From the human T2T-CHM13v2.0 reference genome, Homo sapiens, in the NCBI RefSeq assembly GCF_009914755.1, contig NC_060939.1: a DNA stretch of 64,000 nt; one strand, written 5' to 3'. The notes under the pieces were generated by a model, which ran no database searches, was not told where the DNA came from, and saw only the letters and a list, made by a program, of their open reading frames with translations. Shown here in pieces: positions 1 to 64,000 of this stretch. Made by a program: the position numbers and the translations under genes. Every line of letters starts with the position of its first letter. The first letter of the stretch is position 1.

Positions 1-3000
1 CTCAGGCAGCAGTGATGATCAAACATATACATTTATTTGAATAATTATTTGCTTCTTTTTCTATACGTGTAACTTTGGAATGAAAACTGTATATACACTA
101 TCTGTTCAAGACACTTTCTGAAGATATTGTAGTGATTATGAATTATGAATTTGTTTAAATAAAACTGTTCTTGGAGGAAATATGTAAAAAGTTGTTGAAA
201 CATTTATATCTTCTGACATAATAGTTGTGCTTTTGAGAAAGTTTCCTCTTTAATTAAAGGTAAATTAAAGTTGAAAACAACTGGAAAACTTCATCATAGT
301 AAAAATACTTTTTTGTCAAAAACCTAGATTTTCATTTCAAAAAGATTAGCTAATTACATTATTATGCTATGTCAAGAAGCTGTCAAAAATCTTGTTTTCA
401 CAGATTATTAAAGACATTATAATACATCATGCTATGATATTAAATGGAATCAAAGGAGTCATGTAAAACTATAATTTCAAATATATACACAAATATATAG
501 CAGAAAATGCAACAAAAGGAAATGCATCAATAATTGAACAAGAGTTCTACGAGTAGTAAGCAAACATTTTTAGCTCATATTTTCATAATGTGTATTTTCT
601 AAACCTTTTCCCTTGAACAGGAACTACTTTACATTTTCCCCATAATAAAAATGTTACATATGTCTATAAAACATCATATTTGATATGCTTTTTAAAATTG
701 ATTTACTCAAAAGAAAGCAATTATTCAAAATCAGGACTCTTGTATGTAGCTGCTGTAAATCAAAAATTATTTTTTCAATCCACAATGAAGAGACTGATGT
801 TTGGGGAAAGTGCCATCTTTGTTTTTAAAAACATGATTCCTGGTCTATTTCTTGGGTAGGGTGGCCATGAGGACCAAATGTGCTGGTGTGTCAAGTACTG
901 TTATTGTTGTTAATATTATTATTCACTTGATGTAAGTGGAGACTAATATATTTATCCATGGGTTCTTAGCATAACCAGAGTTACATATTTATTATGTGTT
1001 CTGATTAAATTACTCACCTTACTTTGATTAATTTCAAGATATTTTCCTATATTCATAGGAAGTATTAAAAAGAGTTATCCTGTTCAGTTTTTCATTAGTT
1101 TCTTGTCAGGTTGCAACACAGACTTTAATGAATGGAAGGGAAATAAAAAAAAATGAAGAAGATCTTTTTTCACAAGTATTCAGTCCTGACAAAATCGCTT
1201 TGGAAAATGAGTTTCACTTTGTCATTGCCCTTCCTTCTTCAATCTCACACCCAGGCCGAAGTTCACACACTTTCTTTGATCTGCTCTTTTGAGCAAATCT
1301 GAAGTGAGATGCTATTTAGAAGAAACTAATGAGAAGGTATTTGTCAGTGAGAACAATTGCCAGGCATGGCAACTCCACCTGCCAGCAAGACTCTTGCTAA
1401 GCTGGGGGCCCTCAGGGAAGCCGAAACACAAGCTTTGACCCTCTCTGAAGAACTGGCCTTAAGGTGACTGGACCCAGCCCATTGAACACAGCTGCTTAGA
1501 CTGTCACATCAGGGTTAAGAACAGAACTGGAAACAACTTTTCAACCTGATTATGACCTAAATAATACTCATTAATAATTGTCCCCATTCTTCCAGCACAT
1601 ACTTTCACATGGACATCTATTTTATATGTCAAAGGCTAGATTATCTCCATCTTCCAGTTAAGGTGTTTAAACTGGTATGACTCGAAGAGGACAGGACGTG
1701 GGATTCAAATCTAGACTTGCTGACCCCAAAACCCTTAATATTTCCTATAGTTGAATTTTCTATTGAAGGAGTCTTCCACATAGGAGGGATGGTTATGGAC
1801 AAGCATCTCCCATTCTCCACCATTTAGCAAACCCCATTCATATGAGAGAAGGAAAATGAACTGGTGCTGGGTGAGGGACCAGGAAAAGGAGGTGCAGATG
1901 GTTTATGTAGGAGTCATACTGTGTCACGAGGTCAAAAGTTAAGAATGTGGCTTTTGTTATTTATGTTGTGGGATCCAAAGCGTTTCTTGAATTGTGCTTG
2001 GGAAAAATGAGAATTTCCAAGCTGTATTTTAGGGAGCTGTGTGGAGAGCTGCCTACAGAAGGGCAAGACTTGAGAATTCAATTAAGAGATTAGTGTGAAC
2101 AGAAGAGCATCAGGTGGATCTGAACCTGAGCCTTCTCGGTGGGAAGGAAAAGCATATGACAAACGAAAACAAATGACCAAGGTTTATTGATAGGAATCAG
2201 TGACAAAGTAAACACTGAGGCTAAGAGATATATAGAAAAGAAAGAGGATCTCTGAGACTCCATACCCATGAAACTGAAATGAGGGTAAAAATACTATAAG
2301 AAAACTAGGAGGTGGGGTGAGGAGGTTATAATTCTGTTTTGGACTGGAATTGATTCCTTTAAAAAATTATAACTAAGAACTGGCCCTCTAAAGATCAGTG
2401 AGCTGTAGAATGCTTTGATATAATTTTGGTCATAATCTCTAATGATACTGATTTACAGGGAAAAATATAACATCAGTCATTACAAGAAAGCCTGACTCTG
2501 GCTAAGAATAGTTCTAGGCTCATGATGGGATTAAGCAAGAAAGGAACTCTATGTACTTAAAAGTTGGATATAGCTTCATGGGAAATGACAAACACTTGGG
2601 AAAGGACAGAGAGAAGCAAATCCTTGGGGATGCAAAATAGGATCAATGAAATTCTTTGGTTCTACATTTTTAAAACCCCATGAGGAAAGTGGGTAGACAG
2701 CTGGTTCTTTAAAACATAGGCTGAACTTTTTTTCATCTAAGAAAGAAAAACTATACTTGCCCTTAATTTACCCTCAATAAATCCATAAATAGAATCATGC
2801 ATGCCTTTTACTAAAGTACAACTGTCAATAAACATGTTAACATTTAAATTTCCATTTCTTGAATATCATTCTAATACAATAAACACATCAATCTAGTCAA
2901 TGTTGTTTCCTGATCTGAACAAAAAGTATAAGAAAATAACGTGGATAGTAAAGATTTTTTTGAATAATAATAAAGTGTGTGCATTTGATAACTGCATGCC

Positions 3001-4656
3001 TATGTATATACTTTTCTTAAGAAGGATCACAGAAATACATTAAGAAATGTTGCAGTCAGTCACTATGATTTATTGAAAAGTTTCCCTTTACAGCTTGTAT
3101 TGACTAACACTATCAGAGCATATGATATGCCTCTCTTTCAAAAGTGTTAACTCATGAAGTTTGTGTGGAGTTCAAAACAGTATTTCTCCTTTGATCAGCC
3201 CTACAAAATCCAACCCAAAAAGAAGCTCATAAAATAAATGAAAACATGAAGACAAGGACTGTATCTTCTTAGAGTAGGCAAAGATCTGCATAAGTAATGC
3301 ATACACCTAAAAAGTGTTAGGAGGTTCTAATTCTATATTTTTGGTTAATATCTACATTCATGGGTTGCTATATTAACACACGCATCACTTCAACATACAA
3401 CCGTTTGCCCCATGCTGATGCATGGAGGTTGTTCTTTGAAGAGTTTCTCTGTAGTCAGTTGACAACCCAGTCTCCCTTTCTCACGGAATTTGTAATATTC
3501 AGACACTCATACTTAGGAGTTTATCCAAATTCATTAACTCAATAAAAACATTCAAGAAACATTTATTGGGTACACATTATATAAAGCACACTGGATGAAT
3601 TAATCTCTTAGATGACTTATACCTGCTTGTTTAACCAAATAAACTCACTGGAGGGATGTGTAAAAATGGTTCAACTAATTCCGCATGTAGAAACAGTAAT
3701 GTAATCAATACCTGAAGAGACCTAGATGTTTAATGTCAGTAGACATAAAGATCTGGGAGTTTTACACAATGATCAAACAAGTTTTAGATTATTTGTTGTC
3801 ATGAAGGCAACTGATAATGTGTCAATGAATCAACTGTACAGTGGGAACCTGGAAAGGAGACATTTGTTCCTGAATATGCCAGTGGTGACTGGGTGGGCAT
3901 ACATTAGTTCTTCTCTGATTTGACACGTCCCCCAACAAACTGTAAAACGTACTCTGATAGGCTTACACTGCCATATGGCAGGAGAAAACTGCCTCTCGTA
4001 TTAAATGTCACCAACACGGAATATTTCTGTTATATAATAAAATATGCAAAGTATATAATGCATATTCTTTAGGTGAGATTATAATCACTGCCGGATTCAT
4101 ATTGTTTCTATCAGTTTCTAGAGTTCCTTTCTATTATAGTTGTTACTTTCACTCATTGCTTCAAATATTTATTGGCATATACCATGTTCCAGGCATTATA
4201 TTAGAAGCTGGGGGCAGGAAGATGAGAAGAACATGGGAGAAAATGATACATTAGCAAATATCTCACCTAGTACGCTCCTTACTATACTGGAGATTCACAC
4301 TTGATATTCTGGGAATGCAACTATGAGAAAGACAGCGTTAAGGAGAGCCAGAATGACTTCGTGTTTCCAATCGTCCTTTTAGAGGTAAGACTTGGTGAGC
4401 CCAGAATCAATCACTGGGTTGGAGTGTGGGAGAGAGGGAAGTGGACTGGCCCATCCTAGGTTCTTAACCAGATAGTCAGTGACCAACCTAGCTCTAGAAT
4501 GTAGGCTTCAAACCCAAGTGTCATCATTTCAGGTTCAGTGTTATTGCTACTAAAAAACCATACAGATCCAAACTACTTAGAGTGAGCAGTGTTTTATCTA
4601 TCAGATTTTGCATTTATCCAAAGTCTTCAGTGCCTTAATCCAAAATTATGTGAGAG

Positions 4657-4720
4657 CTTTGTCTTTCAATCTTCCTCCTGGGGTTTGTCTTTGTCTTTCA
4701 ATCTTCCTTCTGGGGTTTTG
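4657..4720. repeat. 32-bp tandem duplication (2 copies)
   Basis: ctttgtctttcaatcttcctcctggggtttgt followed by ctttgtctttcaatcttccttctggggttttg. Confidence 0.9.
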
Positions 4721-4782
4721 CACAGGACCAGTCATAAAATATATGCTCAAAAAATGTTTGTTGAATGAATAAATGAATGAAC
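4720..4782 (+). mobile_element. L2 LINE 3' end relic
   Basis: ends in aaatgtttgttgaatgaataaatgaatgaa, the typical L2 terminus. Confidence 0.6.
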
Positions 4783-5175
4783 TGCGTAATGCAGGCACAA
4801 AGCAAGTCTGTGAGAAGGTAGGTAGGTATGAAGATAGCGGAGAGGGAGATGTGGTTACGGTTGTCGTGCTTAGAAACACTTTTCAATCTCTCAAATTTTT
4901 CCAGAAATCCATATCTAAAGCTGATCCTTCAAGAGGTGTTATAATATTCACTTTTATTACTGTCACTCAAGATTATAATACACTCGTTGATTTTAACCCT
5001 TGTTATCTGCCAATCCCCATTTCCCAACTAAAAAATTAGAAGCTCTTCTCTTGTCAACTAGATATTAAATTCTAAACAATCACAAATAATACAGAAAAGT
5101 CAGCACCAAAATTCTGGCAGAAGCAAAACCACTGGTACCTACAGCTAAAAATGTGAATGATAGGGCCAAAATCTA

Positions 5176-5193
5176 GATGATGATGATGACGAA

Positions 5194-5226
<33 letters not shown>
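5176..5226. repeat. (GAT)n microsatellite, interrupted
   Basis: about 17 triplets with a gac-gaa interruption. Confidence 0.95.
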
Positions 5227-6624
5227 ATTATAAATAAAAAGACATTTTGACTCAAGTTTTTTCACTTTAGATCATGATATTTTGGGGTAGTCAAAACAAC
5301 TGACACTTGCATACTTTTAGTATTATTTCAAAGAAGTCACAATTTCATGTCCTCATTTTCTTCTCCTTAACCCATTTGAAGAAATGATAAAACAACACCA
5401 TCAAACTAAGTCCCGCAAAGAAAAAAAAACTTCTCTGGGAATCTTGTGCCTTCCTCATTTAGTCATGTTACAGATTGGGAATTGTCACTTGAAAAAACAG
5501 TAACTTTTTTTTTAGTATTGGTGTTATTGGCAATATATTTCATATCAATTAAAATTTTGATTGGTCTAAGTTTTTATTTTTTTTAAATTTTAAAAATAGC
5601 TGCTGAAGAGAACGTTACTTTTCCTCACTCTTCACATATTTGTGTTGTCAATAATATTCTTCCTTTTTATTTACTTAAAACACTTTGATAATGTTTCTAA
5701 AGACGCACAATATTTTTCTTATCCCTTACTCCTATGGGGAAACATGTTTAAATCTTCCAGCTAGAATTTCTTCAGCTCACTTAAAGAATTTCACCTTCTC
5801 AACACCCTTGCATTTAACTTAATGTTTTTCAGATTTCCAAACTCTATTACCACAATGCTATACAAATAACCATAGTTCAAGGGTCAGCAAAAGGGACCTA
5901 TTAGGTGAAAGGCTGAATAACTTGAAAGAAAAGAGTTCCAATTTTAAGAAAGAGGTTTAGCAGGTTTGGGACCTCTTGTGTGCTGGCGCGACTCCATCCA
6001 TTCTTATTTTGGCTCTCCATCACTAAGGTGTTAACTTTTTAGCTGCTGGGGATTTGAGCTTTATTAGGTTTTCTCCTTCCATTTACTTATTAAGCTTGAG
6101 GAAACATTACTTCATGGCCAAAACAATATTTCAGATTTTATGAATCAGCTTGCCTTAGGGAAAGATTGAGTTAAATTTGTACCCTAAATTTGTTCTCATA
6201 TTTATAACCAAATTAATTCTGTAAACATGATTCTTAAAAAACACATTGAATCGTTCAGGTTAAAACAGATGTTACTCATCCATATTTAAAAAAAAAAAGC
6301 CCTCAAATGTGATTCTTTATGTGTCTACTCAGAAGGAGAAGGAAAGAAAACAAGCATATTCAAGGCAAACGAAGGACAGAGCCACAGTTTAATCACCACA
6401 TTTAGATTCTTCTCTTCCTCTTCCTTCTTTCTTTGAGATTTCGACAAAGAGGAGAAAAAAATTTTGCTGAATCTGTTTTTAAAGACTAGATGTCTTGCCC
6501 ATGACTTTGAATGGAAAATAACTAGCTAACAAGTTGTGAGAGAGCCACAGACTAAAAAGAGAAACAGGCGCGCAATAGGTTTTTACAGAGATGAGAACAT
6601 GGAAATTTGGCACCGATAAATGTA

Positions 6625-6730
6625 TTCACCCATTCATTCATCTATCTATTCATTAGGCAGTTATTAAGTGAGGCCCCCAAATGTGTAAGACACAGTGCCA
6701 GCTACAATAGGTGACAGGCTCTAAAGAAAG
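6625..6730 (-). mobile_element. L2 3' end relic
   Basis: cattcattcatc...ttattaagtg...aatgtgtaagacacagtgccag, reverse complement of the L2 tail. Confidence 0.55.
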
Positions 6731-8509
6731 AGTCCTAGGAGATTGGGTGAATATAAGGTGAGAATTTATTTTACATGGTTGAGTCAAATGGACCCTAAAG
6801 TACAAAAAAAGTTTCTTATTTTTAGTTGTATAAACCAGGGCTGTAACAAGTATTACAGGACCACTATCTAGGTTAAAAAGAATGTAGAATGAGATTACCC
6901 AGGTTAAACCATGGCCTAGATATGTACATCCTGGGTTTGCACCCCCAGACGGTCATCAGCTCTGCCAATTTCTACTTGGGGTTAGAACAGGAGCAGCCAG
7001 TGGCCCCTCCGCAGCCTCACGATAATCCATGGGGCCATGACTAAGTTAGACAATTAAGTCATTGTCACCACTGGGTACATTTTCATAATACAGTTTAACA
7101 GTAGAGAAAGTTTCTCTCCACCCTACAAGCTGAATTTTCCTTTGACTAACCCCAGAGATGCAGGATGGTGACACTGGGGTTCATTTTGTCCATCCAGAAG
7201 ACACCTATTGTGTTCAGACTTTTAGAGAACATTCTGAGTTACACTTTACATGCCCTTTCTCACTTTATTTTCTCACTGTATTACAAATCCTTGTGTTTAT
7301 GTCTGTCTCCCCTTTATAAGTACCACTTAGGTATATGGGCTTCTTTAGGGCAAATACACTGTCTTACTGCTTTTTTGATCCTTGAATCTTAGCACACAAT
7401 AGTGAGAGAAGTTCAATATCTTTAACTGTATATGCCCCAGAGGAAGTAGACAGCAACTTTATAAAAGGTTTGGCCGTCTAAGGTAACTTCAGAATGGAGC
7501 GTGCCTTATGAGTATCAGACAGAAGCGGAGTGTTGGGGCCATGCCTGTTCAATGGAATCAGTGAAAATGCAGGTCTACGTTCTCTTGGTTATTCTAGATC
7601 TCATCAGTCCCCAGAAGGTGTGCGCTCAGCTTGTGCTTACCAGACATCACCAGGCTATTATGCAGATGGAAACCTGCTGGAACAGTGTTGGTCAAACACT
7701 TTTCTGAGAGGTCAGTCTAGGATCAGACGTCGGGGAGGTAAGATGAGAAAGACTGCAGTTTTTCCAGCACTATCTTCTCAGAGTGGCCAGGGCAAACCTG
7801 ACTAATGGAGGAACTTCCAACAGTAGGCGTGGGCAGTCACTCCCCAAGAACCAAGCCCAGCATTTTAACCTTAACCACTGAAGAGGAAGGAGCAGCTATT
7901 ACCAAATGTACAAGATGACCTTATATTTACCATGAATTATATTCCTGGGGAAGGCATTGTAGTTCAAAAGGAGGTGAGGATAATCTGATTTTCCCATGGA
8001 AGCAAGGCTTTAATGGGATTCTGTGTCGGTCCAAGGGTCTACTGCTTGAGGACTTACAGAAATGACAGCAAACACCACATTTAATTAAAAGCATAACACA
8101 CCTGAGTGCTATAAGGTGCAAAGCTTTCCAAGGTGTGCGGAAGCTGTTTAACTGGGAGCGTAATAAGAAGTTCTTTAACTTTTATCCGATTGTATTTCTT
8201 TAAGAAAGCTCCTGCAGAGGATAATGGAAAAACATGGAATTTAAATAAAACATTCAAAGTTGACGATGGCAGAGAAGCTGTGCAAGACAAGCAGAGACAA
8301 AGGCATATCATGGTGCAGAAAACCCCAGCAATACCATAGGCACAATGCCCACTGCAAGAACTGCAAGTAGTGGCACAGATGCAGTTGGCCACACAGTTGA
8401 TATGTAAATCACAGTCTTAAGCTTAAGAAAACCATAAATAAAAGCACAAATAATATTCATCAGTGAGAGCCCATGAACAAGAAATCCAGGCTCCCCAGTG
8501 CTCAAGTTA

Positions 8510-8840
<331 letters not shown>

Positions 8841-9267
8841 TCACTGTCTACTTTTTCCCTAAAAGAGAGAGAAAAAAAAGGGGGATGCACAAGAGGGGGA
8901 AGAAAGGAAGAAAAGGAAGGGAAGGAAAGAAAAAGGAAGGGAAGAAAATTAAAAGACCCTCTGGCTAAACATCCCAGGTTCCTACTTCCTAGCAAGGGTT
9001 TCTTTGCTAGAGTTTCAAAAGAAAGAGGTAAATGAAGTGTGGGGAGAACACAGAGGTGTCAGATACATTTCCATAAAGCTGTGTGTATTTTCAGAGTATT
9101 AAGCTTAATGTGGTGAGTGCAGTGAAACAGAAAAGAATTTCAGACTTTAGAGCTGTTAGTAAACAAAGCTAAACAAAAGATGAAAAAAATTTGCAAATGT
9201 GGTGAAGACAGTTGAAAGATGTCACATGTTTCTCTATCTCTAGTGTGGTTTCAAAATAGACTAAGAG

Positions 9268-9679
<412 letters not shown>

Positions 9680-10069
9680 TTAATAAATCAATATTTGTCC
9701 AAACTCTTTGAAACAGATGATGTTTTCCCATTAAATAAGTAGGACAAATTATAAATTATATGAGACAGTAAACATTCAAAAATAAATACAATACTATAAT
9801 TTAATTTCTTAAGTATATTTTCCACTTAGGTTTAAATCGTATGTCCTTATGTGTGTGATCTTTCCACCTCTGTCACTACTTTTATTCTAGTCTTTGGAGA
9901 GAAAGGAAACATCCCGTATGGATGCAGTCTGGCTTCTGAATCCAGAAGGCTCACATCAAGGATGATGCTGCTATATTGTTGTACCAGCATAAAAGAAGAC
10001 ATCCAGGTGGTGTTGGCAAAATTACGCAAGAGGGTAATTTCCTCTTCCTCCTGGACAGACAGCCAGTCT

Positions 10070-10605
10070 GCCTCTCTCTTCTTCCCTTGAAGTTGGCTGT
10101 GGCCATATGACAGTGATTAGACTAATAGAACTTAAGAAACGTGATGTCAGTCCTAGGCAGACATGGTCAACAGAATTTCAGACTTTGTATCTGTTAGTAA
10201 ACAGAACTAAACAAAAGGTGAAAAAACTTTGCAAATGTGGTAAAGACAGTTGAAAGATGTCACACGTTTCTATATCCCCAGTGTGGTTTTAAAAAAGAGT
10301 AAGAGGGCCAGGCGTGGTGGCTCATGCTTGTCATCCCAGCATTTTGGGAGGCTAAGACGGGTGTATCACTTGAGGTCAGGTGTTCAGATTGTTCAGGAAC
10401 AATCCTCCATGCCCTTTCTCCTGCAGCAGCCCTGGCACCTGCTGAAGAAGTGAGAGCCACATGCTGGAAAGCACCAGGGCCTCTGACAGACTTCTGGAAG
10501 GACACCACCTTGGAGAAAAGTCTACTTCAAACTTATGTGACTGACAAAGAAATCATATTGTATGAAGCCACTGACATGGGGAAGAATTGCTATTTACAAT
10601 AGCCA
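10070..10605 (+). mobile_element. MLT1-type (ERVL-MaLR) LTR interrupted by a duplicated segment
   Basis: cccttgaagttggctgtggccatatgac...ctccatgccctttctcc...gaagccactgacatgggg...gctatttacaatagc resembles old MLT1 LTRs. Confidence 0.6.
10172..10384 (+). repeat. ~213-bp copy of 9134-9342, including an Alu 5' fragment (10306-10384)
   Basis: manual alignment, about 90% identity over unique flank plus Alu head. Confidence 0.95.
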
Positions 10606-13579
10606 TGATCACCATAAACAAAGATAGTCACCCCAGCAATTCTCCTTGTCTTTTCCCCCTTTTTTACTACCAGAGGGTTTGGGTCCCTGGTGCACATAAA
10701 CCTGACGAACTCCAAGCTACTGAGCCTCCTCACTGTTGCCAGGCACACACTCTCATGTCTGATGCCTGCCACGTAGGCACTGCATGTGGCAAAATCACTT
10801 TTCATAGTCCTCACAGCATCCCCATGATTACCATGTTAAGATCAGTGAAATGAGATGAAGAGATACAACAGACTGTGTAGTACAGACCTCTAGGAGACAC
10901 AATTCACATCTAAACAATGCCTTCTAAATTTGCTCAGTGTACAACCTGCACAACCAAATGTCAATTGCTAGGTAATGTCAAGAGGAAATCTCTTTATCTG
11001 CTGTGATATCTTTCCCATCTTCAGTTCCTAGCAATTGTTCTCCGCTTTCTCCTTCCTGAAATCTCTCACTCCTTGGGAAGTTTCTATCCTATTAAGGAGC
11101 CTTGTGGCACAACTTTCTTCCCACCATAAAGTCTATTTGCCGCTGGGTTGCTAGGGTCAGCTCTGCCATGCCATCTAAAAGCCTATAATTCACTGAAATG
11201 GAGTTTCTCATTTTTTCCATCCATTAAAATTAGTTTCTATTTATCTGAAGCAAAAATTTCAGTAGGGGATTTATTAATAACTCTCATCTAACCTAATAAA
11301 GATCTTTCAGATAAAGACTGTGGACCAAGCAGGAGGAAGGCACAACAAAAATTTTAAAAGTAGGCATGTTTCACTTAAATTATCAAAATTTTAAAAGAAT
11401 GAAAAAATGAGACATGACTTATCTGTGTTAGCTCACTCCAATTTCTGAGGCAATCGACTTCCCCGTTATCTTCTACAGACTTGGCCTCTTACAAAGTTTC
11501 TGGAAATTTTCCCATTGGTCACAATTATCCTCAGTGTGTTAGGGCCATGCCTCATTGCAAATTTCTCCTACATGATATGAGGGTTAAGGGGGGAAAGACA
11601 TCCCCTCCTGTAGGAAAAAACAAAATGTGTCAGCTTGGCATTTTATTTTAGGCATTGCTCAAATAAGAACTGTATATATTCCAACATAAGTTAAAAGGTT
11701 CTAGTTTATTTAATTGCTATGATTAGGAAGGTGTAGTTAAACAGAACCACACTAAGAGAGAGTATGCGTCATAAAAGGATCAGAAGGAATCCTATGCTGG
11801 GCCTCTGGCTGCTGGGAAGAGTCAGGGAACAGCAGCTCCCATCCAAATTCTCCAGCGCCACGCTCAGTGGCGGGAGATTGGAAAAATGACCGTTTGTCGA
11901 CAGGCATCTGGAAAATGTATGCTTTGTTGTCAGAGATCACTAGAGATAACTGGATGGATCATCAAGGTTTCCACTAGGTGAAGTGCTCAGTGTTTAATAA
12001 CAAAGGAAAAGGGAAATGCATGAGAAATATTAAGTGATCCTCTTACTTGGATATGACAAGGCTTTACATCAAGTTCTCGTTTAACTGTGTTAAGCAAGAA
12101 AGACACTGAAATATTTCTTTTTCCCTCTTCTTTGTTAACAAACTGACTGAACTGCTAACATTTACTGAACACTTACTAAGTGCCAAATGCTACACTAAGT
12201 TCTTGGTAATCATTATTTCATTTAATATCAGTCGATCAAACAATGTTTACTGAGAACTTACTATGGGAGAGGTAGGCAATAATGAAATGCAAAAGGGGAA
12301 TAAAAGAAAGATGCAGTTCCAGCTCTCCCAAAGCTTGTCAATATAACTGGGGAAATAAGATGTATAAGCACACACATGGGAAGAAGTACACATTAATATA
12401 TTACTGAGTGACAATGACTGGCAGGAGATGGAGGGAAAAACCTGGATGGATGGTTCTGGCCAGTATATAGAACCTTCCACATATGAGAACTTTGGAAAGA
12501 ACAAAAGTAATCAGGTGTGAACGCAGTTGGGGAAACAGTGCTCCCCGCAGAAGGCTCAAATAATTATGGAAGGTCTTGAACACAAGTGAAAAAGCCAATG
12601 ATTATCATTATGCTGCATAAATTCACAAACCTAGACCGTAACTTTCAACTTTTCACGTTTTCCCTTTTTCCCACACACAAATTTACCATATAATTTTTTT
12701 CAGTGATATATTGACTAATATATATACACACACACACACCAGGAGTATTTGTTTCCACATTTGGCTATTTCTAAATATAAAATGAATCAGATCACTGTCT
12801 ATGTTTTCCTTTATTTTTAGCCTAATATACTACTTATCTGGAAATCTTGAATTTAAAAATATATATCCAATTTTTAAAAATCGCTAGATATTTGAGACCC
12901 CAATATAAATCTTTATGTCGTACGAGTCAGCTTGTCATGACAGTTTTTTATTTCACTTAAATGATGGTATGAGCCGGGGTGGAGCTGAGATTCCCATCAC
13001 TATGTATATAATTAGGGAATAGGTGTGTGTTAGGTAAATACCTTATGTATATATGACTGAATTTCTAATTTGTTGTATAAAAACGAAAACTCTTACCTTG
13101 AGGGATAATTACTACAACTTCCCTGTGAGAATAAAATACCACCAAGCAGCATACCTCAGGGAATAAACCTGCATCACACTTTCATGAAATCTGCACACAA
13201 TACGGGTCAGATGGTTAATGAAGCCATAAACTATACTATGTCTGAAGTACTAAACATCACCTTCTGCAGTTGGCCTCTGTGGTTAAGAGAGCGGAAGATG
13301 TTTATTACCAGAAGCCACCCCTCTCGCCTTGGAAGGCACATTCAGAGCCAGCTCTTTGTAAATAAACATACAACCTTTGCAAAGGTAATTTAAGGCTGTG
13401 CCTTAAAGAAGATCCTAAGAATGCAGGCGAGAGAGAAGGAAGATAAAAAATCTCATGAATAAAGTCGAAGGCTGCAGGCTAAGGTGGTTATTAAGTCCCA
13501 AGCTGTTTTTCCTTCACTTTTCCTCACCACTGAAATAAAAACAATTATTGCTATGATGCTCTAAAATTAGAACACATTT

Positions 13580-14000
13580 GTCGTTTTTAATGGCAGCTAC
13601 ACTCAACTTGAGCTCGGCAGTAAAAGCAGAGAGGCAAAGAAAACACTTGTGCCCTGGGCCTGCCCTCTCCGGGTGTGGCAGCCTAGGGGGAGAAGTATCA
13701 GCCCACCTGAGTCTGGGTTTGTGCAGAAACTTCCCTGGCGGAAAAGGCGTCGTAAAAGGGGTTTAAGAAATCCCACTGGATGCTTTCCCAGAGCCTTGGT
13801 GTTACGGCGCTCAGCTCCAATGCACAGACTGCGCTACGAAGGCGCCCTGCGCAGGGATTGGCTGCAGCACCCAGGTAGGTGAGCTCCATTATTCTGGGTG
13901 CCACCTTCTAGAGAACTCTGGAAGGCTAAACAAGCTCATCTCCTGCCTTTCTCTACAGCTACGCGGAAAGACTTGCCTAAATAATGAATTACTAACGACC
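13580..14000. promoter_or_regulatory. CpG-enriched candidate promoter/enhancer
   Basis: about 16 CpG in 420 bp against a CpG-poor background; palindrome ccctgcgcaggg, CCAAT and ATTGG boxes, CTCF-like gtgccaccttctag. Confidence 0.5.
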
Positions 14001-15419
14001 GAAAGCCTTTGTATTACTTTAAGGGGAAAAAGTCACAATTTGTGACTGGAGTTAGATTACCAATGTGAAATGGCCATTTGCGGCTTTTATTCCGAAAATG
14101 GAAGTGATTCAACCTCCTCCAATCCATGTTTTCTTCCATTTATTTAGGCATCTCAGCCAAAAAAGGTTTGGCTGATCCCCTTAATTACTGAGATAATTGC
14201 CTTAATTCTTTCTTCACTTTACTAATGTAGCTCCAGCTTTGAATCTTAAGCTTTATCCATTAAATCCTTGTAATTGAGAAAAAAAAAAAGAAAACTGGGT
14301 TTGACCTGATGAATCCTAAACGTTTTAACAATGTGTTGAAGAGCCAAAAGAAAGATGATAGATAGACAGATAGAGATAATTTAATCATATACTTGAAGTA
14401 AAAATAGTTTTTCAAGGCAGAAATATTTTCACACATCTCCCAACACAAGATTTGAGATTGCTCAAATAAGAAAATTCATTTTCTATCAAGTAAATCTTTG
14501 ATTGTAATTACAAATAATTCAGAATTCCACCCAGGGTATGTGTGGGGTGTGTGTGTGTGTGTGAAAGCTTAGGCTGAGGGATGTGGGTTATGAGAATCGA
14601 GAGCTGTGGTTTTACATCGTCCCTGTGTTTTGCACGTATTTGTGGATCACAAGTCTTCCTTGGCTGTGAATTCTCATTCACTCTCCTGCCTTCTACCATC
14701 ATGCAGCGAAGGCTGTTCCAGCCAGGGATGCTGAGAGACAGGGGTCATCCTCTATTCTATCAGCCCACTAGCCTCCCCTCCTTTTCAGAATAAAGTAGCA
14801 AACTGCTGGCTTTTAGTGTGGCCCCTGTGGCAATTCTGAGAAAAGGACCAGCTTTCGTTTTAATGTGATTGTAAAATGTCTAGAGATGCTTAGCTATAAG
14901 GCACTATAAAAGTTTAAGATATTATTGTTAAAAGGACACAGTAAGGCTATTCATGGCAAAGGTTCATCCGAGTGCAAAAGCACAGGGGCTGAACAAGTAG
15001 GAGGAGAATTCAGGAAGGTTTCTGTTGTTGTTGATGATGTTTTTATTTTCATTTCCAAGCCTTTCTGTCAACAATTTTACAGGCTACAGCTATCTGAGGT
15101 GCTACAAATGGGGGCTTTACATCAGCTTTTCTTTGTACAGGAAAATTGTAATTTAATTGAACTGAAAAGCCTAGAAGTATACATCATCCACAGAATAAGC
15201 AAAGGTTGCAAGGTGAATTTATTAAGCCACAGATAAAACATCATGTTCCTTATTCTGGCCCTCAATTCTTTCTGACTTTGCTTCATTCCTTAGACATGCT
15301 GTTTTGGTGATTGCAAATGCTTTTTAGACCACATCTTTGCAAATATCTATATGATGTGAACCCTGGCAGCTTGGCATTCCATGACACTTCCTTCTATCTT
15401 AAAAACACTGCCTCAACAC

Positions 15420-15630
15420 AGTGCTTCTGAATTTGCTACAGCAGTGGGGTAGAGAGGAGAGAAGAGAATATTGGCTCTTCTGTACTTTCACCTTCCAGTA
15501 GAACACATGGGCTCCCCTTGCATTTCTTTGGCCAAAGCAAATCGCACAGCCATGGGTGACTTTCAGTAAAATCCTTTTGTATGGTTGGGCAGAGGAAGAG
15601 AACCAGGAACATCACTGAGCAACAGGAACA
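15420..15630 (-). mobile_element. old MLT1-like LTR fragment
   Basis: catttctttggccaaagcaaatcgcacagcc...gaggaagagaaccaggaacat resembles MLT1 in reverse. Confidence 0.4.
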
Positions 15631-16507
15631 ACTACTATGGGAGGCCACACAGAAGAGGGAAGAACAAGGCAGATACAGAACAGACATAGATGAAACCCTG
15701 TGCAAAGACCCTGCGTGGGGATGGAGCATGGAAAGGATTGTAAACCATGACAGGAAATAGGTTTGGAATGGCAGGTAGAAGTCAGATGGTGCAGTGTCCA
15801 TTACACTATGTTCCCTACGTTTAGCAAATATTCAGTAAATATCCACAATGTGCCCACTGTTATTCTAGTTACTTCATTCAATATAGCACTTGATCCTCAC
15901 CAATCAAATTCCACATTTTATTAAATCTAAGATCCCATCCACCGTAAATCAAACCCTTAGTGTATGTATTATTAGGCAAGAAAAGAAAAAAGGAAAAACC
16001 ACTGCCAATGAAACTATGGAAATACACTTTCTTACCACTTAGAATGCTTATGTTATACTTGAGAAGGCTCTTATAAGACCCGAGTATTTCTGTCATCTAT
16101 CATTCTTGTGTATGTATATGTGTGTGTGTGTGCTTGCGTATATATGCAAAATAAATGACTTAAGAAATTCCTAATACTTTTTACATTCAGAGCATGACTG
16201 TACTGAATCACTTATTTACTCCAAATCATTGATGTCAGTGTCAGAGTCTTCACTTCCAGTATTGCACTCTATGCCGTCACAGGGCAAATGCCAAAACTGG
16301 GGTTCAGCCCAGGAAGCCACACGGGTTCTTGGCTTTGCACGGGAAGAAATTCAAGCAGGAGCCCACAGAGTAAAGTGAAGACAAGTTTAATAGATTAAAG
16401 GAATACAAGGGTGGCCACTCCATAGCAGACAGCCCCAAGGGCTGCTGGCTATTTTTATGGTTATTTCTTGATCGTATGCTAAACAAAGGGTGAATTATTT
16501 GTAAGTT

Positions 16508-16537
16508 TTCCAGGAACGGAGCTGGGAATTCTGGGAA
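16508..16537. promoter_or_regulatory. tandem GAS (STAT) motifs within MER41
   Basis: TTCCAGGAA 16508-16516 and TTCTGGGAA 16529-16537, both TTC-N3-GAA. Confidence 0.75.
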
Positions 16538-16579
16538 CTGAGAGTTCCTCTCCCTTTCAGACCATATAGGGTAACTTAC

Positions 16580-16958
16580 TGTGTCCGGAGTTAGCTCCTT
16601 CCAGTGGGTTCGTGGTCTCGCTGACTTCAAGAATGAAGCCACAGACCCTTGCAGTGAGTGTTACAGCTCTTAAAGGTGGTGTGGACCCAAAGAGTGAGCA
16701 GCAGTTAAGATTTGTTGTGAAGAGCAAAAGAACAAAACTTCTACGGTGTGGAAGTAGACCCGGGCAGGTTGCGCTGCTGGCTGTGGGGAGGGGGGAGTGG
16801 CCAGCTTCTTTTATTCCCTGGCTTTGTCCCCGCCCATGTCCTGCTGATTGGTCCATTTTACAGAGCGCTGACTGGTGCGTTTTACAATCCTCTTGTAAGA
16901 CAGAAAAGTTCTCCAAGTCCCCACTCTACCCAGGAAGTCCAGCTGGCTTCACCTCTCA
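16580..16958 (-). mobile_element. LTR12F-like (ERV9/ERV1) solo LTR, complete
   Basis: minus strand TGAGAGGTGAAGCCAGCTGGACTTCCTGGGT...AACTCCGGACACA; TG..CA ends; 4-bp TSD ttac at 16576-16579 and 16959-16962. Confidence 0.9.
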
Positions 16959-18819
16959 TTACAGATGTTGCCATGGCATTTGTAAGCTGGCATTACACTG
17001 GTGCCAGTTTCCTTTCATATCCTAATGTATTATAATTAGCACATAATGAGCAAAGAGAACAACCAGCAGTGGCTGTCATCACCATCTTGGTTTTGGCAGG
17101 TTTGGCCACTTCTTTACTGCATCCTGTTTTATCAGCAGAGTCTTTGTGACCTGTATATTGTGAAACCAGGCCTGCCGAATACCTATCTCAATGCCATAAA
17201 GGGAGATGGTGATGAACTCTTTTAAGAAAATAACTATGCACCACCAGTGCTGGACTCCCAGGCCAGCTCTGCAGTAATGAAGACGCAGCCTGCTCTTGAC
17301 TCCCACTTCAGGAATGTTGCTAAGCATGCTTGATTTGTCATCTCACCCTACTCTCTCTCCCTACCTATTTGGTTTCTAATAATTAGAAGGGAGCTCACTA
17401 TAGTTTCTGACATTTTTTTCCAAGTCATTAACAATCATTCTGCTAGTTTTGAGGCTGAAGATTTTGATGTTTACACATCTGCAAGCTGAGGCAATTAGAC
17501 CACAACTGCCACCTGGAAAGCCATGATTATAAGATACCTTCTATGGTAGGGCACAGTCTGCTTTCAAGATTGTTAAAATGTGAGAAAATACTAGAATTGA
17601 ATAAATATGGTAGTCACGTGTACTGAGTCCTTACTTGTGCCAGACATTGAATTAATAACTATAGATTAACTCATTTAATCTTGGTAACATGTCAAAGTAG
17701 ATGTATCTACCTACCTCCAGAGGAAGAATTTCCCAAACCGAGGCTCTTGATAAGAAAAAAACTATAATCTGAACCTTAATTTGTCTAGTTCTCAGCGTTA
17801 CAATATGAGGCTGTGGGGAGAAATAATCACAAGCAATTTACAGGCGGCAAAGGAAAACTCAAGGCTGTTGAGTGATTTTGCTTACTCTATGTGGCAAAAT
17901 TGGGATTATTGTTCAATATTCTTTTACTTGGCCTATGAAGATGCAATCTAGATCTATGCTGTATGTAATTACAACCTACATTTCAGGTCTGGATTGTAAA
18001 CCTTTCCCAAATAGAGAAATTGAACAGGGAAAATATGGTTGTGTTTTTCCTTTGGGACTTGTTGCAATGGCAATGCCAAATACAGAGAGTTACAAATACC
18101 TTTCTTCTTGCTGTCAAGAGGGTTACCTTGGTCAGAACCCCAAAGGCACGTTTCCCCGTGCTCCATGGTCAGGGTTGGGGTGAACACAGTATGCCCAGGT
18201 GTGAATCTTCTGTGAATTTCTCCGGAGTCTCTCAGTGTCACTTATATTTGGCTCACCTCTGACCCACCTTCTAGAAGGCTAGTCCCCTTCCTGAATATAT
18301 ACTCCTTCTTTCTGGGTCAAATGTAGAGAGAGTGAGGAAGTTAATTGGATCCTGGATATCCTTGTAAGGGTTTTTGACAGCTTCAGCTATTCCACAATTC
18401 CAGCCCACCGTTCACATTGCTATGAAATGAATACTTACACCCAGTGGTTAATCTATGTTTCTCCATTAGATCCTATCAACAAGGTGAAATTACCCATTAA
18501 GAAAAGCCTACCTTGAGGTGAAAAAAACATAGTTTTTCTGCTTCTGTTGCAAACCCCCACAGGAAACTGATGAATTCAATTTCAAACCCAAATTGAGAAA
18601 TTTAAGCTCAAATTCCATTTCCTTTCAGCTCAAATTAGACATTTTTATGCAAATAAAATGAAATAAGGGCTTAAGGATGGTTTTAAAAAAAAAATTCACT
18701 GGGTATTTTGGACACCAAAAATGTTAAAAATAGTAATAAAAGAAGAGTTCAATGAGTTAAGTGTAAATAAATCAGGAACATATGGGTCAAATTTTCTTAA
18801 TATACACTCGGGCTTAAAA

Positions 18820-18990
18820 TTAAGTGAAATGTACAAGGAAACACTTTTTCTGGTGGTGATGAAACAAGAACATTTGAAAAGAAATTGGCAATATTTGAGA
18901 AATCTCAAGTACAGCCAATTCCGCCCATCTCTTGGTGACAAAAACCTGGAGACCATACAGTCATCATTAGGGAAGGGATACAGTGTCCTA
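18820..18990 (+). mobile_element. degraded L1M ORF2-end/3'UTR fragment
   Basis: tttgaaaagaaattggcaatat...agccaattcc...caaaaacctggagac...atcattagggaaggg resembles L1M consensus. Confidence 0.4.
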
Positions 18991-20799
18991 ATTGAGGACA
19001 TTGGAGAAAGAATTTTTTTTTTTTTCCGCAGAGCTTTAACTCTTATGTGTACATAATTATTTCATTCTGGTTAAAAAAAAGTAGAGACATACGCTAAAAA
19101 TGTTCTGACTTGGCTTCTCATGGTATATTAAAAGCATACTGTAGAGGAACAGACTTAAAGTTTGGGGGTTTAACCCCAGGGAGAGAAAATTATGGTTCTT
19201 TCCATTTATCCATGAACCCTGCAGCTGGTAAGACTGCACTCTGTTAGTAATTACACTGAACAGATGAGGGACTTTTTAATTTTTTTTTTATTTTGACCTG
19301 CAGTTAAACAAAATTTGCTTGTTTTATTTTTGGTTTAAAAATGATGAGGCAGCACCAACCCCAGTTTCACCCCAGAGCTGTTGATTTTTCCCCCTCCTTC
19401 CTAATTTGTTTCAGACTATGAGTGCACAGAGTTCCATTTTAGTGGGAAACATTTGCTGCCAAGACCTTCAGGGGTTTTATCTGCAGTTTATTTTGTTAAC
19501 TACAAGTTTAAGATTGTTGTGAGTTGTTATTTTTTTTTTCTATCACACTTTGAAACAGAAAAGTTCATCTTTTGCTTTTAGGAAACAGGTTTAAAACAAA
19601 ACAGAGGGAAAGATGAGTTTGGAGTCTTCTAAAAATCAACAAAGGACTGAAACCAATGGTGGCTATAAAGAGGCATAATAAAATAATACAAATGAATTCA
19701 CTGCCTTAAAGGTTTAGCGCATAGTACGCACTCCACTCCCACCCTTCCCGTTGTAATTCAAATTTAACACTAATAAAAGAGAGGAACTAAAGATAATTGG
19801 CTAGAATCAAGCATTACATATCAGGCATTTCACAAGCTGACCCAGCTAAGCAACTGCAACTCAATGCATTTCAACTTACGAGTTCAGAACAAAAAACAAT
19901 GGTTCATGAGGTGGAAAGAATGTGGTACAACACCCCATGGCCCTGGCTGGTATTTATAAAGTTTTGGCAAAATTTCATAACAAATTTTAAAATAATGTGA
20001 AAGTGGCCTGTTTCCGGTTTCTACCATGCACCATGCCCGTCATGAGGATGTTGTGGTTGGGGCAAATATCCAAAGATTTGCCTGGCAACAGAAATGGAAC
20101 AGACTGACTGCAAATAATCCTCACGTTTGCACAGTGCCCTTTGCTTTTATGTTTCAAAGACCTTTCACATAGATCCTTCCATTTGATCTCACAAGAAGCC
20201 TAGTAGACCTGGCTGGTGTTGTTTTGCTGCTGATGAAACCAAGATAAAGAGAGATGAGAGACTTGCTCAAGGGCACAAGTCAAAGAGGATTATGACAGAA
20301 AAATTAAACCCATTTTTCCAGCTCAAGACCAAAGAATTCTCCATTAATATTTATATGGGGAATAGCTACACCAAATCCTTTTTTTTTTTCACTCCCTTTT
20401 CCCTCCTCTCTATAGGTCTTCTACTGTCTGTCACTACAGTCACACAGGATTTCGTGGGTGTCCCCAAGAGGACAAGTGGGACCCCACTGGATAAAGCACA
20501 GCAAATGAGTAATCTGAAGCTGACACACCTTTCCATAAGAACTATTGCTCTCAATTCACTGGTTTATATTTTTTCAAAACAGGAAAAGAAAATAATCCAG
20601 TTTAAAGACCAATGGAATCTTTGGCTGCTATCATTTAAATCCAAAGTAAGCTATCCAATCTATAAAATTTAGCCAAATATATATCTTTGTCCATGATGTG
20701 CATCTTTTTCAAGTTGAAATATAAGACGCTATGCCCCTTGGGTGAATGGCACTGCATCTGAAGGGCCCACGGTGTACTGGAAAGAATAAAGGCTGTGGG

Positions 20800-20960
20800 C
20801 AAATGTTTTACTCCTACCGCTTCACAGTTACGCAACTTGGGAAGCATTATTGAACCTCAATGAATCTTAGGATCTTCTATAAAATTGTTCATTTAACCTT
20901 CAGAGAATTCTCGTGAAGACTAAATCAGACAGCACATATAATGCATCCACAAAATGTGAG
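20800..20960 (+). mobile_element. MIR
   Basis: aacttgggaagcattattgaacctcaatgaatcttag..tctataaaat..gtgaagactaaat, MIR core. Confidence 0.6.
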
Positions 20961-21059
20961 CCCCCTTTGTTCTAGTCTTTTAGACATTCTCACTCACGGA
21001 TGCTCAGGGAGTTCATTCTATAGCTTTGGTTTTCAGGATGTAATCCTGGCCTGTAGTTG

Positions 21060-21224
21060 TATCTGTGTAACTGTCCTTTGGCCAAATTAATTATGGTGTA
21101 ATTTGCACGGAGTAAAATGGTGCAAGGTTGGAAAATGCTGTAATGCAAGTTTTTCCCACAAGAGACCTGACCACCCATTCATTGGTGGGTTGTACTAAGA
21201 ATGCGGGGGAATGGGCCGGAGATA
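21060..21224 (+). repeat. dispersed duplication, copy A (paralog of 22624-22781)
   Basis: tatctgtgtaactgtcctttggccaa...cccacaagagacctgaccaccca...ggggaatgg shared by both copies. Confidence 0.95.
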
Positions 21225-22015
21225 AATAGGTGGAACCGGCACTACTTAATTCCTTAAATATACTATTTCATTTAATCCTCTCAACAACCTGGAGTGGAGA
21301 ATTAAGCAATTATATAATTACACAGCAAATAGATCAACTTAGATAGCCAAACTGAGCAATTAGGACAGAAAACATTATTAACTGAGTTTGTAAATGAATC
21401 CTTCAGGTATTTATCTTCACCCTCTGCTTCTCTTTGTTCACTGCAAATTATCAGCCCTAGAATAATTTATTGGGTTAACTTAATTGGCACTAAAGCCCAA
21501 CCAGATAATTCAGGCCTAAAGTATTCACATTGTCTTTCAAATTATCCCAGCATTAAAAGAAGATTTCCCCTTCTCTTGGCCTTTTTGCGTGGGCTTCATC
21601 TACAATGGGACACCATAAAATTGTGAGTGTGTGCTCTGCCTGGTTCGTCCATTCTTGGGGTTAGAAGGGAGGTAAAACAAAGTATTCCAGTTTCTAAAAG
21701 ATCAATGGCCTTGTAAGAGTGATGCACGGTATTAGATATTTTAGGGCTTTGAGCCAAAGGACTCTCTGTAGGTTTAGATGTAGGATTATTCCAGGATCCT
21801 TAAAAACTGAAAGCTTTTTTGAAACTTGGCATGCAGTAAAGCTGAGAAGTTAGGTTAAATATGGAGCACATATCCACGTGGGGCACCCACCTAAAATATA
21901 AGCAGAATCATCTATTTAATATGACCGATCAAAGTTGAGGTTTTTCTCAAAGGTAAATACCATAATACAGTTCTAGAAGAGAAAAAACAAATTAGAACTA
22001 AAGTTATGAAAACTA

Positions 22016-22375
<360 letters not shown>

Positions 22376-22563
22376 TTATTCTCCACCAAATCCTTTCATT
22401 GCCTATCTAGATATTGTTTTTATTCTTGATGTATACTGGATGTAATACAAAGATAATATATAGATGGCTAGTAATACTTCTTTGAACTCTGAAGGCGATT
22501 TCATAAAAGAGCAAGACAAGACACACTGATAAATGCAATGAGGATTTTATATGTATGTATAAT

Positions 22564-22580
22564 TATATATATATGATTGT

Positions 22581-22626
<46 letters not shown>
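22564..22626. repeat. compound (TA)n(TG)n(TA)n microsatellite
   Basis: seen directly. Confidence 0.95.
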
Positions 22627-22781
22627 CTGTATAACTGTCCTTTGGCCAATTTAATTATGGCGTAATTTGCATGGAATAAAATGGTGCAAGGTTGGAATAT
22701 GCTGTAATGCTGGTTTTCCCACAAGAGACCTGACCACCCATTGGTGGGTCATAGTAAGGATGTGGGGGAATGGTCCAGATA
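22624..22781 (+). repeat. dispersed duplication, copy B (paralog of 21060-21224)
   Basis: direct alignment, roughly 88-90% identity with a 4-bp indel. Confidence 0.95.
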
Positions 22782-24100
22782 TTATATAGAGTGTCCTTTG
22801 AGAGCTCAGTAAAATTATAATCAGTGCTGGGAAAATGCAGCAACCAACATAAGTTTTATGCAAAACAAAACTATAATTTGATACAATCTTGAAAAGCATT
22901 ACTGTATTGTATAACCATAGATATTTAGGACTTTAGATAACTCTTTGCCATTTTGAGGTTCTGGTTTTGAGTATTTCTAGGGCTAACTTACTTTCCAGAT
23001 TAAAATTAAGGCAACAGGGCACTATTTGGTTGAGTATCCACTTAACGTTGGATAGAAGGTGATTCCATCTAGAAGCATGTCACACATATGAGCTTCTCCC
23101 AAAACATATCAGGTACATGCCACAAAGAGGCAGGAATTGGGCCTAGGATTTAAAAATAGTACTGCCATGTTTTCTCTTCTTCCTCCAATTGTATTGTCAT
23201 ACACACATTGAACAACTAAAGGGTAAAGGAGAAGGGACTCTAGATCTACCCATTTTGACTAATCGTAAATTGGATCAGTTCAGTCAAATTTTTTACACAC
23301 AAGAACAGATAACATCATATTTAGTCATAAAATTATTTTTTCTCTGCTTTACTAAAAAAAAAACCCAAATGACAGTACATTTTTCATGACCTGTGGCTTG
23401 TTATAATTTGAGTTTATTTCAGCTCTCTGATCAAATTCATGATGGAGTATAGCTTTTTTGGTATCTGCAGATGTACAAAAAAAAAGGAAGCTTTTAAAAA
23501 TGGAAATTGTTTTCTATTTACACAATATATGTATGTTTAATAAGAAGGAAAAAAATAGTTTACCCACATTTATAAGTGAGGTTTCCATTGTGCTAGTAAT
23601 GAACTCAGTACATTAAATGTTGGCATATTCTTCGTTCACTTGAAAATTAATTATACAACATACTCAAATGTGTACACTCTGCCTGCGTGTACACAAAGTA
23701 GGCATTTAAAGAAATCACTTGGCTATTTCAGACAGAAAAAATATTTAAGACAAAACTTATTAAGGAAAAGTAGAGAATTATGTTTGAATTATTAAGAGAA
23801 TTGTGGGCTGTTCATTTCTTTTTTGTGTGAGTAGAGCCGTATTTTAAAAAATTCATGTTTCCTTATGATCAAGTTTTCTTCCTTTGCTCATATGTGCTTT
23901 AGAGATGATTATAGAATCTGAACCTGCAGCATGTTACCACAAAAATTTAAGACTCATTCAATGAATTTCATAATATCCCGATAGTTTTATTCTTTCCTGT
24001 CTCTGAAAAACATGTTCACTCTCAGCGTCTACCACACTCTGTATCATCAAATTGATAGAGTGTTTTAAAAATTCAGATGAGGGTGGGTTTGCTCTGTGTG

Positions 24101-24104
<4 letters not shown>

Positions 24105-24143
<39 letters not shown>
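24105..24143. repeat. (TG)19 microsatellite
   Basis: uninterrupted TG run. Confidence 0.95.
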
Positions 24144-24145
<2 letters not shown>

Positions 24146-25399
24146 TTCTTGTTTTCCCTTTAGAGATGAAGAATTTAGTTTCTGTTTCTGTTTTAAATTT
24201 TATTTCCTTAGAGGGGACTGGAAGCTGTAACCATCTGAAAGTTACAACTACAAATGTGAAAATGAAGCCAAATCCAGATATTCATTTAGCATGAATCCCT
24301 TTTCAATTCCTGCTAATTGGCAATTGTAGGTGGTCTTGGTAGAGAGACTAGCAGTTGAACAGGAAAGAAATCACCATTCTCAAAGTGAACCTGCTGGTTC
24401 CCGTGCAGTGTCACGGTAACAGGACAGGACTAGGTGGTTCAGCTAATTTCCTGAATATACTGCTGCTGAGGAACAGAGGGGATTTGAACTTTGCTATTGG
24501 GATACTGTCTGTCACCAGCACCAAGTTTAATTCCAAGAAACCGAAGGAAACTATGTCAGGCCCGTCTTGAACCATCTTTCTGATTCACAGCCAATTCACA
24601 ATGTTCCATGAAGGGTTTGCAATAAAGAGTAATATGTTGGGGAAATTAAATCATGAATTGGAGCTGTTAATTACACACACATTGGTTTAAAGCTGAAGCA
24701 AATACTTCTATCTGCCCTTTGTTGCACATTTTGCATGCCTGCCTGTTCCTCTACTGCTGCTGCTCGGTCTGTTTCTCTCTAATCTACGCCTCAAAAACTT
24801 CCCCTACCCAATTCCAGGAGCTAACACAAATGTAAAATGTAAATTGTGGCCTAGATTGCTGCTACCGGAGTGTGGAGAGAGATGCCAGATTCTGTAATAG
24901 CCTAGATGTGTCGGGGATCAACTTCCAGGTCCTTGCATATTGACAAACTCTTCTTGTATCCATCACTTGGGTTTCCTATCGAGTTGTCTTCTTGGGCCAA
25001 TTATGTACATTTCCCATGTGTTTTTCTTGGCATACAGAGAACTCTATATTTGAGACCGTGAAGCCAACTTACTTCACATTGAAACTTCCTTCTCTTTCAC
25101 TTCCCTATGATAAAGCCTGAAGGATAATTCTGCCAATATTTTCTTCCAGCAATAATCAACTATCTTACTATCTGTAGTAAGTAGCTACTACAAAATGTTA
25201 TGGCACAATTGACAATGACATTATACTACACAAACTTTCACCTCTGTCCTCAAGACATTTTTACCAAAGAAGGGTTTTGATTATTCTGAACTCTAAGACT
25301 ACTTCAAGACAAAAAGGAGGGAAGAACATGTGCCAAGACACAGATGTGCAGACCCAGTGCTGCCGGGAGGATGGGGACAAGGAAGACATCAATGTGGTG

Positions 25400-26150
25400 A
25401 ATGATGACTCAGGTTAGGGATGGCAGGAGAGGAACTGAAAAGAAAGATTGTGTTCTAACGATGCAGTAAAGAATCTGGATCTCACCCAGTAAGCAGCAGA
25501 AAAGGCTCAAAGGACATTTTTTCTCCAGAGACATTATCCATTGGTTTTTTTAGGGAAAACAAAATAACACCTGGTCATGCTATAGAGCATTAACTGGGGA
25601 AGAGAGAATGAGTGAGAGAAACACTGTTGCAACTATCAGAGCAAGAGATGATGGGACCTAGTTTAGGGCAGTGAGAGTGTGTGCGTGGAGTGGAGGGGGC
25701 TCATTTTGGAAATCTTTCTGAGGCATAGGCAATGGTACTTAGTGTTCCACTGATACTATGGGTAAAGGATGAGGGGTCAAAGTGGAGAGTGACTTCCTTA
25801 ACCAAAGGAGGACAAGAAAAAGAAGCGATGTTGCCGAATGACATTTACAAAAGTGTATTTTCTAGTTGCAAGGAGTCTGAGATACCTACGGATTCTCCAA
25901 ACAGGATACCTATAGACAGCTGAAAATACAAGACTGGTTTTACGCAGCAATGTCAGAGCTGAAGAGACAGGTGATAATCACAGGCATGAATGTATTGAAG
26001 TTACTGAGGGACTACAAAGTGAACATAACTGGGAACAGCACCATCAAAACGATCAGCATTTAAAGAGCAGGGAGTGGGAAGAGCCAATGATTGAAGCTGA
26101 GACTAAACTAACTGAAGAGAAAATCAAGGCACAATTCTTGCTATAATATC
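25400..26150 (-). mobile_element. L2 LINE relic
   Basis: purine-rich, gcaagagatgatgggacctag...gacagctgaaaatacaagactgg...cagagctgaagagacag typical of antisense L2. Confidence 0.55.
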
Positions 26151-29100
26151 CGAAGAGGGAACTTGCGGCAGACGGACTGGAGGGTGGGTGAGTATCAAAT
26201 TGAATTTTGGCTTCATTTTATGTGTGTGGAATCAGGACTATTAAATGGAAGAAGAGACATAACAAACATCAACAGGCCTAGGACAATCCCGGGAACCATA
26301 GTTTAGCGATCTTTTCTAAGCGCCCTCTGAACTCTACTACATGAGGACTATTTGCTAATCCTGGGCTTAGAATTAAGAGTGTGTAGGAGTGTGTAGACTC
26401 CACTGTTCAATGGCAAAGTGGATATTGCCCCTTCTGACAGTGTTTCCTCTCTGAAAGTGTCTACAACCCAAAACATGCTTTGGCAGACAGTATGTAAGGG
26501 TTCCCATCTTAATTGAGAATGCTGTTGTTTATTTAAATAAGCAAATAAACTGGAGCATTTCCAGATTCCTCATATTCTTCAGACCATGAAAATGTACTCA
26601 GCATTGAGTTGAGGAAAGTGTCCTCAGCTTAAATAATAAATAGAATTACATTGGTTTTGCGTTTCATGTAAAAAACATCAACCTGACCTTAGCTGGGGTT
26701 CTTTTTTTCCCCTTACTTTTATATAATAAAAGTATATTTTTACTTTTATTTATTTTCTATTAGCTTGGGAATTCTGGTGACTCTGGCTGATGAACATCAA
26801 GTCAGAAAATCATTACTTTGGCCTGTACTGAAAAGTACTGTTATATCTATGGTGGCTACTTCTGGTCTCAAACTAATGCTTTATTTATTTAGCTGTTCAT
26901 TTTAAGAACATGAAAAGCATGTTTTAAAAACCCCAAAATTAGCCTTGGGAACAGATGAATAAATATGAAAACAATTTATCCTTTTAACAGCCTAATAAAA
27001 TATGTTTTCATTATGCTAACTGACCCTGATAAATTCAATAGCCGTCAGTTAAATATATCCATCATCCTTGAGAAGTATATCCAAATGTTTGCTCATTTTC
27101 TGATCCTCAGTGAGCCTTGGTTGGATGATGATCATTAATTGTGACATCTATAATGTAATACTTTGCTGGCTTTCATTTTTTTAAAAAAATGGTAAGATAT
27201 CTTTTCATTTCAAACAAGAAAAGCTTTGAAATTCTCCTTCAAGCCATTTTGAAAAAGCCAAATTTTGGTTTAAGCTCATTTGGTGTTTCCTTGCTCTGTT
27301 ATTTTAATCTTTCAACAGCCACTTTAATTCCCTTTTACTGTTACAGAACTAATGGCATCAGTTTTGTTTTCTAAGTAGGTAGCACCAGGTACTGACCGAC
27401 TTGCCTCTTACTTGGAAGGGACTGCAGTTGGGATTCTGGACCTTCATGATTAGTTGTGGCAACCGGATTTTTCTAAAGATGCCCAATGGATGGCCTAAGA
27501 CACAGGAGTTCAGTCTGCTCCCCCTTCTGTGTTTCAGGAGGGTAAATGAGGAAAAGAGGAACTCTGTAGGTCCGTGATAACCCAAGTGCCTCAGATTGCC
27601 TCTGGAAATGGGCACATCATCAGGACTCTAGGCAGAGCGAGCCCTCTGATACCCAGACCAGGGCAGCCACCCTCCCTCAGCCAAGCTGGCAGGCCTTGGG
27701 AACACGGGGCAGGGAGGCATCATGGGGGCATCCCCCACTTAGCAGATATTTACGAATACCTAAACATGACTGATAGGCAGACAACCCACGAGAGCCTACG
27801 GAGCCATTTCTGGTTCTTTCTTTGCTACCCTGTCACATGGTTTCATCTTCCGCCCCTCCCCCACAGGGCACTGCTGCTCCAATCTCTAAAGCCAGGAACA
27901 CGTGCTCTTGTTTGCACATCTGGCCTGGGCAAGCCTGGCTCCAATTTAAAACCTGCATGTTGGTCCAATTCCATTATTGGACAAGGAAATTCTGTTAACT
28001 GGTGGGCTCATTTGCATGTCATTACCCAGAATGCCTACCCCTCTCACAGATGTTTCCCAGACATGGGGTGGAGGAAGCTTGGGGGAAAGGTGACGCTTTG
28101 GAGACAAACAGAGAGAGTTGTGTATATGTTACTCAAAATTCTTTTCCCTCTGTGTTGTGTCAAGAAATAAAATGTAACATACAAAGTTATGAATTTTTAT
28201 CTAACTTCGAGAGAAGCTTTTCACCTGATTTTCAGAAAATTTAAACATGTTGAAACCAGAAAAACTCCCTACCAGGGAATGCTCTATTAATCCATTCTGA
28301 CAAAAGAGAGTTCCACAGACTTCCATACTGTCTTTCCAGCGTTTGCCATAGAACTTTCTTTTCCTTGAGTATCAGAACACCTTTTTTTCCTAATGATGTT
28401 AAACTGAGAAAAGTATGGAGAATCTTAGTGGAACTAAATTTTGATAAAAACCACAGTCTGTTTGGAAGGCTTGAAATTGAGTAAGTGGCAGTCACACCGT
28501 TGTGGTTCAAATCTGAACTCAGCCACAATGTAAACTTCTTTGGGAAGGTTTTTGCTATTGTTTTCTGAAAAATAACCAAAGGGGTCTGGGCAACAGCTGC
28601 AGAACTGGGCTCTGGGCAAACACACACAAATGACAACTTAGAACGTCCACAGTCGAAGATTTCAAGATTGATTTTATTTACTTGCATTTTACAAAAAAAA
28701 AAAAAAAAAGTGGGGGAGGAATGCTTCATTCACAACAGAGAGACTTAAAAAATAAAATAAAATAAAAACTATAATTGCTCTGGGGACTGAAGTTAAAACG
28801 CAGGTGTTTTGAGGGGAACATAAACATTTTTTCCTAAATGAGGCGTTGAGGGCTGGGAGAAGGGCAGTAAAATTAGTGGAATTACTGCCTGATTTTAACC
28901 AGATGATTGCTGCAGTTGGACACCAGCGAGTTTTCATTAGGGACTCTAATTTACAAGCCATTCAACACATTCCAGTGGAACACAACAACTCCCCCAGGTC
29001 CTAAAGAATGCCAGCTCTCCCATTTATGGCAGAGATGCTGAACCGCAAGGCTCTTAAAGGCCAGCATGACTACGGAATGGAGCCCAAGCTCTGTGAACTA

Positions 29101-30876
29101 GAGATGATCACATTGTCTCCCCAAATGAGATCGTCCCAGGGAACCAACTTCTGACACACACTTCACCCTCCGTTTATACACATATGGTCTCTCAGTGTTG
29201 TGCTAGCAGAAATGGTATGTCAGGAGATGTTTATGGGATGTTCAAGGAATGTTATTTGTTTGCACGTAACAGAGTGGCTTCCAATTTGCAGCTGTAACAT
29301 AATATCTAGCCTTGTTTGCTTCAACACTTATGATTGCTGGTTATGCAAGCACATTTGATAAATAATTTTTCAATTTTACACAGGATTTGCATTCCTGTTT
29401 GGAGTCAGGATTTCCATGGTCTACACCTCATGTGTTGCATGTAGACGTTCAAGGTATTTTTATTGTGATATGTCAGCACACAGAATTGGAAGGCATGTCA
29501 CAAGGTCAGGAGTTCGAGTTCTGTTGATAGTCTCAGACCTCTTCCAACTTCAACAAGGTCAACAAGGTGAGAAATTGTATGTAATCATCCCAAATCAAGC
29601 TCATTTCCTAAGGATTAAAACATGTGTCTCAGTGGAACATCAAGAACATCATTATGTACCCTAGAAAACAGACCAGGCAGGCCTAGAGCAGTTTAGATCT
29701 AGAATACACAGGAATAGAAGTCTGGCATTTATAAAGCATTAGAAGTACCAATCTGCACAAAATTAACACAACGATAACTGGAGGAGTTGACAGAAGTCAC
29801 ACAGGTAAATAATGTGGAGTCACAAAATCTCTACAACTATACAAAGTGGGCTCCATTTTGCTGGGCTGTGATCTAGTTGCTAAGCACTGGTTAGACATGG
29901 CATGACATTAGGAAAAGTTGCCACCGTCCATTTATGAAGTCATATTTTGCATGTGGTATCTAAAAAAAAATTAGCCCCTTTGGTGTCCTGCAGATATTAT
30001 GCAAATGTATTCTATCTTTTCGTGATGACTGGTGGAAGGTGATAAATTCTGTGATCTAGAGAACAATTGATGCTTATGTTTGTTTAGATTTTAGCTGCAC
30101 GGGATTCTACATTGCAGTTGAAAATTAATTAAAGGCTGTTTTCCACACCCACCAAATAATTCTTTGGTAATTGGCCAAAAACCATAGTAAACAACCAATT
30201 GAGAATCTTTCTGGGGTACCAAAACCTCAGAGCCTTATTTTTTAAAACCTTTATATGGCTATCCAGTTTCCAAAAGAAATTAAAATGTAATAAATAGCTA
30301 GATAGGCCATTTAAAAATAGTCACTTTCTATAATTCATGGCTGAGAATGATTTGTTTTTTGTTTTATGTGATGTTGGGGTGAAAGAGGAAGTTAAAGTTT
30401 TCCATTTTTTGGTTTCTCCCATTCTGTACTGAAGCCAAATAGTTTCTTTTCTAATCACATAAAAGTAATCATTCACTATCTTTTATAAATTTTTCTAAAC
30501 CTGACTTCTAACTCATAGGCAAAGAATTAGTCTATTGTGATTTTCATATTTCCTCATAAAATTATTGATGAATTTTAGTGAAAAATATAAATTTTAGAAA
30601 GTGAATTTTGGGACTATCATTCACCTGCTACAGATGACAAATACCATTAACTTAAGAAAATTATCAGATGTCCACTAAACTCTGAAAACAATTGAATGGT
30701 CTGGCAGCTGAAGTTATTTTTAGGCACGAAGAAAAGTCCTAGGATAGTCTATGGGATAGTTTTTAATCATATTTCTAGAAAGATATTTAAAATACTTGCT
30801 AAGACTTTATCCCTTATGGTTTTCACTGATGCATCTTTGCATTTTGTTCAGCTAAAATTTAAATCCGTGAAGATCA

Positions 30877-31218
<342 letters not shown>

Positions 31219-31959
31219 TCAAGAGCTTTTAAACAATAGTTATTATTTTATTTGTCATTTTAACAATTGCATTTTTGGATTAGTCAACCAGGCTTTTAAG
31301 AAGTCTGTAATTTTACATTTCAATATAACTATATTAAAAGTTGTCCAGGCAGTGACTTCTACCACTTTGGTATTTATGTTGCTAGATTTGGAAACTGTTG
31401 CTTTCATAGAATATATGCTGTTCTGTAAATGTTTTTCTTCTTTTAACAATATATTAAAAGCACTTCCTTGTGAAAGATTCTGAACCAAGATTGCTAATAG
31501 CTTTAAAGCTATTTCATTATATATATAAATCCCATGATATCCTGTTGAACTTTGGTTTTGGATTTTCACTATTATAGAAATAATACTTGTCACTTGCCAT
31601 GTCATGGGAAAAATACATTGTAACAGATATTTTACATTTAGTCTTTGTTTATACTTCCGATTATTTCCTCAAGGTAATAACAAAATTTAAATTTTTAGAT
31701 AAAGTGTATGCACTTGGTTAAGCCTTTTGATTTGTATCAACAAATTGTCCTCCAGAAGTGTTGTGCTACACCAATTTTCATACCCATCAATAATGTCTAG
31801 AGGGTTTTGGCCCATTTAGGGCTTTTTAAAATCTTAATATTTAAAAAGAATTCTACAAACACTTCAGAAATATGTTCTCAACAGAACAGGCTATCAATTC
31901 AGTTTGATCAATAGTTATTTATTATGTACTTACTTTTGGTAGATTCTGTGTTGTTCATT

Positions 31960-32130
31960 TATGTCACACAGCATCATCCAATACAATGCTTACAGGAATC
32001 CCATGAGACATGCTCTGTCCTCACCCTCATGTTATAAGAAGTGAGAGGGCAAGTAACCTGATCAAAGTCACACATCTCGCATGTAACAAGGCCTGACCTT
32101 GAACCATAGTCAGTTTTACATCAACATGCA
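31960..32130 (-). mobile_element. MIR
   Basis: aagtgagagggcaagtaacctgatcaaagtcacacatct...ttgaacc. Confidence 0.55.
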
Positions 32131-34554
32131 GGCATTTAATTAGTACTAAACTTCCTGCTTCTATCTTGCACTGTTAACTATCCATTAACCTAACACCAAA
32201 CATTTTGCTCTACCACGCTCTTCGGCTTTTCCATGAATAGGCTCATAACCCAGGATAGAGATGCTCTTCCTGAAAAGAATGTCAAAAAACTAATCTCCTC
32301 AATCTCTAGATTCATGTTTTCACACCCTTAAAATTTTCGCTTCGGCCAGGGCCTCTACTAGATCCGCATTCTGTTCACACCTATAAGGACCTGCTGAGCA
32401 CACATATCCACGGGAGAAACAAACACACCAAAGAGGCTTCTGCCAACAGCACTCTCCAGGCTGCTGAAAGAAAAACACACCACCAGAGGCAAAGGAATGT
32501 TTAGCCCCAACTGTAAAATGGAACTTTCCTTTTCTCTCCCATTTTCAAAGTTGTTAGCCCTGTGTCATGGTTGATATTTCAACTGTATCCAAATGTATGT
32601 GCAGCCAGATGGACTATGAGATTATTACGATTTGATTTTCAGATAAACCACAAACCTGGATGAGTTCATGTTATTCCAGATGCATTATCTCCTAATCTTC
32701 AGGAAGAGGCTCCTTCAGCGGGAAGGAGCATGGCAGGATCTTCCCTGAAAAAACAGAAATAGCCGTGTCTAATCCCTGCTCTGCCTGGAAAGGAAAAGGC
32801 TCACCTACTTCCCATGTCAAGGCAAGAATCAGAATTCCTCTCAAATTCTTAAAACATTGCAAAGTAAAGACAGATACTAACTCTAAATATGATTCATGCT
32901 CAAGTTATTAAAAATGGAATACATTGTACCAGAAGGAAAATGGTAAACAATTTTAAATTCCAAAGGCAAGGGAATGTTTTTGGTTTAATAACCAGAGTAT
33001 GGCTTCAACAGGAGCTTATGTAGTATACACACCATAATTAAATCTAATTCAATCACCTGAGTAATCAAGTGGTTAAGCGAATAAACTAAGTAATCAATCG
33101 TAAAAGTGATTTGCTGTTTAGAAGAAAGAAGTTGTAATATGTGTGCCAATATTTTTAAAGAATAAGGAATCTCAGGTCTTCAACTCTGTCAACAATTATT
33201 AGCATTGTTTTGTTTCAGTCTTCTTATTTACAGAGTAAAAAGACCATTCATTCATTCAACAAGTATTTATGGAAAGCAGCATTTTCTGAACATGATTCCT
33301 GCACTCAAGGTGTTTTACAATCATGTGGCCTGCCACTTTATTGAAGATGTTTTAGGGAAAACAATTAACTTTTGACAAAGTTCAGAATTATTCAAACATA
33401 ACATAAATGGCCAATGAATCTTTTCAGAGAAAGCATAGTCTAGTGGATAAATATTTACACTAGTCTGCCCCTGAGTCTTACAATTTTTCTATGTCCATTT
33501 TTCCTCACTCTGTAATGGTGGGCAGACAGAAGGTGGGGCTAGCTGACCTTCAAATTCCCTTCCAATTTTTATGAAATACAATTTTTAGTATTAAGTGAGT
33601 AATCACATTGTGCAAGGTGCTTACCTGGATATAGCTCAGTTCTTTTTCTGATTGCAAGAACAGAGCAAGATGGAACCATGAACTGCTAAACGACCCATGG
33701 CAATTTTTAAAGGATTCCTCAAGCAGATGGTTCTCTGGTAGTTCTTACAGCAGGAAAAGCCCCCTACAGTTCACAAAAGAGTCAAGTTGCACTCTTCCAA
33801 ACTGTCCTGATTTTGCCGATTTGCACAATCTAATAAAATCTTTCCATCATATTTCTCTTTTCCATTTGTGGACCACTACTCAGTGAGTACATTTATTATG
33901 TGTGGCTAATAATTTACTTTTTTGTTCTTTTTTGTTGTAAAAGCGTCATATTAACTACCTTTTGAGCGCATGAAAATGCATATTCGAAACATTGCTGAGT
34001 TCAGATTGATTGAATTTGACTGTGACCTTAGTGAGCCATTCATTTATTCAACAAGGTTTGATTGAACATTTACCATCCTATCACTTCAGCCCACACATTG
34101 GACAACCAATCAGAGTTATCACACTTCTTAGGGCATAAAACAGATACATATTCATTAAGTTACATATTCCCAGTCCAAATTAGCTTGACCCAATTCAAGT
34201 CTTCCTTCAGATTTTTAGAGTTCTTGCCAAATCGTTTTCCTATTCCCATTTTCTCTTCACTTCCCATTGCTCTCTTGTCCTCAATTTCTTTTGTGTTCAT
34301 TCTCTCTCTTCTTCTTGTTTTCAGTTTCTGTCTTCTCTTTCACAAAGTTTTCTCACTTAGCTATAATGTATGTTTAATAATACACTATTTCATTATTGTG
34401 TTACTCAAAATCCTCAAGCCACTTTATCTCAAGATGCAAATACCTAGACCTCAGGTTCAAAGCTAATAATCTAAGACAATTCAAATGTCGAATCACATTT
34501 CAAAATATTTTCTTCCTGTTCAGCCATACAAGTCTCCTTGTTGTCCCCTGAATA

Positions 34555-35390
34555 CACTAAGTTCTCACTTAACGTCAGTAGTAGGCTCTTGGAAACTGCA
34601 ACTTTAAGCAAAACAACATAACAAAACCAATTTTACCACAGGCTAATCGATAGAAAAAAGAGTTTAGTTTCTATGGTATATTTCTAGTCACAAAAACATC
34701 ACAGAACTTCTAAATAAAGACTCAAAACATTTCCAATATTAAACATTGAAATGAATGTGAGCTACACATACATTTAAGAATGAGTAATAAAAACAAGTAT
34801 GATAATTATTTACCCAATTTTTGGTGAATCAGTAAATGACAATGGCTGTAGTGGTGGTGGTTAAAACAAGGAATAAATGTTCGTAAAGTGCAAATTGAAA
34901 GGGGCATGTCCCTGCATCAAGCAGTTCCAGAACAGTCACAAATATGATGAGTCCCGTTAGCACTTTCTTACCACATTGCTTATTGTCATGGATCTCTATG
35001 ATTATTGCAGGTGAATGTATTTACTCACTAATTCACTTTCCAACCAAGTTATTCTAGTTCAGGGTCTTGGATGGCCAGAGCCTATCCCCCACAGCTTAGG
35101 GTACAAGGCAAAAACTGACCCTAGATAGGATGTCATTCCATCACAGGGCGCACTCACCCACACACCCACAGTCACTCACACTGGGCCCATGTAGACACAC
35201 CAGTCAACCTAGTGGGCACAGCTTTGAGATGTGAGAGGAAACCAGAGTACCTGGAGAAAACCCACGCAGACCTGGGGAAAACATGCAGATTCCAGAGAGA
35301 TGGTGGCCCCAGGCAAGTATTGATTTTTTTTCTCATCAACATTTTAACAAAATACTGTTAAAGGAACAGACATTATTTGAGGACCTGCTG
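34555..35390 (-). mobile_element. MER6 (TcMar-Tigger DNA transposon), full length
   Basis: termini cactaagttctcacttaacgtc and gacattatttgaggacctgctg, TA on both flanks, internal gaggaaaccagagtacctggagaaaacccacgcagac block. Confidence 0.88.
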
Positions 35391-35532
35391 TATGTTGTGT
35401 AGAATCCCACCTCCATAACTTCATTCACAATAGTCTCCTCGCCCAACATACCATCTTTCTTATCTATGCCATTCTTCGAAACTTGACAAACTTCTAAACT
35501 GAAATAGCAAAGCTGATCACCTGAGTCCAGGA

Positions 35533-35844
35533 GAGACCAAGCTGCCCTCCATATTCCCATGACATTTTTTTTTGTCTTGTTCATGGCATACTAGATTGTA
35601 CACTTTCTTGAATTTTTGCCTTTTAATATGTTTTGTTATTTCAACCAACACAGTGTATCTTTCCCAAGTCATGCATCTAGCAATTGGTGAGACCAAGCTG
35701 TCCTCCTTATTCCCATAACATTTTTTTTTGTTTCGTTCATGGGATACCAGATTGTATACTTTCTTGAATTTTTGCCTTTTAATATGTTTTATTATTTCAA
35801 CCAACATAGTGTATCTTTCCCAAGGCCATGCATCTAGTTACTGG
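35533..35844. repeat. 156-bp tandem duplication (2 copies)
   Basis: units begin gagaccaagctg at 35533 and 35689; about 90% identical. Confidence 0.95.
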
Positions 35845-36374
35845 CATTCCAGGATTCAAATAGTTATTAGGCTGGTTGCAAAGTACAATTTTCCCACTTA
35901 TGAAAAAAACAAATGAAAGAAAAATCATCAGTATTTAAAGACTAATTTAAATGGGTAGAAAGAGAGATATGAGCACCACTAACAGAAAATAGGAAAGACT
36001 TTTTATTAGTCTTGGGGTCAAGCTCATTGTTAGAACTGATGTGCATGAGAGGAGAACCTACAAGCAGACATATCAATTGGGAATTTGGAAATTTCTGATC
36101 AGAGCTCAGGAATAATAACAGGCCCAGATATTTAAATTTGGAAGTCATAATAATAAAAAATATGAGATTTTAATTTTGGAAGTGGGCCTGGGAAGTAACC
36201 ATCCAACTGCTTTATTTTCTAGATTATACACATATCTATATAGAGGTCACATGTGAAAGATCAGATACGGTCATTGAGAAAGCTAGGAAGGGCAAAGGAC
36301 TTTGCTTTTTAAGAAAATCCATAATTTGAGAGCAAAAGGAAGATAAAGAACCAGGGGAAAGAAAAGAAAAAGCC

Positions 36375-36714
<340 letters not shown>

Positions 36715-37098
36715 TCATAACAACAGTAATATTTGCTGATTTTAATATAGATTTTGTCATCTTTGACTCCTATTTCCAAACCCCAAGCATTGCATATCGA
36801 CAGGTACAAGGTCATCACCACTATATAGCACTACAGGTTTCCGAGGCATGACACAAAAGACATTTAGGCAGTGACTGATGAGGATTTCTTCAACAATCTT
36901 TTAAAAACCAAGAGTGATTTAGTAAATAAAATTTATTAATTAATGTTAATTAACACTAATGTATATATTGATTAATTTTACGGATTACAAAAAGACAGAC
37001 ATTAGAGTTTTGGCAATAAAAATAAAATAAAAGCCTCTTCCACCTTGAAACTTTTTGATGCCATTTTTAGTACTCAACTGCCTTTTAAGAAACATTCT

Positions 37099-37576
<478 letters not shown>

Positions 37577-37689
37577 CTAAAAATCAATGGGTCCAGTTGC
37601 ATCCTACATAAACTTGAGTTGTTACCTGAATGCTCAGCCATACCTTTCTCTGAGGCAGCCTTCTGTGGCACCCACAGTAACTAAAGAAT

Positions 37690-38163
37690 GTGCTATAGCA
37701 TGACTTCTAGTTATCTAACCAATATTTATTTCCCTCTTCTTCCTTACTATAAGATCCATGAATTTGTTTCTGGTATTCATGTTCCCAGTTCAAGAGACAA
37801 CACTTCTCAGCCTTTCTTACACAAAGAGGTAGCCATGGTACCAAGTTCTTGACAAAATAAAAAACATAAACTGTAGAGTAGGGCTTGGTGGTGGCATCTA
37901 ACCCAACAGGTGTGCACCTGTTTTCATTTCTTGCTTTCCCGTCCTTCTGCCTGTAATGCAGACATGATGGCTGCCACTGCAGTAACTCCTTTTGAACCAT
38001 GAGCTTATCCTGCTCTAAAGATTTGGAGCAAAAGACAGAGTTGGGTTCCTCTTGATTTCATGCAAGCACCATTTTGGGTGGGAAAAAAATATATCAAATC
38101 ATTTAAATCACTTAGTTGTTAAAGTCTCTGTTACTTGAAGCCAAGCACAAATCCTAAGTGACA
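37690..38163 (+). mobile_element. MLT1J/K-like MaLR LTR
   Basis: ttctgcctgtaatgcagacatgatggctg..ttttgaaccatgag..ctgttacttgaagccaagcacaaatcctaagtgaca. Confidence 0.7.
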
Positions 38164-41004
38164 CAGCTAATACATGTGTATGCCTGTGTGTGTGATACCA
38201 CATGTGAATGTATGTCTGCATATGTGTATGTATCTATGCGTAGGTGGATAGGTAATAAACAGATAGGTAGCTATAGAGATGGAGTCTTCAAAGTCTATTG
38301 TGTCCCTCTAAGTAGTTCATATTTGTTAAAAAAAAAAAAAACAACAAAACCATAGACACCATTGTGAAATCTTCCAAAATCTGTGTAGTGCCACTCTTTA
38401 TTTATCTAATTAATTAATCAATTAATAGAAACACCGCAACTGCTAGGGGCCTTAGCAGTTTTATTTTTCTTTAAACCAGCATTGACAAAATATGATCCAT
38501 TGATTACTAGTCTTGCTGAAATTTCCCCAAACACTAAATGAATTCACTAGGATTTGAGGTTTATGGTGTGTATGAATCTCTTGGAGAGAATCTGCACTGG
38601 AGAAACTTGTTTAACTTTGTCTTCTCCTAACTTACCTGATTATAAACCAACTTTCTCACAAGTGAAACCCCAAACTTCCCACAAAGCAAGTTATCAGCAA
38701 AATGTTTGGGAGACGTGATTAGATCTCTTTTAATATCCGACAGGAAAGCACACAGTATTTACTAAGTAATTGTGTTCTGGAAGTTTCTCCACAGAAGCCA
38801 AAGGAGATGAGACATTCAGGGAGGAAGGGTCTTTTTGGTGACCACATTGTCAAAATCCTCCTCATGTAGCTCAAGGAATGTAGAGGTTGAGAAAACACCA
38901 CTGGTGCTGCGAATTCTGTGTTTGATGTTACTGTGGCCTCTAGCCTAAGTTCAAGCTCATTTGAGCCCCAAATATCCTTTGGCTGGTCTCCCTGGCCAAA
39001 AAAAAAAAAATTCTAGTGTCTTCTTTGGGAAAGGATGAAGAAATTTTAATAATTTGCATTTTGGGTCATCTTGTCTGCAAGTTTTCTGCACAGATGAGCA
39101 ACTAAAAAGTGGCTGAGGAGTTTCTCTGTCTTTCAGATGCCCCGGTTTGTACTTGGAGTGCTAGTTAACCTCAGCAAAAAGTTATTGTCAGCAATAAATA
39201 TTTACTTTTCAAAAATATCCTGAGGAGACTGGAAACAATACGGGCAAATCTCTCTGGTACTGTTTTTTCATTTAGAGATGACAAAAAGTCTAGGGAAAAA
39301 GTGACAGTTTTAAGGGCATTAAAAATATCTAATGCTTTAGGTTTGAAATTGGCAGTGAGCCAGGCCCTGTCTTAAAGGGAGAGGCACTTTATTATACTTT
39401 CTAATTCTTCCAAAGTCTGTCTTTAGGATATATGAGCTGCCTCTAATATGACTACTCTATTCTCATCCTCTAGTGGTATACTCTGGTCTCAGCTCATAAA
39501 TTGAAAATTGAGGATCTGTAAATCAGGGCAGACTATTTCAGAGAGCCATTGTGAATTTCCAGTCAAATCTTCCAGTTTATCTTAAATATTTCATCTTAAT
39601 GTCACCTTAAGAAAAATCTTTCATTCAAGTAAGTTACAACATCGAGTTCTAAACTGATTACACTTCTCCACTGACCTTCTGCTAGGAGACTGCTTTTTGT
39701 CATTAATGTCATTTTTGCTGACCTATTGTGGGACTAAAGGGAGATTTTTTTGTTTCCAAAAACACAAATTGACTAAAACCACATAAAGAATAGGAACTCA
39801 AATGTCAAAAGTGTACTAGCTGCTTTGTAGAAAGAAGCAATTGAAAAGATTGCTTTCTGTTCATTATTTGCTATTTATATTTTTATTGCCATTTTTTTTT
39901 TAAATGACTGGGCTAATAGTCACAGTATACTGTGGTCTGAGGTGATTGACTTGGTTTACACACTAAAGCATCTATTTCGAATTAGTTGCCAAACATCTGT
40001 TGTAAAAATTAAGTTTATACCTTCTAAGTATATTCATAAATACATGAAATTCTGCCAAGTCTGATTGCCCTTGGATGGCTTTTAAAAAATTGCTTTGCTC
40101 ATTTTTCCTTCTTTGGAACCACTGTTCAGCAGGTTAAATGGAGTTGAGGAAATTTTCATGTCTATTTGTTTATACAGGAATCAACATATTCCACCCTTAA
40201 CTCACCCACTAACAAGTCTGATGTTGAATTTTCTTGTCATTTGATCTAGCATTTAATAACCTGTCAGCTGAAAGGGCTTTAAATAAACATTTTCATATAA
40301 TATTTAATGCAATTCAAGGGTATGTGCCCTGAGGCTAAAGATGAACAGACAAGGGTAACAAGCCCTCCTCCTTGGTAATACATGTGCATTTCTACACATC
40401 CTAATCCTTTAGTCCTTGAGACTTACAGGCAACAGCCTTGGATCCACAAGAATCCAAAAATACATAAGGTAGTAATATACTTTATGATTCCACTTCCTGT
40501 ACTAGAGCCTCTTAATTGCTGCTCTCCACTCTCTAGTCACCTCCCACCTACAATAAACAGAGAAGCTAGCAGTAAGGCTATTCTATTTTTGCCAAAATAC
40601 CTTGACATTAAACTTTGAAAGTTGTCAGGTAGCCAGTTTTCCCAGAAGCAACAATCTCACGTGGGTCAAGGTTGGAGCGGTGGATTAACTAATTAGTCCA
40701 CACCAGGCCTGAGGACAGAAGGGCAGCTTGAGAGCAGCATCAAGTCATGAAATCCCAAAGGACTGAGCTGAGTGGTACCATTCATGAGTGAATTGGTCCA
40801 GTATAAGATAATAAAGAAGAGGGCAGACTAATGCAAAATTGGAATGCTCATACTCCCACCTCCTAAATGCATTTAGTTCCAAAGTTTAAAATTACTGTAC
40901 CAACCAAATAAAAGAAAACAGAAGAGAGAATTTGGTTTGCCAGTCTATGAACCTGGTCTTCACAATGCACATGTATTAGACCAAAGACTATAAAATGATA
41001 GCTG

Positions 41005-41304
41005 GGCCGGGTGCAGTGGCTCATGCCTGTAATCCCAGCACTTTGGGAGGCCGGAGCAGGTGGATCATGAGGTCAGGAGATAAGAGATCATCCTGGCTAA
41101 CACAGTGAAACCTGGGCTCTACTAAAAAATACAAAAAATCAGCCAGGCATGGTGGCAGGCACCTGTAGTCCCAGCTACTTGGGAGGCTGAGGCGGGAGAA
41201 TGGCATCAACCTGAGAGGCGGAGGTTACAGTGAGCCCAGATCACGCCACTGCACTGGAGCCTGGTGACAGAGCGAGACTCCGTCTCAAAATAATAATAAT
41301 AAAA
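41005..41304 (+). mobile_element. AluY/Sc8-like
   Basis: atcctggctaacacagtg, gaatggcatcaacc; TSD taaaatgatagc. Confidence 0.93.
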
Positions 41305-42643
41305 TAAAATGATAGCCACCTGGCCCAACCAAAAAACACAATAAACATTAAAAATGAGATGTTCAGAGAACATCGTGAGCCGTCATCTCCTGCAGTGGGT
41401 TGCTGTTTTTCTGTGCTTTCAAGTGAGCATCTATATAGAATTCAAAAAATGGAGGCGAGACCAGATTTAGATTATTCTGTAGTTCAAAAGTCAAGCTGCT
41501 TACTAGTTGCATTTCCATTGAAAAAGCCACTGACATTACCAGAGAATACATAGTGCACTTTTAAAAGTCAAAGGAAATATATGAATCAGAAAAAAATGGC
41601 AGTGGATTCTCATTTTTTTGTCATCCAGTTTTCTGAAAATCTCCACAGGTTTCACCCCACCCTGTTTGCTCATTATTGGTATTTTCCTTTATTATCACAA
41701 TGTGTTTTCACTCCTGTGAAATTGGGCAAATTGAAAAAACAAAACAAAACAAAACAAAAAACCTGCCTCTCTCTTCCCTCTCTTGAAGTTGCAACTACCC
41801 TACCTCATTATACCTGAGCGGGAATCACAGAGAAAGTGCTCAATTCATCTATCACCTGGATTTCCACTATGAACTCTGCCGTCCTTTTTATTCTGGGGAA
41901 AATATTTTTTAGAATTCATCTCAGATATTGGATCATATTTCCTTTTGTTACTCATGTTAAATATTATTGTAAATTTGTGTTAAAAAAAGGTAAAGTTATG
42001 GTTATCTAAATTCAACCAACTCTAAGTTACATAAAAATCAATCAGAGCTAAATTGCGAAGATATTTAAACAAACATTGAAAATTTCACCAGACTTACAAG
42101 CTCATATCTTATTCCACAGGTAATTATCAAAATTCAAAAATTTTATATAAATATCAACATGGGCGATGAAATAAACTATTTCCTCCTCTACTAGGTAGAC
42201 AAATAGTTTTCCCCCTAAAAAAGAGTTGGACGTAGTCCTTATACTGTTCCTTACTGGCAAAGACAATGTCGATTTAAAAAGAGAATCACTATCCTGTAGT
42301 TGGCCACTTCTAGTGTGACTGCTAAGAAACATTTTCCTTCTCAACAAGACTACTTAAAAGGAATGCGTTAGTCTAACAGGCCTTGATATCTCACCATGAT
42401 TACAGAGAGCACTGATTCACACCCCACAGAAAAAGCCTTGAAGAATTCAGGCCTCCAACTCATGAGTTTGATAGGCTGTGTTTGCTTCTGTAAATACATG
42501 ACGAATTAGATCTGTCAAGACTTTCATTCTGTAAGAGGAGCAATAGTACCACAACTTAACACTGGAGCTTAATAATGATCCTGGAAACTTCTACCTTCCT
42601 CCTTAAGCACAAGTAAGTGTTGAGCTAATAAAAATACAAGTCT

Positions 42644-42880
42644 CCAGCCTAGGCACTATGGTTAAACCCCATCGCTACAAAAAATTTGAAAATTAGCTGG
42701 GCATGGTGGTACCTGTAGTACCTGTACCAGGTGGACCTGTTAGTCCCAGCTTCTAGGGAAGCTGAGGTAGGAGGATGGCTTAAACCCAGGAGGTCGAGGC
42801 TACAGTGAGCCACGAGCATGTCACTGCACTCCAACCTGGTTGACAGAGCAAGACCCTGTCTCAAAAAAATAGAAACAAAA
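42644..42880 (+). mobile_element. 5'-truncated AluJ
   Basis: ggaggatggcttaaacccaggaggtcgaggctacagtg, agaccctgtctc; TSD acaagtctc. Confidence 0.88.
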
Positions 42881-44202
42881 ACAAGTCTCACTCCTCACTC
42901 CTCAGTTGTACATTGCCCCACCAGCGATACATTCCAGTTTCAATTGTGAACAGTTTATTCAAGATCTTTTCTCTTTGTTTCTTCCAGATTCCTAACTTCT
43001 GAATTTACTTTAATAACATTTACATTAAAAATTGGACTAAAATGCCCTACTTTAAACACAAAATGCATGTTCTTTTGCTTTCTTCTCCATAGCTGCTTGT
43101 TCCCTTATCTACATTGAATTGAATCAATTATCATTCCACTTTCCCAGTATGCTGATTCTCCAGTTATCACAGAGCTAACTTCTTCCTAGAGAAGATCCCA
43201 GTACTCATCACTTAGAAATGGCTTTAAAATCCAAAAAATACCTGATGTCCATCACACCCAAGGCTCTGTATTCCTTTATAAAAACATGATACATTATAAG
43301 TCCAATGTACCACACCAACAACCCATGAGCTATAACATGGGGCCACTGGCAGAGAATGCAGCAGAATCACTTTTATTAGGTTTTGCCTCAGCAGGAAGGA
43401 GCAAAGTGACCCCCAGATGCAAAACTAATGGGCAGTGAACAAAGAGGGTAAGACCGGGTTTTCCTTACAAATCAACAGGCTCGTGTTCCCTGGAATTGGT
43501 ATCTGCCTCACATCTAACTGGCCAAAGTGTTATACCTGGCTGGGTTTAATTTGTTATTTATGTCAGCTTTGCATATTTGTAAGGTTCAAGGGTTTATTGC
43601 CCTGGCCTGACCTTGCCAAGTCAGAGTTAACATGTGGTTCTCTAGTAGCAGTTTCTTTCTAATAAACTTTACTTGAAAGAACATGTGTGATAGATTTTGC
43701 TCATGATTAAAAAGAACAGTTCTATGTTCATTGTTCCCCAATTTGGTTTTGAAGTTCTGTTGAAAGTCACCTCTGAACTTAAAAAACAAAATCCAAAATA
43801 TTATTCTCTTTTAAATTTCATTGAAGACCTTTATTGTACTTTGTGTTTTAGAATGCTGCTTTATGACTGTTCTAAAAGATTAATGTGATCCTCTAAAACC
43901 AAGCTAAATAATATATTTCCAAATCGTTCATAAGATTTGGCACATAGTTTAATTTTGGTTATGAGAATTGGTAAAGTTCAGTAAGCAATCTCTAGTTTAG
44001 AAACAAGAAATTATTAGTGTGTGTGCATACACACATAAACATATACATATATACGCATATATATCCACATATATTCATACACACACATATATAACACAAT
44101 ATAATACAATACAGCAGAGTGAGTGTAGGATAGAAGATAGCAGGGTTAGTGAAAATCGTCCTTAATTTGCTTGCTTAGTTCCCTACCATTATTAATGTAT
44201 AG

Positions 44203-44554
<352 letters not shown>

Positions 44555-44610
44555 TAAGAGCCAACATCCATAACATTAGAAATTGGCTGCTGGAGGGGGA
44601 CTCCCAAATC

Positions 44611-44725
44611 TAGGATGACCTGATTTGTCTGGGTTTATCCGGGAGTTTCTTAGTTGGAAAATTAGAAGTCTCATCTCTCAAGAACTCCCTCTGGTCCAGG
44701 CAAACTGAGATGATTAATTATTCTA
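44611..44725. mobile_element. MER94-like hAT-Blackjack MITE
   Basis: taggatgacc..gggtttatccgggag...ccaggcaaactgagatgattaattattcta, degenerate terminal inverted repeats. Confidence 0.55.
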
Positions 44726-45844
44726 CAGTCCCCATATCTACCTGGCAAGGTTTCTGGCTCCATTTTCTTTTAGTTGATCCAGGGTATCTATTAAATGTAA
44801 ACATTGTCTTCAAAAGCTAATGGACAGAAACATTCATCAAAATCTAAATAAATTCATTGGCCTGTTCATTGGAGTGAAAATGAATGGAACTTCAACTTAA
44901 CCTGTTGAAGACAACAAGAACACTAATTGTCCCTTTTAGTTCATTTCAGGATGACAAAATCCGTTAACTCGGATAAAATGCATCTTAACTATATTAAACT
45001 CAATAGTTTTAAAAATTTTTATTCTTTTTTAATGCTTTTCTGCTCTGCTTTTGATTTTGAAACCCTGAATCTTCACGAAGTCCTGGAACAATAGCAGAAG
45101 TGTCATTGTTTTCCCATCAAAATCTAGGTAGTAGAGAGCAGGAACCCAATTTGTCTGGCCAATGAAAAGATATGAGTAGTTACAGCTTGTGGGGCTGCAC
45201 TGTTGGTGAGCATTATTCTTCTCCAGGAAAAATAAATGAGAACCAACTCACAGCTTTATACACAGTTGTCCTCATACAGTCCTAACCTCAGATTACTCTG
45301 TCTTTTTGCTTACGTGTAGAGAAACTTTCCTATTTTATCTTATTATTTAAAAATAAAAATATGATTAAAACCATGATAGAATCTACAGTACAAAAATAGT
45401 CAAATTAGTTCAAAGTTGTGTGATCTGGGAATCAAGAAGAAAATATCACTTAGGAGATATTTAGGCGATACGTATCATAAAACACATATGAGATATATAT
45501 ATATGTATATATATATTTCCCTATTTATTTGCAACAACTGAACATAGGAAAGTGAGAGGTTGAACTGAGAAAGAAAATAATTATTTAAGTGGGTTTGTGT
45601 TTCAAAACCCCTAAAAAGTGTTGCAGGGGTATCTGAGGATTATTGTTTTTCTGAGATCTCTGTTTGATATGAGGACAGCTATGCCTTAACAGGGGAACAA
45701 CTAGGTAAGGCAACCTCTCCACGTCTCTAGCCCTGCAACTTGTGCTCCTGTGGCCTCATCTCTCTTCTGCTCTGTTGTTGCTTGTTTCTGTAACTCCAGT
45801 GTAATGCAAATGTATTTCCTCAACAGAATCCTACACTTATAACT

Positions 45845-45882
45845 CTGTGTGTGTGTGAGAGTGTGTGTGCGCACACGCGTGG

Positions 45883-45913
<31 letters not shown>
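45845..45913. repeat. compound (TG)n/CG microsatellite
   Basis: tgtgtgtgcgcacacgcgtg embedded in TG runs. Confidence 0.9.
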
Positions 45914-45915
<2 letters not shown>

Positions 45916-48769
45916 GGAAGTGGGGCGAGCACAGTAGGGAGATGAAGAGCTAGATGTGAATTGGACCATAAGTGCATTATTGAGGGTTTATATCTTCCTT
46001 TGAAGTATACAGCATTAGCCACTGTCAGGGAGAAGATACCAAGCCAGACAGTAATTGCAATAATGGAACAGACAAATGGTCTATGTCCCCATTAAAGTCA
46101 TCAACACCTCTAATTTTTGAAAGGGGCTTGTTTGAAATACAGTAATTGTGATTATGTTGTCCATAAAGGCTATGGGCGATCAGCAATTGTCAGCATGCCC
46201 AGTGCCTTTCCAACATCCTTCTGGACAGAGATAACTAAATCTGAACGCTAAAGCACAATTTATTTCTGAATAACCTTACAGAAAGGGTGTTTTATAAGGT
46301 TTAAAAATTTAATACAGCATCTAAGTAACACCTTTCCTTTGTAACACTTCATTTTTTCGGATTTTTTTTAAACTCTCTGCTTTCAAGTCCTCTAATATGC
46401 AGCATTTACTCGAAAACCAAACAGTTCTGGCATTCTCTCTTCCTCTCAATGCTCTGCCCAACCCTTTCATAATTATGCCCTTCTCTGTTTCCTTGATATT
46501 TCCCCTGGGCACTTCTGTCTTTCCTATAAAGTTCTCCTCTCTCTCCTCAGCTTGCCCTTCTTCTTCTGAGCCTTGTAATTGTGTTTCAACAAGGTCACAC
46601 TCAGAAAACATTGACAACGTCATATCCACAGAATTCTGGATAGAGAAATCCTCAAAGTCCGAGAGAGAAAAAATAAGCTTTTTTTTTTGAACAAATCCTT
46701 AAAGCATTTTCTAAGACCCTAAGAACTTAATTCTGGTGGTAAATATTTTGCTCTGAAGGAAACAAAGACACAAGGAACACCAGTTTAATTTCAGAGGCCA
46801 CTGGACATTTTGAACTGATTATCTTTAGAGAGGACCATGTGCCATGAAGTTCTTAGTTCATGCTGAAGAATGAAATTGTTTCCATCAAGAGGAGTTGTGT
46901 CACATAAATAATGTCAATTAATGGAATAAAAATAATTTGAAGTGAAATGTCATCAGCTTATACTGTTACCCTCCTTCTAAATAGCTAGCACTTAATCTAA
47001 GAATAACAGTTTAAACTACACACCATCTACTAGAAAACCTCATTATTAACAAGAATTTTTCATCCTGATTCTCTTGACCTATCGAAAGCCAAAACTCAAC
47101 ACGTTGCCATTTAATCTTTAACAAGGTCCTAGGTTATTGAAACCAGTATGAAATGAAATTTATGGGCTAACATTTAACTGTTATTCTCCACATCTTCCCA
47201 GGTTACTCTCCATTCTGGGGAACCATCTTTTATTAGCATGAGTAAATATATAAAAGCCCACTGCTAAAACACTTAACAGATCTTCTCTGTCAAGGCTGTG
47301 AACTGCAGTGTCCACTCCATTTGGAGGTCCCTGCTTCTTTTTTTCTTCCTTTGTTTAAAATATGCTGACCACACAGTGACCTCTCCTAACCTATCAGTCG
47401 AAAATTACAACCAGCCACACAAACAAGCAGACCGGGGTCAGAAGGAGCAGGATCTGCTAAAAGTTAGTAATCATACATTAATTCCCTGACATAATTAATC
47501 AAAATGAACCACTGTTATCTAGCAAGAAACCTTTAACCTATTACAAAGGGGTCAATTTGCGAACCACTTGAGCCTGGGAGTTTGGTACAAATAGCATACG
47601 CCCTTCATCCGGGATGCCCTAAGTAGGGAAAAATGCCTTTGAAGTCCCAAATCTACTAGATTTAGATATAATTTCATCAATCAAGTTAAAAGCCTGCCTC
47701 CCTCCAGAAGGATTTTGTGGAGCTCTGTCAACCAGCTTCGTTGAGTGGTGACTGAAAATCCATTTGTAAGGTATTTTTTTTGGACACGAGTCGACTAGAA
47801 TAGGTCCGACCTGACAAAAGAGGCAAGAGTTTATCAAATTGAAGAGGAAGAAGGAAGATGTGTGGGGCAACTCATTTTCCCCTTGCAAGAAGAGTAGTAA
47901 ATCGGATGTTTGTTATGCACATGAACTGGTACATGCTTCCATTTTCAAGATTAAACCTGTCAGGTGTTTAAAATCGATATTTACATGGTGCAGGCACACG
48001 GTAGGAAAAAAAACAGAAGAATTAAAAACGGTTTCACTGTAATTCAGGGGAATTTTTTTGTAGTTTTGCACATGTATAAATGGAGCATTGGCCTTCAGTC
48101 ATATTGCAAGCACCCTCCCAGGATATGCGTAGGTGTTCATTTACAGAAAACAGATAAGCACAGTTTTGTTTGTATTCCTCTCACCATTAATTTCTAACAT
48201 CCCCAGAGATTGAAGGTGTTGCCAAGGGCCCCAAAATACCTTCAGCTGAAATTGTTACATCACTAATGTGCTTAGAAACTTACATCTATCATATCATACT
48301 TTCTGAGTTGGAAGACATCAAAAACCAAAAAGGATATATTGTATTTTGAAAGGATTTATATGGAAATACACATGCCTTTTGATAGGATCAAACATATCAC
48401 ATATTTCAAAACTGATGATGGTCATCAATTTCAGAATTAATGTCTGGCAAAGCATTGACACTACTCTTACCATGGTTACCTGAGAAATTGATCCGGATAG
48501 GAAGGCCCTTGCAATTATTTATTTCAATCCTGGGCCATTTCAAACAGTTTTTCAGTGAATTGCTCTGTTTTCTTCCCACACATTCGACACATATTTCACT
48601 GAATTTGATCACTGCAGTGGGCCCAAGGGCACTTGCTGGGAGGTTCTTCAATATGGTGAGTACTGTCATATAGAGCTGTGGATAAGGCAACTTGAATGAT
48701 GCATTTAATTCTTCCTAACCAGTAGATACTTGGAGGTATTGTATTATTCACCTTGCTATTTCAGTCTTG

Positions 48770-49180
48770 AATCCATTTTAGAGATGAAAAAATGGAGGCC
48801 CAGAGGGATTCAATACTTTAGTCAAGAACACACACACCCAGTCCAGGAGTGGTGGCTTATGCCTATAATCCCAGAACTTTGGAAGACAGAGGCAGGTGGA
48901 TCACTTGAGGCCAGGAGTTTAAGACCAGCCTGGCCAACATGGCGAAATGTCTCTACTAAAAATACAAAAATTAGCCAGGTTTGGCGGTGTGAGGCACAAG
49001 ATTCATTTGAACCTGGGAGGTGGAGGTTGCAGTGAGCCGAGATTGCACCATTGCACTCCAGCCAGGGCGACAGAGCAAGAGTGTCTCAAAAAAAAAAAAA
49101 AAGAAGAAGAAGAAGAAGAAGAACACACACCCAGTAGCACCTGAACAGGTATTCAGATAAAGGTCAGTTTGTCTTCATAT
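48770..49180 (-). mobile_element. MIR interrupted by an Alu
   Basis: ccattttagagatgaaaaaatggaggcccagagg...caagaacacacacccag | tagcacctgaacaggtattc. Confidence 0.6.
48841..49118 (+). mobile_element. Alu (old S/Jb-like) with a right-arm deletion
   Basis: the cctgtaatcccagctact block is missing; TSD acacacacccag; (GAA)n tail. Confidence 0.92.
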
Positions 49181-49479
49181 CAAGTTCATTTTTTTTTTCA
49201 GAAAGCAACCTTCAAAAAACAACAAAAAACAAACACAAAAAAAAAGCTTCTGTGGAGATGAAACATAATGAGAATCTGCCAGAACAACCCCTCCATTTTT
49301 CTCAGTATAACTCACTATCCAGAACAAGAAAAAGAAAGTATCTTTCCTCAACCCCCACCTAGTAATTTGCTCAGCTGGAAACAGCAGCCCTTCAAATCCA
49401 TTCTACCCTCTGAGCTCAAGCCCTCCTGGCCCTGTTTCTGTTCCTGAGACATGTCAAGTTTGTCTCCTCCTCAGGTCTC

Positions 49480-49830
49480 TTCCCCACTATGCACTCCCTT
49501 CCACCTGGAAGGCTCTTCCCCTCACTAGTTGCTTCACCTGGCCCCTCTACCACTTGCCGGTCTCAATTTAAGTGTCCCTTCCTCAGAAAGGCCTTCTCTG
49601 GCCTAGCTATCTGAAGCCATCCTTTCCTCCTACCCCCAGCCACAGCATAATCACCTCATTAGGCTTTGTCCCCAGCCTTCTTCACAATCCCAAGTGCACT
49701 GCTTGTTTCATTTATTTAACATATCTTTCCATCTCATCTCCCCCACCAAGTGGTGGGATCTTGTCTGTCTTATTGTGGTGTTCCAACTGCCTAGCACGGT
49801 GCCTGAGTGCAGGCGGGAATGAATGAATAG
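49480..49830 (+). mobile_element. L2 3' region
   Basis: cttcctcagaaaggccttctctg...gcctagcacggtgcctg..gaatgaatgaat. Confidence 0.7.
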
Positions 49831-50445
49831 CTTCTGGCAAGGTCATGCTCTGACTTTGGAGGCTAATTCTTGATTCAGCTGTGGAAGGAGCAACTATGGC
49901 TCTGGGAGTTTCTGTAACTTGGGAATGGGCAGCAAAGAGACTAAATCACCTCTTTTGGCAAAGTTGTAAGGGATTTCAATCCATGGACTTCCTGTTCAGC
50001 ATGAATATTAGGGATTTTTGCTCTCCTCCAAATGGATCTCTGAAGATGTTGGGACCATTTGTATAGTTTATTTCTCTTTAGCAGAAGGCCAGGTGTGTTC
50101 TATGAATTCAAACCTGTTTCAAGAGTACATGTAACAAAAAACACAGAGGTTGCCTCCTGGTGAACGGCCCCAACATGCCAGGATCAATTTTCAGGTCCCC
50201 TTAGCAACCCTCAAGAAACCGCTTGTTGTCACTCTGCAGATGAGGACATAGAGGCTCAGTGAGGAACAACAGTTCCTGAGAAGTAGCCTAACTCCAAATA
50301 CCATGCACTCCTGCAACCCTGTGCCATCTGGTCATCACACAGAACAAGGAGACAAACAACACTAAATAACATATAAATGCTAGATGTAAATAAAAGACTT
50401 CGCAGCACACGCTCATGAGTTTCATCATTTAAAAATAACCAAATA

Positions 50446-50485
50446 TGTTAAAGAGTCTGGCACCTCCCTCCCCCCTCTCTCTCTT

Positions 50486-50539
<54 letters not shown>

Positions 50540-50708
50540 TGATGTGCCTGCTCCCCTTTGTGTTCCACCATGAGGGAAAGCTTCCTGAGGCCTCATCAGA
50601 AGCTGAGCAGGTAGATGCTGGTGCCATGCTTCTTCTACAGCCTGCAGAAACATGAGCCAAATAAATCCCTCTTCTTTACCAAAAGAAAAAAGAAAAGAAA
50701 AGAAAAAG
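50446..50708 (+). mobile_element. MST (MSTA/B-like) LTR fragment with A-rich tail and TSD; probable L1-mediated retrocopy
   Basis: aaagagtctggcacctcc..(TC)n..ccatgtgatgtgcctgctcccc..cttcctgaggcctca..catgagccaaataaa; A-rich tail from 50681; TSD aaaataaccaaata. Confidence 0.85.
50475..50535. repeat. (TC)n microsatellite expanded inside the MST fragment
   Basis: seen directly. Confidence 0.95.
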
Positions 50709-50845
50709 AAAATAACCAAATAAAAAGCACTGATGATTTATTTTAGATAATAGTAGATCATATTTAGTAACTATCATTCACCCCAATAAAGAATACAGAA
50801 TTATCCACTGTTAAGTTTGACTGGCTTGAAAAAGAAAAGAATACA

Positions 50846-51135
<290 letters not shown>

Positions 51136-51139
51136 GGAA

Positions 51140-51225
51140 GGGAGCAGAAGGGAGGGGTGGGGGAGGGGGAGGAGAAGGGGAGGGTGAGGGAGGAGGGGAG
51201 GGGAGGGGAGGGGAGGGAGGGGAGA
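51140..51225 (+). repeat. G-rich polypurine tract (G-quadruplex potential)
   Basis: more than 10 runs of 3 or more G separated by short loops. Confidence 0.85.
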
Positions 51226-54200
51226 AAGAAACTGCATGCTCCATTTCAAAAGGACTGACTGACAGCCAAAAGTCATGTCGTCACTGTCCCATGGTGACCA
51301 GTCTTAGGATGCTAATGGTTTTGTAGGCAGAGTGCTTCTCCTTACACATCCCATGGGTCCCTCACTTTCTGTCTGTGAGTGTGCAACCAGGGGCTATGAA
51401 CAGAGTGCCTTGAAGTCACCTACCGGGGTGACTAGCACGAGTGCATGAGAACCCTGACTCACAGAAGCACCTGGAAGCTCTTCTAAAACTACTACTTTAA
51501 GCACGAAGATGAGGAAAAACCATGGCCATCCTCTCACTTGAGACTCTAACATCACACCTGTTCCAGCGGCTCCTAACCTTCACATGCCCTCTCTCCCAGC
51601 CAGCTCCCCAGGAGCCCAGGTTTTAACTGGGCCTGGATTTCCTTCCCCAGTAGACAACGGTGGCAAGCCTCCCAAGCCTTCCCTTGACCTGGGAGGCTCC
51701 TCATGTGCTACTGGTCCCCACACATTTAAAGCTCAGTCCTGCCCGGGAGACTTGGAGGAATGTGATACCTGGGCCACCCTGCTTGTCTTTCAAACTGCAA
51801 GGCAACATTGTTGAGAAAATGTGTGGATGAAATACAATGCTCAGCGACCTGTGCCTCCACAGGGCTGTCCAAACAGCAGAATGATGCCAAACTGGCCCAC
51901 GCTCACAGAGCCGGGTGACAAGAGAGGCAGTTGTGATCTTGTGAGCAGTCTGGGGATTCAGTCTTGTTCATGTCAGGTACTTCCCAAGAACGCAAGGCAG
52001 ACGACATGATTTTATAAATTTGCAAAAGCTTCACACCTTGAGACAAGATCCCAATTGTACAGTGGATATGCAAGGAAAAAAAATCTGGAAAGAAACTCGA
52101 AAATTACTACTATTCTCAAGGAAGATACAAATCTAGGCCAAAAAGGCTACTTATTACAACCAGCTCATCGGAGCCCTTCTAAAAATTTCTCGTCACATGT
52201 TCACCCTTGACAAGGAGTAAGGGAATTATATTAAGTTAAATTTATATCTTCTATATTCTCCCACTGAAACACTTTATTTTATTTTTTAGTAACAATCTTG
52301 GGTATTTATTTTACAAAGTCATTAAAACCAAATGAAGGAAGCTTGCTGTTAACTTGTGAGAAGCTTTATATATGCTGTCGGAGAAGTTCTAGCCAGAAGA
52401 AATGTTTAGCACCTCACAGTGGGTCATGGCTTTAAAAATTATTAACATAAGTTGCCAATATAGTAAGTACACCAAAGAATAAATGCTTTCTGGAGACAGA
52501 GGTCAGGGGGACTTCAAAACAATTTCAAAACTGGCTCTTAAGGGGGTTTCCAGCAAGACAGTTCATCATCCCAAGAAAGACGGTGAGATACTGATAGGGG
52601 CTTTTGCTAGAACCAAAAGAATTTACGTTTAATTCCACCTCTCTTTCAACTGGCTGTTGGACTTTGAGATGGCTACAGGGCTCTCTAAGCCTGAGTTTTG
52701 CTATCTGTAAAATGGAGGCATTAATATTTACCTTTGAGGATTGAGAAAACTAGACGATATGTGTTGCACCCAACAAGTGGGGACTATTGTTTTATCCCTG
52801 AAAGACTTAGCCAGTGCAAATGCGGTGCAGTTTCATGTCTCCGAGTTGCACATTTCTCTGAATGGAATTCAACTTCTGACTCTCCTGGGCTACATCATAT
52901 TGCTCTGATTGTTCAAAGATGAGGACTTTGGATTTAAAGCTAGGTTATAGAACACAAAGGGAATTCTTCCTAAGAGGAATCGACTTTGGTTATTAAAATA
53001 CTCTTTTTTCTAGGGCAGCTTTACCTAGGCAAGATTATATGACCCCCTAGGGTGCCTCCAATGATCTCTGGAGATATTGGAAAATTCTCAAGTTATTCTG
53101 AAATAAAAATTATTTTAAAGTAAATTCACTTGGGTTTTAGAATTTGCATGTGCCCTATATGGGCATGCGTTTTCGGTTATGTGACAATGCTATGGAATGG
53201 AGAAAAAAATGGTGTGCCGAAGTTCCAAAAGATTGGTAATCCTTTTTACATATGGTTGTGAATGGCTCTCTTGGTTTCTCATTGTAAGAATTCCCACATT
53301 CTTACAACCCAGTAAGTCAAAGGTAAGGTCTGTTATGAGGCTAAAAACATCAGAAAAAAACCAGGGGCTTGTGCAGGTGTCTGTGCATCTACTTAAAATC
53401 TAGAAGTGTTGGTTTTTCTCACTAAGTAGTGGATAATCATCAGAGTGAGCCTCGCGTTGGCCTTTCACCAAACCAGTGTGCAGAGGAGGAAGCAAGAAGA
53501 TCTCGTGTGCACAGCCCTTCCCTTTTCCTTCTTCCCCAGGGTCCTTCGCTCAAAGCATTCCTTGGTGTCCACCAACACACATGGGCCCCCAGCCCTACTT
53601 AGTGTCTAGTAGGATGACTGTTAGGATGACTGTTCAGGAAGCAACTTCCAGCTTCTCCCCAGGAATGCTTAGCCCTTCTTTCAGAACTCTGCCATTCACT
53701 GGCCCCAAATACTGCTAATTAAATCCAGGACAATTCAGAAAATCATGGAAATGCCTTCCAGAAATAAGAATGGGTTCTCCTCTTCACTCCAAAGATGTAA
53801 ATTTCAAGCAATTATAATCTACCTTTAAAAATTAATGCAAAGCACGTAGATGTTGGCCAGGTTTTTAAAAACCTATAGATGCTGGTTAGGGAGAGAGAGA
53901 AGAAAAAAAAAAAAGAAAAGGAAAGGTAAGAAAAACAAAGAAATGGAAAATGACTTCCCTCCAAAGTCTCCTTTCATGATATAAGCAAATCAACAACTTC
54001 CATCAGTTGACATGATTTCCAAAATGAAAACATTACTGACTTGGTCACTTGAAAAATCCACTAAAGATCATTCTTTTTCAGACTGGTAAGAGCTAAGCAG
54101 ATTTCCTATTTGAAATTGTGCTGAGAATGTTCTATTGTCAGTGCCAGAAGCTTCATGTCCATATACTGGGTCCAACCAGTTTTAAACGTGGTGGGCGATA

Positions 54201-57200
54201 CAGGGATTTTAGAATTATTATCATAAAAATCAAATGCAAAGCCAGATGGCCAGTGCAATGGAGAGCATTCGTTTTAGGGGTGATCATTTGTGGAATTTCA
54301 CAGGAAAATCTATATGCAACACAAAAATATTATGTGTCACATTTCACCATCTACTGTGTTGAAAACACAAATCTATGTTTTCAAGGGAGGACAGAAGACA
54401 GGAGCGGTGAAATGTGACACACAATATTTTTGTATTTATGAAGAATGCTATAAATTGAGTCTCCTACAAAACACTGGTGATACTCAGTCAACCTGGGTTG
54501 CTGTTGATCTGAAAGTTTCCTTCATTTTATCTATCAAAGAACCCTTGCATTTTTCCTGCCACAACCAAGTCTCCTGGCTCTTCCTGGTTTGTGTCACAAG
54601 TTCAATTAGGTTATTTAGACACTTTGGACATTTAAATTCTTTGTTTGTGTATGTTTAAAATCAAGGAAAAATGTCATGGAAGGTTACCAAAATCCATGTA
54701 ATTTACCCAAGAAATGAGTCTACTGGGTAAATACATATTGAGGCAATTTTTAAAGTCATATTTATTTACTCTACACACCTCAGTCTGTGGAATAAATAAA
54801 TATTTGAGCTGTGCACTCTGTGTGTTAAAGCACCTCATGAAAATGTATGCTGACACTAGATGTGCAAGAAGAATCTCCTTTTAAGTTTTATATCTGAGCC
54901 ATTTAACTTTGGGGGATAGAGAAAAGGAACAAATGGAACCATTTTATAGGGGTAATTACCACATTCTATACCCCCACCCACCCCCATCAAAGCATATTTA
55001 AGATGAGCAGCTGAAACTCACCCCAGTTTTTCCCTTTTATTTTCAAAGGCCATCGACTGCACCAAAATGTGTACTTTATAATTAATTCCTTTCAGTTATC
55101 TCCACACCTCCTTCTCCAGCAGGCATCAAATCATTTCAGTAGGGTCCGGTCTCAGAGTTGGATGTGTTTACACGGATGGGTCTTAAAATCTGTAGTTTCC
55201 CTTCTTTGTTCTTCTCTGGAGACCTGGGAGTAGTACCCTTCAGACATTTTATTGATCTTTCTTCCCCTTTGGCTCATACATGCTAATTGTACCTCTGTAG
55301 CAAAACAATCTTATTATCATGTTAATTAGTGGGAGGGCTGTTGAGGTTTTCCACTTCATTACCTACTAATTTCAAGATAAATGAATCCACAGGTTACTAA
55401 GTAAATAAGGTCACCTATCAAGCACTTGTAAACGTGTTTGTGAACAGGGAATGGGGAGGCAGAAGGAAACCTGTTTGGTTTTCAAATGAGTGGGCTGGTG
55501 GGGCTTAGCTTTCGGATGGAGTTGAGAGTCCCATCAGGGTGGCCCTGTCCCTGAACTCATTTGTAATGAAAAGGGAACGTTTGCCATCCACCTGGTTTCC
55601 CAGTGGGGCACTTCCTCGGGAGCTCTCAAAGGCCTCTTTGTAGCCGAATTCATTCTGTGCATTGGGCGCTCATGGCCACTTTTGTAGAAAAAGCCAGAAG
55701 TGAGGTTCACACTGGGCAGGAGAACTTTGAAGCGGGAGGCCGGTGGGTGGTGCGATCGGAAATCACACTCTTCGCAGCTTCCCAGACTTATTTCCATCTT
55801 GGGCCGGATTGTTCCTAGTTTCTCCGGATTAAAAAGCAGAAGAATTAGTTATGAGGGAAAATGAGAAAATCGAGCCTGCCAAAACCCAAGATTTTTAGCG
55901 GATTTCCTTAAGGCAGAAGGGGAAAACAATTGCTAGGAGAATCTTAGCTACAATGCCAAAAACTAAACAAAAGGATGAATGGGAATTATTTTCTTTACCC
56001 TTTTATCTGTCTTTAAAAACAGTCACAATATTCAAACAGGACTTCGTTTTGCTTTTTCATCTTCTCTTGATGCTGGTACCTTAAAAAAGAAATTAAAGGG
56101 GAAAAAAGTTGTATATTTTTATCCCCTAGGAGATTCTCATCTTGTGAGCTTTCTATTTTGTATGTGGAATCTCCAGGGGCATCATTGTCCAAAGATCTAA
56201 CTGGCATCTGAAACACTGAATTCTCCCTTCTTTTTTTTTTTAATTAAGATAATAAATTGGTCTTAAATTATCCCTGAAATCAGACCAGTGTTGATTACAA
56301 TGGGGCTCACGCTGTGACAGCTCAAGATGATGTTATTTTTATTCCTTTTCAACGAGATCTTAATCTCTCCCTGCGTGTAAACAAATTGTCACTGTAACCT
56401 TGTTCTCTAATCTCCCAGTCAAAGACCTTTAAAGCATTGGGAGATAACAGATCAGGCCAAGATTTCACCAGCTCTTCAGCTGGCGCGGATAGGCCACCTT
56501 TCACTCCCACCGGCTGAGTCTTTAAACACTGAAGGAGAATTAATAACTACATCTTACATGAAAAGCTCCACGGAAACCTTTGAAGGCCGTATATGTTGTA
56601 TAGCTGGAGTCCCGAACATGCAAGCTGCTGGTCTGGATGAGAAATGCCTTTGCTACCAGGAGAAGGACCTGAGCCAGCGGTGGGAAGGGGACTGTTAGGG
56701 AAAAGGGACAAGAAGGAGAGACACAGAGAGGGACATTCAGAGACAGAGAGACAGAGAGAAACTGCCCTAGAAATAGAAAGAAGGGGAAAAGAAAATCAGA
56801 GAGACAGAGTCGAAGTGGAACAAGAATGAGGGTAAGAAAAGGGCTACCAAAAATGGTCCACCCAACAACTGGTAAAAGCAACCGGTGACAAACGCCACTT
56901 TGCTGGTATGAGAAAACATTCCAGAGAGTGGATCAGATTACCTTCCCAGCCATTTCAAAATATCCCTGTGTGACTTTCTATCGGAGAGTCCTCTTTCATG
57001 CCATGAAAGGGAAATTCTGCAAACATTCCCAAACGCTGGTGAGCAACAAGTTACTAATGAGCTACCTAGTGAACCCCAGTTCAGAGACCTCAGATACATG
57101 GACGTGTTTGTTTTAAAACCAGTTAAGAGGCATGTCTAGGGTGCGGCAGATCTTCAGCAATGATTCTGAGGGAATGGGCAGCTAGTAGTACCAGGCGCCT

Positions 57201-57539
57201 GGTGAGGAGGCTGCAAGATTCTCTTCCAAGTCCTCTCCCCAGTCCCCAGCAGAGCCCAGAACTGTCCGCCACTTTCAGACTCGCTCATCCATCTTTGGGT
57301 CTTCCCAATTTGACTTCTGTCCTGTGACTCCCCAACCCTTCCTTGGCTAATATCATTAAAAACAGGACAGCGAGCCTTAATGGGTGATTTTCTCTTCAAT
57401 TAGTAGAGGACTTTGATCACCAAAAGTGGTGATTCAAAGTAGGAATAAGTTTAGCTCTGGGTTTGCCTTACCTCTAATGAATTTTTCTGGAAACTCCATG
57501 AATTTCCACGAGCCAGCATTTTTTAGTGGAAAGGTCATG

Positions 57540-57730
57540 GACTCTGGTTCAACAGTGTGACCTTTCACAATCTATAAAATGGGGAAAATAGTAACATCTT
57601 TCCCTTGGGCTACTGCAAAAATTAGATGAGTTAATGTAAATAAAATATAAAAGGCATTATCTGGTACATTAAAAAATAAAATAATGCTTTTCAATAAATA
57701 AATTAATCCTTTCAATAAATGTTAATTATC
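57540..57730 (+). mobile_element. MIR
   Basis: tctataaaatggggaaaatagtaac...aattagatgagttaatgtaaataaaa..ctggtaca. Confidence 0.65.
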
Positions 57731-58899
57731 ACTTCGTACAGAGCACACCAGAACCTAAATTTAAGTACCATTTGTCATAGAGCAAAATCGTTTGCTTTGA
57801 GGTACGAGTCAACTCCTTTGCCCTGGCAGAGAAATAGGTCACTTATGGGAGGAATTGCTTGGTGATTTTCAGGTGTGCTGTGAAAAATCATGCTGCACAT
57901 ATGAAATTTCTTCCTAGGTCAGGGCTGCTTCTTCCTCCAGTTCCTCCAGAGACTTTTTTTCTCTTTAAGAAACACTGGCTTTCATAATATTAGGTGATGT
58001 TTAAGTACCTGCTGGGTATTAGTCTGCTTAATTTTATTTTTCATTAAGTCAAAGGATTTGCACATAATTGGTTTCCCTCCGGGCTTCCATACCCACCTGT
58101 GGTTAGCAGCCACAACTGTGATATAATGTCCAGACAAAGGTGGCTTTGCTTTTTTTTCTTTCTTTTTTTTTTTTTAAGCAACTTTTGGAGGCTTACATCA
58201 GTTCATTGGTTTACTTCATTTTTTTGACAATATTTATTGCACTTTTTCTGAATATAAGAGTAATATGTTTATTAAAGAACGTTTGGCAAAAGACACACAC
58301 ATATATTTCCTACTATTTATTGAACACTTATTATTTGCAAGACCCTTGTAAAGCTTAGTGGCTTGCAGGCATATGCCACTTAATCTTCATAACAATTTTG
58401 TGATGGAAATACCTTACCCAAGACCACAGAATTGTAAAAGTGACAGAGTCCAGACTTAGAGTAGATCTGTCTTTCTCTAGAGGGTGTAATTTTTATCCCT
58501 ACCTATCTGTGACAGGTAAGTAAACAGGCAAGGAGCAGGCAGTTATAGAAAGAGGAACATTAAAACCAACATATCCACTCTTTATCCACTGTGTAGGGAG
58601 GGGGGATGGTTTCCTTGTAAAGTGAAGTATATTGAGGCATTTGAGTCATACTGGTGGATAGGATATGTTTTATGTCAAATATGTGAATGTTAAAATCCTG
58701 GTCTCACCACTCATAAAGTGATAAGACTTTTATTGTAGTAAGAGGTTAGATAAGTTACTTATCCTCTTTGTTTGCTATTTCTTTATCTATAATAAGACAT
58801 TTAATTCACAAAAAGTATAGAAAATATTTGGCATAATAACTAAAACATGTAAGCACTCATTACACATACACACACTGTACATATACACATATTGCAAAG

Positions 58900-59700
58900 T
58901 CAGTACAGCACTCTATATAGCATCCACTCCATAGCATACCACGTCAAACTCATTATTACATCCTGAATATTTCCCATTTCAGTTAAGATTGTTTTAATAG
59001 CAATATATTTTTCTTTCCTACAATTTCACCATAGTTAATTTAATTTAACCATTCTTTATTGTTACACATTTAATTAATTTCAAAGTTTTGCTGTCTTGAA
59101 GAATACTTCATTGTATCCCTCCCAAGGAATCATTGAGCATCTTCTGCTCTCTTAATATCTTAAAATTGTCCTAAAAATCACTGAGTAAAAATGTGCTTAT
59201 TTTCTAGGCTTTCTATAAATACAACCAACTGGGCTTCTGAAAAAAATGCAAATTTGCACTTCAGTAAGGACATAACAAGCATTTTTTTTGCTTTGGCCAA
59301 TAAAAAACTAAAAACGTAATTTAAAAAAATCTATTTGATAATTTAATTTCTTTTCCCAAAAAAGTATTTCTTCCATTGCCATTGTAAGTGAAAAATTTTT
59401 TGATGTTTCCTTTGGCTATCTCTATAAATTTTCTGAATTATCAAATTATGTCCTATGTTCTATTGGTTACTATTTTCTATTTGTTTATCTACTTAATTTT
59501 TAAGAACTCACTATAGATTATGATTTTCAAATTAAATTGTATAATATTTAATTTTCATATGTACATTATATAGATATTTTAATGTTAATGTAGTTTTTTA
59601 TACTTTCTTAGTTTCCATTTATACTCAGAAAAGAACTAGAATATATTCATCCATATTTTCTCTTAATGGTTTCATTATTTCATTTTAATAGTGACTGCTA
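58900..59700 (-). mobile_element. old L1M (L1ME-like) relic
   Basis: T-rich, taatttaaccattctttattgttacacatttaa..ttttgct typical of antisense L1M. Confidence 0.5.
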
Positions 59701-60342
59701 ATTGAGTTTAGTTTTCCTTTTAAGGAAAATGTTGACCTAGGACCTATTACTACGTTCTTGGTGATGTATATACATTATCTCATTTAATTATAACCCTCAC
59801 CCCCAGCCAAAAAAATTAAAACAGTAAGGCAGCTGTTAGCACTTTTCACAGATGAAGACCTGGACTTGCCCAGAGACCAAAAAGAGTGAAATGGATCAGT
59901 TATAGGTCAAATTTAGGTGTGTTTAGTTAAATTAAAATGAGAAGAAGATAGAGTTTTGAATCATAAAATTGACCAGTGTCATTATCACTAGAAAGTGATA
60001 GGTAGGAATAGGAGATGCATGGCTCAAGAAAAGATGGAAGAATGGATGAATGGATCAATGGATGGATGAATGAATTAATAGTCTAAAAAGGCAATTTATC
60101 AGCCTGACAGAAATGTCTTTCCCTGCTTGGTAGACCATTAGTCTGGTTTAGCCTACAGTCATTTCACAATCCTCCAGCCTCCAGATAAACTATATTATTA
60201 TGGTACTACTCAGGAGATTCCTGGGGTCAAAGTGACTGGCATGGATGAGAGATTTCATACTTCCTACTTCCTAAGACCAACAATTCATCCTTTTATGCCA
60301 TAGTCAGTCCACCAGTGAACACTTTAATTGGATGTTTTGTAG

Positions 60343-60600
60343 AGGTTAAAAGCAAGGGCGTATGTGGCGGATTGTCAAAACCTGAATCTTAGCCTCCTAG
60401 CTTTGTAACTCTGGCCAAGTTACTTAACCTCTCTGTGCCTCAGTTTTATCACTTGTAAAATGGGGCTAATAACGCTTAAAGTCTCAGGTTTTTTGTTTTT
60501 CTTTTTTGCAGATCAATTAATTAATAAATGCAAACCCTTCTAAACAGAGCCTGGTGCATAATAAGTGAAAAATAAATGTTTTTAGCTGTTATTATTATTT
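60343..60600 (+). mobile_element. MIR, near full length
   Basis: ggttaaaagc..ggccaagttacttaacctctctgtgcctcagtttt..tgtaaaatgggg..agagcctgg..tattattatt. Confidence 0.85.
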
Positions 60601-61057
60601 TCTTCTATGCTAAAGTTAAATGTGATATGTAACAATAACTTTCATAAACAGTAGGAAAATTGCACAGGGATTTTCTTGGTTCATTAACATGACTCTACAC
60701 GCTTCCAAAAAAAGTATGAGGACATAGAAATACCCCAGTGGTCTATAAATAACCTTGAGAATTCAGTCTTTTGGGACACAAGATGTTCTCAGGTTGTGTA
60801 AGTTATACTTAAACATTTTCTAAAAGAACTAGCCACAGTGCAGTTCACACAGGTCACGATTTTCGTACTTATCAAGATTGCTTCATAAATATTATCTCAT
60901 TTTGAATCAGGAACAAGTTTTATAATGAATACATCTAAATAGGCTTTGGCAGTGCTTACATCGTGTTGGAAAGTCAAAACCTAAAAAACCAGATTATTCA
61001 ACATCATTGTAAGCCTCTAAACCCAAATGTCTGACAGGATGCAAGTGTCTGTCTCTC

Positions 61058-61096
61058 TGTGTGTGTGTGTGTGTGTGTGTGCATCTGTGTGTGTGC
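61058..61096. repeat. (TG)n microsatellite
   Basis: seen directly. Confidence 0.9.
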
Positions 61097-64000
61097 AGTG
61101 TAGACACAATCTTAAATTGCCTAATGTTGGAAAAGCAGACAGTGACAACAGAGGCACAATGATAGATAGCCAACACATTTACACACCAGGAAACTTTATT
61201 TAGAGAGTCACTGAGATCATACATACGGAAATGTTCTTCTCTATCTTATCCCATAGAACCTCCACCATCCACTCTGCAGAGAGTGCTGCCAGTACAGGCA
61301 AAAAAGACACCCACACAAACAAAAATGGCCTGAGATAACCACAGTTTGAAGTCTACAATAGAGAAATGTCCTATCTCTGGATAAGCAGGGTCTGTGGTGA
61401 CTCCTATTTTTCTTCTCAGATTTCTGAAATCTCTTCCCTCAAGTGTAATCGACATTTTGCTCCTTCCACCCGCCTCACCATCACCACTATTCCAAACAAA
61501 CACCCAGGAACTTTGACAGTAAGAGAATGATTGCATTGGTGAGAAGCTGGGTGATAAGTCAATTTACTCTAAGCTGAAAAAAACCATGGGAGTCACAATG
61601 TCCCTTGTTAGTGGTTTAATTTATAAAAGTACAATGCTTAATCATTTAATAGCTTCATTAAAACAACACCAGAAGAAGGTATAAAAACAATCATCCATGT
61701 CTTATAAGAAATTGATTTCTTTCTGGTACTTCATACCTGCCAAATTGAAAATATGTACTAAAAAACTTACAACCACTCAGATGACAGCCAAAGGGAAAGT
61801 GATGACAGTGAGTCCTTGTATTTGTAATTTAGCTACAAATACACCTATGTTTATTGGAACATGAAAAAAGCTATCAAAGAAAAAGACAGTTTTAACAAAA
61901 GAATCTTGTGTGTTCCCATTTGAAGAAAAGTATAGTACCGTGAAAGTCAAATAATGTATGTTTTAACTGTGTCATTTAAACAAACAGATGTTTAGAACAT
62001 GATGTGATGGCTATAGGAGGTGTAGGGGAAAAAAAACATTCTAGACTAGTGCACACCATTGTCCCATAAGAGAATTTCACTTTTTAGGCAAAATCTCAGA
62101 AGATTGGATATACGAACAGGTTGCTTTGGGATAATGGAAAATATGAGCTCATTAGCACCAGGTTTGTTATTTGTTCTACAACAAAAAAGTAAATTACAAT
62201 GCATTAGTGGAGTTAGTGTTGTTTTTAATGTGCATGGGGATACAATAAAACTTTTATTAGGGAAGTGTGATAGTATGTTTGTGCTACAGTATCAGCATCC
62301 TGCTCTTGTACAACAGCCAATCATGTGGCCCAGTGGAACATTCTTATAATGATGTAATAAAATTTGACTCTGATATTGTAAAATATGTTTATGGTAAGGC
62401 TGTTGGGATATTTTTACGCAATCTTATTAGAGCAGGTGCCTAAACCTATTATATTTTGTAGTCCAATTTCAGTGGAATTTTTAAAATGTCAAATTTCTAA
62501 TCTGGAGTTTGAATGCTGAAATGATCACGTTATGATGCAAAATGTGATCTGCAGCCTCCCCCTCCCCCAGGCCTCATGGATATGAGATGGCACGAAATTG
62601 CCATCTTAAAGCAGAAATCTAATCGAGAGTTTTCTCAATGAACACAATGCTATTGGCTATACTGCAGAATTTGTCCCACGGACGATTGGGCATTAAAAAA
62701 AATAGTAACTATAAGTACATGTAACTATTTTTTTCTGGGTCCTCCTTATTGAATACAGTGTATTCTTAGTTATTTTTCTTCTCCTGTTGTTCAACACTTT
62801 TCTCCTCTGGCTTATCATCACTTTGAGGCCCCAGCAACATGCATCAAATAATGCATGTCCACAAAAGACAGTTGGCCAGGAAATCTAAGGACAATGCTTG
62901 GGAAAGAAAGAAAGGCCATCTATCCCTAAGCTTTGGACTAGGACCTAGGTTTATAGAACTCCTCTTATTCAGAATAGCGTGAGTTGCTCAAAAGTGGACA
63001 TTGCTGATTCATGTTGGAGAGGTGGAGATACGGTCTTTAGTGTAAATAATTGTGTTTATTGAATAAAGCACAATGAACCTGTACAGGTTACAAGGCTAAT
63101 AGATAGCAAGAAGAATAGGAAGGGTTCAAAACTCTTCTTAATTTTTAGACTAAAATGAGCCTAGAGCAGAATTTTCTGAAGTGTTTTTCCTAGAAGATGT
63201 GCTTCATAAAACATATATCAAAGCCAAAGAAATTTAGACAACTTTGCATATAGTACTAATTATAGTATTATTTGCTGGGCACATTTGCATATTAAAGGCT
63301 CTGAGAAGTTCCGCGGCAAAAACTTTGCATTAATAGCACTAATTTTAAAACCGTTTGATCATGTAATTCATTTGTTTTTGCACAGTACACTAGAAAGTGT
63401 TGTAACTGAGAAAAAAGTATAGGCAACATATGTGGTTAGAATAAAAGATTTAAAAAATGTTTTAAAGATTGTGGTTTAATTATTCAAATAATTAGTAATA
63501 TATAATTTTAAAGCTTGAAAGGGCCTATCTTCCTTGTCACTTTAGGGCAGTTTATGTTTTAAATAATATTTGCTAACTTCTTTCATTGAAAACACTTCAT
63601 TAAACCAATTTTGTTAATTATATTTCCAAAAGGCAAAATGCTTGAAATTTTTTACAATCAAACCTAAATTAATTAAGATCCTTAGGGGATTAAAATTCCA
63701 GTTAATTAAATTTTTTAAACAGAAAATTAAACAGAAAAGCTTTTTTGTTTCAACTTATTGGGAATTTGTCTTAAATGTATGGGCATGTTTTCATATTTTA
63801 CAATGAATTGCTCTCGATTATAATTAAATTTTGTTCCATCATTTAGAATTTTACACAATACCTCTGAATTATCATTCTAAATATGATTCTAAAGATCTAG
63901 AGGACTGTGGTAGTAGACACTCAACATGCAAGAGATTAAGTTGAATTGAATTGGTAAGGAACTTGACCCGACTTGGGTCACAGGTCCATCACTGGTGAGC

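What the first reader, a model, noticed from the sequence alone, without database searches (positions are those of the whole stretch)
16275..17190. Nested LTR composite: LTR12F promoter inside a MER41 that keeps both GAS motifs
Seen: a complete LTR12F (TSD ttac) sits in the same orientation inside a complete MER41 (TSD atgc), about 43 bp from two intact TTC-N3-GAA motifs whose starts are 21 bp apart. Known: MER41 copies with tandem GAS motifs can be STAT1-bound, IFN-gamma-inducible enhancers, and LTR12 elements are NF-Y-dependent promoters. Inference: the nesting could make a primate-specific cytokine-responsive enhancer-promoter cassette.
Basis: partly seen in the sequence, partly recalled or inferred. 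Interest (0 to 1): 0.7.

Follow-up and report, generated by a model that had tools for sequence, protein, structure and literature searches.

The report
Old nested solo LTRs, LTR12F in MER41B
This is an ordinary fossil of two ancient retroviruses, one end-piece inserted inside another in a gene-poor stretch of human chromosome 15, and nothing in the sequence or the public annotation shows that it does anything today.

Summary
A complete 533-bp solo LTR (16275-16579 plus 16963-17190, 4-bp target duplication) is split by a 379-bp solo LTR (16580-16958, its own 4-bp duplication). Two TTC-N3-GAA motifs start 21 bp apart, 43 bp from the insert.

By likeness to copies named in print, the outer LTR is MER41B-type and the inner one LTR12F-type; no repeat library was on hand.

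Both elements read in sense on the window's minus strand. This is firm for the inner LTR and inferred for the outer. The GAS pair therefore lies about 240-270 nt downstream of the LTR12F start-site motif, and 50-79 nt upstream of MER41B's own TATA-like box. The layout is two promoters in tandem, not an enhancer ahead of a promoter.

The GAS pair is inherited. 12 of 39 close relatives keep both motifs, about what neutral decay predicts. The inner LTR has one CCAAT box (median 3 in relatives) and a start-site repeat that is not intact.

RefSeq lists no gene within 126 kb and no functional element on the nest.

Rough ages: MER41B 45-60 My (print); LTR12F insertion later, about 30-45 My at most. 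The cytokine-cassette idea stays untested and somewhat disfavoured.

The parts
16271..16274 (.). Left copy of the 4-bp target-site duplication of the outer LTR
   Evidence: Same four bases at 17191-17194. Among relatives, 2 of 8 show a perfect 4-bp duplication and 1 of 8 matches at 3 of 4.
16275..16579 (-). Outer solo LTR (MER41B-type), piece holding the 3' part of U3 with the GAS pair, the TATA-like box, a poly(A) hexamer and the U5 end. In sense reading this is the downstream piece.
   Evidence: Own-genome matches at 76-80% identity over positions 2-303. nhmmer matches MER41B-type copies named in print at 13q34 and near IFI6. Strand is inferred from LTR geometry and from the strand bias of intragenic copies: 25 same against 9 opposite, p=0.009.
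16508..16516 (.). GAS motif 1 (TTCNNNGAA, palindromic type)
   Evidence: The homologous site is intact in 22 of 39 relatives.
16529..16537 (.). GAS motif 2 (TTCNNNGAA), start 21 bp from motif 1
   Evidence: The homologous site is intact in 21 of 39 relatives.
16452..16458 (-). TATA-like A/T heptamer of the outer LTR, 50-79 nt downstream of the GAS pair in sense reading
   Evidence: The identical heptamer is kept in 19 of 39 relatives.
16386..16391 (-). Poly(A)-signal-like hexamer of the outer LTR (minus strand)
   Evidence: A canonical hexamer sits at about this column on the minus strand in 23 of 39 relatives. A plus-strand hexamer about 15 nt away is kept in 24 of 39, so the hexamer alone does not fix the strand.
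16576..16579 (.). Left copy of the 4-bp target-site duplication of the inner LTR (these bases belong to the outer LTR)
   Evidence: Same four bases at 16959-16962. Among relatives, 2 of 9 show a perfect 4-bp duplication and 2 of 9 match at 3 of 4.
16580..16958 (-). Inner solo LTR (LTR12F-type, HERV9/ERV9 group), 379 bp, both termini present, few U3 repeat units
   Evidence: Own-genome matches at 75-84% identity. It matches the LTR12F named in print at 13q34 and shares with it a longer spacer between the TATA-like box and the start-site motif. Named LTR12C (RAE1) and LTR12D (DHRS2) promoters, with genes on +, match the window's + strand in reverse.
16774..16851 (-). Promoter core of the inner LTR on the minus strand: CCAAT 16847-16851, GGGCGG 16830-16835, AATAAAA 16809-16815, GCCAGCAG (half of the start-site inverted repeat) 16774-16781
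   Evidence: The motif order described in PMC11853044 section 5 is found only on the minus strand. In relatives: AATAAAA in 31 of 32, GCCAGCAG in 29 of 32, intact inverted repeat in 10 of 32. Ours is not intact.
16959..16962 (.). Right copy of the target-site duplication of the inner LTR
16963..17190 (-). Outer solo LTR (MER41B-type), piece holding the 5' part of U3 (the upstream piece in sense reading)
   Evidence: Own-genome matches at 77-84% identity. It is contiguous with the other piece in 38 of 39 relatives. It holds one IRF-like core at 17008-17015 on the minus strand, kept in 13 of 39 relatives.
17191..17194 (.). Right copy of the target-site duplication of the outer LTR

Best explanation
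What it is: two fossil solo LTRs, one inside the other. A MER41B-type LTR of an ancient gamma-like retrovirus entered this site first and was reduced to a solo LTR. Later an LTR12F-type LTR of the HERV9 group landed inside its U3 and was likewise left as a solo LTR.

Layout: both read in sense on the minus strand. In sense order the parts are:
1. MER41B 5' U3
2. LTR12F (U3 with one CCAAT box, GC box, TATA-like box, start-site motif, R/U5)
3. the MER41B GAS pair
4. MER41B's TATA-like box
5. MER41B's poly(A) hexamer
6. the U5 end

The GAS pair is an inherited family feature that this copy has kept by chance. It makes the site a possible latent STAT site.

Most likely state today: no regulatory role. 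It lies in a gene desert, its CpGs have decayed close to the background level, and nothing is annotated on it.

Shown: anatomy, family likeness, nesting order, motif content. Inferred: the strand of the outer LTR, the ages, and the lack of function.
For: Anatomy and target duplications.

The two outer pieces are one LTR: they are contiguous in 38 of 39 relatives.

MER41B-type:
- Strong nhmmer matches to the MER41-type LTR in the NAXD-AS1 span, where PMC12265125 reports MER41B fragments.
- Strong matches (94-109 bits) to two LTRs 18 and 23 kb from IFI6, where PMC6292174 names two MER41B.
- The 21-bp GAS spacing equals that of the MER41B consensus (PMC2897888).

LTR12F-type:
- Matches the LTR12F named at 13q34 at 94%, 91%, 76% and 84% over four stretches.
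- Shares its 33-34 nt spacer.
- Relatives have a median length of 510 bp, against 'about 500 bp (LTR12F)' in PMC11853044.
- Matches to named LTR12C and LTR12D are weaker or partial.

Strand.

GAS pair inherited and near neutral retention: 12 of 39 relatives keep both motifs against 0.17-0.25 expected.

Weak promoter: 1 CCAAT against a median of 3; inverted repeat not intact.

CpG observed/expected is 0.35 in the insert, 0.31 and 0.10 in the outer pieces, and 0.22 in the window.

No RefSeq gene within 126 kb, and no enhancer, promoter or CAGE cluster on the nest; the nearest enhancer is 7 kb away.
Against: - Sequence cannot show absence of binding. Both GAS motifs are intact at the spacing that PMC2897888 links with induced STAT1 binding. 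MER41B is the subfamily most enriched in IFN-stimulated enhancers (PMC10069462, passages).
- An LTR12F copy elsewhere is reported as an IFN-gamma-responsive enhancer (PMC11853044).
- The core promoter motifs of the inner LTR (CCAAT, GC box, AATAAAA, half of the start-site repeat) are all still present.
- RefSeq's list of functional elements is sparse, so a blank there is weak evidence.
- The family names rest on likeness to copies named in print, not on a repeat library.
Confidence: 0.7

Rival explanations
1. The MER41B GAS pair acts as a STAT-dependent enhancer for the LTR12F promoter next to it, and the nest works as one cytokine-responsive enhancer-promoter unit.
For: - Intact GAS pair 43 bp from the insert.
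- LTR12F core promoter motifs are present.
- Enhancers act from either side of a promoter (established knowledge, recalled).
- An LTR12F near another provirus responds to IFN-gamma with STAT1 recruited although it has no GAS motif of its own (PMC11853044, passage read). Here a GAS pair would be supplied by the neighbour.
Against: - The GAS pair lies downstream of the LTR12F start-site motif (+240 to +270).
- A transcript from there would meet MER41B's poly(A)-like hexamer after about 390 nt.
- Only 1 CCAAT box, and the start-site inverted repeat is not intact.
- There is no AANNGAAA core inside the insert, the motif proposed for IRF1 binding in the published LTR12F case.
- No annotated transcript, CAGE cluster or gene nearby.
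- CpG has decayed to near background.
Confidence: 0.08
2. The MER41B part alone is a STAT1-bound, IFN-gamma-inducible distal enhancer, or a cryptic promoter through its own TATA-like box. The LTR12F insert is a passenger.
For: - The insertion left the GAS pair, TATA-like box and R/U5 together on one 305-bp piece.
- The spacing of 21 bp is the one seen in induced MER41 sites (PMC2897888).
- MER41B is enriched in IFN-stimulated enhancers (PMC10069462).
Against: - Only a minority of MER41 copies are bound. PMC2897888 reports 292 bound sites in MER41 annotations in HeLa; PMC6292174 counts 7190 MER41 copies.
- The 5' U3 part has been moved 383 bp away.
- The nearest gene is 126 kb away and the nearest protein-coding gene, NR2F2, is 453 kb away. 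Neither is a known interferon-stimulated gene to my knowledge (the last point is recalled).
- No RefSeq enhancer lies on it.
- GAS retention fits neutral decay.
Confidence: 0.2
3. The LTR12F part is a germ-line or drug-inducible cryptic promoter of the usual LTR12 kind (NF-Y dependent, silenced in somatic cells). It would give a short unannotated minus-strand RNA, independent of interferon.
For: - LTR12F copies start transcripts in human and macaque oocytes at other loci (bioRxiv 10.1101/723254, passages read).
- The CCAAT, GC box and AATAAAA motifs are present in the published order (PMC11853044 section 5).
Against: - One CCAAT box against a median of 3 and up to 13 in relatives; inverted repeat at the start site not intact.
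- CpG observed/expected is 0.35, so there is no sign of long-term germ-line hypomethylation.
- No annotated transcript.
Confidence: 0.1

Closest known systems
MER41B LTRs with tandem GAS sites (IFN-gamma-inducible STAT1 sites; e.g. the two MER41B near IFI6)
   Same: - Full-length likeness to the two IFI6-side LTRs: nhmmer 94-109 bits per piece.
- Both of those also carry a GAS pair exactly 21 bp apart.
- Same length class, and a 4-bp target duplication.
   Different: - No interferon-stimulated gene nearby.
- Split by a 383-bp insertion 43 bp from the GAS pair.
- Binding not known for this copy.
- The tandem-GAS elements in the AIM2 span and 5.1 kb upstream of SECTM1 belong to a different sub-lineage: median 29.5 and 16.6 bits against our copy's relatives, compared with 162 for the 13q34 copy. 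PMC6292174 calls the AIM2 one MER41E.
LTR12F solo LTR with MER41B fragments in the lncRNA antisense to NAXD at 13q34 (PMC12265125)
   Same: - The same two families nested: an LTR12-type LTR splits a MER41B-type LTR.
- The LTR12F there shares the long spacer between AATAAAA and GCCAGCAG: 33 nt there, 34 nt here.
   Different: - Different insertion point in the MER41B (about position 175 of our left piece, against position 305 here).
- Opposite relative orientation.
- It carries about 290 extra nt.
- It lies inside an annotated lncRNA and is reported as expressed in glioblastoma; ours has no annotated transcript.
LTR12F upstream of HERV-K102, an IFN-gamma-responsive enhancer (PMC11853044, PMC10968565)
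   Same: Same LTR subfamily by name, next to another LTR, with interferon responsiveness proposed.
   Different: - That copy is truncated, is said to lack its own start site, and is thought to bind IRF1 through an AANNGAAA core. Our insert has no such core.
- I did not fetch that copy because it adjoins a provirus of the barred young family, so no sequence comparison was made.
LTR12C / LTR12D promoters (RAE1, DHRS2), NF-Y dependent
   Same: Same motif order and strand logic: CCAAT boxes, AATAAAA, start-site motif.
   Different: - Those are 0.7-1.4 kb long with 7 and 15 CCAAT boxes in the stretches scanned. Ours is 379 bp with 1.
- Identity to ours is only 71-80% in pieces.

Membership tests
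MER41B (LTR of the MER41-int ERV1 group) | Sequence likeness over the whole LTR to copies named MER41B | tested here: met
   - nhmmer to the MER41-type LTR in the NAXD-AS1 span: E 1e-16 to 1e-24.
- nhmmer to two LTRs 18 and 23 kb from IFI6: E 1e-28 to 1e-33.
- The names come from text passages of PMC12265125 and PMC6292174. Which physical copy each paper means is my inference from position.
MER41B (LTR of the MER41-int ERV1 group) | Two GAS motifs in tandem, 21 bp centre to centre (MER41B consensus, PMC2897888). MER41A lacks them through a 43-bp deletion (PMC9963469). | tested here: met
   Motifs at 16508 and 16529. The homologous sites are present in most relatives: 22 and 21 of 39.
MER41B (LTR of the MER41-int ERV1 group) | Complete LTR with TG..CA ends and a 4-bp target duplication | tested here: met
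   - 533 bp against 533-552 bp in relatives.
- Perfect 4-bp duplication.
- One terminal dinucleotide departs from the usual form.
MER41B (LTR of the MER41-int ERV1 group) | Best match to the MER41B model of a curated repeat library (Dfam/Repbase) over MER41A, C, D, E, G | not testable with these tools
   No repeat library is on hand. Only the AIM2/SECTM1 type could be excluded; PMC6292174 calls the AIM2 one MER41E.
LTR12F (HERV9/ERV9 LTR subfamily) | Likeness to a copy named LTR12F, and closer to it than to named LTR12C and LTR12D | tested here: met
   - 13q34 copy: 94%, 91%, 76% and 84% over four stretches that together cover the insert, plus a shared 33-34 nt spacer.
- LTR12C (RAE1): 71-80% in pieces. 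LTR12D (DHRS2): 75-77%.
- Caveat: a second LTR12-type element lies in NAXD (L005/L006). The choice of the NAXD-AS1 one rests on the paper's mention of MER41B fragments in the same RNA.
LTR12F (HERV9/ERV9 LTR subfamily) | Length about 500 bp, the shortest LTR12 subfamily (PMC11853044) | tested here: inconclusive
   Ours is 379 bp. The 32 relatives span 348-712 bp with a median of 510. Ours has fewer U3 repeat units, but both ends are present.
LTR12F (HERV9/ERV9 LTR subfamily) | ERV9 promoter layout: CCAAT repeats, Sp1 site, AATAAAA, start site in GCCANNNNTGGC | tested here: met
   All four motifs lie in the right order on the minus strand. The inverted repeat is only half kept, as in 22 of 32 relatives.
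LTR12F (HERV9/ERV9 LTR subfamily) | Best match to the LTR12F model of a curated repeat library | not testable with these tools
   No repeat library is on hand.
IFN-gamma-inducible MER41 enhancer (functional class) | STAT1 occupancy and induced H3K27ac or accessibility after IFN-gamma | not testable with these tools
   No ChIP, ATAC or expression data are on hand. Lists of bound copies are likely in supplements, which are closed, or in Chuong et al. 2016, which is not held.
IFN-gamma-inducible MER41 enhancer (functional class) | An interferon-responsive target gene within reach | tested here: not met
   Nearest gene RNU2-3P at 126 kb; nearest lncRNA at 170 kb; NR2F2 at 453 kb.
Active LTR12 promoter (functional class) | A transcript or CAGE start in the LTR | tested here: not met
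   RefSeq RS_2025_08 lists no transcript, CAGE cluster or promoter in the window. That is annotation only, not raw data.

The most novel reading that the evidence does not exclude
The nest is a working interferon-responsive unit in the NR2F2 gene desert. STAT dimers or tetramers on the inherited GAS pair would open chromatin over two tandem LTR promoters (LTR12F, then MER41B). That would yield a short unannotated minus-strand RNA or distal enhancer activity. LTR12F landing inside MER41B at two loci (here and at 13q34) would reflect a preference of that virus for MER41B chromatin rather than chance.
Probability: 0.07. Interest if true: 0.45.

Novelty: already known. Interest (0 to 1): 0.13.

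Why it matters
If the cassette idea were true, it would be one more case of primate-specific retroviral LTRs wiring interferon signalling into a locus, here in the large desert upstream of NR2F2. It would also be a rare case where two LTR families combine their parts.

As it stands, the locus is a routine nested repeat of two well-described families. Its main use is as a dated marker: the nesting order gives a relative age. It is also a reminder that an LTR's sense strand must be fixed before reading enhancer-promoter geometry from raw sequence.

Tried and rejected
1. AIM2 and SECTM1 as MER41B comparators. The tandem-GAS elements in the AIM2 span (L002) and 5.1 kb upstream of SECTM1 (L003) gave no blastn match to our pieces. 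nhmmer gave only E=0.017 for L002. They proved to be another sub-lineage. PMC6292174 calls the AIM2 element MER41E, while PMC9963469 calls it MER41B. That L002:4100-4700 is the published MER41.AIM2 is my assumption; I could not place the AIM2 start site.

2. IFI6, low-coordinate side. 27 kb (L046-L048) held no MER41-type element. The two copies lie on the other side.

3. Fixing the outer LTR's strand from poly(A) hexamers. This was ambiguous: conserved hexamers exist on both strands (23 and 24 of 39). The hexamer and the GCCAGCAG of our own copy are each kept in only 1 of 39 relatives at the exact columns. I fell back on LTR geometry and on the strand bias of intragenic copies. The control with the inner LTR went the same way but was not significant (11 against 7).

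4. Likeness between LTR12-type and MER41-type LTRs, to set relative orientation: 0 hits in 2640 query-target pairs.

5. The long TATA-to-start-site spacer as private damage. Rejected: the named 13q34 LTR12F and other copies share a long spacer.

6. Closer kin through the long-spacer search. The 11 fetched copies were no closer (K2P 0.19-0.43). 5 of the 11 run into other repeats and were dropped from the 6-copy estimate.

7. The right-piece alignment includes some flank and one copy without the piece. Its distances (0.31-0.41) are inflated, and I did not use them for dating.

8. Chuong et al. 2016 is not held (searches returned 'not held'). What I say of it comes from passages of other papers.

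9. I did not ask for supplements, since they are closed. Lists of STAT1-bound MER41 copies there may settle whether this copy is bound.

10. Searches for the nest in print. 'MER41B' + 'LTR12F' gave 3 papers, none on this locus. 'LTR12' + 'MER41' + 'nested' + 'STAT1' gave 2 papers held, 1 listed, not relevant.

11. Not done: no ORF listing, no translation, no protein search, no structure work. Solo LTRs carry no genes.
Full report
WHAT IS THERE. The window is T2T-CHM13 chr15:93,620,001-93,684,000, and the finding is chr15:93,636,275-93,637,190. One search shows the following:
- An outer element at 16275-16579 and 16963-17190, flanked by the same four bases (16271-16274 and 17191-17194).
- An inner element at 16580-16958 with TG..CA ends, flanked by its own four-base repeat (16576-16579 and 16959-16962).
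- Two TTCNNNGAA motifs starting at 16508 and 16529. The second ends 43 bp before the insert.

Single motifs of this kind are at the chance level in the window (28 found, 28.2 expected). The pair at this spacing occurs once in the window and in 0 of 100 shuffles. No other copy of either element lies in the window.

THE TWO FLANKS ARE ONE LTR. Each of the three pieces was searched apart against the window's own genome. Only 40 candidates are scored per search, so these are samples, not copy numbers.

| Piece | First-look candidates | Identity of the 39 non-self scored places |
|---|---|---|
| Inner | 3122 | 75-84% |
| Outer left | 1519 | 76-80% |
| Outer right | 1752 | 77-84% |

For the inner piece the identity range is that of the 39 main matches; further short partial matches ran up to 93%.

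I fetched the 39 places that matched the left piece, extended to LTR length. In 38 of 39 the homologue of the right piece follows the homologue of the left piece directly. The offset is 3-12 nt in 35 and 24-56 nt in 3, and one copy lacks the right part. The outer element is therefore a single complete LTR: 533 bp here, about 533-552 bp in relatives.

NAMING THE OUTER LTR. No repeat library is on hand, so I named it from copies named in print.
- PMC12265125 (passages read) reports an LTR12F solo LTR and MER41B fragments in a single-exon lncRNA antisense to NAXD at 13q34. In the NAXD-AS1 span of T2T I find a MER41-type LTR split by an LTR12-type LTR (L004). It matches our two pieces at E 1e-16 to 1e-25.
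- PMC6292174 (passages read) names two MER41B near IFI6. I find two MER41-type LTRs 18 and 23 kb from IFI6, each with a GAS pair 21 bp apart. They match our pieces at 94-109 bits. None lies within 27 kb on the other side.
- PMC2897888 (passages and Table 2 read) states that the MER41B and MER41E consensus sequences have tandem GAS sites 21 bp apart, while MER41A has not.
- The tandem-GAS elements in the AIM2 span and 5.1 kb upstream of SECTM1 are only distantly like ours (E 0.017 or nothing). Against our copy's 39 relatives they score a median of 29.5 and 16.6 bits, compared with 162 for the 13q34 copy. PMC6292174 says the AIM2 element is MER41E.

So ours is MER41B-type. Kojima 2018 (PMC5753468, Table 4 read) places MER41B with MER41-int, and LTR12F with HERV9, both in the HERVW9 group of ERV1.

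NAMING THE INNER LTR.
- The insert matches the 13q34 LTR12F at 94%, 91%, 76% and 84% over four stretches that together cover it.
- The 32 fetched relatives are 348-712 bp long with a median of 510. PMC11853044 (section 5 read) gives 'about 500 bp' for LTR12F, the shortest LTR12 subfamily.
- Named LTR12C (RAE1 alternative promoter) and LTR12D (DHRS2 alternative promoter) match less well: 71-80% in pieces and 75-77%.
- Ours and the 13q34 copy share an extra C-rich stretch, which gives 34 and 33 nt between AATAAAA and GCCAGCAG. Of the 29 relatives that have both motifs, 24 have 20 nt. Other long-spacer copies exist at 28-39 nt.
- Caveat: a second LTR12-type element lies inside NAXD (L005/L006). 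I take the NAXD-AS1 one to be the paper's LTR12F because only it has MER41-type neighbours.

Ours is LTR12F-type, complete at both ends, but short: it has fewer U3 repeat units.

ORIENTATION AND ANATOMY. PMC11853044 describes the ERV9 promoter as CCAAT-bearing U3 repeats, an Sp1 site, AATAAAA, and about 30 nt on the start site inside GCCAGCAGTGGC. In the insert this order exists only on the minus strand:
- CCAAT at 16851-16847
- GGGCGG at 16835-16830
- AATAAAA at 16815-16809
- GCCAGCAG at 16781-16774

The named LTR12C and LTR12D promoters lie in genes on the plus strand, and they match the window's plus strand in reverse. Their CCAAT boxes are all on the gene's strand (7 against 0 and 15 against 0). 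The inner LTR's sense strand is therefore the window's minus strand.

For the outer LTR the evidence is indirect.
- Poly(A)-type hexamers are conserved on both strands (23 and 24 of 39). Only the minus-strand one sits where an LTR has it: 79% along, against 23%.
- Among 73 distinct relatives lie in protein-coding genes. When oriented as the window's plus strand, 25 are on the gene's strand and 9 are opposite (p=0.009).
- Intragenic LTRs are known to be mostly antisense (recalled), so this points to minus as the sense strand.

Read in sense, the order is:
1. MER41B 5' U3 (17190 to 16963)
2. LTR12F (16958 to 16580, start-site motif near 16778)
3. GAS pair (16537 to 16508)
4. MER41B TATA-like heptamer (16458 to 16452)
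5. Poly(A)-like hexamer (16391 to 16386)
6. End of the LTR (16275)

The GAS pair is thus 240-270 nt downstream of the LTR12F start-site motif and 50-79 nt upstream of MER41B's own TATA-like box.

THE GAS PAIR IS INHERITED, AND KEPT AT ABOUT THE NEUTRAL RATE.
- At the homologous columns 22 of 39 relatives keep motif 1 and 21 of 39 keep motif 2.
- By direct scan 12 of 39 keep both, 10 at 21 nt and 2 at 22 nt. The alignment-based count is 11 of 39.
- With 0.11-0.14 changes per site, the chance of keeping all 12 fixed bases is 0.17-0.25. The observed 11 of 39 does not differ from that (p 0.32-0.71).

Keeping both motifs therefore needs no selection.

STATE OF THE INNER PROMOTER (unless noted).
- One CCAAT box, against a median of 3 (range 1-13) in 32 relatives.
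- AATAAAA present (31 of 32 relatives) and GCCAGCAG present (29 of 32).
- The full inverted repeat is not intact. It is intact in 10 of 32 relatives.
- A GC box is present (7 of 32 relatives).
- No AANNGAAA core lies in the insert. That is the motif proposed for IRF1 binding in the published IFN-gamma-responsive LTR12F (PMC11853044).
- CpG observed/expected is 0.35 in the insert, against 0.22 for the window.

AGE. Nesting makes the LTR12F insertion younger than the MER41B insertion. I estimated each copy's own branch without a consensus, as the mean Kimura distance to the relatives minus half the mean distance among them.

| Element, reference set | Own branch, all sites | Own branch, non-CpG |
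|---|---|---|
| Outer LTR, left piece | 0.138 | 0.126 |
| Inner LTR, three reference sets | 0.105-0.122 | 0.087-0.097 |

- The ratio of inner to outer is about 0.7-0.9.
- Print gives 45-60 My for MER41 (PMC6292174 and PMC9963469, passages, both citing Chuong 2016) and about 30 My for ERV9 (PMC11853044).
- Scaling by the MER41 age puts the insertion at about 30-45 My at most. The branch also contains divergence of the source lineage before insertion, so this is an upper estimate.
- A provirus-like pair of LTR12F-type LTRs on chr3 differs by K2P 0.109. That is about 25 My at 2.2e-9 per site per year (rate recalled).
- At other loci LTR12F insertions are shared with macaque (bioRxiv 10.1101/723254, passages).
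- Perfect 4-bp target duplications fit the families. They are seen in 2 of 9 and 2 of 8 relatives, with 2 and 1 more matching at 3 of 4.

CONTEXT. RefSeq lists no gene in the window.
- Nearest genes: RNU2-3P at 126 kb, a lncRNA at 170 kb, NR2F2 at 453 kb.
- Of the 4 RefSeq enhancers in the window, none overlaps the nest. The nearest is 7 kb away.
- No promoter, CAGE cluster or transcript is listed.

HOW IT MOST LIKELY WORKS. Most likely it does not work at all: it is a pair of decayed solo LTRs (confidence 0.7).
- The part best placed to respond to cytokines is MER41B's own unit of GAS pair, TATA-like box and R. The insertion left that unit in one piece (rival, 0.2).
But the layout is two promoters in tandem. 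An RNA started in the LTR12F would reach MER41B's poly(A)-like hexamer after about 390 nt. The LTR12F promoter is also among the poorest of its kin in CCAAT boxes.
- A germ-line or drug-inducible cryptic LTR12 promoter is a further possibility (0.1).

All functional statements are inference. No binding, chromatin or expression data could be consulted.

LIMITS.
- Family names rest on likeness to copies named in print, and on my placing of those copies in T2T.
- The sampled relatives are the best-scoring 40 per search, not a random sample.
- The strand of the outer LTR is inferred.
- Absolute ages depend on print ages and on a recalled rate.
- Chuong et al. 2016 is not held, and supplements are closed. 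Lists of STAT1-bound MER41 copies there may bear on this very copy.

Noticed in passing
L004 1-10000 = chr13:109843001-109853000 (NAXD-AS1 span); elements at L004:985-1134, 1149-1971, 1971-2300: A second LTR12F-in-MER41B nest. It has a different insertion point and the opposite relative orientation, and it carries about 290 unidentified extra nt inside the LTR12F. None of the 39 other MER41B-type copies holds an LTR12-type insert. Whether two such nests exceed chance was not measured.
   Followed up: partly
window 16774-16815; L004:1433-1473; loci L103-L113: A sub-lineage of LTR12F-type LTRs has a longer, C-rich spacer (28-39 nt) between AATAAAA and GCCAGCAG. 24 of 29 sampled relatives have 20 nt. 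Ours and the named 13q34 copy belong to the long-spacer kind.
   Followed up: partly
chr3:116067640-116068148 (L082) and chr3:116073205-116073632 (L080): Two LTR12F-type LTRs in the same orientation 5.2 kb apart, with K2P 0.109 between them: a provirus-like pair. The interior was not fetched.
   Followed up: partly
chrX:113917680-113918303 (L073) and chrX:113918577-113919136 (L075): Two LTR12F-type copies in inverted orientation about 270 nt apart.
   Followed up: no
L002:4100-4700 (chr1, AIM2 span) and L003:5700-6300 (chr17, 5.1 kb upstream of SECTM1): These tandem-GAS (21 bp) elements are a different MER41 sub-lineage from the MER41B-type copies. Print disagrees on the AIM2 element: MER41B in PMC9963469, MER41E in PMC6292174.
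   Followed up: partly
window 9026-9285, 28686-29189, 55047-55974, 56045-56667: RefSeq lists four enhancers in the window: one 'active region' and three NANOG or OCT4-NANOG hESC enhancers. None lies on the nest.
   Followed up: no
window about 16108-16150: A mixed TG/TA microsatellite lies about 125 bp left of the nest.
   Followed up: no
window 16594-16706 and 16828-16989: The reference's soft-masking covers only parts of the inner LTR and none of the MER41B pieces apart from a few bases. The masked stretches are therefore not a guide to repeat content here.
   Followed up: no
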